Source: Candidatus Moraniibacteriota bacterium (GTDB lineage: Bacteria; Patescibacteriota; Minisyncoccia; Moranbacterales; UBA1568). From it: a stretch of 29,894 nt of DNA. The DNA lies in the NCBI GenBank assembly GCA_040006815.1, contig JBDTWF010000010.1, positions 1 to 29,894 of the forward strand. The letters are read 5' to 3'. Below, piece after piece: positions 1 to 29,894 of this stretch. The position numbers were made by a program, and so were the translations under genes. Within the stretch, counting starts at the first letter, position 1. Every line of letters begins with the position of its first letter. A model generated the notes under the pieces. The model was not told where the DNA came from and did no database searches. It saw only the letters and a list, made by a program, of their open reading frames with translations.

Positions 1-2
1 TT

Positions 3-629
3 TTTTTGGAGAAAGATCCCCAGCGCCAAAAAACCAGTTATGCCAAAGTAGAACGATGCAACATGCGGATCAGGAAAAAAAGCTGTCGCTCGAAGAACGG
101 TCTCTCCGCCAATATTAACAAGAAGGCTCGGGTACTCCGCTACAGCCATCCCGAGATTCTCGCCCAAGAAAAAGGGCAGGGCGTTCTGCGAAAGCCAAAA
201 AAATATTTTTTCTCCCCCGACTATAAATTGTGCTCCGAACAAAGCAAGGCTTATCAAAGCCGCGAGGGTGCCCCCAGCGACAAGGGCAGAAAGCCATCTC
301 TGGAACACTTTTTGATCCTCCGCTAAGTCGTAGAAAACAAAGATGAGTGGAAAGAAATTCAGGAGAAAGAAGAGCTTCCGAAGGGCAAAGTTTGTGTCTG
401 TCGCCCAAAGAAGCGAGGCGGCCGAGAGAAAAAGGAAGGAAAGGACAGCTCCAGTAAAAAGAGAGGGAGGGAGGGATATTGATTTTCGGAGAAGGCCCCT
501 CGCAAACCACCACAGAAATATAATAACAGCTAAGACACGAGCGAGAGGAAGGTCAAAGCCCTCGCTCGGATTGAGCGCAAACTGGAAGGGAAGAAAAAAA
601 AGAAAAAATCCAACGAAGCGAGACAACAT
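3..629 (-). CDS. O-antigen ligase/polymerase-like multi-pass membrane protein (runs off the window edge)
   Basis: Not in the ORF track. Translated by hand from ATG at 629, 1 nt after the GT2 stop: MLSRFVGFFLFFLPFQFALNPSEGFDLPLARV...LRATAFFPDPHVASFYFG. Strongly hydrophobic, has an R-x-x-x-F-x-DP motif typical of Wzy/WaaL-like proteins, and follows GT2 and flippase genes. Confidence 0.7.
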   Translation of the reverse strand, partial: MLSRFVGFFLFFLPFQFALNPSEGFDLPLARVLAVIIFLWWFARGLLRKSISLPPSLFTGAVLSFLFLSAASLLWATDTNFALRKLFFLLNFFPLIFVFYDLAEDQKVFQRWLSALVAGGTLAALISLALFGAQFIVGGEKIFFWLSQNALPFFLGENLGMAVAEYPSLLVNIGGETVLRATAFFPDPHVASFYFGITGFLALGIFLQK

Positions 630-630
630 A

Positions 631-1425
631 TCAAGAAAAGAATTTCTGGTAGAGCGGTTGAAGGAAGGAAAGGATGGTCTTTTCTGTTTGTGTCCCATGT
701 TTAGAAAAATATTTCTTCTGACTTTCAAAATAGGCGCGTTTCATGCTTTTGTGCGAAACATGACTCTCTCCACCGGCATGCCGAAAAACAAGGAAGGGGT
801 AGGAAAAGACCGGGAAACTATTCTTTTCCGCCCGCGCACAGAGGTCAACATCTTCGTAATAAAGAAAAAAGCTTTCGTCAAAGCCGCCCAGCGAGAGAAA
901 AACTTCTTTCCGGAGAGCGAGGGCCGCTCCACTCACCCACCCTGCCCTCATAACCCGTGTACCCATAGGCTTTGATCGAAAAAATTTCCCAGAAAAGAGT
1001 CGCCAAAGCGTCGGGAGATCCCCGGAAGACCAAGGCTCATCCCTTCCGGAGGCTGTCTTGAGGAGCATGCCAAATATCCCTTTTGGAAAGAACTCGAGAG
1101 CGCCCCAAAGAGAGAGAAGGTTCCCTTTCTGAAATTCCGCGTCAGGATTCAAGAAAAAAAGAACTTCTCCTTTGGCTTCCGCGGCCCCAAGATTGGCTGC
1201 CTTTCCAAAACCGTAGTTTGCCGGAAGAAGCTTCATTACGGCCCCATACCTCTTTCCAAGAACTTCGATTCTCGCGCTCTCACTCACATCATTATTAACA
1301 AGAATGAACTCGTACGAGAGACCAGAGAGGGGTCCCACCAAAGACGCCAGCGCCTTCTCTAGAAGATCGGCGCTTCGATAATTTACGAAAATGAAGGAGT
1401 AAAGTAGCTCTGGCATATGAGTCAA
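631..1425 (-). CDS. Glycosyltransferase family 2 (WbbL/GalfT-like)
   Basis: FVNY, ILVNND, NYGFGKAANLGA, FFLNPD, WVSGAAL, GGFDESFFLYYEDVDLC motifs. Confidence 0.85.
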   Translation of the reverse strand: MTHMPELLYSFIFVNYRSADLLEKALASLVGPLSGLSYEFILVNNDVSESARIEVLGKRYGAVMKLLPANYGFGKAANLGAAEAKGEVLFFLNPDAEFQKGNLLSLWGALEFFPKGIFGMLLKTASGRDEPWSSGDLPTLWRLFSGKFFRSKPMGTRVMRAGWVSGAALALRKEVFLSLGGFDESFFLYYEDVDLCARAEKNSFPVFSYPFLVFRHAGGESHVSHKSMKRAYFESQKKYFSKHGTQTEKTILSFLQPLYQKFFS

Positions 1426-1431
1426 AAAATA

Positions 1432-2277
1432 TCACGAAGCGTCAGTATACGCCCTCTTTACCTCGCGAGCAATCGGTGTGGGAGAGAGAAAGAGATCGAG
1501 AGTGTTTTTTATCTTACGAAGCAAGAGGAGTGTCTCAATCCACGGCCTCCAATACCACGGGCTCTCGACTCTGAAGAAATGAATGCCCGACCGAACCAAC
1601 CAGTAGGTTTTTTCTGGATTTGTCCGGCTTTTTTCACCATGAAAGACCTTGGCCTTCCTGACAACGCTTGGGGAAAAACCCGCTCGGCGCGCCGAAAGAG
1701 AATAGGCCACATCTTCGTAGTAGAGAAAATAGCTTTCATCAAGGAGGTTAATTTTTTCTACGAGCGTACGAGAAAGAAAAAGGGCACAGCCAGTAAGGTA
1801 CTCGCTCGAAGAAACCTCTTTTTCTTCCGAAGTGGTGAGAAGATGCGTAGCTCGCATACGAAGATAAGAAATTCTCCCTCCAAGGAACCAGAGGGCCTTC
1901 CCGTCCTCGGTGTAGATTACTGGACTGAAAAGGCCGCACTCCGGATGTTCCCGAGCGACTCCCAAGAGTTCTTCAAGAGCCTCTCTCTCCACCACCGTAT
2001 CGTTGTTGAGAAGCCAAAAAAAATCTGCTCCATTGGATGTTCCGAAACGGATTCCCACATTCATTCCGCCCGAAAAACCGAGATTTTTCTTATTTTTTAA
2101 AATCGTAAGCCCTGGAAAACGACTCTCCAACAACACTCTCGACCCATCAGTCGACGCATTATCCACGATAATGACGGCCGGAACGATTGTCCCTGCCAAA
2201 ATTGATTCCATGCATTTTGCGGTCGCCTCTCCGTCGTTCCAGTTCAAGACGATCGCGCAGACCTTCGTATTTTTCAC
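1432..2277 (-). CDS. Glycosyltransferase family 2
   Basis: IVLNWN, IVDNASTD, NLGFSGGMNVG, LLNNDT, LTGCALF, DESYFLYYEDV motifs. Confidence 0.85.
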   Translation of the reverse strand: MKNTKVCAIVLNWNDGEATAKCMESILAGTIVPAVIIVDNASTDGSRVLLESRFPGLTILKNKKNLGFSGGMNVGIRFGTSNGADFFWLLNNDTVVEREALEELLGVAREHPECGLFSPVIYTEDGKALWFLGGRISYLRMRATHLLTTSEEKEVSSSEYLTGCALFLSRTLVEKINLLDESYFLYYEDVAYSLSARRAGFSPSVVRKAKVFHGEKSRTNPEKTYWLVRSGIHFFRVESPWYWRPWIETLLLLRKIKNTLDLFLSPTPIAREVKRAYTDAS

Positions 2278-2286
2278 AGGAATAGT

Positions 2287-3732
2287 TTAGACGAGCGGCA
2301 CTTCTTCACCCTCGTTTTTCTCACTAAAAAGACTCACGATTTCGCTCGAGGTGACGGCCCGGGAGAACCAGAGCGCGGTGGCATAGACCCCCATACCCAC
2401 AAAGCCCGAGACGAGGAGGGGGGCGTTCCGGAGGAGGTAAAAACTTCCGGCCATGAGAAATGCCGAGGTGAGAATGCTTGGAAGACGATCAGGGCGCGGA
2501 AAGTAGTGAAGAACACGATAGGTGAGCATGCCCGTCACGACAATAACCAAAAGCTCCGTGAGGGCCGAGGTAACGGCCGCACCAATGTACGAATAGGCTC
2601 GGATGAGGAAAAGGTTGAGAGAGATGTTGAAGAAAGCGACTCCCAAGAGAACCCCCATGAGCCGTTTTTGCGCATTTCCCACAACGAGAAGCATGTTGAA
2701 ATAGTGTCCGAAGAAGATAAAGGCGAGCGAAAAAATAAGCACCTGAAGGACTTGGGCTGAGGCCTCGAAACCCGCGCCACTAACAATCCTCACAATATGA
2801 GGCGCCAGGAATACCGTTCCAATCACGATGGGGAGGACGATGATAAGAAAGACTTTGAGGGTCTTGTTGGCGATCTCCTGAAAGCGAGGCCGATCATGAT
2901 AAATGGTCCGCGAGAGAAGGGGCATGATGAGCCCCACCAGCATCGCGGGAAAGAAAATGAGGTTCTCCATGATCTTGTAGGCAACATTGTAAATACCCAC
3001 ATCCGAACTGGTGCGGAGAAAGGAGAGAAGGATGGTATCCATCTTGAAGTAGGTAAAAGTGATGATGGTGGTAATGCCGAGAGGAAGGGCCTCGATGACG
3101 AAGTGCTTCCAAAACGGCCAATCAAAGTCGAAGCGGAAGCGGACGAAGCTTCGGCTCAGGAAAAAAACGACGACGGCATTGAAGGCCATGGTAATGAGAT
3201 GGGCGCTCACAATAGCGATAAATCCAAGGTCGAACTTAACGGCGGTAAAAATAACACCGAGCTGAATAAGCTTGCCCACAAACTCCACCATAGCCACGCG
3301 ATCCATAGCCAGGCGCTTTTGGAAAATCCCATTAAGAAAGGTACTAAATTGAGCGAAGAGAAGAGCAAGGGCCACGATAAGAATGCCTATTTTGACATGT
3401 CCGCTGTAGTGGAGAAAATAGACCGCGATGGGGGCGAGGAGGAGAAGGGTAAGGCTGGCCACGAGACGGAGAGCCGCCACATTCCCGAGGATTTTCTCCT
3501 CAGGAGCGCCGTGCCGAGAAATCTCCCGCGCCGCTACCGTAGCCAAGCCAAGGTCAGCGAGAGCTCCAAAAAACGCAAAAAAAGCGAGTACGGTCGCATA
3601 CTCGCCGAAGCCTGATTGACCCAAATACCCCGTCGTCAATCGGATGGAGATGAGGGCAATAAAAACCGTCGAAACGACCTTGAGGGCCGAATTGAAAACG
3701 ACATTATACGCGATTCGTCTCGCGAGAGCCAT
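2287..3732 (-). CDS. Polysaccharide flippase (Wzx/MOP superfamily)
   Basis: 481 aa with roughly 12-14 hydrophobic segments; YLGQSGFGEY, DLGL, DTILLS and DVGIYNVAYK motifs; adjacent GT2 genes. Confidence 0.85.
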   Translation of the reverse strand: MALARRIAYNVVFNSALKVVSTVFIALISIRLTTGYLGQSGFGEYATVLAFFAFFGALADLGLATVAAREISRHGAPEEKILGNVAALRLVASLTLLLLAPIAVYFLHYSGHVKIGILIVALALLFAQFSTFLNGIFQKRLAMDRVAMVEFVGKLIQLGVIFTAVKFDLGFIAIVSAHLITMAFNAVVVFFLSRSFVRFRFDFDWPFWKHFVIEALPLGITTIITFTYFKMDTILLSFLRTSSDVGIYNVAYKIMENLIFFPAMLVGLIMPLLSRTIYHDRPRFQEIANKTLKVFLIIVLPIVIGTVFLAPHIVRIVSGAGFEASAQVLQVLIFSLAFIFFGHYFNMLLVVGNAQKRLMGVLLGVAFFNISLNLFLIRAYSYIGAAVTSALTELLVIVVTGMLTYRVLHYFPRPDRLPSILTSAFLMAGSFYLLRNAPLLVSGFVGMGVYATALWFSRAVTSSEIVSLFSEKNEGEEVPLV

Positions 3733-3745
3733 GTGTTTTTTCGCC

Positions 3746-4255
3746 TTAGAAAAGAGGAGGGGCCTCCTCAGCGTCAGGGTTTTCTGGGCGACGCTTCAAG
3801 AGGATCTTCCTCTCGTCACCACGCCCCACGCTCTCAGTCGTGATGAGTGGGTGTGTTGCAAAAAGCGTGTGAACGAGCTTGCGCTCGAAAGGAAGCATGG
3901 GGCGAAGTGTTACCGGAAGGCTGGTCGATTCAACCTCACGGGCCGCCTCGAGGGCCTCTCTTTCAAGATACACTTTTTTCTCGCGGAAGTAATGATTAAC
4001 GTCAAGAGAAATGGAGGCGTTTTCCGGCTGATCCTTCCTTATGATGAGGCGGACTACATGAAGAAGGGCGGCGATGTTGGCCCCGTGCTGGCCGATAAGA
4101 AGATTTTGTCCATCCGTCAGAGTAATGTCACACATGTACCCGACTCGCCCCTCAGGGAGTGCCTCTTCGCTCGTTTTCACTTCTGCAGTAAATCCAATCT
4201 TCTTCAAAAGATCTTGGACGGCAAGGGTGAGAGTGGCGCGGAATGGCTCTTCCAT
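3746..4255 (-). CDS. jag: Jag/KhpB/EloR-type RNA-binding protein (KH + R3H), short form
   Basis: LIGQHGANIAALLH (KH), LDVNHY, LRPMLPFERKLVH (R3H), TESVGRGDERKI; lies downstream of yidC. Start moved from 4372 to ATG 4255 to remove the overlap with yidC. Confidence 0.8.
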   Translation of the reverse strand: MEEPFRATLTLAVQDLLKKIGFTAEVKTSEEALPEGRVGYMCDITLTDGQNLLIGQHGANIAALLHVVRLIIRKDQPENASISLDVNHYFREKKVYLEREALEAAREVESTSLPVTLRPMLPFERKLVHTLFATHPLITTESVGRGDERKILLKRRPENPDAEEAPPLF

Positions 4256-4274
4256 AACAGTGAGGGGAAAATGA

Positions 4275-4991
4275 TTAGTGGTGACGACTGAAAATCCATT
4301 TCTGCTGGGCCCACGAGAGAAGCGTCGAGACAAACCAGTAGAGTGTGAGGGCGGCTGGGAAGGTGATGCCAATCACAAAGGTGAGGCCAGGACCGAGATA
4401 GAGCATTTGCTTGTTCATCATGCCCATCATGTCTACTTCGCCTTCTTTTTTTTCGGCCACTGGGCGGCTCGGCATGAGCATTTTGGTTTGAAAATACTGG
4501 ACGAGGGCGGCTAGGGCAGCGAGCCAATAGCTCTTTTCGAGGAGATTAAGGAAGCCAAAGGCGATCGGGTGAATGGTTTCAGGATTCTTGACGAATGAAT
4601 ATAAATCGTTTGGATTAGCCACTAAACCAGCTTGAGCAAGCGTAATAATGACCCGATAAATCGCGATAAAAAAGACGATCTGAATGATGAGAGGAAGGCA
4701 GCCCGCAAACGGATTTACCTTATTCTCTTTGTAGCATTCCATCATAGCCTTGGTCTGTTTTTCCTTGTCACCCTTGTACTTCTCCTGGATCTCTTTTAGC
4801 TTCGGCTGGATCTCCTGCATCTTTTTCTGAGAGGTGATCTGCTTTTGGGAAAGGGGGAGAAAGAGGGTTTTAATGAGAGCGGTAGTCAAGACAATAGCCA
4901 AGCCAAAATCGCTCCATGGGAGGGCCTCGTAGAGGAAAATGAGGATATTATAGACGGGCTGATAGATGAAACTGTGGAAAAGAGCTCCCAT
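4275..4991 (-). CDS. yidC: Membrane protein insertase YidC/Oxa1, short form
   Basis: FGLAIVLTT, MQEIQPKLKEIQEKYK, YKENKVNPFAGCLPLIIQ, FPAALTLYW, QQ motifs. Confidence 0.9.
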   Translation of the reverse strand: MGALFHSFIYQPVYNILIFLYEALPWSDFGLAIVLTTALIKTLFLPLSQKQITSQKKMQEIQPKLKEIQEKYKGDKEKQTKAMMECYKENKVNPFAGCLPLIIQIVFFIAIYRVIITLAQAGLVANPNDLYSFVKNPETIHPIAFGFLNLLEKSYWLAALAALVQYFQTKMLMPSRPVAEKKEGEVDMMGMMNKQMLYLGPGLTFVIGITFPAALTLYWFVSTLLSWAQQKWIFSRHH

Positions 4992-4994
4992 AAA

Positions 4995-5339
4995 TTATTT
5001 TTTTGGTTGAATAAATTTTTGGATAAGGAGGTCGGCCTTTCCCTCAAAGCGTGAGAAGGTCTCATCGGCGAGTTTTTTCTGGAAAAGAAGGACGAGGTGA
5101 AGGTGTGGTGGGAGGAGGGGGAGGCGAGGACGAAGAGCGGCGAGAATTTTCCGTTTGTAGAGGTGGCGCGTCGCTGCTTTCGGAAAGGCTTTCCCTTTGA
5201 AAGCGACTCCGATTTTCGTCTCCTTCTCTTTCTCTGTCGTAAAAAGACAAAGAATTTCTCCTAAATGAAGGGTTTTTCCGCCACGAAAGGCCTGCTCAAA
5301 GTTCTCTTTCGCCCGAAGCCTCGCCTTTTTGGGAAGCAT
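4995..5339 (-). CDS. rnpA: Ribonuclease P protein component (divergent)
   Basis: MLPKKARLRAKENFEQAFRGGK N-terminus, KIGV strand, and position between rpmH and yidC. The RNR motif is degenerate (ATRHLYKR). Confidence 0.75.
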   Translation of the reverse strand: MLPKKARLRAKENFEQAFRGGKTLHLGEILCLFTTEKEKETKIGVAFKGKAFPKAATRHLYKRKILAALRPRLPLLPPHLHLVLLFQKKLADETFSRFEGKADLLIQKFIQPKK

Positions 5340-5347
5340 AGGGTGTT

Positions 5348-5485
5348 TTAGACGGTAGTAAGTTTCTTTCTCCCTTTACGCCGCCGGGCCGTGATAACAC
5401 GCGTTCCGGTAGCGGTTCGCATGCGCTTCAAAAATCCATGCCGACGAGCTCGGCGGCGTGTTTTCGGTTGATAGGTGCGCTTCAT
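5348..5485 (-). CDS. rpmH: 50S ribosomal protein L34
   Basis: Not in the ORF track. Hand translation: [45 protein letters not shown]. Divergent from dnaA. Confidence 0.95.
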
Positions 5486-5514
5486 AGGAAACCCCTTAAA
5501 AAATATATAGTCTG

Positions 5515-5543
5515 ATTTTAGGCGAAATAAGGGAAAAAGTCAA
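5515..5543 (-). promoter_or_regulatory. Sigma70-type promoter for the rpmH operon
   Basis: Minus strand TTGACT-17 nt-TAAAAT. Confidence 0.7.
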
Positions 5544-5563
5544 TAAATAGCGGTCTTTTGGGG

Positions 5564-5594
5564 TTGTCCACGGATTGTCCACATATTATGCACT
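5564..5594 (+). promoter_or_regulatory. Three tandem DnaA-box-like sites upstream of dnaA
   Basis: TTGTCCACG (5564-5572), TTGTCCACA (5575-5583) and TTATGCACT (5586-5594), at 11-nt periodicity, compared with the TTWTNCACA consensus. Confidence 0.7.
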
Positions 5595-5675
5595 TGTGAC
5601 CCTCGATGAGATCCTTATTTGGTGATAAAATAAAGTCTACTCACTTTTTTCAATACCGAACCACCCCTCCTTTTT

Positions 5676-7085
5676 ATGACGCATACCGAACTCTGGAAAG
5701 CCGCCCTTGGCCAGATTGAGCTTTCTCTTTCGAAGGCTAATTTTGTTACCTGGTTCAAAAACACCTCAATCCTCAGTTTTGAGAATGGGATAGCCACCAT
5801 TAATGTCCCCAACGGCTTTGCGAAGGAGTGGTTGGAGAATAAATATAATTTATACATTCTTAAGGCTCTCAAAAGCCTTGATCCAACCACCCAAGAGATC
5901 CGCTGTATCATCTCACAAAATAATAACACACAACAAAATAATCAAACAGTCAAGAGATTAGACGCTATCCAGGGCGGTATTAGCGCTCAAGCAGGGGCTT
6001 TCACCCGGAAAAAGATCCCTAATGAGGTAAGTTTGTCCCGAAATAGTGGCCAAAATAGCGTCTTTGAGAGCCATTTAAACCCTCGTTACACTTTTGACAA
6101 CTTTATTGTGGCTGAAAACAACGAATTAGCTCGGGCGGCTTGTTTTGCGGTTTCCCAGAACCTCGGTCACCTCTATAATCCACTCTTTATCTACGGTGGG
6201 GTCGGGCTCGGAAAAACACATCTCCTCCAGGGGCTCGGAAACGAAATTATGCGTCAGCACAGCGACAAGAGGGTAAAATACATCACTTCCGAACGCTTCA
6301 CGACCGAGCTTGTTGATTCTATTAAAAACCAGACCATTGACCAGTTTAAGCGCACCTATGAGGAGATTGACCTTCTTATTATTGATGATATCCAGTTTCT
6401 CTCCGGCCGCGAAAAGACTCAGAATGAATTTTTCCACATCTTTAACGCCCTCTACCAGCTCAATAAGCAGATTGTCATCTCAAGCGACCGGCCACCGAAG
6501 GCCATCCCCACTCTTGAGGAGCGCCTTCGCTCGCGATTTGAAGGAGGGATGATTGCTGATATCAGTAAACCGAGTCTCGAAACCCGTATCGCCATTCTGG
6601 AAACAAAGGCGAAGGAGAAAGGGATAGCCCTTGATAGTGAAAGTATCCAGTTTATTGCAACCCACATCACTCAAAATATCCGCGAGCTCGAGGGGGCTCT
6701 TTCGCGCATCATGGCCTACAGTGAGTTCCAAAAAGTCCCTCTCACCCTTTCTCTGGTTCAGAAGGTCTTGGGAGAACTCATCACTCGAAGCAAGAAAAAT
6801 ATCAAACAAGAAGACATCCTCCGGGTCATCATGGATTTTTATGGCATTTCGGAAAATGATCTTGTGAAGAAAGGGAGAAAAAAAGAGGTGGCTCATCCGC
6901 GCCAGATCGCCATGTACCTCATGCGAACCGAACTTGATACCCCCCTTTCAAGTATTGGTGAATTTTTTGGTGGGCGCGACCACACAACCGTTCTCCACGC
7001 AGTAGAAAAAATAGAAAGGATAAAAGAAACAAATCTCCGAATTAAAGAAGAAATTATGAGTTTACGGGACCGGCTCCAAGTATAA
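5676..7085 (+). CDS. dnaA: Chromosomal replication initiator DnaA
   Basis: YTFDNF, NPLFIYGGVGLGKTHL (Walker A), LLIIDDIQF (Walker B), RLRSRFEGG, NIRELEGAL, GGRDHTTVLHA. Confidence 0.98.
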   Translation: MTHTELWKAALGQIELSLSKANFVTWFKNTSILSFENGIATINVPNGFAKEWLENKYNLYILKALKSLDPTTQEIRCIISQNNNTQQNNQTVKRLDAIQGGISAQAGAFTRKKIPNEVSLSRNSGQNSVFESHLNPRYTFDNFIVAENNELARAACFAVSQNLGHLYNPLFIYGGVGLGKTHLLQGLGNEIMRQHSDKRVKYITSERFTTELVDSIKNQTIDQFKRTYEEIDLLIIDDIQFLSGREKTQNEFFHIFNALYQLNKQIVISSDRPPKAIPTLEERLRSRFEGGMIADISKPSLETRIAILETKAKEKGIALDSESIQFIATHITQNIRELEGALSRIMAYSEFQKVPLTLSLVQKVLGELITRSKKNIKQEDILRVIMDFYGISENDLVKKGRKKEVAHPRQIAMYLMRTELDTPLSSIGEFFGGRDHTTVLHAVEKIERIKETNLRIKEEIMSLRDRLQV

Positions 7086-7087
7086 GG

Positions 7088-7300
7088 CGTGGATAAGTCT
7101 GTATAAAGCGGTTTTTTCTGTGGATACTTTTTAGAAGAGTCCCCCCTTAGAGGAGAGAAATAATAAAAAGAAAGAAAGTTTCATCACTTCCCTTTTTTAC
7201 CCTCCATTTTTATATACCTATCTAATAGCTTTAATAAAAGGAAATTCTCTCTTCCCCACATATCCACAGGACTAGTAATAATAATAATTTATATAATATA
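7088..7300. other. Predicted oriC unwinding region between dnaA and dnaN
   Basis: DnaA-box-like CGTGGATAA (7088-7096), TGTGGATAC (7119-7127), TTCCCCACA (7252-7260) and ATATCCACA (7260-7268), then GGA, a trinucleotide repeat CTA-GTA-ATA-ATA-ATA-ATT, and an AT-only stretch. Confidence 0.8.
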
Positions 7301-7321
7301 CTCTAATATTCATTACTCACT

Positions 7322-8455
7322 ATGAATGCCATCTGCACCCAAGAAAATTTAGAAAATGCCCTCTTTGCTCTTGAGCGTGTTGTAGGAAAACAGAGCTCAC
7401 TTCCTATTCTTTCAAACATCCTTATTGAAACAGAAAAGGGGCAATTAAAGCTTTCGGCCACAAACCTGGAAATAGGAGTGGTTGTCTCGCTCGGAGCGAA
7501 GATTGAAAAAGAGGGAAAGATTACTGTTCCAGCAAAACTTCTTAGTACATTCATACAGAATTTACCGAGCGGCCAACTCGTTGAGCTTCACCAAGAAGGC
7601 CTTACTCTCTATTTAAAGAGTGAGCGCCATCAAGTGAGTATTAAAGGTTTGGATGGAAAAGATTTTCCTATTATTCCTCGGTTCCGAGGTGAGTATGAAT
7701 TTGTTTTACCAGCCCAAGGGTTAAAAGAGGCTTTTCAAAAGGTGCTTTTCTCTGTTTCCTTAAATGAAAGTCGGGTTGAGCTTACTGGGGTTCAATGCCT
7801 TTTTGAAGAAGGGCTGATCGCTTTTGCGGCAACGGACAGTTTTCGTTTAAGTGAATACCGGCTTCCTCTAGAAAAAGGAAAAACAGAGGGGTATGATGAA
7901 TTTTGTGAGAAGAATCCATCCCTTCTTATTCCCTCAGCGACGCTTCAAGAGGTCCTTCGAGTGATTGGAGTGAAGAGTGCTGACGTGACGGTTGCGGTAG
8001 AGGAAAACCAGCTCTTTTTTAACATAGACGGTATAGAAATTATCTCCCGGCTTATTAATGGGCGCTACCCAGACTATCAGCAGATTATTCCGAAAGCCTT
8101 TTCTCAGAAAGCGACCATGAAAAAGGAAGCGCTCGTGAGAGCTCTGAAAATGGCGACCTCCTTCTCGCTGTACAGCTCGGGCGAAGTGAAGTTTGTGTTT
8201 AATGGGGAAAAACACGAGGTGACGGTATCGGCCGAATCTCAAGAGGTGGGGACAAATGAAACCACACTTGATTTTAAGGGCTCTCTCACTGAGAGCGGTC
8301 CGGTTGTTTTCAATCCACGATATATCCTTGAGGGTGTGAATGCCCTTCCGGGGGAGAATGTTGTTTTCTCATTTAATTCCCCAACCACACCCGTGCTTAT
8401 TGAGGCAGAGGAGATCATCCCCTTTCTTTATATTGTGATGCCGATCCGGAAATAA
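7322..8455 (+). CDS. dnaN: DNA polymerase III beta sliding clamp
   Basis: LPILSNILIE, LSATNLEI, DFP, ATDSFRL, SRLINGRYPDYQQIIP, FNPRY, YIVMPIR. Confidence 0.97.
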   Translation: MNAICTQENLENALFALERVVGKQSSLPILSNILIETEKGQLKLSATNLEIGVVVSLGAKIEKEGKITVPAKLLSTFIQNLPSGQLVELHQEGLTLYLKSERHQVSIKGLDGKDFPIIPRFRGEYEFVLPAQGLKEAFQKVLFSVSLNESRVELTGVQCLFEEGLIAFAATDSFRLSEYRLPLEKGKTEGYDEFCEKNPSLLIPSATLQEVLRVIGVKSADVTVAVEENQLFFNIDGIEIISRLINGRYPDYQQIIPKAFSQKATMKKEALVRALKMATSFSLYSSGEVKFVFNGEKHEVTVSAESQEVGTNETTLDFKGSLTESGPVVFNPRYILEGVNALPGENVVFSFNSPTTPVLIEAEEIIPFLYIVMPIRK

Positions 8456-8468
8456 AGAGAAAAGGAGC

Positions 8469-8756
8469 ATGGAAACACTCAAATCATTTCTTCATAAGAA
8501 ACGAGAAGAGAGCCCGAAGCTTGAGCTGGATGAAAAAACAGTTTTTTATCTTTTCCAAAAAATTGTTAGGGCAGAATATGGGGAGCGCGGAGCAACGGTG
8601 ATCGAGTCGGTATATTTACGAGAGGGCATTCTTGGGCTTCGTGCGGCGAATCCTCTTTGGGCAAACGAACTTTGGCTTCAGCGGGGGAGTCTTCTCACAC
8701 GTCTTAATAAAGAGATTGGGGAAGAGATCGTGAAGGATTTGAAGATCTTTCACTAA
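8469..8756 (+). CDS. DciA/DUF721-like small protein
   Basis: 95 aa with the pattern GILGLRAANPLWANELWLQRGSLLTRLNKEIGEEIVKDL, which resembles the DUF721 KH-like core; GGAG SD; directly after dnaN. Confidence 0.6.
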   Translation: METLKSFLHKKREESPKLELDEKTVFYLFQKIVRAEYGERGATVIESVYLREGILGLRAANPLWANELWLQRGSLLTRLNKEIGEEIVKDLKIFH

Positions 8757-8768
8757 AAAAGGAAAAAC

Positions 8769-8793
8769 AAAAACCCCCAAGAAAGGGGTTTTT
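8769..8793. terminator. Bidirectional intrinsic terminator between convergent genes
   Basis: AAAAACCCC-caagaaa-GGGGTTTTT. Confidence 0.8.
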
Positions 8794-8802
8794 AAGAAAG
8801 AT

Positions 8803-11448
8803 TTAGTAATTCACCGAAACACCCTTACTCTCGCTCGAGGTATTCCCATTATCATCTTTCACAGTGACCTTCACTGTGATGGTGGTGTGGTTCTTGCTCT
8901 CGGGTATGGTGTAGGTTGTCTCATACGGCTTATCCGCCATCTCAGCGACAGAACTCCCGTCTACCTCAAAAATCACCTTATCCACCCCATACTTCGCCTC
9001 AACGCTGGCGCTCAGACTGAGACTTGAGCTCGAGACCGAATCTGGCACACTGAGACTCGCTGATGGCTTGAAGCCGCTAAAATCACCCTCAGAACACTCC
9101 TTCTCTGGAGGAGTTTCGAGAATTACCCCTTTTTGCTTCTTGTAGTAGTCTTTTACGCCCTTCTCCCAATTTTTGTACTGAGCATCCCGATCTGGTTTGT
9201 CTGGGATTGGCCCTCGCGGGTCTTCGCGGGTGACATAGTAGAGGATGTCATGAGGGGAGACAAAGTCCTTTTTATCACTTTCTTTATCCGGGCAATATTT
9301 GTTGGCGAGACAATATTTATCATCCTCCCCTGGGATTTTGCAGACCTTGACATCTTTTTCCTCATCGAGCTTTCCAGCGAGCATCAGCTTTTTTGTCTTC
9401 CCCTCACCGTCACCGATCTCATCATCAGGGTTGTACTTGGGGAAACTTTCGATGGCGTAGTTTCCGAGAACCTTATCGAGGTATGCGCGCCAAATAGGAG
9501 CCGCCACATTAACACCATCAGCACCCTTCACCATTGGAGAGTTATCATTATTTCCGGCCCAGACGCCCACCGCGAGAGAGGGGGTATAGCCGATCGTCCA
9601 GCCGTCGCGGAACTCGTTGGTGGTGCCTGTTTTGGCCGCGACCGGACGATTGTCAAAGCGAAGGGGGCTATTCTCTCCAAAAACCCAAGCCCGGTTATCG
9701 TTGTTTGCTATGATGGAATCAAGCATAGCGATATATTTTTCATCAACGACGCGCTCACCCGGGTTTTCTTGGTATTGCTCGAGCATGTTTCCTTTGGAAT
9801 CTTGGATGGAGAGCACGGCCGTCACGGGGTGTTTTATCCCGCCCGTCGCGAGCGTCCCATAAGCGGCGACATGGTCAAGGAGCTTCACTTCTCCACCCCC
9901 CAAAACAAGAGAGAGACCAAGCCGGCCTGGGTCATTCAGACCGGTGATCCCGAGCCTCTTCGCTGTTTCAATAGCATTATTGACACCGACCAGGTAGAGA
10001 GTTTTTACAGCTGGGATGTTGAGAGAGCCCCCGAGCGTTTTCATCATCGGGAGGGGGCCATGGAATTTTCCGTCATAGTTCTGGGGCTTATAGCTTTTCC
10101 CCTCGGCCGTTTCAAACTCTGTCTCGACATCATAAAGGAGGGTCTCAGGGAGGTATCCTTGGGCAAAAGCGGTGAGGTAAACATAGGGCTTGAAAGAAGA
10201 GCCTGGCTGGAGGGAAGAAAGAGCCGCATTGAAGTTTGGCTCAAAAACGCAGTTTTTCCCCGAGATACAACCAACTGGCTCCGAAGCACCGAAATAGTCC
10301 TTAGAGCCGACCAAGGAGAGGATCTGCCCGTTCTTGGGGTCGATGGCGACGAGAGCGGCATTTGAGGCTTTCCATCGGCTGTTTTTCTCTGCTCCTTCTC
10401 GTACGGCCTGCTCGGCGATCTGCTGTTTATCCCAGTCGAGGGTCGTGACCACTTTCAATCCACCTTGTTCGACGGCTTGGTCGCTATATTTTTCCTGTAA
10501 GTAGTCTTTGATGTACATAACAAAGTGGGGTGCCGCGAAGATGTCCTTCTGGGGCTTCACTTTTCTCAGCGTGTCCTCATTGACGGCTTGTTCTGCCTGC
10601 TCGTCGGTGATGTAACCGAGACTGGCCATCTGCTTCAGGGCATAGGCCTGGCGCCCCGTGAGAGCCTCTGTGTGCGATCCGTATGGGGAGTAGTAGGTAG
10701 TTGCCTGGGGGAGAGCCGCGAGGAGGGCCGCCTCGTCAAGCGAGAGTTCGTGAGCTGATTTTCCGAAGAAGGTCTGCGAGGCCGCTTCAATCCCATAGGC
10801 ATTTGAGCCATATGGAATTTCATTCAGGTACATTTCGAGGATTTCATCTTTTGAGTACTTTGTCTCAAGCTCAAGAGAGAGAATAGCCTCCTTAATCTTC
10901 CGAGTGAGTGTTTTTTCTTGTGAGAGGAGGGTGTTCTTTACCAGTTGTTGGGTAATGGTTGAACCTCCCTGGGAAGCTTCAAACTGGATGAGATCCTTGA
11001 AGAGGGCTCGGAGGATGGAGCGGAGCTCAATGCCAAAATGATGGTAAAAGTTCTGATCCTCGAGGGAGATGGTCGCATATTTCACGACATCTGGCATGTC
11101 CTTGAAGGGGATCACTGTTCGTTTTTCTTCGCCATGGACCTCATAGAGAAGATGGGCCCCGGTTCGGTCATAGATCTTGGTCGATTCAGCGACGAAACGC
11201 TTACTCACATCGCCTGGGCTTGGGAGGTCTTTGGCGAAGTAAAGGAAGATGCCAATCACGACAAGAAATCCCCCCAGGGAAATCCAGCCGCTTATTTTGG
11301 CTATTTTTTTCCAGGGCCAGGCCTTTTTCATAGGAGAGAGGGTTAGAGGGGCCGCGGATTGAGGCATTCCTTGAGGTGTCGGGAGCGGGGAGACTTTCCG
11401 CCGGAAAGCGCGCTCAAAAAGGTTGTTTTGGGGGCTAAAAAAACGCAT
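8803..11448 (-). CDS. Class A penicillin-binding protein (transglycosylase + transpeptidase) with C-terminal Ig-like domain
   Basis: GT51 motifs EDQNFYHHFG, GGSTITQQLVKN, RKIKE, YLNEIPYG; transpeptidase SxxK (GSSFK), SxN (SLN), KTG (KTGTTN); single N-terminal TM helix. Confidence 0.93.
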   Translation of the reverse strand: MRFFSPQNNLFERAFRRKVSPLPTPQGMPQSAAPLTLSPMKKAWPWKKIAKISGWISLGGFLVVIGIFLYFAKDLPSPGDVSKRFVAESTKIYDRTGAHLLYEVHGEEKRTVIPFKDMPDVVKYATISLEDQNFYHHFGIELRSILRALFKDLIQFEASQGGSTITQQLVKNTLLSQEKTLTRKIKEAILSLELETKYSKDEILEMYLNEIPYGSNAYGIEAASQTFFGKSAHELSLDEAALLAALPQATTYYSPYGSHTEALTGRQAYALKQMASLGYITDEQAEQAVNEDTLRKVKPQKDIFAAPHFVMYIKDYLQEKYSDQAVEQGGLKVVTTLDWDKQQIAEQAVREGAEKNSRWKASNAALVAIDPKNGQILSLVGSKDYFGASEPVGCISGKNCVFEPNFNAALSSLQPGSSFKPYVYLTAFAQGYLPETLLYDVETEFETAEGKSYKPQNYDGKFHGPLPMMKTLGGSLNIPAVKTLYLVGVNNAIETAKRLGITGLNDPGRLGLSLVLGGGEVKLLDHVAAYGTLATGGIKHPVTAVLSIQDSKGNMLEQYQENPGERVVDEKYIAMLDSIIANNDNRAWVFGENSPLRFDNRPVAAKTGTTNEFRDGWTIGYTPSLAVGVWAGNNDNSPMVKGADGVNVAAPIWRAYLDKVLGNYAIESFPKYNPDDEIGDGEGKTKKLMLAGKLDEEKDVKVCKIPGEDDKYCLANKYCPDKESDKKDFVSPHDILYYVTREDPRGPIPDKPDRDAQYKNWEKGVKDYYKKQKGVILETPPEKECSEGDFSGFKPSASLSVPDSVSSSSLSLSASVEAKYGVDKVIFEVDGSSVAEMADKPYETTYTIPESKNHTTITVKVTVKDDNGNTSSESKGVSVNY

Positions 11449-11455
11449 ATGCCTT

Positions 11456-11464
11456 ATTATAGCA
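11456..11464 (-). promoter_or_regulatory. Extended -10 promoter for the PBP gene (leaderless candidate)
   Basis: Minus strand TGcTATAAT, 7 nt before the ATG at 11448; no SD. Confidence 0.6.
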
Positions 11465-11537
11465 TTGGAGAGAAAAGCTTTAGATAAGCCAATTTAGAGA
11501 AGAAAGAAACCCCCCATAAAAAGAAAAGAAGCCTTAT

Positions 11538-12527
11538 TTAAGCCTTTTTATAAGAAGGGATTTTTCCAATTCCAAAATAGAGGCGGAGGACTTCTTCGGC
11601 GGCGTCAAAGTCAGGGCGATTGATGGGGTGTTGATGGATAGAGAGATCAGGGCCACCATTGATTTCCAGGATGACCCCGCCGGTTGCTCGGAGAGGGAGG
11701 CCAATATCTTCGGTGATTACATCAATACCCGCCACATTGAGATAAATAGCTTGGGCGGCAAGGACGAAGAGTTCTTTGTTCTCTGGATGGATGTGCTGGG
11801 TTGCATCAATGGCGCTCCCGCCATGAGAGATCGGTGCGGCCAGATAAAGAACCACGGACTGACCCTTCGGGGGGATGAGATCGAGGGCCAAGTCCTGCTT
11901 GGCGAGAATATAGGAGAGCTCGGGTTTGATCGGGATTGGATAGAGCCCCGAGTTTGGGACGATGGAAGCGTTGTGTTTTTTTATGAGACGGAGGATGGTA
12001 TCTTTCCCGTTTCCAATAAGAGTCGGCGGGAGGTATTCGGCTACCGCAATAATCTCTTTCTCAAAAACAAGGACGCGGTATTCTTTACCAAAGACTTTTT
12101 TCTCCGCGACCACATAACTGAAATCTCGTTTGATGGTATGGAACGCTTCCTCGGCTTCGGCGATGGAGTGGAGGCTTCCAAAGATTCCCTTACCGAGGGT
12201 CGAAGCAAGTGGCTTGAGAATAATACTCCCATTATGTTTTGTGTAAAAACTTCGAAGGGCAGGCAGATCCTTGATGAGGAGCTGTTCTGTTGTGGGAATG
12301 TCTGCGCCGCGGAGGATCTCATTTGTGGTCACCTTGTCGACGGCAATCTTCATCCCGATGAAGGAGGTTGAAAGAAGGGTGGCACCGAGCGTGAAGAGCT
12401 CTTTGACACCGTCAGAAATACGGTAGACGGAGCGCCGCTTCGGAGACGGGCCCTTGATGGAGGCGTAGACGCTGACGGAGAGGCCGAGCCGCTTGGCGGC
12501 TGGTGCGAGACCAAAAGGAATGCCCAT
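11538..12527 (-). CDS. Cyanophycin-synthetase/GshAB-like stand-alone ATP-grasp ligase
   Basis: DKVTTNEILRGADIP, ILKPLASTLGKGI, EYRVLV, PPTLIGNGKDTI, GGSAID, AGIDVI, ILEINGGPD. Start placed at ATG 12527 (track: 12704) because a promoter and hairpins occupy the extension. No Mur-ligase domain. Confidence 0.75.
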   Translation of the reverse strand: MGIPFGLAPAAKRLGLSVSVYASIKGPSPKRRSVYRISDGVKELFTLGATLLSTSFIGMKIAVDKVTTNEILRGADIPTTEQLLIKDLPALRSFYTKHNGSIILKPLASTLGKGIFGSLHSIAEAEEAFHTIKRDFSYVVAEKKVFGKEYRVLVFEKEIIAVAEYLPPTLIGNGKDTILRLIKKHNASIVPNSGLYPIPIKPELSYILAKQDLALDLIPPKGQSVVLYLAAPISHGGSAIDATQHIHPENKELFVLAAQAIYLNVAGIDVITEDIGLPLRATGGVILEINGGPDLSIHQHPINRPDFDAAEEVLRLYFGIGKIPSYKKA

Positions 12528-12612
12528 AGAAGAGGCGCTAAAAAATTGAGGGGATGAGAAAAGCGCCGAAAGGCGCTTTGTGTCAGATCCAATAGGGATA
12601 CAAAGTATCCTA

Positions 12613-12641
12613 TTTATACCATGAGCAAGAAAAGAAGTAAA
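12613..12641 (-). promoter_or_regulatory. Internal promoter upstream of the CphA-like gene
   Basis: Minus strand TTTACT-17 nt-TATAAA with a TG extended -10 motif. Confidence 0.5.
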
Positions 12642-12651
12642 GGTAGAGCGG

Positions 12652-13617
12652 TCACTTCTTGTTTTCGGGCGATGATTCTCGCGCGTTGGTGTCAAAAAAA
12701 TCAAGAAGAGCTGAGAAGTATTTTTCCTGCCATTCTTCTTGACCTAGGGCAAAGTAGATTCCCGGCATAGTGTTCATTTCGAGTATCCAAGGCCGCCCAT
12801 CTTCATCGAAGATGAAGTCAATCGTATATTCTTTCTCTGGATATTTTGAGAAGGCCTTTTGAACGGCCACAATAGCGGGGGTAAGGGTCTCAGGGAGGCG
12901 GCTCGGCTCGATGATGGTCATACTTCCTCCTTGGGCGACATTGGCGAGGAGAGAGCCTTTTTTTGGCTCACGGATGTAGGAATAGATGAGCTTGTCGTTG
13001 ATAAAAACAAGGCGCAAATCATGATAGCTTTTGGTGATGCCTGGAATGCCGTGGGAGCTGTCGACGAATTCCTGGACGAGAAGAGGGAAGGTAATGTCTA
13101 ATTGGAGGAGCTTCTCTCGTTCTGCGATGACAACGCTCTCCCCTCCGCTCCCTCGATCGTTTTTGACAACAACTTTCGAAGAAATAATTTCCCCAAGAGT
13201 TTTTTTGAGCTCGTCCCTCGAATTGACAAGTGTGTAGGGTTTTGAAAATTCCGGTATCAAGCGGCTGACCTGAAGCTTACTCCCAGCCGAAAGGGTGAAC
13301 CCCGGATCGTTCAACAAGGGAAATTCCCTCGCGAGCAAAACTTTTGATGGATGCGATATCAGCGATGGCTTTGAGCGGTCATAGATAAAATTAGGCACGA
13401 TGTTCTTTCGAACGACCCAACCTGTACCATTATAAGTAAGTGTTTGCTCGAAAATCCGTTTCTCCTCGTCGTACCAATCCAAAGAAGAGCGGCTGAGGAG
13501 AAGGCCGCGCTTCTCGGCCAAGGCATACAGTTTTTCATAGCTCTCGCGGTACTTTTGGTCCTGGACGGGGGCAAGGGGTTTACCAGTTCTTCCGAAAAGG
13601 ACGAGAATGTTTTTCAT
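12652..13617 (-). CDS. RimK/YheCD-like ATP-grasp ligase
   Basis: VVVKNDRGSGGESV, LVQEFV, HDLRLV, YIR, ANVAQGG, IDFIFD, ILEMNTMPG; ATGA overlap with the upstream gene. Confidence 0.8.
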   Translation of the reverse strand: MKNILVLFGRTGKPLAPVQDQKYRESYEKLYALAEKRGLLLSRSSLDWYDEEKRIFEQTLTYNGTGWVVRKNIVPNFIYDRSKPSLISHPSKVLLAREFPLLNDPGFTLSAGSKLQVSRLIPEFSKPYTLVNSRDELKKTLGEIISSKVVVKNDRGSGGESVVIAEREKLLQLDITFPLLVQEFVDSSHGIPGITKSYHDLRLVFINDKLIYSYIREPKKGSLLANVAQGGSMTIIEPSRLPETLTPAIVAVQKAFSKYPEKEYTIDFIFDEDGRPWILEMNTMPGIYFALGQEEWQEKYFSALLDFFDTNARESSPENKK

Positions 13618-15059
13618 AGCGTAACAAGAGGGGTGCCCGTCGGTTTTGCGACATCGACGAGGAACTGGCGCAGATTTCTTCGCCCAATAATCGCGCGATA
13701 GGCGAGCTGGGAGCGATCAATGATGGTCGGGGACGCCTCAATCTCCTGTTCGTTGATGATCATCTTGAGGCCGATCTTGGGGCGCAGGCTCATGCCGCTC
13801 GCAGAATGAACAAAGACGAGATCCTTGAGATCAGGCATATCCTGGGTGAGATATTTTTTCCGAAGACCGTCAATAGTCTTGTCGTTCTCTTCGCGCGTAG
13901 AAGATGGTGGAGTTTCGATCGCATCAAAATAATTGAGTGTTTGAATAAAACCGAGCTCTTCCGCAAGGGAGCGATCGATAGAGCTTGAATCCGCACCGGT
14001 GTCGATTTTGGCCTCAACTTCAATTTCTTTGCCATCTTTCCCGATAAATTTCACTTTTTCTACCGGGCCAATGACGCGCCGTCCGGAGAGTTCCTCGATT
14101 TCTTCCTCGATCTCTCCCCCAAAGAGATCCATTCCAACGCGGACGCCATGGTCTGTGCTTTTGATCTTGAGTCCCTGAACACGCTCAAGGCGCTCCTTGA
14201 GACCCGCCATGTTGGCGAGTTGGATGGAGAGGCCGGGCCGAGCGTTGAGTTCGAGGATGACTGGTCCAAGGTCACGGTCGATGGCGACATCCGCTCCGAG
14301 GAACCCGAGAGAAGAAACTTCTTGGGCTCGGACAGCCATCTTGAGAATGTCTTTCCAATATGGGATCCGGACCCCCGAGAGGACCATGCGTGTTCCGGGA
14401 GCATTCACGATGAGCCGACCAAAAGCGCCCACCCCCTGTATAGCTGTCGTGGTGACGCCAGATGAGAGATCGATACCGAGGCCAAGCGCACCGTGCTGGA
14501 GATTGGCTTTGCCGTCAGATTCTTTGGTCGGGAGGCGAAGCATAGCCATGACAGGGACGCGGTTAAAGACGATGACCCGGATGTCCGGGATGCCTTTCCA
14601 TGAGTAGGGCTTGAAAAGCTTTAGGAGCTTGAGGCGTTCCTCAAAAAAAGCGACATCAGGAGAGTTGGAGAGCGAAAACGATCCGTCGAGAATGTTTTGG
14701 ATGTGGCTTTCCAGATCTTCGATGGTGACGATGCTTCCATCAGTCTTGACCCAGGCGTCGTCTCGACCTTTTTTCCTTGCATAGACGATGAGGATGCCAC
14801 TTCCGCCGAAGCCTCGATTGGGTTTCAGAGCGAAGCTCTCTGGAAGTTTTGACCAGTCAAAATTCTCAAGCTCGGTCTGAGTTCTAATTTTTCCAAGGAG
14901 CTTTGGCACGGGCAGTCCATTTTTGCCGAGAACGCGCTTGCAAAGGAGTTTGTGATCAGCAATTCTTTTGCCGCGGGCCGGATTGAACGGACGCACATAC
15001 TTCAGATTGCGCGCATTCATCCCAAGGAGGGACCGGCTTTGTTTGTAGAGCTCCCACAT
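13614..15059 (-). CDS. Alpha-L-glutamate-ligase-like ATP-grasp fused to a C-terminal retropepsin-like (RimB/ATP-dependent Zn-protease family) peptidase
   Basis: N-terminal: LGMNARN, ADHKL, FALKPNRGFGGSGI, GIPDIRVIV, AMLRLPT, GKANLQHGA, DVAID, LELNARPGLSIQLAN. C-terminal: EAKIDTGADSSSID and DRSQLAYRAIIGR. ATG 15059 preferred over TTG 15122. Confidence 0.8.
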   Translation of the reverse strand: MWELYKQSRSLLGMNARNLKYVRPFNPARGKRIADHKLLCKRVLGKNGLPVPKLLGKIRTQTELENFDWSKLPESFALKPNRGFGGSGILIVYARKKGRDDAWVKTDGSIVTIEDLESHIQNILDGSFSLSNSPDVAFFEERLKLLKLFKPYSWKGIPDIRVIVFNRVPVMAMLRLPTKESDGKANLQHGALGLGIDLSSGVTTTAIQGVGAFGRLIVNAPGTRMVLSGVRIPYWKDILKMAVRAQEVSSLGFLGADVAIDRDLGPVILELNARPGLSIQLANMAGLKERLERVQGLKIKSTDHGVRVGMDLFGGEIEEEIEELSGRRVIGPVEKVKFIGKDGKEIEVEAKIDTGADSSSIDRSLAEELGFIQTLNYFDAIETPPSSTREENDKTIDGLRKKYLTQDMPDLKDLVFVHSASGMSLRPKIGLKMIINEQEIEASPTIIDRSQLAYRAIIGRRNLRQFLVDVAKPTGTPLVTL

Positions 15060-15148
15060 AAGCGTGCCGTCGATGGTTAATGGCTGGGGTGAATGAGGCG
15101 GATGAGTGAAGAAAAAATTCAAAGACCAGACTGCCTGGTCTCGAGAAA

Positions 15149-15808
15149 TCAGTTTTTATGGCCCAGGATGTGGCGGAAGCGCAGGAGTTCGATGAGCCGA
15201 AGCCCCGTCCATTTGCCAAGGGCAATATTCACAAGGAAGGTGAGGAGAATCACCCACGGGTAGTGGAGGATAAAATTGACAAGGAAAGACTGGCTCACAA
15301 AATAGTAGCCGATGATGGAGATGACAAGCGTCTCGCCCGCGAGGATGAGAGCGGTGCGGCTCCCTTGTTCGATCTGTGTCCCGATGAATTTCTCGGCCAA
15401 GGTGATCATGATAAGGAGAGGGAAGATGTCGACGGAAGCGAGGCCGGTGCGCTGGACGGAACCTCCAAAGGCGAGGATGAGGAGGATGACGATGGAAACG
15501 ATGGAGAGGGTAATGGCCACTCGTGGAAGATAGAGGAGGCGGAAATACCGGAGAAGATAGCGTGAAAGCATGCCAACCGCGATGACTGCGATGAAGATGG
15601 CCACCCCGTATTTCAAGCCTTTCTCACCGAAAGCCAAGAAGGCGAAAGTGATGATGGAGGGCGTGTAGATGCCGAAGGCTTTGATGCCGACGATCTGGCG
15701 GAAGAAGGCGACGAGAGTCGCGATGACTGGGAGCATGAGAAGGAGGTAGACGGTTTGGGCCGGCACGCCTTCAGCGACAAAAAAATTGATGATGGGGTGG
15801 TAGGCCAT
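15149..15808 (-). CDS. 7TM_transglut-like membrane protein without the transglutaminase domain
   Basis: LLMLPVIATLVAFFRQIVGIKAFGIYTP, LLYLPR, FPLLIMITLAE, LGKWTGLRLIELLRF; about seven hydrophobic segments; directly upstream of the glutamate-ligase-like gene. Confidence 0.75.
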   Translation of the reverse strand: MAYHPIINFFVAEGVPAQTVYLLLMLPVIATLVAFFRQIVGIKAFGIYTPSIITFAFLAFGEKGLKYGVAIFIAVIAVGMLSRYLLRYFRLLYLPRVAITLSIVSIVILLILAFGGSVQRTGLASVDIFPLLIMITLAEKFIGTQIEQGSRTALILAGETLVISIIGYYFVSQSFLVNFILHYPWVILLTFLVNIALGKWTGLRLIELLRFRHILGHKN

Positions 15809-15814
15809 AAGGTT

Positions 15815-16306
15815 TTATACTTGAGTCATTTTTTGAAACTTTTGATGGCTCGCATGACACATAGCGATGGCGAGGGCGTCCGCCGTGTCATCAGGCGTCG
15901 GAATCTCCTTGAGTTTGAGGATGGTTTTCACCATGATCTGCACCTGCTTCTTTTCAGCCCGGCCGTAATTAGTGAGGGCTTGCTTCACTTCGAGCGGAGT
16001 GTAACCAGAGAGCCTAAGGCCAAAATCCTTGAGTGTCAAGAGGATGACGCCACGGGCTTGGGAAACGGCAATGGCTGTTTTTTGATTATTGAAAAAGAAA
16101 AGTTCTTCGACGGCGCCTTCTTCAGGGTGATAGCGCTTGAGGATGGCAACAAGATCATCGCGGATCTCCTGGAGGCGCGTCTCGGGAAGATCGTCTTTGG
16201 AGGTGCTGATGTGTCCATAGCCCACAGCCGAGACTTTCGGTCCATCAGCTTCGATGACCGCCCAGCCAATGGTCGCCGTCCCTGGATCAATACCGAGAAT
16301 TTTCAT
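15815..16306 (-). CDS. ruvC: Holliday junction resolvase RuvC
   Basis: ILGIDPG, AVEELFF, YTPLEVKQALTNYGRAEKKQVQ, DDTADALAIA. Confidence 0.95.
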   Translation of the reverse strand: MKILGIDPGTATIGWAVIEADGPKVSAVGYGHISTSKDDLPETRLQEIRDDLVAILKRYHPEEGAVEELFFFNNQKTAIAVSQARGVILLTLKDFGLRLSGYTPLEVKQALTNYGRAEKKQVQIMVKTILKLKEIPTPDDTADALAIAMCHASHQKFQKMTQV

Positions 16307-16344
16307 GCCTTTATTATACCTCGGTAGACGAGGAAGAACGAGGA

Positions 16345-17064
16345 CTAGGCGAGGTTATTCCACACCATTTGAACATCTCCGAGATCCTCGAGGAGGCCTA
16401 AGAGCTTTTCGAGACTTTCTCTTTGGGGGCCGTCAAGGGCTACTTTTTGAGTTGGAAGATACCCGAGCTGGGCCGTTTCTGGAACGAGATTTTTGGATTC
16501 GAAATACTGCTTCACCCGCTGGAGCTGATCCGGGCTTGTGATGACGGTGAAAAAATTCTCCTCCTGAAAAAAGTCCTCAGCACCGGATTCCAAAGTCTCA
16601 TTTTCGAGAGTAGTCACTGGACACTTTTCAGCGTCGAAAGCGATGAGGCCGACGCGGCGGAAAAGGAAACTCACCGTCCCTTTCGCACCGAGCTTGCCGC
16701 CGTTCTTCGTGAGAAGCGTCTTTATTTCGCCGACCGTCCGGTTCTTATTATCAGTGGCCGTTTCAATAAGAAGAGCGATATTCCCTGGGCCAAAGCCTTC
16801 ATAGGCGATCTCTTCAATCTTGGCCGAATCCTTGAGCTCTCCGGTACCGCGCTTGATGGCCCGTTCGATGTTTTCCTTGGGCATATTGACCGCTCGTGCG
16901 GCTTCAATGGCAAGGCGAAGGGAGAAATTGGTATCAGGGTTTCCACCACCGCGTTCGGCCGCAAGGATGACATTCCGGCCCACTTTCGTGAAAACGGCGC
17001 CACGCTTGGCGTCATTGAGGCCTTTTTGGCGATGAGTAGTGGCCCAGTGTGAGTGTCCTGACAT
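16345..17064 (-). CDS. yebC: YebC/PmpR family protein
   Basis: MSGHSHWATTHRQKG, GGGNPDTNFSLR, NMPKENIERAIKR, YEGFGP, TDNKNRT, DVQMVWNN. Confidence 0.93.
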   Translation of the reverse strand: MSGHSHWATTHRQKGLNDAKRGAVFTKVGRNVILAAERGGGNPDTNFSLRLAIEAARAVNMPKENIERAIKRGTGELKDSAKIEEIAYEGFGPGNIALLIETATDNKNRTVGEIKTLLTKNGGKLGAKGTVSFLFRRVGLIAFDAEKCPVTTLENETLESGAEDFFQEENFFTVITSPDQLQRVKQYFESKNLVPETAQLGYLPTQKVALDGPQRESLEKLLGLLEDLGDVQMVWNNLA

Positions 17065-17089
17065 AGATCGCTTTTAATGCAGAATATTT

Positions 17090-17118
17090 AGAATAAAGAA
17101 TTCTCAAAGAAGAGGCAA
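17090..17118 (-). promoter_or_regulatory. Promoter for yebC
   Basis: Minus strand TTGCCT-17 nt-TATTCT. Confidence 0.55.
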
Positions 17119-17136
17119 GGCTGAGGCTGGCGATAC

Positions 17137-17160
17137 AAAAAACCCTCTCGTAAGAGAGGG
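17137..17160 (-). terminator. Intrinsic terminator after the PH-domain gene
   Basis: Minus strand CCCTCTC-TTAC-GAGAGGG-TTTTTT. Confidence 0.8.
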
Positions 17161-17161
17161 G

Positions 17162-17755
17162 CTACGCTTTTGAATCCTTGAGTCCGCGCTTGACGGCCTC
17201 GGCCATGCGGGTGAACTCCTCATCGCGATCGTTCCGGAGGCGCTCCATCAAGACATCTTTGATTCGATACGGATCGGGTACCTGGCGAAAAAGGAAGCGT
17301 TCTTCTTCGGCGGCCGTCTGGACGGAAACATCGCCGAAATTGAGGACGGTCGGGATGAGACCCTCGACCTCGCTCGTTACATCCTGAATACGCGAGAATT
17401 TGAGTTCACTCACTTCGCGAACAAAGAGGCCCTTCTGTTCGATGTTGATGACGCGTTCATTGGTGATGATCCAGACATCGAAATAATAGTCGATCCAGAT
17501 GAGGAAGGCGTAGATCCAGAGGAAAAGGAGGAGGGTATTTTGCATGAAGAGAAAGAAGAGAGCGTTCCCCTGGGTATTGAGTTCTGGAAAAAGAAAAGGG
17601 AGCAGGAAAAGGCTTCCGAAAACGGAAAGGGCGAAAAGAAGCACGATGATGAAGTGGACCGCGATGTTGAACCAGTGGCGGTGAATAATCTCGAGGATGA
17701 CCTCGGTCTCCCGCTGGCCTTTGAAGTGGTATCGGCTGAAATCCATCTCTTTCAT
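17162..17755 (-). CDS. Membrane protein with bacterial PH (bPH_2/YdbS-like) domain
   Basis: RHW motif, two TM helices, WIITNERVINIEQKGLF, SRIQDV, LNFGDVSVQTA. Confidence 0.75.
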   Translation of the reverse strand: MKEMDFSRYHFKGQRETEVILEIIHRHWFNIAVHFIIVLLFALSVFGSLFLLPFLFPELNTQGNALFFLFMQNTLLLFLWIYAFLIWIDYYFDVWIITNERVINIEQKGLFVREVSELKFSRIQDVTSEVEGLIPTVLNFGDVSVQTAAEEERFLFRQVPDPYRIKDVLMERLRNDRDEEFTRMAEAVKRGLKDSKA

Positions 17756-17758
17756 ACC

Positions 17759-17989
17759 TTAGGAATATGGGTAAATGCCCCTTGGGAGAAGTTCTTCCAG
17801 AGGGAGATTGAAAAAGAGAACGGCGTTTGTCCAGAGTAAAACAGCAGTCACGAAGATGAAGAGAAGGGCCGCGAAAGAGGCCACTTTTTTATTGAGTGCG
17901 TAGCGGGAAATATGGAAGAGAACGAAAAAGCTCGCGAGCCCAAGCCCGAGGAAGAGAAAGAGATAGAGCAAATTGAAAATACTCCGCAT
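17759..17989 (-). CDS. Small two-helix membrane protein, unknown function
   Basis: 76 aa, two hydrophobic segments, GGAG SD, 3-nt gap to the next gene. Confidence 0.65.
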   Translation of the reverse strand: MRSIFNLLYLFLFLGLGLASFFVLFHISRYALNKKVASFAALLFIFVTAVLLWTNAVLFFNLPLEELLPRGIYPYS

Positions 17990-18057
17990 CTGATTTTGTT
18001 TTCTCCAGTATAGCGCGAGTTCGTTCTTTTCTACAGAGTGCGAAAGATTTAGAAAAT

Positions 18058-19068
18058 CTACAAAAGGCCGGCCTGTGAGTCGGCTGGTGGAGTGAGGTCG
18101 AGATGGCGGTAGCCTTCGGGAGTGACAATGCGGCCCCGCGGAGTGCGAGCGAGAAGCCCGATCTGGATGAGATAGGGTTCGATGACGTCTTCGATGGTCT
18201 GCATTTCTTCTCCTGTGACGGCGGCGGTGGCTTGGAGTCCGGCTGGCCCCCCTTTGAATTTTTCGATGATGGCCCGGAGGATGGCTCGATCGGCTGGCTC
18301 GAGGCCGAGATGATCAATCTCAAACATCTCGAGAGCGGCTGTTGCGATGTCGGGAGTGATCTTGCCTTGACCATGGACCTCGGCGTAATCGCGGACGCGT
18401 TTCAGGATGCGATTGGCCACGCGCGGAGTGCGGCGGCTGGCCCCCGCGATTTTCTTGGCGCCCTCTTCTTCGAGAGCGACATCGAGGATCCGGGCTGAGC
18501 GGTGGATGATTTCCTCTATCTCTTCCGGATGGTAGAACTCCAGGCGGTGCGTTGAGCCGAAGCGATTCCGGAGGGGATTCGTCAGGGAGCCGAGGCGCGT
18601 CGTGGCACCGATAAGCGTGAATCGCGGGAGATCGAGTTGAATGGTTCGGGCCGCCGGACCCTTACCGATGATGATGTCGAGTTTGTAGTCCTCCATGGCC
18701 GGATACAAGACTTCCTCGATGGATTTGTTGAGGCGATGGATCTCGTCGATGAAGAGAACATCGCCTGGTTCGAGGTTGGTGAGAATGGACCCAAGGTCGC
18801 CCACGCGCTCTATAGCTGGGCCGGAAGTGACGCGGATATTGACGCCCATTTCCTTGGCAATGATGTGGGCGAGCGTTGTTTTTCCGAGACCGGCGGGACC
18901 ATAGAGGAGAACATGGTCGATCACCTCCTTGCGTTTCTTGGCGGCCTGAATGAAAACAGAAAGATTCTGCTTGATCTTGGACTGACCGATGTATTCTTCA
19001 AAATGTTGCGGACGGAGGGTGGTATCGAGCACGACATCCTCTTCTTTTCCGAGAGCATTTGTGAGCAT
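18058..19068 (-). CDS. ruvB: Holliday junction branch migration helicase RuvB
   Basis: [70 protein letters not shown] 19068 follows an AAGGG SD. Confidence 0.96.
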
Positions 19069-19112
19069 AGTTTTCCCTTGGCTAAGCCTCAAAAGAAGGC
19101 TCCATAGAGCCT

Positions 19113-19141
19113 ATGGTAGCACCTCTTGACAGTATTTCCAA
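19113..19141 (-). promoter_or_regulatory. Promoter for the ruvB operon
   Basis: Minus strand TTGGAA-17 nt-TACCAT with a TG extended -10 motif. Confidence 0.55.
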
Positions 19142-19154
19142 GCCGTGCTAAACT
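19126..19154 (+). promoter_or_regulatory. Promoter facing the non-coding RNA
   Basis: TTGACA-17 nt-TAAACT with a TG extended -10 motif; no plus-strand CDS follows before the terminator. Confidence 0.7.
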
Positions 19155-19233
19155 GCCGCTTCGCTCTCGTGCCCAAAAAAGCGAAAAAACAAACAAAAAA
19201 CGCAGCCAGCGTTTTTCTTTTTGGTTCTTTTTG

Positions 19234-19406
19234 AAATTCCTCACATGTAGACAATTGGGAGCTACTATCTTTTGCTCTCAACGTAGGAGGGGTCTGCCGC
19301 AAGGCGAGTCAAGACTGGGTAGAGGGGTTTCGGCTCTTCTATACCTCGACACCAATCCATTCCCGGGGCTCCCATGCTCTGGGCCTTGTCTACAGGTGAG
19401 GAATTT
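19234..19406 (+). ncRNA. Structured non-coding RNA, probable 6S RNA
   Basis: Ends pair over 21 nt with one mismatch (19234-19254 with 19386-19406). Inner helix TGGGAGC/GCTCCCA, a large central bubble, and GCAA- and TTCG-capped apical hairpins whose G-U pairs favour the + strand. Flanked by a promoter and a terminator. Confidence 0.65.
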
Positions 19407-19430
19407 TTTATTTGAATAAAAAGCGAACGA

Positions 19431-19468
19431 AAAAACTGAGGGCATTCCTGCTCTCAGTTTTTCTTTTG
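19431..19468. terminator. Bidirectional terminator for the pilB-like gene and the ncRNA transcript
   Basis: AAAAACTGAGGGCA-TTCC-TGCTCTCAGTTTTT. Confidence 0.85.
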
Positions 19469-19476
19469 AAAATATT

Positions 19477-22400
19477 TTAGAGATCAGTGACGCGTTTTAC
19501 TTCGTCAAACGAAGTCTTGCCTTCGATGAGGGAGAGAATGCCATCCTGGATGAGCGTCAGCATGCCGCCCTCTATAGCCTGCGTTTCGATTTCATGAGCG
19601 AGAGATCCCCTCGCGATGAGCTCTTGGATCTTCTGATCGATGATGAGCGTTTCGGCGAGAGCAATTTCTCCTTCGTAGCCGGTTCCATTACATGCCTCAC
19701 ACCCCTCGATATCCCAGATTTTTTCTACCTCTTTGGCCGTGGGCCGCATTTTTTCGGGGAAAGTAGCGAGCACTTTCGTGAGGAGAGCCTTCTCTTCAGT
19801 GGTTGGGGCGCGCTGTTTCTTGCACTGCTTGCAGAGGCGGCGCACGAGGCGTTGAGCCATAAAGAGATTGGCCGTATTGGCGAGGTCGTCATTTCCGATG
19901 CCCATCTTGAGGAGGCGGGGGACGGCGCTTGCGGCTGAGTTGGTATGAAGTGTGGAGAAAACGAGATGACCCGTCGCGGCGGCTTGAATGGCGATACTGG
20001 CCGTTTCTTCATCACGGATCTCACCAATCATGAGGATGTTTGGGTTTTGGCGGAGAAGCGAACGAAGAGCCGTGCTGAAAGTGTAGCCCTCAGTTTCATT
20101 CACTTGCGTTTGGAGGAGGCCGGGAATCTGATATTCGATCGGATCCTCGACGGTGATGATCTTGACCTCGGGTTTGTTCAGGCGCGCGAGAATGGAATAG
20201 AGAGTGGTGGTTTTTCCAGAGCCAGTCGGACCAGTATTCAGGATAAGGCCGTTTGGCCTGCTAATCGCCGAAAGAAGGCGTTCCAAATTGAGCGGGCGCA
20301 GTTCAAGGGCTTCGAGTTCGAGCTGAATAACGGACTGGTTGAGGAGGCGCATCTCAACGGTTTCCCCGAAGCCTCCGAGAATGATGGAGAGACGAACATC
20401 TACTTTACTCTCCTTGGTCCCAGGGAGAGGATTTTCGAGTTGGATGGAGAAGCGGCTATCCACCACCCCTGCCCGTTCTCCAGACTTCAGCCCTCCGAGA
20501 AGCTTCACGGCGCTCATGAGGCTGGGATACTCATTAATCGGAAAAGAGGCGACCTCTTTGAGGATTCCATCGAGGCGGAGACGCACAGTGAATGTTTTCC
20601 CCTGGGGTTCGATGTGGACATCAGCTGCTTTGAGGGCGAGGCCAGCCGCGAGGATTGCGGAAAAGCGTTCTTGGGAGTCAATCGATTCCAAGAGCTCGGA
20701 GAGTTTCTTTAGTGAGGAAGAGCCTCCAAGAATTTTATCGATGAGTTCTTGTGGAACACGGGCTGCTCGAGTCAATTCGCTTGGCATAAGCTCTTCATAG
20801 ATATTCTGGAGAGTTTCGGTCTGATCGGAGACGCGCCACACCTCATCGAGCGTGGTGATCCCCTCAAGGGCCTTGAGGATCCCGTCCTGGGTCATGGTGA
20901 CCATACCGTCTTCGAGAGCCGCCTGAAAGATCTCTTCTTCCGAACCGAAATTATTGATGATCTTTTCGATCTCAGTCGTGATCTTGAAGATTTCGAAAAT
21001 ACCGAGCCGGCCTTTGTATCCAGTAAAGTGACAAGCGGCACACCCGACCGCTTTCCAAAGTTCTGGAATGTCCTGTGGGAGGGAGAGTTTGGCCTTGGGC
21101 GAAATAATGGTGATGAGACGGATGAGGGAGTCCTTGGTCTCCTGCGCCGGGATGTAGGCTTCGCGGCACTTGAGACAGAGTTTTCGGACGAGGCGCTGGC
21201 CGATGATGACATTGATGGACGAGGAGAGGAGAGACGGTTTTACGCCGAGTTCGATAAAACGCGGGATGGCGGCGGGAGCGGAATTGGTGTGGAGGGTAGA
21301 GAAGACGAGGTGGCCCGTGAGGGCGGCATTCACGGAGATGTCAGCCGTCTCTTCATCGCGAATCTCGCCAACCAGGATGACATCCGGATCTTGGCGGACG
21401 ATGGCACGAAGAGCGGTGGCAAAGGTGTAGTCCTTGTCCTTGGAGACTTCAGTCTGAACAATGCCTGGAAGCGAATACTCAACCGGGTCCTCGACGGTGA
21501 TGATCTTGATGCCGGGCTTATTGATGCGGTGAATGAGAGTATAGAGAGTGGTGGTTTTTCCGGAGCCGGTGGGGCCGGTATTGAGGATCATGCCATGCGA
21601 CTTCTCAACTTCCTTCATGATGACATCGTGGGCCAAGCCGCGGAGCCCAAGGGCTGAGACATCGAGGAGGACATCCTCATTGGAGAGGAGGCGCATGTTG
21701 ATGCTCTCGCCGCTTTTCCCGGGGATGATGTTAACGCGGACGTCGATGCGCTTCCCTTCGATCTGGACGAAGTAGTGTCCGTCCTGGGCGCGATCTCGGA
21801 TGTTGAGGCGCATCCCACCAATCATCTTGATGCGCGAGAGGAGGAGGTGGTAGATCGACTGCGGAAGCATCCCGATGTCCTGGAGGACTCCGTCAATACG
21901 GTAGCGGAGGCGCACCCTTTCTTCTTCGGGTTCGATGTGGACATCGCTTGCTTCGAGCTTGCGCGCGCCAGCCAAGACGATTTCCATAGCTAGGGTCGTC
22001 GAGATTGATCGATTCTCCTTGAGGCTGATGAGTTCTTTGAAATTATTCTCGAATTTCTCGAGGTCTGCGCCCGAGAGCGAGACGCGAATGAGGTCGAGAT
22101 TGTCGATGAAAGTCCGTCTTTCGTAGCCGTGCCAAGTGCGTTCCACGGAAGGGAGTGAGGCGACAGAGACGAGACTTTCCCAGCCTTTTTCCTGTGAAAC
22201 GGTGCGGATATACTCCAAAACAGCTGGGTCTTCCGGGCGAGCGATGGCAAAGCGCACCTGAGCATTCTTTTTTAGGAAAACGGCGATCTGGAGCCGGCGG
22301 CTATCGGCCTCTGGAATGAGCTGGACATCTTCCGGCGAAGCGGGGAAGACATGAAGATCGACATAGGAAAGGCCGAGTCGTTGAGCAACCGCCGAAGCCT

Positions 22401-22500
22401 CCTCTTCAATGGAGTGCTCCCGCATCTTCTTCAGAACATCTGAAGTTTTTTTGGCTCGATCAGTGTCCTTGGGGCGAGTTTCACGCGTTACTTTGGGCAT
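19477..22500 (-). CDS. pilB: Tandem-duplicated PilB/GspE-family secretion ATPase (two complete ATPase modules)
   Basis: Two copies each of ASDVHIEP/AADVHIEP, R-R-DG, Walker A GPTGSGKTTT, TVEDP.EY, Walker B GEIRD, TGHLVFSTLHTN, QRLVR and a tetracysteine site. Start set at ATG 22500 after a TATAAT; the track extension to 22932 overlaps the next gene. Confidence 0.88.
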   Translation of the reverse strand: MPKVTRETRPKDTDRAKKTSDVLKKMREHSIEEEASAVAQRLGLSYVDLHVFPASPEDVQLIPEADSRRLQIAVFLKKNAQVRFAIARPEDPAVLEYIRTVSQEKGWESLVSVASLPSVERTWHGYERRTFIDNLDLIRVSLSGADLEKFENNFKELISLKENRSISTTLAMEIVLAGARKLEASDVHIEPEEERVRLRYRIDGVLQDIGMLPQSIYHLLLSRIKMIGGMRLNIRDRAQDGHYFVQIEGKRIDVRVNIIPGKSGESINMRLLSNEDVLLDVSALGLRGLAHDVIMKEVEKSHGMILNTGPTGSGKTTTLYTLIHRINKPGIKIITVEDPVEYSLPGIVQTEVSKDKDYTFATALRAIVRQDPDVILVGEIRDEETADISVNAALTGHLVFSTLHTNSAPAAIPRFIELGVKPSLLSSSINVIIGQRLVRKLCLKCREAYIPAQETKDSLIRLITIISPKAKLSLPQDIPELWKAVGCAACHFTGYKGRLGIFEIFKITTEIEKIINNFGSEEEIFQAALEDGMVTMTQDGILKALEGITTLDEVWRVSDQTETLQNIYEELMPSELTRAARVPQELIDKILGGSSSLKKLSELLESIDSQERFSAILAAGLALKAADVHIEPQGKTFTVRLRLDGILKEVASFPINEYPSLMSAVKLLGGLKSGERAGVVDSRFSIQLENPLPGTKESKVDVRLSIILGGFGETVEMRLLNQSVIQLELEALELRPLNLERLLSAISRPNGLILNTGPTGSGKTTTLYSILARLNKPEVKIITVEDPIEYQIPGLLQTQVNETEGYTFSTALRSLLRQNPNILMIGEIRDEETASIAIQAAATGHLVFSTLHTNSAASAVPRLLKMGIGNDDLANTANLFMAQRLVRRLCKQCKKQRAPTTEEKALLTKVLATFPEKMRPTAKEVEKIWDIEGCEACNGTGYEGEIALAETLIIDQKIQELIARGSLAHEIETQAIEGGMLTLIQDGILSLIEGKTSFDEVKRVTDL

Positions 22501-22594
22501 ATTTGGTATTGGTATTACCTCGATTATACCTCGAAAGAAAGAAAAAAGAGAGGCGAAACCTCTCTCCTCCCACCCTTCTTGTTTTTTCCGAAAA

Positions 22595-23734
22595 TTATTT
22601 TTTCTCTTTCGTAATCCAGCTTTGGATAAGGCGTTCAGCGGAAGCCAGATCCATTCCTGAGAGCGTTCCCTCGAGCGTGTCTCCGAGAAGCTGGCCTTCT
22701 GGGAAGAGCGCCTGGATCTTCTCAAGCTCATCTTGTGTCGTCGTCTTGAGGAAGAGATGGAGGCTCTCTTGGTTTTCCTTGAAGAGGAGGACGAAGACGC
22801 TTGCGCCTGTAAAACTTCCTCGGAGCTTGTCGAGGGCGAGGTGAAGATCCTCCATCTTGGTGCGTGATTGGATGAGGTCCTCAATCGTAACTGGAGCCCA
22901 GATGAGCTTCTCAGCTTCTTCGTAGTGGACATTTCCCATGATGCGTCCCCAGAGCTTGAGGAGATTGAGAGGCTGGGTCTTATAGAGATTCTTTACGATC
23001 TTCTGTTGATCCGCGCCCTTTTCCATGAGACGCGAAGCGATTTCGAGCGCGCGGGGAGTCGTGTTCTTTTTCTGAAAGGATTCGGTGGCCGAAATGATGC
23101 CGGTGAGGAGCGCTTCGGCGACTGGTCCAGTGAGGAGCTCCTTCCCAACTTTTTCGAGAAGCGATGCCGCGATCTCCGATGACGAAGAGGCAGTCACCTC
23201 GACGAGATTCAGCTGGCCATACTGTTCGTTGGCAGACTGGAAGTCAATGTTGACGATAGGGACTTCATAGAAAATGTCCGGATTATTCTCATACATTTTC
23301 CCGAGACTCTCTTTGTCTCGAGCCGAAATCGTGATGACCAGATCAAATTTGTACTTGGCGAGGATGAACGAGAAATCCCGAGGATCGATGGTGCCGTGCT
23401 CGGGCGTGAGATGGATGCGGAGCTCCTTGTCGAAGCGCTCGGTACGCACATTGAGGATGGCATTATGTTCCGTATTGAAGGAAAGGACGAAATCTCGAGC
23501 GCCAGAAATAGCAGTCTCAAAATTCTTGGGGACCTGGAGAAAAGAGAGCTCTTCCTTTTTCTCAGAAAAATGATCGCACCCGACGGTCGGGGACTTTCCG
23601 AGCTCTTCCATGAAGAGGCCAATGGCAAAGCTCGTGGCCAAGGCGTCATGTGTCGGATAGGGAGGAATGAGGATAAGCGGATGCTTGGCCGGCTTGACGA
23701 GCTCAAGGAATTGCTCTTCTTTCGAGAGGGACAT
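22595..23734 (-). CDS. DHH/NrnA-family-like protein with degenerate catalytic motifs
   Basis: Family scaffold (LTGIISATESFQKKNTT, GAD, LLKLWGR, NEQYGQLNLV) is present, but DxD reads THD and DHH reads DFQ. Start set at ATG 23734. Confidence 0.7.
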   Translation of the reverse strand: MSLSKEEQFLELVKPAKHPLILIPPYPTHDALATSFAIGLFMEELGKSPTVGCDHFSEKKEELSFLQVPKNFETAISGARDFVLSFNTEHNAILNVRTERFDKELRIHLTPEHGTIDPRDFSFILAKYKFDLVITISARDKESLGKMYENNPDIFYEVPIVNIDFQSANEQYGQLNLVEVTASSSSEIAASLLEKVGKELLTGPVAEALLTGIISATESFQKKNTTPRALEIASRLMEKGADQQKIVKNLYKTQPLNLLKLWGRIMGNVHYEEAEKLIWAPVTIEDLIQSRTKMEDLHLALDKLRGSFTGASVFVLLFKENQESLHLFLKTTTQDELEKIQALFPEGQLLGDTLEGTLSGMDLASAERLIQSWITKEKK

Positions 23735-23845
23735 AAAGTCTGTTGGATGGCAAAAGTAAGAGTTCAGCCTATCAGAGGAGCGCCGGAGCGTCAAATCCCC
23801 AGGTGATTTCAGAAAATGGGAGTTTCGGCTAATATAAAGGAAAAT

Positions 23846-24286
23846 ATGCCAGACTCAATTCTCTCTCACTCCGCTGAGGAAACCCGCGCTTTTGGTTCTT
23901 CCTTGGTAGCCTCTCTCAGGCCCGGGACCCTCGTTACTTTCGAGGGAGAATTGGGTGCTGGAAAGACCACGCTTATCCAGGGAATACTCGAGGGACTCAG
24001 GGCAGAGCGACCCTATGTCAGCCCCACCTTTGTCCTCATGAAGCAGTACGATCTCAAGGCGCCTAGCCCGACCGGCATCCGGCGTGTGTACCACGCGGAC
24101 GCGTATCGAGTCGGGGAAAAGGATTTCAAAAAGCTTGGTTTTGATGAATGGTGTGCGGATCCTGAAGGAGCGGTTCTCCTTGAGTGGCCAGAACGCATCG
24201 CCTCTATCCTTCCTGAGAAAAAAATCTCAGTTACGCTCCGTTCCCTTTCCGAAACCGAAAGAGAAATCCTTGTGGAGACAAAATAA
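23846..24286 (+). CDS. tsaE: tRNA threonylcarbamoyladenosine biosynthesis ATPase TsaE
   Basis: GELGAGKTT, SPTF, HADAYR, EWPE; AAGGA SD before ATG 23846. Confidence 0.93.
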   Translation: MPDSILSHSAEETRAFGSSLVASLRPGTLVTFEGELGAGKTTLIQGILEGLRAERPYVSPTFVLMKQYDLKAPSPTGIRRVYHADAYRVGEKDFKKLGFDEWCADPEGAVLLEWPERIASILPEKKISVTLRSLSETEREILVETK

Positions 24287-24310
24287 AAAACAGCCCCACG
24301 AACGGAGCTG
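24281..24310 (-). terminator. Intrinsic terminator ending the leftward accessory operon
   Basis: Minus strand CAGCTCC-GTTCGT-GGGGCTG-TTTTTTATTT. Confidence 0.75.
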
Positions 24311-24322
24311 CCTTTCTTAAAC

Positions 24323-24368
24323 CATTTCCTCTCCAGAATTTCCAATGGCTTCGAATCTCTGGAAGGGG
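24323..24368 (-). repeat. Repeated hairpin element, copy X
   Basis: Plus strand CATTTCCTCTCCAGAA...ATCTCTGGAAGGGG; homologous to 25244-25290. Confidence 0.6.
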
Positions 24369-24414
24369 CTCAAGCGCTGCACGAGGGCAAACGCTTGAGC
24401 GAGTGGGTGGCTTT

Positions 24415-24807
24415 CTAGACCGGAGAGATGAGCGGTCTGGTTTTCACCAAAACCTGTTCGATCACCTCGTAGTGCCCGAAACCGAAGACATCGCGGCCAT
24501 GGGCGTCCTGCGACGTCACGACGACTCGTCCATCAGTCCCCCGAGCAAATTCTGCCCGCAGGATGAGCAGATTGCCGAACTCGCGTTTGGCGGCGGTGAG
24601 CTTGGCGAGGACAGGAACCGGTGCGACGACTTCAATCGCCACAACGTCCCCATATTTCTCCAAAAGCCCCGCGACTGCCTTGACCGGGTCGTCGCTGTAC
24701 GGAACGTCATCGTCCACAATCTTTAGGTCGTTTCCGAATGCTTTCCGAAGAGCCTCGATTCTCGACGGGTCTGCCGGGTGGCGGGTAATGCGAACGATTG
24801 TGGCCAT
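24415..24807 (-). CDS. Hypothetical 130-aa Rossmann-like protein (N-terminal TRH motif)
   Basis: Strong AAGGAG SD and normal protein composition: ITRHP...EALRKAFG...VVAPVP...FGFGHYEVIEQV. Confidence 0.75.
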   Translation of the reverse strand: MATIVRITRHPADPSRIEALRKAFGNDLKIVDDDVPYSDDPVKAVAGLLEKYGDVVAIEVVAPVPVLAKLTAAKREFGNLLILRAEFARGTDGRVVVTSQDAHGRDVFGFGHYEVIEQVLVKTRPLISPV

Positions 24808-24873
24808 TTTTTCTCCTTACCCCAGATCCCCGAGGTGCGGGTTGGCAGAATGCCAATTTCACAAAGAACTCTT
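24808..24873 (-). repeat. Repeated structured leader, copy B
   Basis: Minus strand AAGAGTTCTTT-GTGAAATT-GGCATTCTGCC-AACCC...GGGG-TAAGGAGAAAAA-ATG; homologous to 25642-25711. Confidence 0.75.
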
Positions 24874-24941
24874 GAAGCTCCTTGGATGAAAGAGACTCAA
24901 GAGTGCGCAGGAAGAGAAGAATTCTTCTTTTCCTGCATGGG

Positions 24942-25211
24942 TTATGAAACGAATTCCGACGCCGGGCGCACCTTCTCCTTTTCCCCAGGTTTTTTCACGA
25001 AGATGATGCAGCGGGCCACATGGGTCCGCAGGCAGTCATCGCAAATAAGGAAGAAGAGTTCGATCGTCGGTGCTGTGCCGAAGCTCAGGTTGGGATCGAA
25101 GGCCGTCGAACCGTAATTCCCGTACGACGAGCACATGACGCCCCCGTTCGGCTGGAATGAGTTGATCGGCTGCAATTCTTTGTCACAGCAAAAACAGAAA
25201 AGTTTTTTCAT
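24942..25211 (-). CDS. Hypothetical 89-aa Cys-rich protein (possible Zn finger)
   Basis: CFCC near the N-terminus, QPNGG, GNYGSTAFD, ICDDCL; co-oriented with its neighbours. Confidence 0.65.
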   Translation of the reverse strand: MKKLFCFCCDKELQPINSFQPNGGVMCSSYGNYGSTAFDPNLSFGTAPTIELFFLICDDCLRTHVARCIIFVKKPGEKEKVRPASEFVS

Positions 25212-25243
25212 GGCTGATCTCGTTGGTTGAAAAGAACTCGGGA

Positions 25244-25290
25244 CATTTCCCTTTCAGAAGTTTCTTACTGAAAAAATCTCTGAAAGGGGG
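25244..25290 (-). repeat. Repeated hairpin element, copy Y
   Basis: Plus strand CATTTCCCTTTCAGAA...ATCTCTGAAAGGGG; perfect 10-bp stem CCCTTTCAGA/TCTGAAAGGG. Confidence 0.6.
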
Positions 25291-25425
25291 GAGAAGGCAT
25301 GCGTTGCATACTTCTCCAAACTTTGAGTCTTTTTTTCAGGTGTGGCTCGGAACCTGTCTCATCTACACGCGGACGAGAAGCGCGAAGGAGTTTATCGTCA
25401 GCCTCGCGACGGGTCCAGAGCTACT

Positions 25426-25641
25426 TCAAGACTTCAAGAAGTAGATGAACGCCCCTACGAACAGCACTTCGGTTATAACAACACCGATGAGCACGGCCTG
25501 GATGGTCTTGGCGACCAGAGCCACACCACCTTCCGCAGTGCGTATCGCTTCGGCACGATCACCGGACATATACTGCAATCCGGCAATCACACCGACCACG
25601 ACAGCAACGAAAAGGGCCGGGACAAAGATGAGCTTGAGCAT
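25426..25641 (-). CDS. Hypothetical 71-aa two-helix membrane protein
   Basis: AGGAG SD, two hydrophobic helices; first gene after the leftward promoter. Confidence 0.7.
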   Translation of the reverse strand: MLKLIFVPALFVAVVVGVIAGLQYMSGDRAEAIRTAEGGVALVAKTIQAVLIGVVITEVLFVGAFIYFLKS

Positions 25642-25711
25642 TTCTTTCTCCTAACCCGATACCCTCGGGCGAGTGGGTTGGCAATATGCCGATTACTTTG
25701 AAAGAACTCTT
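25642..25711 (-). repeat. Repeated structured leader, copy A
   Basis: Minus strand AAGAGTTCTTT-CAAAGTAATC-GGCATATTGCC-AACCC...GGG-TTAGGAGAAAGAA-ATG. Confidence 0.75.
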
Positions 25712-25749
25712 TTCAAGTCTTGAAGAAACGCTTCTTAACTCGAAGGCCT

Positions 25750-25778
25750 AGTATAGTATTTATTTAACTTTATGTCAA
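25750..25778 (-). promoter_or_regulatory. Near-consensus promoter for the accessory operon
   Basis: Minus strand TTGACA-17 nt-TATACT. Confidence 0.8.
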
Positions 25779-25790
25779 TAGTATGTGACT
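25773..25790. promoter_or_regulatory. Putative operator 1 (TGTCA-N8-TGACT)
   Basis: Inverted repeat overlapping the -35 of the leftward promoter; same spacing as operator 2. Confidence 0.55.
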
Positions 25791-25844
25791 GTTTTTCAAT
25801 GAAATGCCTTTTTAAAAATGAAATTATGGCGTAACATAAGCAAA

Positions 25845-25870
25845 AATTTGTCATATAAATTTGACAAATT
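25845..25870. promoter_or_regulatory. Putative operator 2 (AATTTGTCA-N8-TGACAAATT)
   Basis: Perfect 9-bp inverted repeat overlapping the -35 of the TrmB-like gene promoter. Confidence 0.7.
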
Positions 25871-25888
25871 AATGAAAAGTAGTATCAT
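25861..25888 (+). promoter_or_regulatory. Promoter for the TrmB-like gene (leaderless candidate)
   Basis: TTGACA-16 nt-TATCAT, ending 6 nt before ATG 25895; no SD. Confidence 0.65.
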
Positions 25889-25894
25889 AGAAAC

Positions 25895-26722
25895 ATGTAT
25901 AATGAGCAACTAGAACAATTTGGTCTCTCAAAGGCGCAGGCGCAGGTCTATATGTATCTCCTGGAACATGGAGGTCAAAAGGCCGGAGAAATTGCACGTG
26001 GGGTAACGATCAAACGCGGATTGGTGTATAAGGCTCTCAAAGAACTTGAGAGCATGACTTTAATTGAGCGACGAGATGAACCGAATAAGCCAGATATCTT
26101 TTTGGCACGCCACCCTGAAATGCTTCGCAATCATATCGAAGAACGACTGCGACGGGCCAAGGAAGCGGAGGTTCTTTTCACAAGCTTCGCGCCAGCGCTT
26201 GGGTCAGCGTTTAATTTGATATCAGGAAAACCAGGAATTCGTGTTCTTGAAGGGTTTGACGGATTCAAGACGCTCTATAAAGATATTATTGCCGAAGGAA
26301 AGTCTATAAAGCTTATCCGCTCATCTTATGATCGGGAAAATCCAGAAATAGCGAAGTTTATTGATAAACAAATCCATGAGCAGATCCGGCATGAGATAAA
26401 TGTTAAGCTCCTGACGCATGAGACACCCAATGCGGCGCAGTTTGCACTTTGGTCTGATGACGATCGTTTGGTAACGCGGCGTATTGTGACGGACCCAAAC
26501 TTTCTTCTTCCGGCGCAGTTCGTTCTTTATGGTAATAAGGTGGGTATTACTGACTTCGAGACCACATTTATTACTACTATCATTGAGAACATCGCCATCA
26601 GGAAATCATTTGATATCATGTTTGATTATATGTGGCGGGCGGCCAAAGCGGGGCATGACAAACTCCTAGCTCAAGCCGAAAAAGATCAGAATGAAAAAAA
26701 AGGCTATAGTAAGGCTAAGTAA
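25895..26722 (+). CDS. TrmB-family transcriptional regulator
   Basis: N-terminal GLSKAQAQVYMYLL...AGEIARGVTIKRGLVYKALKEL winged HTH, a coiled coil, PGIRVLEGFDG, and a C-terminal effector domain (LYGNKV, FDYMW). Confidence 0.85.
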   Translation: MYNEQLEQFGLSKAQAQVYMYLLEHGGQKAGEIARGVTIKRGLVYKALKELESMTLIERRDEPNKPDIFLARHPEMLRNHIEERLRRAKEAEVLFTSFAPALGSAFNLISGKPGIRVLEGFDGFKTLYKDIIAEGKSIKLIRSSYDRENPEIAKFIDKQIHEQIRHEINVKLLTHETPNAAQFALWSDDDRLVTRRIVTDPNFLLPAQFVLYGNKVGITDFETTFITTIIENIAIRKSFDIMFDYMWRAAKAGHDKLLAQAEKDQNEKKGYSKAK

Positions 26723-26723
26723 T

Positions 26724-29351
26724 ATGGAAAAGAAACCAAAAACCATTGTTCTCATCGATGGAAACGCGCTCATCCATCGGGCGTATCATGCCCTGCCGCC
26801 CCTTACGACCAAGACGGGGGAGACGGTCCAGGCAGTGTACGGCTTTGTTTCGACCCTCCTTTCCGTTCTCGATAAATTCAAGCCCGACTACATTGCCGCT
26901 TCCTTTGATCTCGAGGGCCCGACTTTCCGGGATGAACTTTATGATGAATACAAAGCCCAGCGTGAAAAGGCACCGGACGATCTCTATGCCCAGATCCCTC
27001 GCGTGAAAGAAGTGGTGCAGGCGTTCAACATTCCTATTTATGAGCTACCAAAGTTCGAAGCCGATGATGCGGTCGGGACACTAGCCCGCCAGGCGGAGAA
27101 AGCCGGAGTGAATGTCATCATCGTGACGGGCGATACGGATACGCTTCAACTTGTGACCGAGCATGTAAAGGTCTTCACTCTTCGGAAGGGACTGAAAGAC
27201 ATGGTGCTTCTTGGCATTTCGGAAGTGAAAGCCAAATACGGCTTCGGTCCGGAACGCCTGACTGATTACAAAGGGCTCCGCGGTGATGCTTCAGACAATA
27301 TCCCGGGAGTGAAGGGTGTCGGAGAAAAGACGGCGACCGACCTCATCCAAGAATTTGGTTCGCTCGAAAACATCTACGCTTCCTTGCCGAAGATCAAGGA
27401 GAAAGTGCGCGAGAAGCTTGAGGCCGACAAGGAAATGGCCATACTCTCCAAGAAACTCGGCACTATCGATACGGCCGTACCGCTCAAACTCGATTTGGCC
27501 GCTTGTGTCACTCACGATTTTAATCCGGAAAAGATCGGAGCGCTTCTCCGGGAACTGGAATTCTTCAGTCTCCTGAAGCGTTTGCCGGGAGCCAAAGTGG
27601 ATGATAACGAACAAGGAGAAAAGAGCACGAAGAAAACTTCGAAAAAGAAAGAAACATTTCTCAAGACAAAGAAAGAAGCCGAAGAGTTTTTCCGAACTCT
27701 CAAAAAAGAAACGGCCTTGGTGGTGCTGGAAAAGCAAGCCTCGCTTTTTGGGGGAGGTATCGAGGTGCTCGGACTCGCCACGAGGGAAGGAGCGTGGATC
27801 GTGGAGTGGAATGAAGCAACTACGCCGCCCATGAAGAAGTTTCTCGAGGACGGAGACAAGAAAAAAATCGTTCATGATGCCAAGAAACTCTGGCACACGC
27901 TCGCGCCTCTCGATATTCATGCGGTAGGGGTTACGAGCGACACGATGCTCTTGGCCTATGTTCTCAATCCAGGAGGGAAAGTTGATTTCGAAACGCTCCT
28001 CCTTGAAAAGCTCGGGAAGGACAGTGCTTCTCTCGGTCTTTCGGAACAGGCAGGCGCACTCGTCGCTCTTTCTGATGAGCTCATGGCGGGAATTGAGAAG
28101 ATTGCCGCCGAGCAAGAAGAGGGGAAAACGATACGGACGGTTCTCGGAAACATCGAAATGCCCCTCACCCCTCTTCTCTATGACATGGAGGTGGTAGGCG
28201 TGCGACTGAACAAGAACATCTTCAAAGAGCTGAGCCGCGAACTCAATCATTCCATCCAGGAGCTTGAGAAGAAGATTGCGACGCTTGCCGGGCGAGACTT
28301 CAATCTGAATTCTCCCAAACAACTGGCCGAAGTACTTTTTGGCGACCTCAAGATTCCGACGGAGGGCATCAAGAAGAATAAGACTGGATACTCAACGGCT
28401 TCAACGGAACTCGTAAAGCTCCGGGCTGATTACCCAATTATTGAGTTCATCGAGAGTTATCGTGAACTGTTCAAACTCAAGACCACCTACATTGATGTCC
28501 TGCCGACGCTCGTCAAGGAGGACGGGCGTCTCCACACCACTTTTGGCCAGGCCGTGGCCGCGACGGGGCGACTCTCTTCCTCGGATCCGAATCTTCAGAA
28601 CATCCCCATCAAGACCGAATGGGGCGAGCGGCTTCGGGTGGCCTTTGAGGCGGCACCTGGATACAAGCTCGTCGGAGCGGACTACTCGCAGATCGAACTT
28701 CGGATCGCGGCTCATCTCTCGGGCGACAAGAACATGCTCGAGGCCTTCCGGAAGGGCGAGGACATCCATCAGGCGACGGCGGCTCTCGTCCATGGGGTGA
28801 AACCCGAGGAAGTGACCCCGGCCATGCGGCGCGAGGCCAAGGTTTTGAACTTCGGCATCATTTACGGCATGGGCGCGTTTGGCCTTTCGCAGGCGGCGCG
28901 CATCGATCAGAAAGCAGCCAGCGAATTCATCAAGAATTATCTGAAGAAATTCTCGGGCGTGGCTCGGTACATGGAAGACATGAAAAAATTCGCGCATGAG
29001 AAAGGCTATGTCGAGACGGAGCTTGGCCGACGCCGGTATCTTCCTGAGATAGGAAGTTCCAATACTGGCCTCGTCCGGGGGGCTGAGCGCATGGCCATCA
29101 ATATGCCGGTGCAGGGACTCGCCGCGGACATCATGAAACTTGCCATGCTCGCCTCGCGCCCGCTTCTTGTCCGTTATACTGATTCGGCCAAGCTTCTCCT
29201 GCAGATTCACGATGAGATCATTTTTGAAGTAAAAGAAGAGAAAGCTGAAGCCTTTGCCAGAGAACTCAAGCAAGTGATGGAAGGCGTGTATCCATTGAAA
29301 GTTCCGCTCCTTGTCTCAACTGACATTGGCGATAATTGGGGAGAAATATAA
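26724..29351 (+). CDS. polA: DNA polymerase I
   Basis: 5'-3' exonuclease (LIDGNALIHRAYHA, FEADD, GDASDNIPGVKGVGEK); polymerase motifs A (ADYSQIELR), B (AKVLNFGIIYG) and C (QIHDE). The 3'-5' exonuclease region lacks a clear DxE. ATG 26724 lies just after the TrmB stop. Confidence 0.97.
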   Translation: MEKKPKTIVLIDGNALIHRAYHALPPLTTKTGETVQAVYGFVSTLLSVLDKFKPDYIAASFDLEGPTFRDELYDEYKAQREKAPDDLYAQIPRVKEVVQAFNIPIYELPKFEADDAVGTLARQAEKAGVNVIIVTGDTDTLQLVTEHVKVFTLRKGLKDMVLLGISEVKAKYGFGPERLTDYKGLRGDASDNIPGVKGVGEKTATDLIQEFGSLENIYASLPKIKEKVREKLEADKEMAILSKKLGTIDTAVPLKLDLAACVTHDFNPEKIGALLRELEFFSLLKRLPGAKVDDNEQGEKSTKKTSKKKETFLKTKKEAEEFFRTLKKETALVVLEKQASLFGGGIEVLGLATREGAWIVEWNEATTPPMKKFLEDGDKKKIVHDAKKLWHTLAPLDIHAVGVTSDTMLLAYVLNPGGKVDFETLLLEKLGKDSASLGLSEQAGALVALSDELMAGIEKIAAEQEEGKTIRTVLGNIEMPLTPLLYDMEVVGVRLNKNIFKELSRELNHSIQELEKKIATLAGRDFNLNSPKQLAEVLFGDLKIPTEGIKKNKTGYSTASTELVKLRADYPIIEFIESYRELFKLKTTYIDVLPTLVKEDGRLHTTFGQAVAATGRLSSSDPNLQNIPIKTEWGERLRVAFEAAPGYKLVGADYSQIELRIAAHLSGDKNMLEAFRKGEDIHQATAALVHGVKPEEVTPAMRREAKVLNFGIIYGMGAFGLSQAARIDQKAASEFIKNYLKKFSGVARYMEDMKKFAHEKGYVETELGRRRYLPEIGSSNTGLVRGAERMAINMPVQGLAADIMKLAMLASRPLLVRYTDSAKLLLQIHDEIIFEVKEEKAEAFARELKQVMEGVYPLKVPLLVSTDIGDNWGEI

Positions 29352-29360
29352 TTTATCCAT

Positions 29361-29894
29361 ATGGGATTTGAACATCCAGAACATCGAATCGAGACGCATC
29401 CTGTGATTCCTGAGGCCGCCAAGAAGGCGCAAGCGCTCCTTGAAAAAGAAGCTATCAAGCCGGAGCTCTTCACCGATCTTTATGGGAGCGACAATGTGGC
29501 CCGAGATATTGAGTTGGTAAGAAAAAGACGGGAAAAGTTCTTGGGCACCGGTGGCGAAATGAAAAAATATGCTGATGTCTTGGAGGCGCTCATCTATGAG
29601 CAAATCGGACAAAACGATTGGCTTGGGCCGAACGCGGAGGCCATCAAGACTTCGCAGTATGACGACTATGAAAACGAGACGGACATTGTCGTCGAGTTCG
29701 AAGACCAACAAACGGCTCAGTATAATCGCCTTGGATTGGCGGTGGATGTGACCTTTGGGACGGTTGAAATGCATACGAAGTTCGAAGCTATCAAAAAAGA
29801 TATTGAACGGGGAAGCCTGAAGAAGATCAAATATTTTCTCTCTGAGACAAGTCACATACGCGGAGAGCTGAGCAATGTTCCGCGCGTCATTGTG
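29361..29894 (+). CDS. Hypothetical protein, runs off the window edge (possible PD-(D/E)XK-like fold)
   Basis: Not in the ORF track because no stop lies inside the window. Hand translation: MGFEHPEHRIETHP...KTSQYDDYENETDIVVEF...LAVDVTFG...KKIKYF...VPRVIV; open for 178 codons. Confidence 0.75.
   Translation, partial: MGFEHPEHRIETHPVIPEAAKKAQALLEKEAIKPELFTDLYGSDNVARDIELVRKRREKFLGTGGEMKKYADVLEALIYEQIGQNDWLGPNAEAIKTSQYDDYENETDIVVEFEDQQTAQYNRLGLAVDVTFGTVEMHTKFEAIKKDIERGSLKKIKYFLSETSHIRGELSNVPRVIV

Follow-up and report, generated by a model that had tools for sequence, protein, structure and literature searches.

Positions 19234-19406 of the window, by which we mean the whole stretch of 29,894 nucleotides analysed here, very probably carry a genuine new RNA gene. 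As read from comparative analysis, it is a stand-alone, single-copy, non-coding gene of ~170 nt that lies beside ruvB, and its predicted conserved fold is a closed four-way junction. Both the RNA family and the fold appear to be new, matching no catalogued family, and the function may prove analogous to a known one. An earlier note on this DNA had described an unannotated 6S-like RNA with built-in alternative hairpins, either a divergent 6S RNA or a new switchable ncRNA. An unannotated structured RNA, single-copy, conserved across order and class, covarying and equipped with its own consensus promoter, is indeed what emerges; the 6S identity and the switch fared less well. As to function, we tentatively favour a housekeeping RNA that binds protein, as a scaffold or a decoy, and acts in trans.

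The RNA gene and its neighbours

The structured locus sits in a 384-bp spacer between two genes of the minus strand, and the surrounding region is laid out as follows.

18058-19092, minus strand: ruvB (Pfam RuvB_N, AAA_lid_4 and RuvB_C), reading away from the RNA gene
19126-19154, plus strand: RNA promoter found by consensus scan, with the -35 box TTGACA at 19126-19131, a 17-nt spacer and the extended -10 box TGCTAAACT at 19146-19154
19161-19233, plus strand: predicted 5' leader, conserved in neither sequence nor length
19234-19406, plus strand: structured core of the RNA
19428-19475, no strand assigned: second hairpin with A/U tracts, read from the sequence, in the gap that separates the RNA gene from the 3' end of the pilB-like gene
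19477-22932, minus strand: pilB-like ATPase (Pfam T2SSE, two stretches), convergent with the RNA gene

The source genome comprises 828,697 bases in 108 contigs and is 98% complete, and a genome-wide search finds a single copy of the RNA gene in it. For ruvB, the true start may lie at the ATG of 19071. With a length of 1151 aa, the pilB-like ATPase contains two tandem T2SSE ATPase modules; relatives match either half, and in some of them a single-module protein occupies the same position. Among the open reading frames of the locus there is no gene downstream of the RNA, on its own strand, that the RNA could control.

The gene order of pilB (convergent), RNA and ruvB (divergent) has been kept over long distances. 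ruvB adjoins the RNA in 26 of 27 relatives, which is every relative whose DNA extends to that side, and pilB does so in most of the 27, where the sequence extends far enough. In class-level loci from other orders, ruvB is the neighbour in 24 of 25 cases and a pilB-like gene in all 25, and ruvB is again the neighbour at all five loci of a shorter version of the RNA from another class (see below). The public runs found to contain the locus consist of assembled DNA or of contigs from relatives; they show its conservation and no transcript ends.

Does the constant companionship of ruvB mean that the RNA stands in for a missing part of the Holliday junction machinery? RuvA is encoded elsewhere in the genome, on contig 86, so the RNA is no stand-in for that protein; the idea that it replaces RuvA or mimics a Holliday junction was rejected on this ground and because the shorter version has no four-way junction.

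Promoter, strand and transcript ends

Transcription is predicted to start near 19161, as judged from the position of the promoter. A same-strand promoter of the form TTGACA-16/18-TAnnnT, usually with a TG extension, lies upstream of the RNA in 27/27 relatives. Its distance from the core varies among them, which implies a non-conserved leader whose length ranges from ~15 to ~105 nt. Within the predicted leader of the source sequence, the hairpin at 19196-19216 scores as terminator-like on both strands, which is odd for a transcript that has to read through it. This hairpin and the one at 19428-19475, each with A/U tracts on either side (two-way terminator-like), bracket the core of the RNA.

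The strand is fixed by non-Watson-Crick pairs. An invariant G.U pair beside the loop of hairpin P4 (helix names are given below) is found in 27/27 and 40/41 sequences of two alignments, and one G.U pair of hairpin P2 in 23/27 sequences; on the opposite strand these conserved pairs would be A.C, and the RNA strand is therefore the plus strand. A riboswitch or 5' leader of ruvB was considered and rejected, since the conserved G.U pairs and the promoter put the RNA on the strand opposite ruvB.

At the 3' end, the 3' strand of the closing helix P1 together with the U tract at 19404-19413 likely forms an intrinsic terminator. Relatives have either a U tract after P1 or a separate terminator hairpin just 3' of it. 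The hairpin at 19428-19475, which gives a weak match to a terminator-like sRNA model, is likely a two-way terminator that serves the convergent transcripts.

The promoter region has a further peculiarity. A minus-strand promoter, TTGGAA-17-TGcTACCAT (19141-19113), is interleaved with the RNA promoter, such that the TTGACA box of the RNA falls within the spacer of the TTGGAA promoter, and it would serve ruvB. A comparable interleaved promoter is present in 12/27 relatives and was not seen in 15/27. In some other relatives the -10 box of the RNA promoter ends in CAT, which could be the start codon of ruvB on the opposite strand. The arrangement may allow the two promoters to compete.

A covarying four-way junction

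The plus strand of the core folds with an MFE of -77.0 kcal/mol (z = -5.66, with 0/200 shuffles as good) and the minus strand with -61.2 kcal/mol (z = -4.0). The fold was evaluated on two alignments. A1 is a structure-blind MAFFT alignment of 27 relatives; A2 contains 41 sequences, takes in other orders and was fitted to a model, and is therefore biased towards that model. The elements of the fold, all on the plus strand, are these.

19234-19254, plus strand: 5' strand of P1 (MFE fold)
19255-19281, plus strand: P2 hairpin, stem 19255-19262/19274-19281, with an 11-nt loop that contains CUAUCUUUU
19286-19294, plus strand: 5' strand of P3 (MFE fold), GGA and then GG and GUC, pairing with 19348-19358
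19295-19306, plus strand: P3a hairpin with a GCAA loop (MFE fold), small and variable
19308-19315, plus strand: joining segment GUCAAGAC (consensus GYCMAGA), whose G, C and AGA do not vary in A1
19317-19345, plus strand: P4 hairpin (MFE fold), UUCG loop at 19329-19332, with an invariant G.U/G-C next to the loop
19344-19358, plus strand: CCUCGACAC and then the 3' strand of P3 (UCC at 19356-19358), with invariant columns in A1
19362-19383, plus strand: P5 hairpin, stem 19362-19369/19376-19383, loop UCCCAU
19386-19406 (element to 19413), plus strand: 3' strand of P1, then the U tract at 19404-19409 and 19411-19413

In A1 the five helices are 91.3% paired and 35 of their 53 pairs show compensatory change, compared to 12-22 in slid controls; 0/500 shuffles reach the observed values. 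In A2, 45 of the 53 pairs are compensatory, and the slid controls over both alignments span 12-32. The changes are spread over every helix: 13/19 pairs in A1 and 17/19 in A2 for P1, 6/8 and 8/8 for P2 (which is 99.5% paired), 4/5 and 5/5 for P3, 6-7/13 for P4 (6/13 in A1), and 6/8 and 8/8 for P5. Of the eight P2 pairs, the outermost has a pair probability of 0.66 and the other seven have 0.95-1.0; in P5 the value is ~1.0.

These data are best described by a closed four-way junction of P1, P2, P3 (which carries P4) and P5, with joints of 2-5 nt, a structure that rests on covariation among relatives. P3 opens into an inner junction that consists of a variable insertion site, occupied here by P3a and ranging from 0 to ~90 nt in relatives, and the UNCG-capped P4. 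In relatives P3 is a 5-6 bp helix of the GGGAGC/GCUCC type; in the source sequence it is weak and interrupted.

Much of the structure anticipated by the earlier note is present in the MFE fold of the plus strand. Its 21-nt closing helix is P1 (19234-19254/19386-19406), with 11 + 9 pairs around one mismatch, and its branched apex corresponds to the UUCG hairpin at 19317-19345 and the GCAA hairpin at 19295-19306. The two local hairpins that it pointed out are P2 and P5, both in the MFE fold, mostly with pair probabilities of 0.95-1.0, and both covarying. They had been cast, however, as an alternative state to a rod in which 19256-19262 pairs with 19368-19374 around a bubble of ~20 nt per side. 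That inner helix is absent from the MFE fold (pair probability 0.00) and costs 9.1 kcal/mol to force; it is 66.7% paired in the 27 relatives, essentially without compensatory change. Considering that the local hairpins covary while the rod helix does not, P2 and P5 are the conserved ground state, and a rod helix with no covariation and a cost of 9 kcal/mol argues against any open bubble; covariation supports the closed junction in its place. The term switchable thereby loses its basis, since evolution supports just one of the two proposed states.

Sequence conservation is concentrated in a few places. Within the order, the invariant bases are those of inner P1 (UGUAGRCAA/UUGYCUACA), the P2 loop CUAUCUUUU, GYCMAGA, the tip of P4 and CCUCGACAC. 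The inner 9 bp of P1 (TGTAGACAA) remain near-invariant across the class. Besides inner P1, the class largely preserves the GG of P3, the tip of P4 and CCUCG; many homologs also have the AGA, and nothing else is kept. The invariance of the P2 loop is limited to the order, and hairpin loops differ between orders. The P2 loop could form a pseudoknot with the AGA in the order, where the bases are invariant, but this idea was set aside because the pairing is not retained class-wide. By inspection, the conserved internal loop is a poor fit to a K-turn, a T-loop or a tetraloop-receptor.

Distribution and a minimal version

How widespread is the RNA? By BLAST, most genera of its family have a homolog with 70-86% nucleotide identity. 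R1, a covariance model trained on the 27 relatives of A1, finds the RNA once per genome in 141/151 genomes of the order, and so the lack of conservation in relatives that the earlier note had said would speak against the gene is not observed. Two genomes of the order carry two close copies on one contig, near-adjacent in one (G150:C99:80-388) and ~200 nt apart in the other (G155:C19:22615-23153). At the level of the class, the same first model detects the RNA in 59/151 genomes. Exact-pattern matches among GTDB species genomes come from Moranbacteria/Moraniibacteriota, Yanofskybacteria, Azambacteria, Paceibacterota and the "Parcubacteria group". These matches place the lineage in the Parcubacteria-type CPR, which are ultra-small and uncultured bacteria.

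Outside the class, R1 finds a version of ~120 nt in 5/6 genomes of one family, and a single weaker, partial match in 1/4 genomes of another family. The ~120-nt version lacks P2 and P5 and retains P1, P3, the internal loop and P4, including CCUCG and the AGA of the joining segment. Its five loci (L226-L230, from family f106 of another class) are divergent from ruvB, and pilB does not adjoin them; the RNA looks like an irregular hairpin with internal loops of 10/5 and 12/5 nt. The existence of this minimal version indicates that P2 and P5 are lineage-specific arms rather than two states of a switch.

Comparison with known RNA families

The earlier note had also said that a match to another known RNA family would speak against its reading. 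At gathering score, Rfam has no match anywhere in the window; over 19234-19406 there is none even at E <= 10, and a search of the minimal-version loci against Rfam returned nothing relevant. RNase P RNA and tmRNA, which were considered as identities, are found elsewhere in the genome above their cut-offs, on contig 43 (RNase P) and contig 22 (tmRNA). A search of the literature on 6S and other ncRNAs in CPR, Parcubacteria and Patescibacteria found no description of the RNA beside ruvB.

The resemblance to SRP RNA (4.5S / Bacteria_small_SRP RF00169, RF01854) deserves closer scrutiny. The minimal version shares with it the form of an irregular hairpin whose conserved asymmetric internal loops lie close to a tip capped by a tetraloop. 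SRP RNA is also processed from a precursor, as the RNA described here would be. RF00169 and RF01854 nevertheless find no match in the source genome (E <= 10) and none in 40 relatives. The conserved tip is a UNCG and not a GNAR loop, and the alignments contain no domain IV motif of the GGAA/AGCA type. The protein side of the particle is missing as well. The M domain of Ffh (PF02978) is absent from the source genome and the 40 relatives, and equally from 151 genomes of the class and 151 of the phylum; the SRP GTPase domain PF00448 scores below cut-off in the source genome, and the DTAGR motif of SRP-type GTPases occurs in none of its reading frames. The SRP system, as represented by the Ffh M domain, is thus absent from all genomes sampled in the class and in the phylum, and the absence of SRP from Parcubacteria has already been published (Nelson and Stegen 2015, PMC4508563). 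SRP RNA was excluded because there is no model match and because both Ffh and FtsY are absent.

Bacterial Y RNA (YrlA) likewise combines a long closing stem of conserved sequence with a multi-armed, cloverleaf-like module. The RNA beside ruvB differs in having no T-loop/D-loop signature and no model match, and the Ro/TROVE protein (PF05731) is absent from the source genome. Y RNA was rejected because no Ro protein is encoded and Rfam provides no match.

Among structured bacterial RNAs, raiA, OLE and HEARO were orphans at discovery, known from comparative genomics. The present RNA resembles them at that stage in its covariation, synteny, conserved loops and lack of an assigned biochemical function; it differs in fold and sequence, in its confinement to Parcubacteria-type lineages and in its tie to ruvB.

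The 6S question

6S RNA (SsrS; RF00013 and related models) has a number of general traits in common with the RNA beside ruvB. Both are about 150-200 nt long, with their 5' and 3' ends paired in a long closing stem, their own strong sigma-70-type promoter, probable trimming of the ends, hairpins flanking the centre that are lineage-specific, and a single housekeeping copy of the gene. The search with RF00013, which the earlier note had proposed as a check, gave no match at the locus or anywhere in the source genome at E <= 10.

Does this group of bacteria have a 6S RNA elsewhere? Within the class, RF00013 detects a conserved 6S-like family in 7/151 genomes, with one match above the curated cut-off (52 bits, in genome G181). 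A second model (R2), built from these class matches, finds the family in 60/151 class genomes, with one match each. Twenty-six of those genomes also carry the RNA beside ruvB, at a different locus, where 22 would be expected if the two were independent (Fisher p = 0.17). There is accordingly no mutual exclusion between the two RNAs, and the occurrence of a separate 6S-like family at another locus of the same genomes indicates that the RNA beside ruvB is not the 6S RNA of the lineage. In the order itself, a 6S RNA is found neither by RF00013 (source genome) nor by R2 (0/40).

The 6S-like family of the class (Paceibacteria) has the conserved blocks UUUUGGGUCAAAC, GGGAGYCUUAUAU and CACCCACCUGGA. 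Examples are L100:1501-1671, L101:1101-1252 (minus strand) and L102-L105, and at 3/6 loci the gene lies just downstream of ndk. In the source genome, the region after ndk holds a promoter and an open reading frame, and no 6S.

Some bacteria carry two 6S RNAs, and so it could be argued that the RNA is a decoy for RNA polymerase of the 6S type, whether as a diverged 6S or as a 6S-like second paralog. The local hairpins would then melt on the enzyme to give a mimic of an open promoter, and synthesis of a product RNA would release the RNA. Size, paired ends, a strong promoter of its own and a housekeeping distribution all look 6S-like, and with no 6S found in the order by Rfam or R2 (0/40) that function is unaccounted for. 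We nonetheless consider this quite unlikely. Rfam 6S gives no match at E <= 10; covariation supports closed hairpins on both sides, with joints of merely 2-5 nt, where 6S has an open bubble; the rod helix has no covariation and costs 9 kcal/mol; and the minimal version offers only an internal loop of about 10/5 nt. A near-invariant closing-helix sequence is, to our knowledge, not a trait of 6S RNAs, and a true 6S-like family is present at another locus in 26 genomes that carry the RNA. The closed junction and the coexistence with that separate family are the main arguments against a 6S-like role, and they leave the proposal of a divergent 6S RNA unsupported.

A possible protein-binding housekeeping RNA

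Transcription of the plus strand from the consensus promoter at 19126-19154 would yield a stable, abundant RNA. The primary transcript would most likely be trimmed on both sides to a core of ~173 nt, whose ends are locked in the 21-bp P1; removal of the leader would occur by processing and, as a conjecture, the 20-bp stem would suit RNase III. The core would then fold into the closed four-way junction, with P3 leading to the inner junction and the UUCG-capped P4. A protein could recognize the near-invariant inner P1, the invariant internal loop between P3 and P4 (GYCMAGA/CCUCGACAC) and the tip of P4, with P2, P3a and P5 as dispensable, lineage-specific decoration. The RNA most probably does not work as an open-promoter mimic of the 6S type, and it probably does not work by antisense pairing.

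Several findings are consistent with this reading. Those bases that do not vary throughout the class (inner P1, P4 tip, CCUCG and AGA) lie in helices or in the loops that flank them. Conservation of helix sequence and of flanking loops, combined with dispensable arms, fits protein recognition better than antisense pairing, and a consensus promoter with a near-universal single copy fits a constitutive housekeeping RNA. A conserved core with optional arms is also the pattern of RNase P, SRP and 6S RNAs. Two points weigh on the other side: a general role in housekeeping leaves unexplained why the RNA is so tightly linked to ruvB in two classes, and the invariance of helix sequence could also stem from tertiary contacts, ligand binding or catalysis.

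Perhaps the RNA acts by base pairing after all, as an sRNA whose pyrimidine-rich P2 loop CUAUCUUUU and the segment UCCUUCCC after P3 pair with the purine-rich ribosome-binding sites of mRNAs. The P2 loop is invariant within the order, and these C/U-rich single strands are complementary to Shine-Dalgarno-like sequences. Neither segment is conserved class-wide, however, and the minimal version dispenses with P2 and P5 while keeping the helical core. When the conserved motifs and their complements were counted in the genome, the complements were not clearly enriched at particular sites. Moreover, the architecture goes far beyond what a seed-plus-terminator sRNA needs, and we judge a base-pairing role unlikely. 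We hold similar doubts about a device that works mainly in cis, in which the strong RNA promoter competes with the interleaved promoter of ruvB, convergent transcription insulates ruvB from pilB read-through, and the RNA product is secondary. Such a device would account for the fact that the RNA stays beside ruvB in two classes and beside pilB throughout the class, and the interleaving at 19141-19113, with its counterparts in 12 of the 27 relatives, points the same way. Yet interference requires no conserved fold, while 35-45 of the 53 pairs covary and loop bases are invariant; the interleaved promoter was not seen in the other 15 relatives; and the small genomes of these bacteria commonly keep gene order.

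A ligand-sensing or catalytic RNA, either an aptamer that stands alone or, like RNase P, a ribozyme acting in trans, would make sense of the invariant asymmetric internal loop and the invariant helix sequence, and also of a single-copy universal gene with a conserved core and optional arms. On the other hand, there is no controllable gene downstream on the RNA strand, no riboswitch or ribozyme model matches, and no alternative pairing has evolutionary support, all of which makes this very unlikely. The 21-bp terminal inverted repeat might even suggest a miniature inverted-repeat mobile element or a chance palindrome. The sequence is present in one genomic copy, however, its site is syntenic across well over a hundred genomes, and the arms of the repeat covary as an RNA helix with G.U pairs; on copy number and covariation, this explanation was ruled out as next to impossible.

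Implications

RNAs that almost all members of a large group of bacteria retain as one copy are very few, and those known, namely rRNA, tRNA, RNase P, tmRNA, SRP and 6S, all belong to central machines. Parcubacteria genomes are among the smallest and most stripped-down of all bacteria. Genomes so reduced, which have done without SRP, still keep an elaborate RNA, with one of their strongest promoters, fixed beside ruvB. The main additions made here are the quantified coexistence with a separate 6S-like family and the ~120-nt minimal version that defines the core. With a covariance model of the family, a gene that now goes unannotated in many Parcubacteria genomes could be labelled.

A bolder proposal, which we think rather unlikely, is that the RNA forms part of a ribonucleoprotein as its RNA subunit, or else is a ribozyme acting in trans, of a kind unseen outside the Parcubacteria-type CPR, universal there and tied to recombination and repair via ruvB. 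If that were true, the RNA would be as universal in these bacteria as RNase P RNA or tmRNA, and it might control the production or activity of RuvB, or fill a core function that has been lost in protein form. Knowing the binding partner of the RNA would add a new class of RNA and could reveal a core process specific to the CPR.

Follow-up and report, generated by a model that had tools for sequence, protein, structure and literature searches.

CUP repeats of plasmid leading regions place a repeated non-coding sequence upstream of unrelated accessory genes; they function at the DNA level, as carriers of promoters and operators. The put RNA of HK022 consists of two stem-loops about 1 nt apart, present as one copy downstream of a promoter. 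Integron arrays are composed of small orphan genes in one orientation, with structured repeats between them, a single upstream promoter, a divergent gene and exchangeable cargo. Other systems act on the transcript. The RNase III sites of the T7 early region and the plastid intercistronic expression element (Zhou et al. 2007, PMC2230500) are repeated intercistronic structures by which polycistronic RNA yields stable, translatable single-gene mRNAs, and clustered hammerhead ribozymes flank variable prophage genes, for which processing into single-gene mRNAs was proposed (Perreault et al. 2011, PMC3088659). BoxA elements, known with boxB from rrn and lambda nut signals, have the consensus GYTCTTTAANA and also occur outside rRNA (Baniulyte et al. 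2017, PMC5725501).

The tiny genomes of CPR/Patescibacteria are rich in orphan genes, and how these bacteria regulate genes and process RNA is poorly understood. We analyzed a stretch of 29,894 nt (the window; contig JBDTWF010000010.1, assembly GCA_040006815.1) from Candidatus Moraniibacteriota bacterium (Minisyncoccia; Moranbacterales; UBA1568), an ultrasmall CPR/Patescibacteria bacterium with a genome of 828,697 bases that is 98% complete. One locus of the window appears to be a natural plug-in platform for gene expression not described before, because relatives reuse its modules with other small genes, hammerheads and the same TrmB-type regulator. Literature searches yielded no description of this system.

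The locus has the repeated non-coding sequence before unrelated accessory genes in common with CUP repeats, with which no sequence comparison was made, but here the repeats would be transcribed, are structured and covary as RNA, and only a single promoter was detected. Its tandem hairpins (P1-P2 units) are closely spaced (0-3 nt), as are the stem-loops of put RNA, but they occur in several copies per operon, none of them promoter-proximal. All the array features of integrons named above are shared; however, there is no tyrosine recombinase and there are no GTTRRRY/RYYYAAC cores, the divergent gene encodes a transcription factor, and sense-strand folding is favored, in contrast to the bottom-strand folding of attC. 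As in the prophage clusters, structured RNA stands between small genes of inconstant identity, and hammerheads are found in related loci. Most spacers, however, hold P1-P2 units, a motif termed Z or L-type leaders with a conserved box instead of ribozymes, and the loci are flanked by chromosomal housekeeping genes of CPR bacteria, most with a TrmB-like regulator. With the rrn, nut and non-rRNA boxA signals the locus shares a G(U/C)UCUUU core that comes after a hairpin and no more than 60 nt from the start codon, and NusB is present, but the rRNA leaders examined lack the motif, which also differs from the consensus in its 3' half and is repeated before each gene. The T7 and plastid elements have no sequence or structural homology to our modules, which travel with exchangeable cargo; the production of single-gene mRNAs is a working model here, and cleavage is only proposed.

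Organization of the operon between tsaE and polA

Three accessory genes lie on the minus strand between tsaE (PF02367, E 8e-34) and polA (PF00476, E 6e-148). The original prediction, made from the sequence alone, had listed a promoter, leader A, a 71-aa gene, element Y, an 89-aa gene, leader B, a 130-aa gene, element X and a terminator, and every listed part was found at its given place. Its assignment of the flanking genes and of a divergent TrmB-family gene was likewise confirmed by Pfam. The list itself was correct but omitted the hairpin P1 before X and Y, the box before all three genes and motif Z at 25409-25351.

The promoter, TTGACA-17-TATACT (25750..25778, minus strand; consensus scan, 11/12 matches), is the only one detected for the cargo array, and leader A begins a few bases 3' of it. 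This L-type 5' UTR (25642..25745, minus strand), supported by alignment to leader B, comprises a hairpin H1 (~25744-25712), a GUUCUUU box (25707-25701), H2 (25690-25680), H3 (25669-25655) and a Shine-Dalgarno (SD) site (~25652-25648); its MFE fold has a z of -2.3, and box-to-SD homologues were detected in relatives with nhmmer. The ORF of the 71-aa cargo gene 1 (25426..25641, minus strand) is followed by motif Z (25351..25409, minus strand; nhmmer profile), which consists of an A-rich stretch, a C/U-rich stretch, a short hairpin and GUGUAG. Next comes P1-P2 unit Y (25234..25324, minus strand; P1 25317-25290, P2 25288-25249), supported by its MFE fold and by covariance model R1 (44.9 bits, E 1e-6 for the genome). 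A motif scan placed the box of the 89-aa gene at 25231..25237 (minus strand), with the start codon 20 nt further on.

The ORF of cargo gene 2 (89 aa; 24942..25211, minus strand) is followed by a near-perfect palindromic hairpin without a U tract (24907..24936, minus strand; inverted repeat, 93% complementary) and by leader B (24808..24905, minus strand). The latter, again an L-type 5' UTR, is supported by alignment to leader A, a fold z of -2.9 and nhmmer homologues in relatives; its parts are H1 (~24904-24868), box (24869-24863), H2 (24855-24843), H3 (24835-24820) and SD (24818-24813). The coordinates of the leader parts were counted by hand from the sequence, and those of leader A are approximate. 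Downstream of the ORF of cargo gene 3 (p130, 130 aa; 24415..24807, minus strand) lies P1-P2 unit X (24314..24397, minus strand; P1 ~24400-24368, P2 24366-24328; R1 39.1 bits, E 2e-5 for the genome; fold z -4.0), a terminal copy without a box or gene 3' of it. A terminator-like hairpin (24285..24316, minus strand; 14-pair stem, then a T run) forms the putative intrinsic terminator. On the plus strand, the divergent gene (25895..26722; PF01978, E 2.8e-13) encodes a TrmB/TrmBL2-like regulator of 275 aa and is preceded by a promoter-like site (25861-25888, plus strand).

Conservation of the RNA modules

The two leaders share a mean column identity of 81% (MAFFT). Their local alignment score of 46 lies well above both dinucleotide shuffles (15.2 ± 2.5, maximum 27, n = 1000; z 12.4) and 3000 random genome windows (maximum 25). 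X and Y scored 25 against 14.7 ± 2.5 for shuffles (maximum 27, n = 1000; z 4.1); taken alone this pair is weak, because at least one of the 1000 shuffles scored higher. Both elements adopt the same hairpin fold, with one compensatory U-A to C-G change. The claim of a twice-repeated scaffold enclosing unrelated ORFs is thus upheld, strongly by the leaders and modestly by X/Y; the shared ending GGAAATG exists in the window but is not conserved in relatives. Neither a third leader nor further copies of X/Y were detected in the organism's own 828,697-base genome with nhmmer or the covariance model. With only two copies of each element there, and the weak X/Y similarity, the similarity of the repeats could be accidental or stem from a recent local duplication, without any function. 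This reading can be virtually discounted, since it is contradicted by covarying conservation of the modules in dozens of loci, in different genera and at least four families.

X and Y are tandem hairpins in which a GC-rich P1 is separated by 0-3 nt from a P2 of about 17 pairs with a bulge. We collected 27 such units by hand, and the covariance model matched 41 in 24 related loci, all 41 on the operon strand; they occur in 16 of 100 related genomes, often two or three per locus on one strand. MFE folding recovered P2 in 27/27 hand-collected units and P1 as well in all but three. In the MAFFT alignment, 85% of P2 cells were paired, compared with 70% after shuffling and 39-64% after sliding, and compensatory changes were found at 12/17 pairs. 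The model-fitted alignment of the 41 units, which is biased towards the modelled structure, likewise had 85% paired cells, with compensatory changes at 20/24 pairs and covariation in 7/7 P1 pairs; shuffle statistics are inflated by the relatedness of the sequences. On the sense strand, G.U pairs outnumbered A.C pairs by 158 to 44, an excess that favors folding of this strand. The conserved nucleotides are at the P1/P2 junction and in the P2 lower stem, where both the sequence and the pairing are retained (CUUUA with UAGAG, or CCUUUC with GAAAGG), and the loops and upper stem vary freely in length. No Rfam 15 family matched the window at gathering score, and only chance-level matches were obtained in 24200-25950 at E up to 10.

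Arrays begin without P1-P2 and often end with a geneless unit (X, L004b/L040b and L006), which fits the unit boundaries proposed originally (leader, gene, hairpin, X/Y). Units also lie immediately before the box and SD that serve the following gene, a position that would fit the opposite boundaries. The original boundaries are plausible but not proven, and a unit may belong to the cistron before it, as its 3' end, or to the cistron after it, as its 5' end.

The L-leader (H1, box, H2, H3, SD) is also present in relatives, three of which have the exact H3-SD pattern of leader B. A motif Z profile built from seven copies gave 14 nhmmer matches in related loci, 14/14 on the operon strand, and one in the organism's own genome, namely the copy already described. 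The G(U/C)UCUUU box stands 5' of all three window genes, as GUUCUUU each time, and together with an SD site it often follows P1-P2 units, in relatives as GUUCUUU, GCUCUUU or, in one locus, GUUCCUU. It is always 3' of a hairpin. Its extensions at positions 8-11 are CAAA, TCAA and GTGA in the window and mostly UCAA, GAAA or UAAU in relatives.

These features raise the possibility that the modules are processive antitermination signals enabling read-through of the array hairpins, the box being a boxA for NusB-S10 with a boxB-like hairpin, or P1-P2 acting on the polymerase like HK022 put or Bacillus EAR. The P1-P2 gap resembles the stem spacing of put RNA, a hairpin precedes the box as in rrn leaders, NusB is encoded in the genome, and in the organism's own 16S leader a hairpin precedes a U-rich stretch that matches the box region of the 89-aa gene at 12/17 positions (hand count). 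The box core also fits the boxA consensus (PMC5725501), often with CAA or AAA next, but positions 8-11 of the window boxes do not fit AANA, and G(U/C)UCUUU does not occur in the 16S leader of the organism itself, in those of three p130-locus genomes or in 23S leaders from six relatives. No Rho was detected in the genome, which is 98% complete. Moreover, L041 has as many as five units in 1.9 kb, a repetition for which a processive signal has no need, and P1-P2 is lacking at the promoter-proximal position. We regard antitermination as rather unlikely, though not to be dismissed. The 16S and 23S leaders examined have hairpins followed by U/G-rich runs in place of the box.

The sequence conservation of the P2 lower stem and a 7-nt box that is near-invariant across unrelated upstream structures are typical of protein recognition. 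The modules could then be sites for a sequence-specific RNA-binding protein of the host or the cargo, such as p130, setting translation or stability of all cistrons jointly without cleavage. No candidate co-occurs with the units, however; searches of 60 related genomes, among them 10 of the 16 that bear units, gave no p130 gene, and the hammerheads of related loci point to cleavage. This makes a binding-protein role quite unlikely.

Cargo exchange and the TrmB-type regulator

Comparison across relatives revealed that gene content is not fixed, as P1-P2 units in the 16 genomes lie beside unrelated ORFs. The window's four proteins are absent within 1.5 kb of these units, and no Pfam family was found for 10/10 tested ORFs adjoining units (seven in relatives, three in p130 loci). 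In two orthologues of the 71-aa gene (72-74% identical), a P1-P2 unit takes the place of leader A; a third homologue, in L008, is 54% identical. Loci L004 and L040 are ~80% identical through the TrmB and 130-aa genes, and from the 130-aa stop codon to the conserved Z/P1-P2 modules their cargo is unrelated. Cargo is thus swapped among loci, as expected from the predicted modular platform with conserved non-coding parts. That interpretation is supported, as none of the three conditions set originally for its refutation applies: relatives vary in gene content, the non-coding parts are conserved and covary, and the similarity clearly exceeds that of shuffled and genomic controls. Within the window, the 71-aa protein is hydrophobic and probably a membrane protein, and the 89-aa protein is Cys-rich with CxxC-type motifs and has only three weak homologues among 5.8 billion proteins. 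No Pfam family scored above cut-off for these two or for p130.

The pairing with a TrmB-like regulator recurs in related loci, a TrmB-family gene being divergent upstream in 7/7 unit-bearing loci checked. The family profile aligned near full length to TrmBL2 (PDB 5box, residues 19-262, E 2e-8), and in the protein model (pLDDT 86.6) residues 75-109 form a helix that leads into an alpha/beta domain. The protein conforms to the family architecture, in which an N-terminal TrmB winged helix precedes a coiled coil and, at the C-terminus, an alpha/beta domain.

An array of small orphan genes in one orientation, with structured repeats between them, a gene divergent from its promoter and a repeat that closes it, could also have been built by site-specific cassette insertion, with P1-P2 as an attC-like DNA recombination site. 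Replacement of one cassette between orthologous loci would fit this, as would the greater similarity of units within loci (57%) than between them (43%). Against it, the divergent gene is TrmBL2-like along its whole length and not a recombinase, no integrase was found at 22.6-29.9 kb of the window, and near related loci there are only XerC/D-like integrase-family genes, 2-3.5 kb away. The box, GTTCTTT, departs from the attC core GTTRRRY, the G.U excess favors a sense-strand fold, and hammerheads in the same spacers act on RNA. We consider this explanation very unlikely.

Hammerhead ribozymes and the proposed mechanism

Type III hammerheads were detected on the same strand in L004, L008, L013, L014, L020 and L041. 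Six scored 42.9-48.0 bits (gathering score 48.5) with intact CUGAUGA...GAAA cores, and the remainder 23-31 bits; the window itself had no match to RF00008 even at E up to 10. In L004, L013 and L020 the hammerhead is directly followed by the box that also follows P2. L041 has unit, hammerhead and gene in tandem, and because both elements can adjoin, the role of the hammerhead need not be that of the unit.

Pistol, hatchet and twister-sister were discovered through their association with hammerheads. Similarly, P1-P2 might be an undescribed self-cleaving ribozyme, on its own or together with Z or the box, doing the job of a hammerhead: it occupies a genomic niche common to hammerheads, has conserved nucleotides at the P1/P2 junction and P2 lower stem, and matches no Rfam 15 family. 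Yet its conserved part is essentially two plain hairpins of freely varying loop and upper-stem length, no pseudoknot or conserved internal loop was evident in the alignments (no dedicated test was made), and a unit can adjoin a hammerhead. A new ribozyme is accordingly highly improbable.

Taken as a whole, the data are best explained by a family of TrmB-paired cassette operons in one CPR lineage, in which RNA modules punctuate the transcript; we give this reading a probability of about 0.5. The modules exist and are conserved, covarying and strand-specific, they co-occur with TrmB, and their cargo is shuffled. Cleavage, stabilization, translational insulation and the route of exchange are inferred, without RNA data and with no cleavage site or transcript end seen. 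Small, mostly orphan cargo genes would be strung on reusable structured RNA modules acting on the sense transcript, which would be driven by a single promoter under control of the TrmB-like protein. Cleavage would separate the cistrons of the polycistronic RNA. Where a hammerhead is present it would cut itself; elsewhere an endonuclease of the host would act in the unpaired, U-rich box beside P2, or RNase III, which is encoded in the genome, would act in P2. Stable hairpins would cap the fragment ends, the same type of translation-initiation leader would serve each cargo gene whatever its neighbors, and cargo would be swapped by recombination within conserved modules. Against this mechanism, P2 is short for a classical RNase III site, and the window lacks a hammerhead.

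The system is a portable scaffold for expression that recurs among relatives, carries exchangeable cargo and has a dedicated regulator. It contains at least three structured RNA families new relative to Rfam 15 (P1-P2, Z and the L-leader), gives hammerheads a defined bacterial chromosomal context and, for a lineage with hardly any known mRNA-processing sites, offers testable ones. Similar in kind to the ribozyme and hairpin insulators of synthetic biology, the modules could be used as parts if they act that way, and the cargo is a ready candidate list for accessory functions. A bolder version, which we think unlikely, is that P1-P2, Z and the box mark the site of an undescribed RNA-processing system or a new class of self-cleaving ribozyme, and that the TrmB-paired arrays are a CPR-specific, RNA-punctuated counterpart of integrons by which the cell acquires and expresses accessory orphan genes, perhaps in order to interact with a host or for anti-defence.

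Among the cargo, p130 has 38 homologues at 52-100% identity. Its AlphaFold2 model (pLDDT 92.8) is Rossmann-like, with weak fold matches to CARF, SAVED and MID domains; the best Foldseek PDB matches were the CARF-containing Csm6 and Cam1, with E values of only 1.8e-3 and worse, and VIA-align gave Z 5.5-6.3 to many Rossmann-like domains. In one locus, a CARF-like protein adjoins an AcrIII-1-family gene.

Layout of the operon and its repeated leaders

The original prediction described a three-gene operon with repeated non-coding parts on the minus strand, and the proposed order of parts was confirmed within 24281-25780 from promoter through terminator. On this strand, a sigma-70-like promoter (TTGACA-17-TATACT, 25778-25750) is followed by leader A (25745-25642) and a 71-aa hydrophobic ORF (25641-25426). 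A 214-nt spacer leads to an 89-aa Cys-rich ORF (25211-24942), behind which lie a palindromic hairpin (24936-24907), leader B (24905-24808), the 130-aa ORF (p130, 24807-24415) and, after another spacer, an intrinsic terminator (24316-24285). The operon is flanked by tsaE, a divergent TrmB-family gene (25895-26722) and polA. A 399-aa ORF adjoining tsaE (22595-23794, minus strand) was without a Pfam family at E up to 0.001.

The claimed likeness of leaders A and B also held against controls, with a local score of 46 compared with 15.2 ± 2.5 (maximum 27) for dinucleotide shuffles and a maximum of 25 among 3000 random genome windows. The likeness of the repeated hairpin elements X and Y was weaker (25 against 14.7 ± 2.5), and both adopt a common hairpin fold with compensatory change. 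BLAST, nhmmer and covariance model searches of the 829-kb genome (98% complete) revealed no further copies of the leaders or of X/Y. Against Rfam 15, the window had no match that reached the gathering score, and even at E up to 10 the locus gave no credible hit.

Both leaders consist of a hairpin (H1), a G(U/C)UCUUU heptamer (the box), two further hairpins (H2 and H3) and a Shine-Dalgarno (SD) sequence, an arrangement referred to here as the L-leader. Using nhmmer, its box-to-SD part was found in six related loci (L052, twice; L049; L047; L017, before p130; L038; L008), and the exact H3-SD string was present in three further relatives; its reversed control never occurred. Inspection of the aligned sequences revealed complementary changes on both strands of H2; H3 was conserved in sequence with little to almost no covariation.

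An upstream ORF of 12 codons (25208-25246, minus strand), read by eye, starts within the GGAAATG that ends element Y, crosses the GUUCUUU box and terminates where the 89-aa gene begins, the two frames overlapping as ATGA; translational coupling between them is therefore possible. The corresponding ATG after X opens a frame of only 2 codons.

Structured modules in the spacers

Elements X and Y each proved to be the P2 half of a two-hairpin tandem, whose GC-rich first hairpin (P1) is located 0-3 nt upstream. In 27 hand-collected units, P2 was part of the minimum free energy fold in every case, and P1 in all but three. RNAalifold recovered the structures only in part from MAFFT alignments because loop lengths are variable, and per-sequence folds and explicit pair counts were therefore used. 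On the MAFFT alignment, 85% of the P2 cells were paired, compared with 70% after column shuffling and 39-64% with slid partners, and compensatory changes occurred at 12 of 17 pairs. A covariance model of the tandem hairpin (R1) matched 41 units in 24 loci, all 41 on the p130 strand, and the alignment fitted to it had compensatory changes at 20 of 24 pairs, including all seven P1 pairs. It should be kept in mind that the unit sequences are mutually related and that this second alignment was fitted to the model itself. G.U pairs outnumbered A.C pairs (158 vs 44), which, as far as sequence can tell, points to folding of P1-P2 on the sense strand, most simply as RNA. That the tandem hairpin is a new ribozyme seems highly improbable, as it comprises two plain hairpins with no pseudoknot evident in the alignments. 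Likeness of units was 57% within a locus vs 43% between loci.

A third conserved RNA element (motif Z; window 25409-25351, minus strand) comprises an A-rich stretch, a C/U-rich stretch with CCUCC-like letters, a short hairpin and GUGUAG. A first regular expression was too strict and returned one copy only; the nhmmer profile that superseded it detected 14 further copies in related loci, all 14 on the operon strand. Motif Z often abuts P1, as in L004 and L040, and base pairing of its anti-SD-like stretch with an SD is conceivable.

Type III hammerhead ribozymes were identified on the operon strand of six related loci (L004, L008, L013, L014, L020 and L041). Six of these ribozymes scored 42.9-48.0 bits (E 1e-7 to 3e-6), under the gathering score of 48.5; the others reached 23-31 bits, and the window has no type III hammerhead. 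To our knowledge, self-cleavage is the only activity of hammerheads.

The box precedes all three window genes (25707-25701, 25237-25231 and 24869-24863). In relatives, it is located 1-12 nt past P2, directly past a hammerhead or past a plain promoter-near hairpin, and 15-60 nt separate it from an SD and start codon. The bare heptamer is common throughout the own genome (243 copies vs 94 expected), so that only its context is informative.

A possible role in transcript punctuation

We propose that the modules act as RNA-level punctuation of the transcript, a reading to which we assign a probability of about 0.5; cleavage, stabilisation and insulation are all inferred, without RNA data. The one sequencing run found to contain the locus is a soil metagenome, probably the sample from which it came. 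The modules would separate the cistrons of the operon RNA, stable hairpins would cap the resulting RNA fragments, each cargo gene would be given a standard initiation region, and a single promoter would be controlled by the TrmB-like protein. This reading is favoured because the modules are sense-strand specific and covarying, because hammerheads share the same spacers, because a unit, a hammerhead and a gene stand in tandem in L041, because the genome encodes RNase III, and because hammerheads flanking variable phage genes offer a published precedent (PMC3088659).

The modules could instead be antitermination signals, since the box resembles the boxA consensus GYTCTTTAANA (PMC5725501) and NusB is present, its gene being adjacent to that of RNase III on the same strand (own-genome contig C27:8190-9243). 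However, the motif was absent from the rRNA leaders examined (own 16S; 16S of three p130-locus genomes; 23S of six relatives), and boxA identity was rejected and the heptamer named only "box" on that ground. Moreover, Rho was not found in the 98% complete own genome, and the units recur before each gene, which together make antitermination unlikely. That the modules are regulatory sites bound by a protein is regarded as quite doubtful.

The known kinds nearest to this locus are hammerhead-flanked prophage gene blocks, integron arrays, nut/boxA signals and intercistronic processing elements. The locus qualifies neither as an integron nor as boxA. With its role inferred, we regard it as a variant form of a known kind, intercistronic RNA punctuation of accessory-gene arrays, in which the RNA modules themselves are new. 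Full-text literature searches turned up no account of TrmB-paired Patescibacteria arrays, nor of these RNA motifs.

Cargo, distribution and the TrmB-like regulator

The modules and the genes next to them occur in changing combinations. Two homologues (72-74% identity) were found for the 71-aa gene, which is rare; in both of their contigs and in L008 the gene has P1-P2 and the box upstream, and no L-leader. Upstream of p130 lie the L-leader in the window, H2-H3 in L017, motif Z with P1-P2 and box in L004 and L040, P1-P2 in L008 and L015, a hammerhead in L014 and a different conserved leader of roughly 130 nt in L006 and L038. The L004 and L040 loci share about 80% identity through TrmB and p130 and once more at motif Z and the terminal unit, with unrelated cargo in between. 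The idea that a unit closes each cassette was supported only in part: the arrays of the window and L006 start with a hairpin and box without P1-P2, and several end in a unit with no gene after it (X, L004b/L040b, L006), but the unit also abuts the box and SD of the next gene. The leader of L006 (4860-4990) and L038 (1495-1625), about 130 nt and non-coding, is nearly identical between the two loci, and their p130 proteins each share only 67-76% identity with that of the window; this leader possibly represents another structured RNA or a riboswitch-like element.

No p130 was found in 60 related genomes, and 38 homologues were found in metagenomes. Its structure model is confident (pLDDT 92.8) with a Rossmann-like fold, for which the best matches, all with weak scores, were CARF-containing Csm6 and Cam1, SAVED domains and Argonaute MID domains. 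Clusters of look-alikes in the ESM Atlas were largely viral or carried PF27247 (MJ1673). In L039, p130 is directly followed by a STIV_B116-like gene (PF08960; L039:4648-4962), which we take to belong to the AcrIII-1 ring-nuclease family. This merely hints at a tie with cyclic-nucleotide signalling or anti-defence. No specific function could be assigned, as Pfam, PHROGs, Foldseek and VIA-align led no further than a generic Rossmann-like fold that leans towards CARF, SAVED and MID domains; PHROGs returned nothing for the three window cargo proteins. One of the L008 cargo genes (5857-6303), positioned immediately past a copy of motif Z and a hammerhead match of only 23.4 bits, codes for a protein of 148 aa that carries an RNA polymerase alpha C-terminal domain (PF03118, E 7e-9).

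About 30 related loci were fetched, and their spacers were unusually long, with short conserved blocks common to the window. At E up to 1e-3, R1 picked up units in 16 of the 100 related genomes searched, from 8 genera and 4 families, often as two or three on one strand. Neighbouring ORFs in relatives were unrelated to the window proteins, and ten unit-adjacent ORFs (seven in relatives, three in p130 loci) had no Pfam family. A viral origin of the units was rejected: a loose P2 pattern hit at least 116 stretches in viral contigs, and R1 at E up to 0.01 matched none of the 80 loci fetched.

In five genomes checked, a TrmB-family gene was divergently upstream, 0.2-3.7 kb away, in all seven unit-bearing loci (below the Pfam cut-off in one), and several of these genomes had two or more TrmB-paired modules each. 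Of the loci with p130, the window, L004, L006, L009/L039, L014-L017 and L040 have TrmB in divergent orientation, and L008, L011 and L041 have it on the same strand. Because this family aligns nearly full length to TrmBL2 (PDB 5box, E 2e-8) and is modelled with a winged helix, a coiled coil and an alpha/beta domain, the predicted product of the divergent gene is a transcription factor, not a recombinase. The units are very unlikely to be attC-like DNA recombination sites, for which a recombinase is lacking at the locus and the strand asymmetry points the opposite way.

A 12-nt inverted repeat (AATTTGTCATAT / ATTTGACAAATT; window 25845-25870) extends over the -35 box of the promoter on the TrmB side, and the divergent intergenic region also has direct repeats at 25786-25823; both are candidate operators for the TrmB-like protein, without binding data. 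Three related genomes of about 1 Mb each (G024, G086 and G081) contain 4-10 TrmB-family matches, with at least three TrmB-paired modules in G081; some lineages seem to carry the cassette platform in several copies.

Follow-up and report, generated by a model that had tools for sequence, protein, structure and literature searches.

The leaders that precede two genes of this Candidatus Moraniibacteriota bacterium constitute a conserved, structured RNA-type element of the 5′ untranslated region, as supported by homologous leaders and by covariation in both of its hairpins, and the element most likely sets how unrelated small accessory genes are translated. Within the window (the whole 29,894-nt stretch of DNA that was analysed), two copies, A and B, lie on the minus strand of a small gene island. 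On balance, we favour the view that A and B are a portable folded leader controlling translation start and mRNA stability, with a core shared with phages. The island and its surroundings comprise the following features:

25895..26722, plus: divergent TrmB-like winged-helix regulator (Pfam TrmB, E = 2.8e-13)
25750..25778, minus: sigma-70-type promoter TTGACA-17-TATACT driving the island (consensus scan, 11/12)
25712..25744, minus: predicted hairpin at the transcript 5′ end, directly before the box of copy A (minimum-free-energy fold)
25711-25642, minus: copy A of the leader, with the ATG next at 25641 (sequence read)
25697..25707, minus: box GTTCTTTCAAA of copy A, boxA-like, single-stranded (sequence read)
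25680..25690, minus: hairpin P1 of copy A, GGCA-TAT-TGCC (P1 pairs covary)
25673..25679, minus: conserved linker AACCCAC of copy A (conservation; CC-SD pairing predicted)
25654..25670, minus: hairpin P2 of copy A, G-CCCGA / GGGTA / TCGGG-T (fold)
25639..25652, minus: SD AGGAG (25652-25648), spacer and ATG (25641-25639) of ORF1
25426..25641, minus: ORF1, 71 aa, small hydrophobic protein, first cargo gene, no family assignment
25274..25418, minus: element X, a multi-hairpin spacer between ORF1 and ORF2 (conservation, consensus fold)
25230..25288, minus: third box GAGTTCTTTT (25239-25230) after a spacer hairpin (25288-25249)
24942..25211, minus: ORF2, 89 aa, Cys-rich, no family assignment
24873-24808, minus: copy B of the leader, with the ATG next at 24807 (sequence read)
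24863..24873, minus: box AAGAGTTCTTT of copy B
24842..24856, minus: hairpin P1 of copy B, TTGGCA-TTC-TGCCAA (fold and covariation)
24819..24841, minus: linker CCCGC (24841-24837) and P2 A-CCTCGG / GGAT / CTGGGG-T of copy B
24805..24818, minus: SD AAGGAG, spacer and ATG of ORF3
24415..24807, minus: ORF3, 130 aa
24285..24316, minus: intrinsic-terminator-like site after ORF3, the sole one in the island

The two copies are identical in 85% of 77 aligned columns and, as the original prediction described, share AAGAGTTCTTT, a GGCA-NNN-TGCC hairpin, AACCC, and a C-run/G-run hairpin touching AGGAG. A composite pattern of the leader occurs at these two sites only in the 829-kb genome (none in the reversed control), and GAGTTCTTT is found six times in the window against 0.66 expected. 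P2 of copy A is a rarer sequence variant, and the linker and P2 of copy B represent the common form of the core. The additional GAGTTCTTT that had been noted before the middle gene is present at 25239-25231; P1, P2 and SD are all absent before ORF2 at this third box, and the same order of hairpin then box is seen 5′ of full leaders in genomes G005 and G070. Homologous promoters lie 5′ of the first (promoter-proximal) leader in related genomes, and TCAAGTTAAGAAGC of the putative 5′-end hairpin is kept in relatives. A divergent TrmB-like homologue adjoins the leaders at 14 other loci (tblastn), and the pairing of this regulator with the promoter-proximal leader is conserved across the family; a search of genome contigs for relatives of the regulator found distant DPANN archaeal ones only. 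The translation of ORF1 contains two hydrophobic stretches (by reading, with no predictor), and the resemblance of ORF3 to small, mostly phage-borne proteins near an MJ1673/CARF-like fold serves as a lead only.

A covariance model trained on copies A and B alone picked up homologues of the leader in 18 further genomes of the family, and covariance-model searches place 41 instances in 26 of the 107 genomes of this one Candidatus Moraniibacteriota family. The consensus order is a box GUUCUUU(C/G)AAA, P1, a linker (A)CC(C)GC, P2, GGAG, 6-8 nt and AUG. GTTCTTT is retained across 46 leaders, with single substitutions in a minority. In the same 46 CPR leaders the sequence of P1 varies, with compensatory changes at 5/5 pairs; 92.7% of P1 cells are paired, a score reached by 0/500 shuffles, and the P1 loop shows no conservation. 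P2 follows the consensus N-CCUCGG…CWGGGG-N′, and compensatory variants (CCCGA/TCGGG, TTCGA/TCGAA and TTCCGG/CTGGAA) replace the common CCTCGG/CTGGGG. All CPR leaders end at a strong SD followed by a start codon; neither P1 nor P2 has a U-tail, and both are positioned after the promoter. The CPR leader also recurs inside short operons, behind a strong promoter diverging from a TrmB-like regulator. No Rfam 15 family matched at gathering score anywhere in the window, positions 24300-26000 gave only chance-level snoRNA and miRNA matches at E up to 10, and 13 viral loci gave no match at the motif positions. The proposal of a conserved structured RNA motif, undescribed in Rfam 15, is thus upheld by the database search, the homologues and the covariation of both hairpins. 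Two further pairings were considered. A pseudoknot joining CCC(G) of the linker to (C)GGG of the P2 loop fits most sequences and is unproven, its pairs being invariant and the loop-GUA variants too short; a helix P0 (UUGA…UCAA) round the box, assessed by reading, occurs in many leaders, is missing from several and was not accepted.

The P1-linker-P2-SD core, devoid of the box, is found in phage contigs behind sigma-70-type promoters, and the CPR family form represents this core with a 5′ extension (hairpin and box GUUCUUU(C/G)AAA). A pattern search of viral sequences returned more than 116 stretches (4 in the reversed control), and the model trained on CPR leaders only gave 60 matches at E < 0.1 on 80 viral loci. 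P1, which was absent from the search pattern, covaries at 5/5 pairs in 66 viral leaders. The outer pair N-N′ of P2 covaries: in the viral set it is G-C in 70 cases, A-T in 7, G-T in 4 and other in 3. GGAG follows P2 by 0-3 nt in the core and precedes the start codon by 6-8 nt in 76/84 viral hits; in 75/84, the leader is followed by an ORF of 40 aa or more. Seven copies in one complete 47.8-kb phage genome share a single 26-nt core and differ in P1. In phages, every copy is served by a promoter of its own, and the copies do not form arrays with a platform. Head and tail genes were confirmed on core-bearing contigs (PHROGs), and the core pattern turns up as well in genomes that carry the labels Proteobacteria, Acidobacteriota and others, with loci in Bordetella ansorpii, Variovorax guangxiensis and Orrella among them. 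A BLAST search of a viral leader against GenBank phages gave no match, the query being too short or filtered.

The genes behind the leader share little with one another. Clustering of the 75 viral ORFs, whose median length is 85 aa, gave 68 unrelated groups, and the CPR cargo is likewise unrelated, consisting of diverse orphan genes; a few genes of the cargo are anti-restriction-like. The original prediction placed the leader before two unrelated genes: unrelated they are, yet it is not confined to two, since dozens of unrelated genes follow it. Similarity between related CPR genomes stops at most 9 nt from the start codon in 6/6 comparisons, right after GGAG, which suggests that the leader is a fixed platform with swappable genes.

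We infer the following mechanism for the leader. The core would be a mobile expression module, shared with phages and carried before unrelated small accessory genes. Related genomes would swap the genes behind it, each exchange breaking immediately past the SD. P1 would protect the 5′ end of the message. P2 would stack on a helix of 2-3 bp, formed by the CC of the linker and the first two G of the SD, and the stacked P2 would keep the ribosome-binding site at the foot of the helix; this arrangement may set how frequently ribosomes load, or let some factor set it. The leader would also bring a strong SD into a genome whose nearby housekeeping genes are without one: in the window, TsaE, PolA, PilB and the regulator lack an SD, ORF1 and ORF3 have AGGAG, and the 3′ end of the 16S rRNA retains CACCUCCUUUCU. 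A crude genome-wide SD test gave 42% against 40% in the control, a comparison blurred by uncertain start codons; the genes of the window itself give a clearer picture. Minimum-free-energy folds predict pairing of the linker CC with G1/G2 of the SD in 31/42 CPR and 39/64 viral leaders; since both sides are invariant, this putative pairing is beyond covariation testing. By prediction, the SD is unpaired with a probability of 0.35-0.40, which does not differ from that in controls whose upstream sequence was shuffled, so thermodynamics alone shows neither masking nor exposure. The stretch was matched in one DNA soil-metagenome run only, and transcript ends, processing and translation effects are deduced here from sequence.

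Across phyla, the linker and P2 are more strongly conserved in sequence than a simple stabiliser hairpin would need, which hints at a partner. Such a partner (protein, small RNA, small molecule or the 30S subunit itself) could bind the linker and P2 and switch the translation of every gene that carries the leader, although we consider this unlikely. The linker and P2 are near-invariant, with P1 free, from CPR bacteria to Proteobacteria-labelled contigs and their phages; P2 (CCUC:GGGG) resembles an SD/anti-SD helix just 5′ of the true SD; and many upstream promoters carry repressor-type palindromes, which indicates that the leader units are regulated. However, no co-conserved candidate for a trans-acting partner was found: the neighbour in CPR genomes is the TrmB-like protein, and no TrmB-like gene was noticed beside the units on the phage contigs L106 and L162, which were read in detail. 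The core is also small (~45 nt), and its pseudoknot, as mentioned above, is unproven. A C4 RNA on one contig has no special complementarity to the leader, and C4 antisense RNA was rejected as a regulator because its duplex energies are no better than those with shuffled leaders. A metabolite riboswitch, with an aptamer tied to one pathway or transport function, is at odds with unrelated cargo, whose lack of a common function counts against a metabolite sensor. It is similarly doubtful that the core is a translation-initiation element spread across phyla by phages, in which the linker and P2 dock directly on some universally conserved ribosomal feature or on an initiation factor, with P2 mimicking the SD/anti-SD helix; if so, cargo would be efficiently translated on entering very different hosts, including CPR bacteria that use no SD for their own genes.

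The box invites comparison with boxA/nut elements of rRNA operons, lambda, suhB and CRISPR leaders, which likewise combine a U-rich box and an adjoining hairpin in a transcribed leader (PMC5725501, PMC13753749). GTTCTTT(C/G)A(A/G)A agrees at 10/11 positions with the gamma-proteobacterial boxA consensus GYTCTTTAANA (PMC5725501), so that the resemblance to a NusB/S10 boxA noted at the outset holds, and it is also similar to AUGAUCUUUGAAA, the NusB-binding rrn boxA of B. subtilis (PMC13753749). The box might load NusB/NusE on the transcript, with P1 acting as boxB, so that the spacer hairpins along the operon are read through or translation is repressed in a Nus-dependent way, as for suhB in E. 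coli. A hairpin lies directly 5′ of the box, as in rrn leaders, the box is repeated at each spacer, including that of ORF2, and the genome encodes NusB and NusG. In other families of the order, weak model hits are GTTCTTTAAAA or GTTCTTTAACA boxes in 5′ leaders. Against this, the Rho RNA-binding domain was not found in the 98%-complete genome, and the sole intrinsic-terminator-like site comes after the last gene of the island, leaving no terminator to overcome. In this genome and three relatives (G000, G010, G013 and G019), rRNA leaders carry CUCUUUUG, CUCUUUGU or UUCUUUCU after a hairpin, and GUUCUUUSAAA occurs in none of them. The leader hairpins are tied to the SD, and the core is widespread in phage contigs with no box at all, at a fixed distance from SD and start codon, which points to translation rather than control of elongation. 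Nor does the leader behave as a lambda-type nut site, with no internal terminator-like site and no conserved P1 loop, and none of the scanned cargo ORFs stood out as N-like. We therefore regard the boxA/nut reading as weak and improbable, and the suggestion of nut-like antitermination is not supported by these comparisons. The box of the CPR extension nonetheless falls outside what the translation-leader model explains. Outside the leader, the 8 matches to GTTCTTT[CG]A[AG]A in the genome lie at places judged coding by eye, and genome-wide use of the box was rejected. The YUCUUU core common to the rRNA leaders and the box leaves the boxA reading a little room.

A very improbable reading holds that leader and spacer units are DNA-level crossover points that shuffle cassettes, with the hairpins forming in single-stranded DNA. 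Similarity between relatives breaks exactly at the end of the leader and resumes at conserved spacer units, leader arrays carry variable cargo, and shuffling mediated by PeSL provides a precedent (PMC2839356). Yet the orientation of the element and its spacing to SD and start codon are fixed, the phage copies stand singly behind their promoters, and no integrase or recombinase was noticed at the inspected loci, which were searched for TrmB-like, PolA, TsaE and DHH neighbours. Ordinary homologous recombination, acting on any conserved 75-nt leaders, would produce these breakpoints with no need for a dedicated site. Integrons comprise the integrase IntI, attI and Pc, with attC carrying R″/R′ (RYYYAAC/GTTRRRY) at the 3′ end of each cassette; here the neighbour is a TrmB-like regulator, GTTCTTT misfits GTTRRRY, and the element lies 5′ of the ORF, at the SD.

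As a portable folded leader, the element has several partial counterparts. The promoter-early stem-loop (PeSL) regulatory cassettes of T4-type phages (Arbiol et al. 2010, PMC2839356) similarly combine a strong sigma-70-type promoter and a stem-loop in a short conserved unit, repeat before many unrelated small ORFans in plastic regions, and mark where close relatives swap gene content. The stem-loop of PeSL is, however, a terminator before the promoter, unlike the two hairpins of the leader, which follow the promoter and abut the SD (PMC2839356). Recombination between PeSL units reportedly yields mini-circles, whereas the leader is known here from sequence alone and has a core sequence common to several phyla. 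In behaviour the leader matches PeSL, with units before unrelated ORFans and replacements bounded by units; the two have no sequence relation, and their parts are ordered differently. Phage morons are self-contained promoter-gene-terminator units. Like them, the leader units place small accessory genes with their own promoter among unrelated phage or prophage genes, and part of the cargo is anti-restriction-like; the moron concept includes no shared structured leader, and in CPR genomes the units lie in the chromosome, pair with a TrmB-like regulator and are in some cases polycistronic. The 5′ stabiliser of the ompA type, reportedly a 5′-terminal hairpin with a second hairpin by the ribosome-binding site (Belasco-lab work), is also portable and has two hairpins in the 5′ leader, the first at or near the 5′ end and the second next to the SD. 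The ompA leader is gene-specific, with a sequence not kept across phyla, whereas here the linker and P2 are almost invariant. By description, not sequence, the leader also resembles put of phage HK022, whose nascent RNA of ~70 nt acts in cis and has two stem-loops just past a phage early promoter; the target of put is RNA polymerase, and put has no tie to a ribosome-binding site and is confined to a few lambdoid phages (PMC9378689).

If confirmed, the leader would add to the catalogue a structured RNA motif that is common in phages and prophages with the labels of many phyla. Because the genes it marks are small accessory ones, including a few of anti-restriction type, it could help to spot early or counter-defence genes where phage or CPR sequence lacks annotation. 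It also indicates that a CPR lineage whose nearby housekeeping genes are SD-free keeps a second, SD-led expression route for exchangeable genes, in the form of a phage-type module that a dedicated TrmB-like regulator would control. With its near-invariant 26 nt, the core offers a compact object for asking how one leader works in very different hosts, and the leader may serve as a portable expression part.

Element X, the spacer between ORF1 and ORF2, has no Rfam match. A hammerhead-like reading (GAUGAG…stem…AAAAAAG) was rejected, with the core G12 missing. No other part of the island is as well conserved in relatives as element X, and several copies of it are present in genomes G010 and G004 (nhmmer).

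Copies A and B of the leader stand in the window as the original prediction had described them; across 77 columns they are 85% identical, and the 829-kb genome (G000) holds no further copy. They belong to a three-gene island that lies next to a divergently transcribed regulator gene, with the following layout:

25895-26722, plus strand: TrmB-like regulator gene, with its own promoter divergent from the island promoter
25778-25750, minus strand: near-consensus promoter TTGACA-17-TATACT, driving the three-gene island
25711-25642, minus strand: leader copy A, sequence as predicted
25641-25426, minus strand: ORF1, 71 aa
25274-25418, minus strand: spacer element 'X', 3' of ORF1, with several hairpins
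25230-25288, minus strand: spacer hairpin and third box GAGTTCTTTT, 5' of ORF2
25211-24942, minus strand: ORF2, 89 aa
24873-24808, minus strand: leader copy B, sequence as predicted
24807-24415, minus strand: ORF3, 130 aa

None of the three ORFs has a match in Pfam, NCBIfam or PHROGs. The motif GAGTTCTTT has six occurrences in the window where 0.66 would be expected, and its third copy in the island precedes the middle gene, ORF2, as had been proposed. Upstream of ORF2 there are only a spacer hairpin and a box, without the hairpins P1 and P2 or a Shine-Dalgarno site (SD); since in the related genomes G005 and G070 this hairpin-box unit leads into a full leader, the ORF2 leader looks truncated.

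The aligned leaders share one order: the box (A/C)AGUUCUUU(C/G)A(A/G)A, 5–12 nt, P1, a linker (A)CC(C)GC, P2, 0–3 nt, GGAG, 6–8 nt and AUG. The sequence of P1 is free (GGCA/UGCC, GCCA/UGGC, GCGAA/UUCGC, GUCGC/GCGAC and others), with both-side changes at all five pairs and 92.7% of cells paired; 0 of 500 shuffles attained the observed score, and in slid registers the paired share fell to 20–60%. P2, of the form N-CCUCGG / loop / CWGGGG-N', is conserved in sequence, with rare compensatory forms (CCCGA/UCGGG in copy A, UUCGA/UCGAA and UUCCGG/CUGGAA), and its outer pair covaries in the leaders of the CPR, the lineage that includes Moraniibacteriota. The linker and the P2 loop could form a pseudoknot, which is unproven since its pairs never vary. 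What the leaders share is a conserved unit of two hairpins, fixed in place and orientation with respect to the SD and the start codon.

With copies A and B as its only input, a covariance model (R1) detected leaders in 18 further genomes of the same family; a second one (R2), based on 25 leaders, gave 41 instances, in 26 of the 107 family genomes, spanning 7 of 12 genera at one to three per genome. With these homologues and the covariation of the P1 pairs and the P2 outer pair, the predicted structured, RNA-type motif is borne out. Among 151 genomes sampled across the order, no score outside the family was better than E = 0.003, and the weak model matches there (L073-L076, from other families of the order) are 5' leaders that lack the second hairpin. 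They carry a perfect boxA-consensus box, GTTCTTTAAAA or GTTCTTTAACA, 25–60 nt upstream of a strong SD, and the box of L073 is preceded by an UCUCAAUU-hairpin-AGAGAC unit, the same as in spacers of the Moraniibacteriota family.

The core also occurs in phages. The pattern CCGC-N-CCTCGGG…GGGG…GGAG retrieved more than 116 stretches from IMG/VR among the matches listed, compared with 4 for a reversed control pattern, and R2, trained on CPR leaders only, gave 60 matches at E < 0.1 in 80 viral loci, again among the matches listed. The R2 viral matches carry a hairpin at the place of P1, which lies outside the search pattern and, among the matches listed, covaries at every position. Likewise among the matches listed, the unconstrained positions N and N' form a pair in 81 of 84 viral hits (G-C 70, A-T 7, G-T 4), a start codon follows GGAG by 6–8 nt in 76, an ORF of at least 40 aa follows in 75, and 44 have a promoter-like site no further than 60 nt upstream, often one whose hexamers enclose a palindrome. 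None of these features was built into the search pattern, and together they identify the viral stretches as the same element as the CPR leader. The phage form has no GUUCUUU box, and its P1 begins a few nucleotides past the -10 hexamer. Head, tail-sheath and tape-measure genes (PHROGs) lie on leader-bearing contigs, and a complete 47.8-kb phage genome with terminal repeats holds seven units; in those read, the core is identical apart from one loop base and P1 differs in each. Of 123 pattern hits in GTDB genomes, about half come with the hairpin, an A-rich spacer and an ORF; the genomes concerned are labelled Beta-, Gamma-, Alpha- and Epsilonproteobacteria, Acidobacteriota and others. The remaining half, for the most part from genomes of 65–75% GC, look like chance matches. 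Many viral units (e.g. L097, L125, L137, L140, L144, L151, L153 and L162) have a near-palindrome, ACGCGCAATGCGCGT or ACGCCCAATGGGCGT, between -35 and -10, which resembles a shared repressor operator.

The genes downstream of the leader, its cargo, are mobile and have no common function. In CPR relatives they encode unrelated small proteins, a few of them receiver-like or resembling a free-standing RNA polymerase alpha C-terminal domain; two free-standing proteins of 115–130 aa contain this domain (L025:1570-1914 and L032:1571-1960, plus strand; Pfam E = 3e-13 and 4e-8). The 75 viral ORFs, among the matches listed, have a median of 85 aa and fall into 68 unrelated clusters, the few with names being RadC-like, DUF932, ArdC-N and an anti-restriction PHROG. 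Upstream, promoter-proximal leaders follow a conserved TTGACA-17-TATAMT promoter, and conservation extends as far as the divergent gene, which in 14 loci other than the window is a TrmB-like homologue. Between related genomes with flanks 73–89% identical, similarity ends within 9 nt of the start codon, directly after GGAG, in six of six comparisons, and returns only at short spacer units or past the operon; this break marks the leader as a fixed platform with exchangeable cargo.

We infer that the element works at the RNA level, on the initiation of translation and on message stability. Stabilising hairpins classically sit at the very start of a transcript, and P1 of the phage form would occupy this extreme 5' end. 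The first two G of the SD are predicted to pair with the linker CC in a 2–3 bp helix stacked under P2, which appears in the minimum-free-energy folds of 31 of 42 CPR and 39 of 64 viral leaders and would explain the conserved linker and P2-to-SD distance. An ensemble calculation at the SD gave no difference from shuffled controls, so the SD may be either masked or presented. That linker and P2 hardly vary from phylum to phylum hints at a specific partner. In G000 the leader also supplies an SD next to genes that have none: the housekeeping genes TsaE, PolA and PilB and the TrmB-like regulator (window 23816, 25895 and 26691, plus strand; 22932, minus strand) lack one, and ORF1 and ORF3 carry AGGAG. 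The -10 hexamer of the regulator lies 6 nt ahead of its start, which makes a leaderless mRNA likely. The 16S gene, placed at the end of a contig in an assembly where no 23S rRNA was found, retains the anti-SD at its 3' end, and a crude genome-wide SD test pointed in the same direction, blurred by uncertain start codons.

The resemblance of the box to boxA, and the boxA-hairpin order of lambda nut sites, lay behind the proposal of an antitermination or translational-control motif. The box does match 10 of 11 positions of the boxA consensus (GYTCTTTAANA in gamma-proteobacteria, PMC5725501; B. subtilis, PMC13753749), is found again at every spacer and is preceded by a hairpin as in rRNA leaders, and the genome encodes NusB and NusG. 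However, the rRNA leaders of G000 and three relatives have a hairpin followed by YUCUUU, without this box, and at its other sites in G000, which by eye look like coding sequence, the box serves no leader. Moreover, no Rho RNA-binding domain was found in this 98%-complete genome, the sole terminator-like site of the island lies 3' of ORF3, and the phage core works without the box, which makes the antitermination reading unlikely. More speculatively, the box may instead be where polycistronic CPR transcripts are processed, so that a 5' end close to P1 is regenerated within them.

The prediction of a motif unlike familiar riboswitch classes agrees with our searches: no Rfam 15 family reached threshold anywhere in the window, relaxed thresholds over 24300-26000 gave only chance-level snoRNA and miRNA matches, and the motif sites of 13 viral loci matched no Rfam family. 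The leader is absent from Rfam, and a full-text literature search for the core sequence returned nothing relevant. By behaviour its nearest counterparts are the PeSL regulatory cassettes that T4-type phages carry (PMC2839356) and phage morons; by architecture they are 5' stabilisers with two hairpins, the ompA leader among them, and, at a greater distance, HK022 put RNA (PMC9378689). The leader belongs to none of these groups. We regard it as a real and apparently undescribed family of structured leaders, with a sequence shared across phyla and an inferred mechanism.

Several neighbouring features deserve mention. Element 'X', which has no Rfam match, is the best-conserved island DNA in relatives, occurs in three to five copies per locus between small genes in the related genomes G010 and G004, and has a loop-to-downstream pairing GAGG…CCUC that suggests a pseudoknot. 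The viral contig L162, with two leader units, carries a C4 antisense RNA (287-370, plus strand; Rfam RF01695, 61 bits) that adjoins an Ant-like anti-repressor gene and shows no particular complementarity to the leader. In language-model features and in predicted fold, the proteins nearest to ORF3 (24415-24807, minus strand) are small and mostly viral or phage-borne, some carrying an MJ1673 (CRISPR-associated, CARF-like) domain, to which a relation would be a lead only. A P2-SD core without the P1 hairpin stands upstream of a conserved 408-aa protein, with an N-terminus resembling a HigA/XRE-type antitoxin-regulator, in L228 (5523-6783), L256, L263, L272 and L281, contigs labelled Burkholderiaceae, Rhodocyclaceae, Sulfuritalea and Pseudomonadota; Thiobacillus (L257) has a 401-aa homologue.
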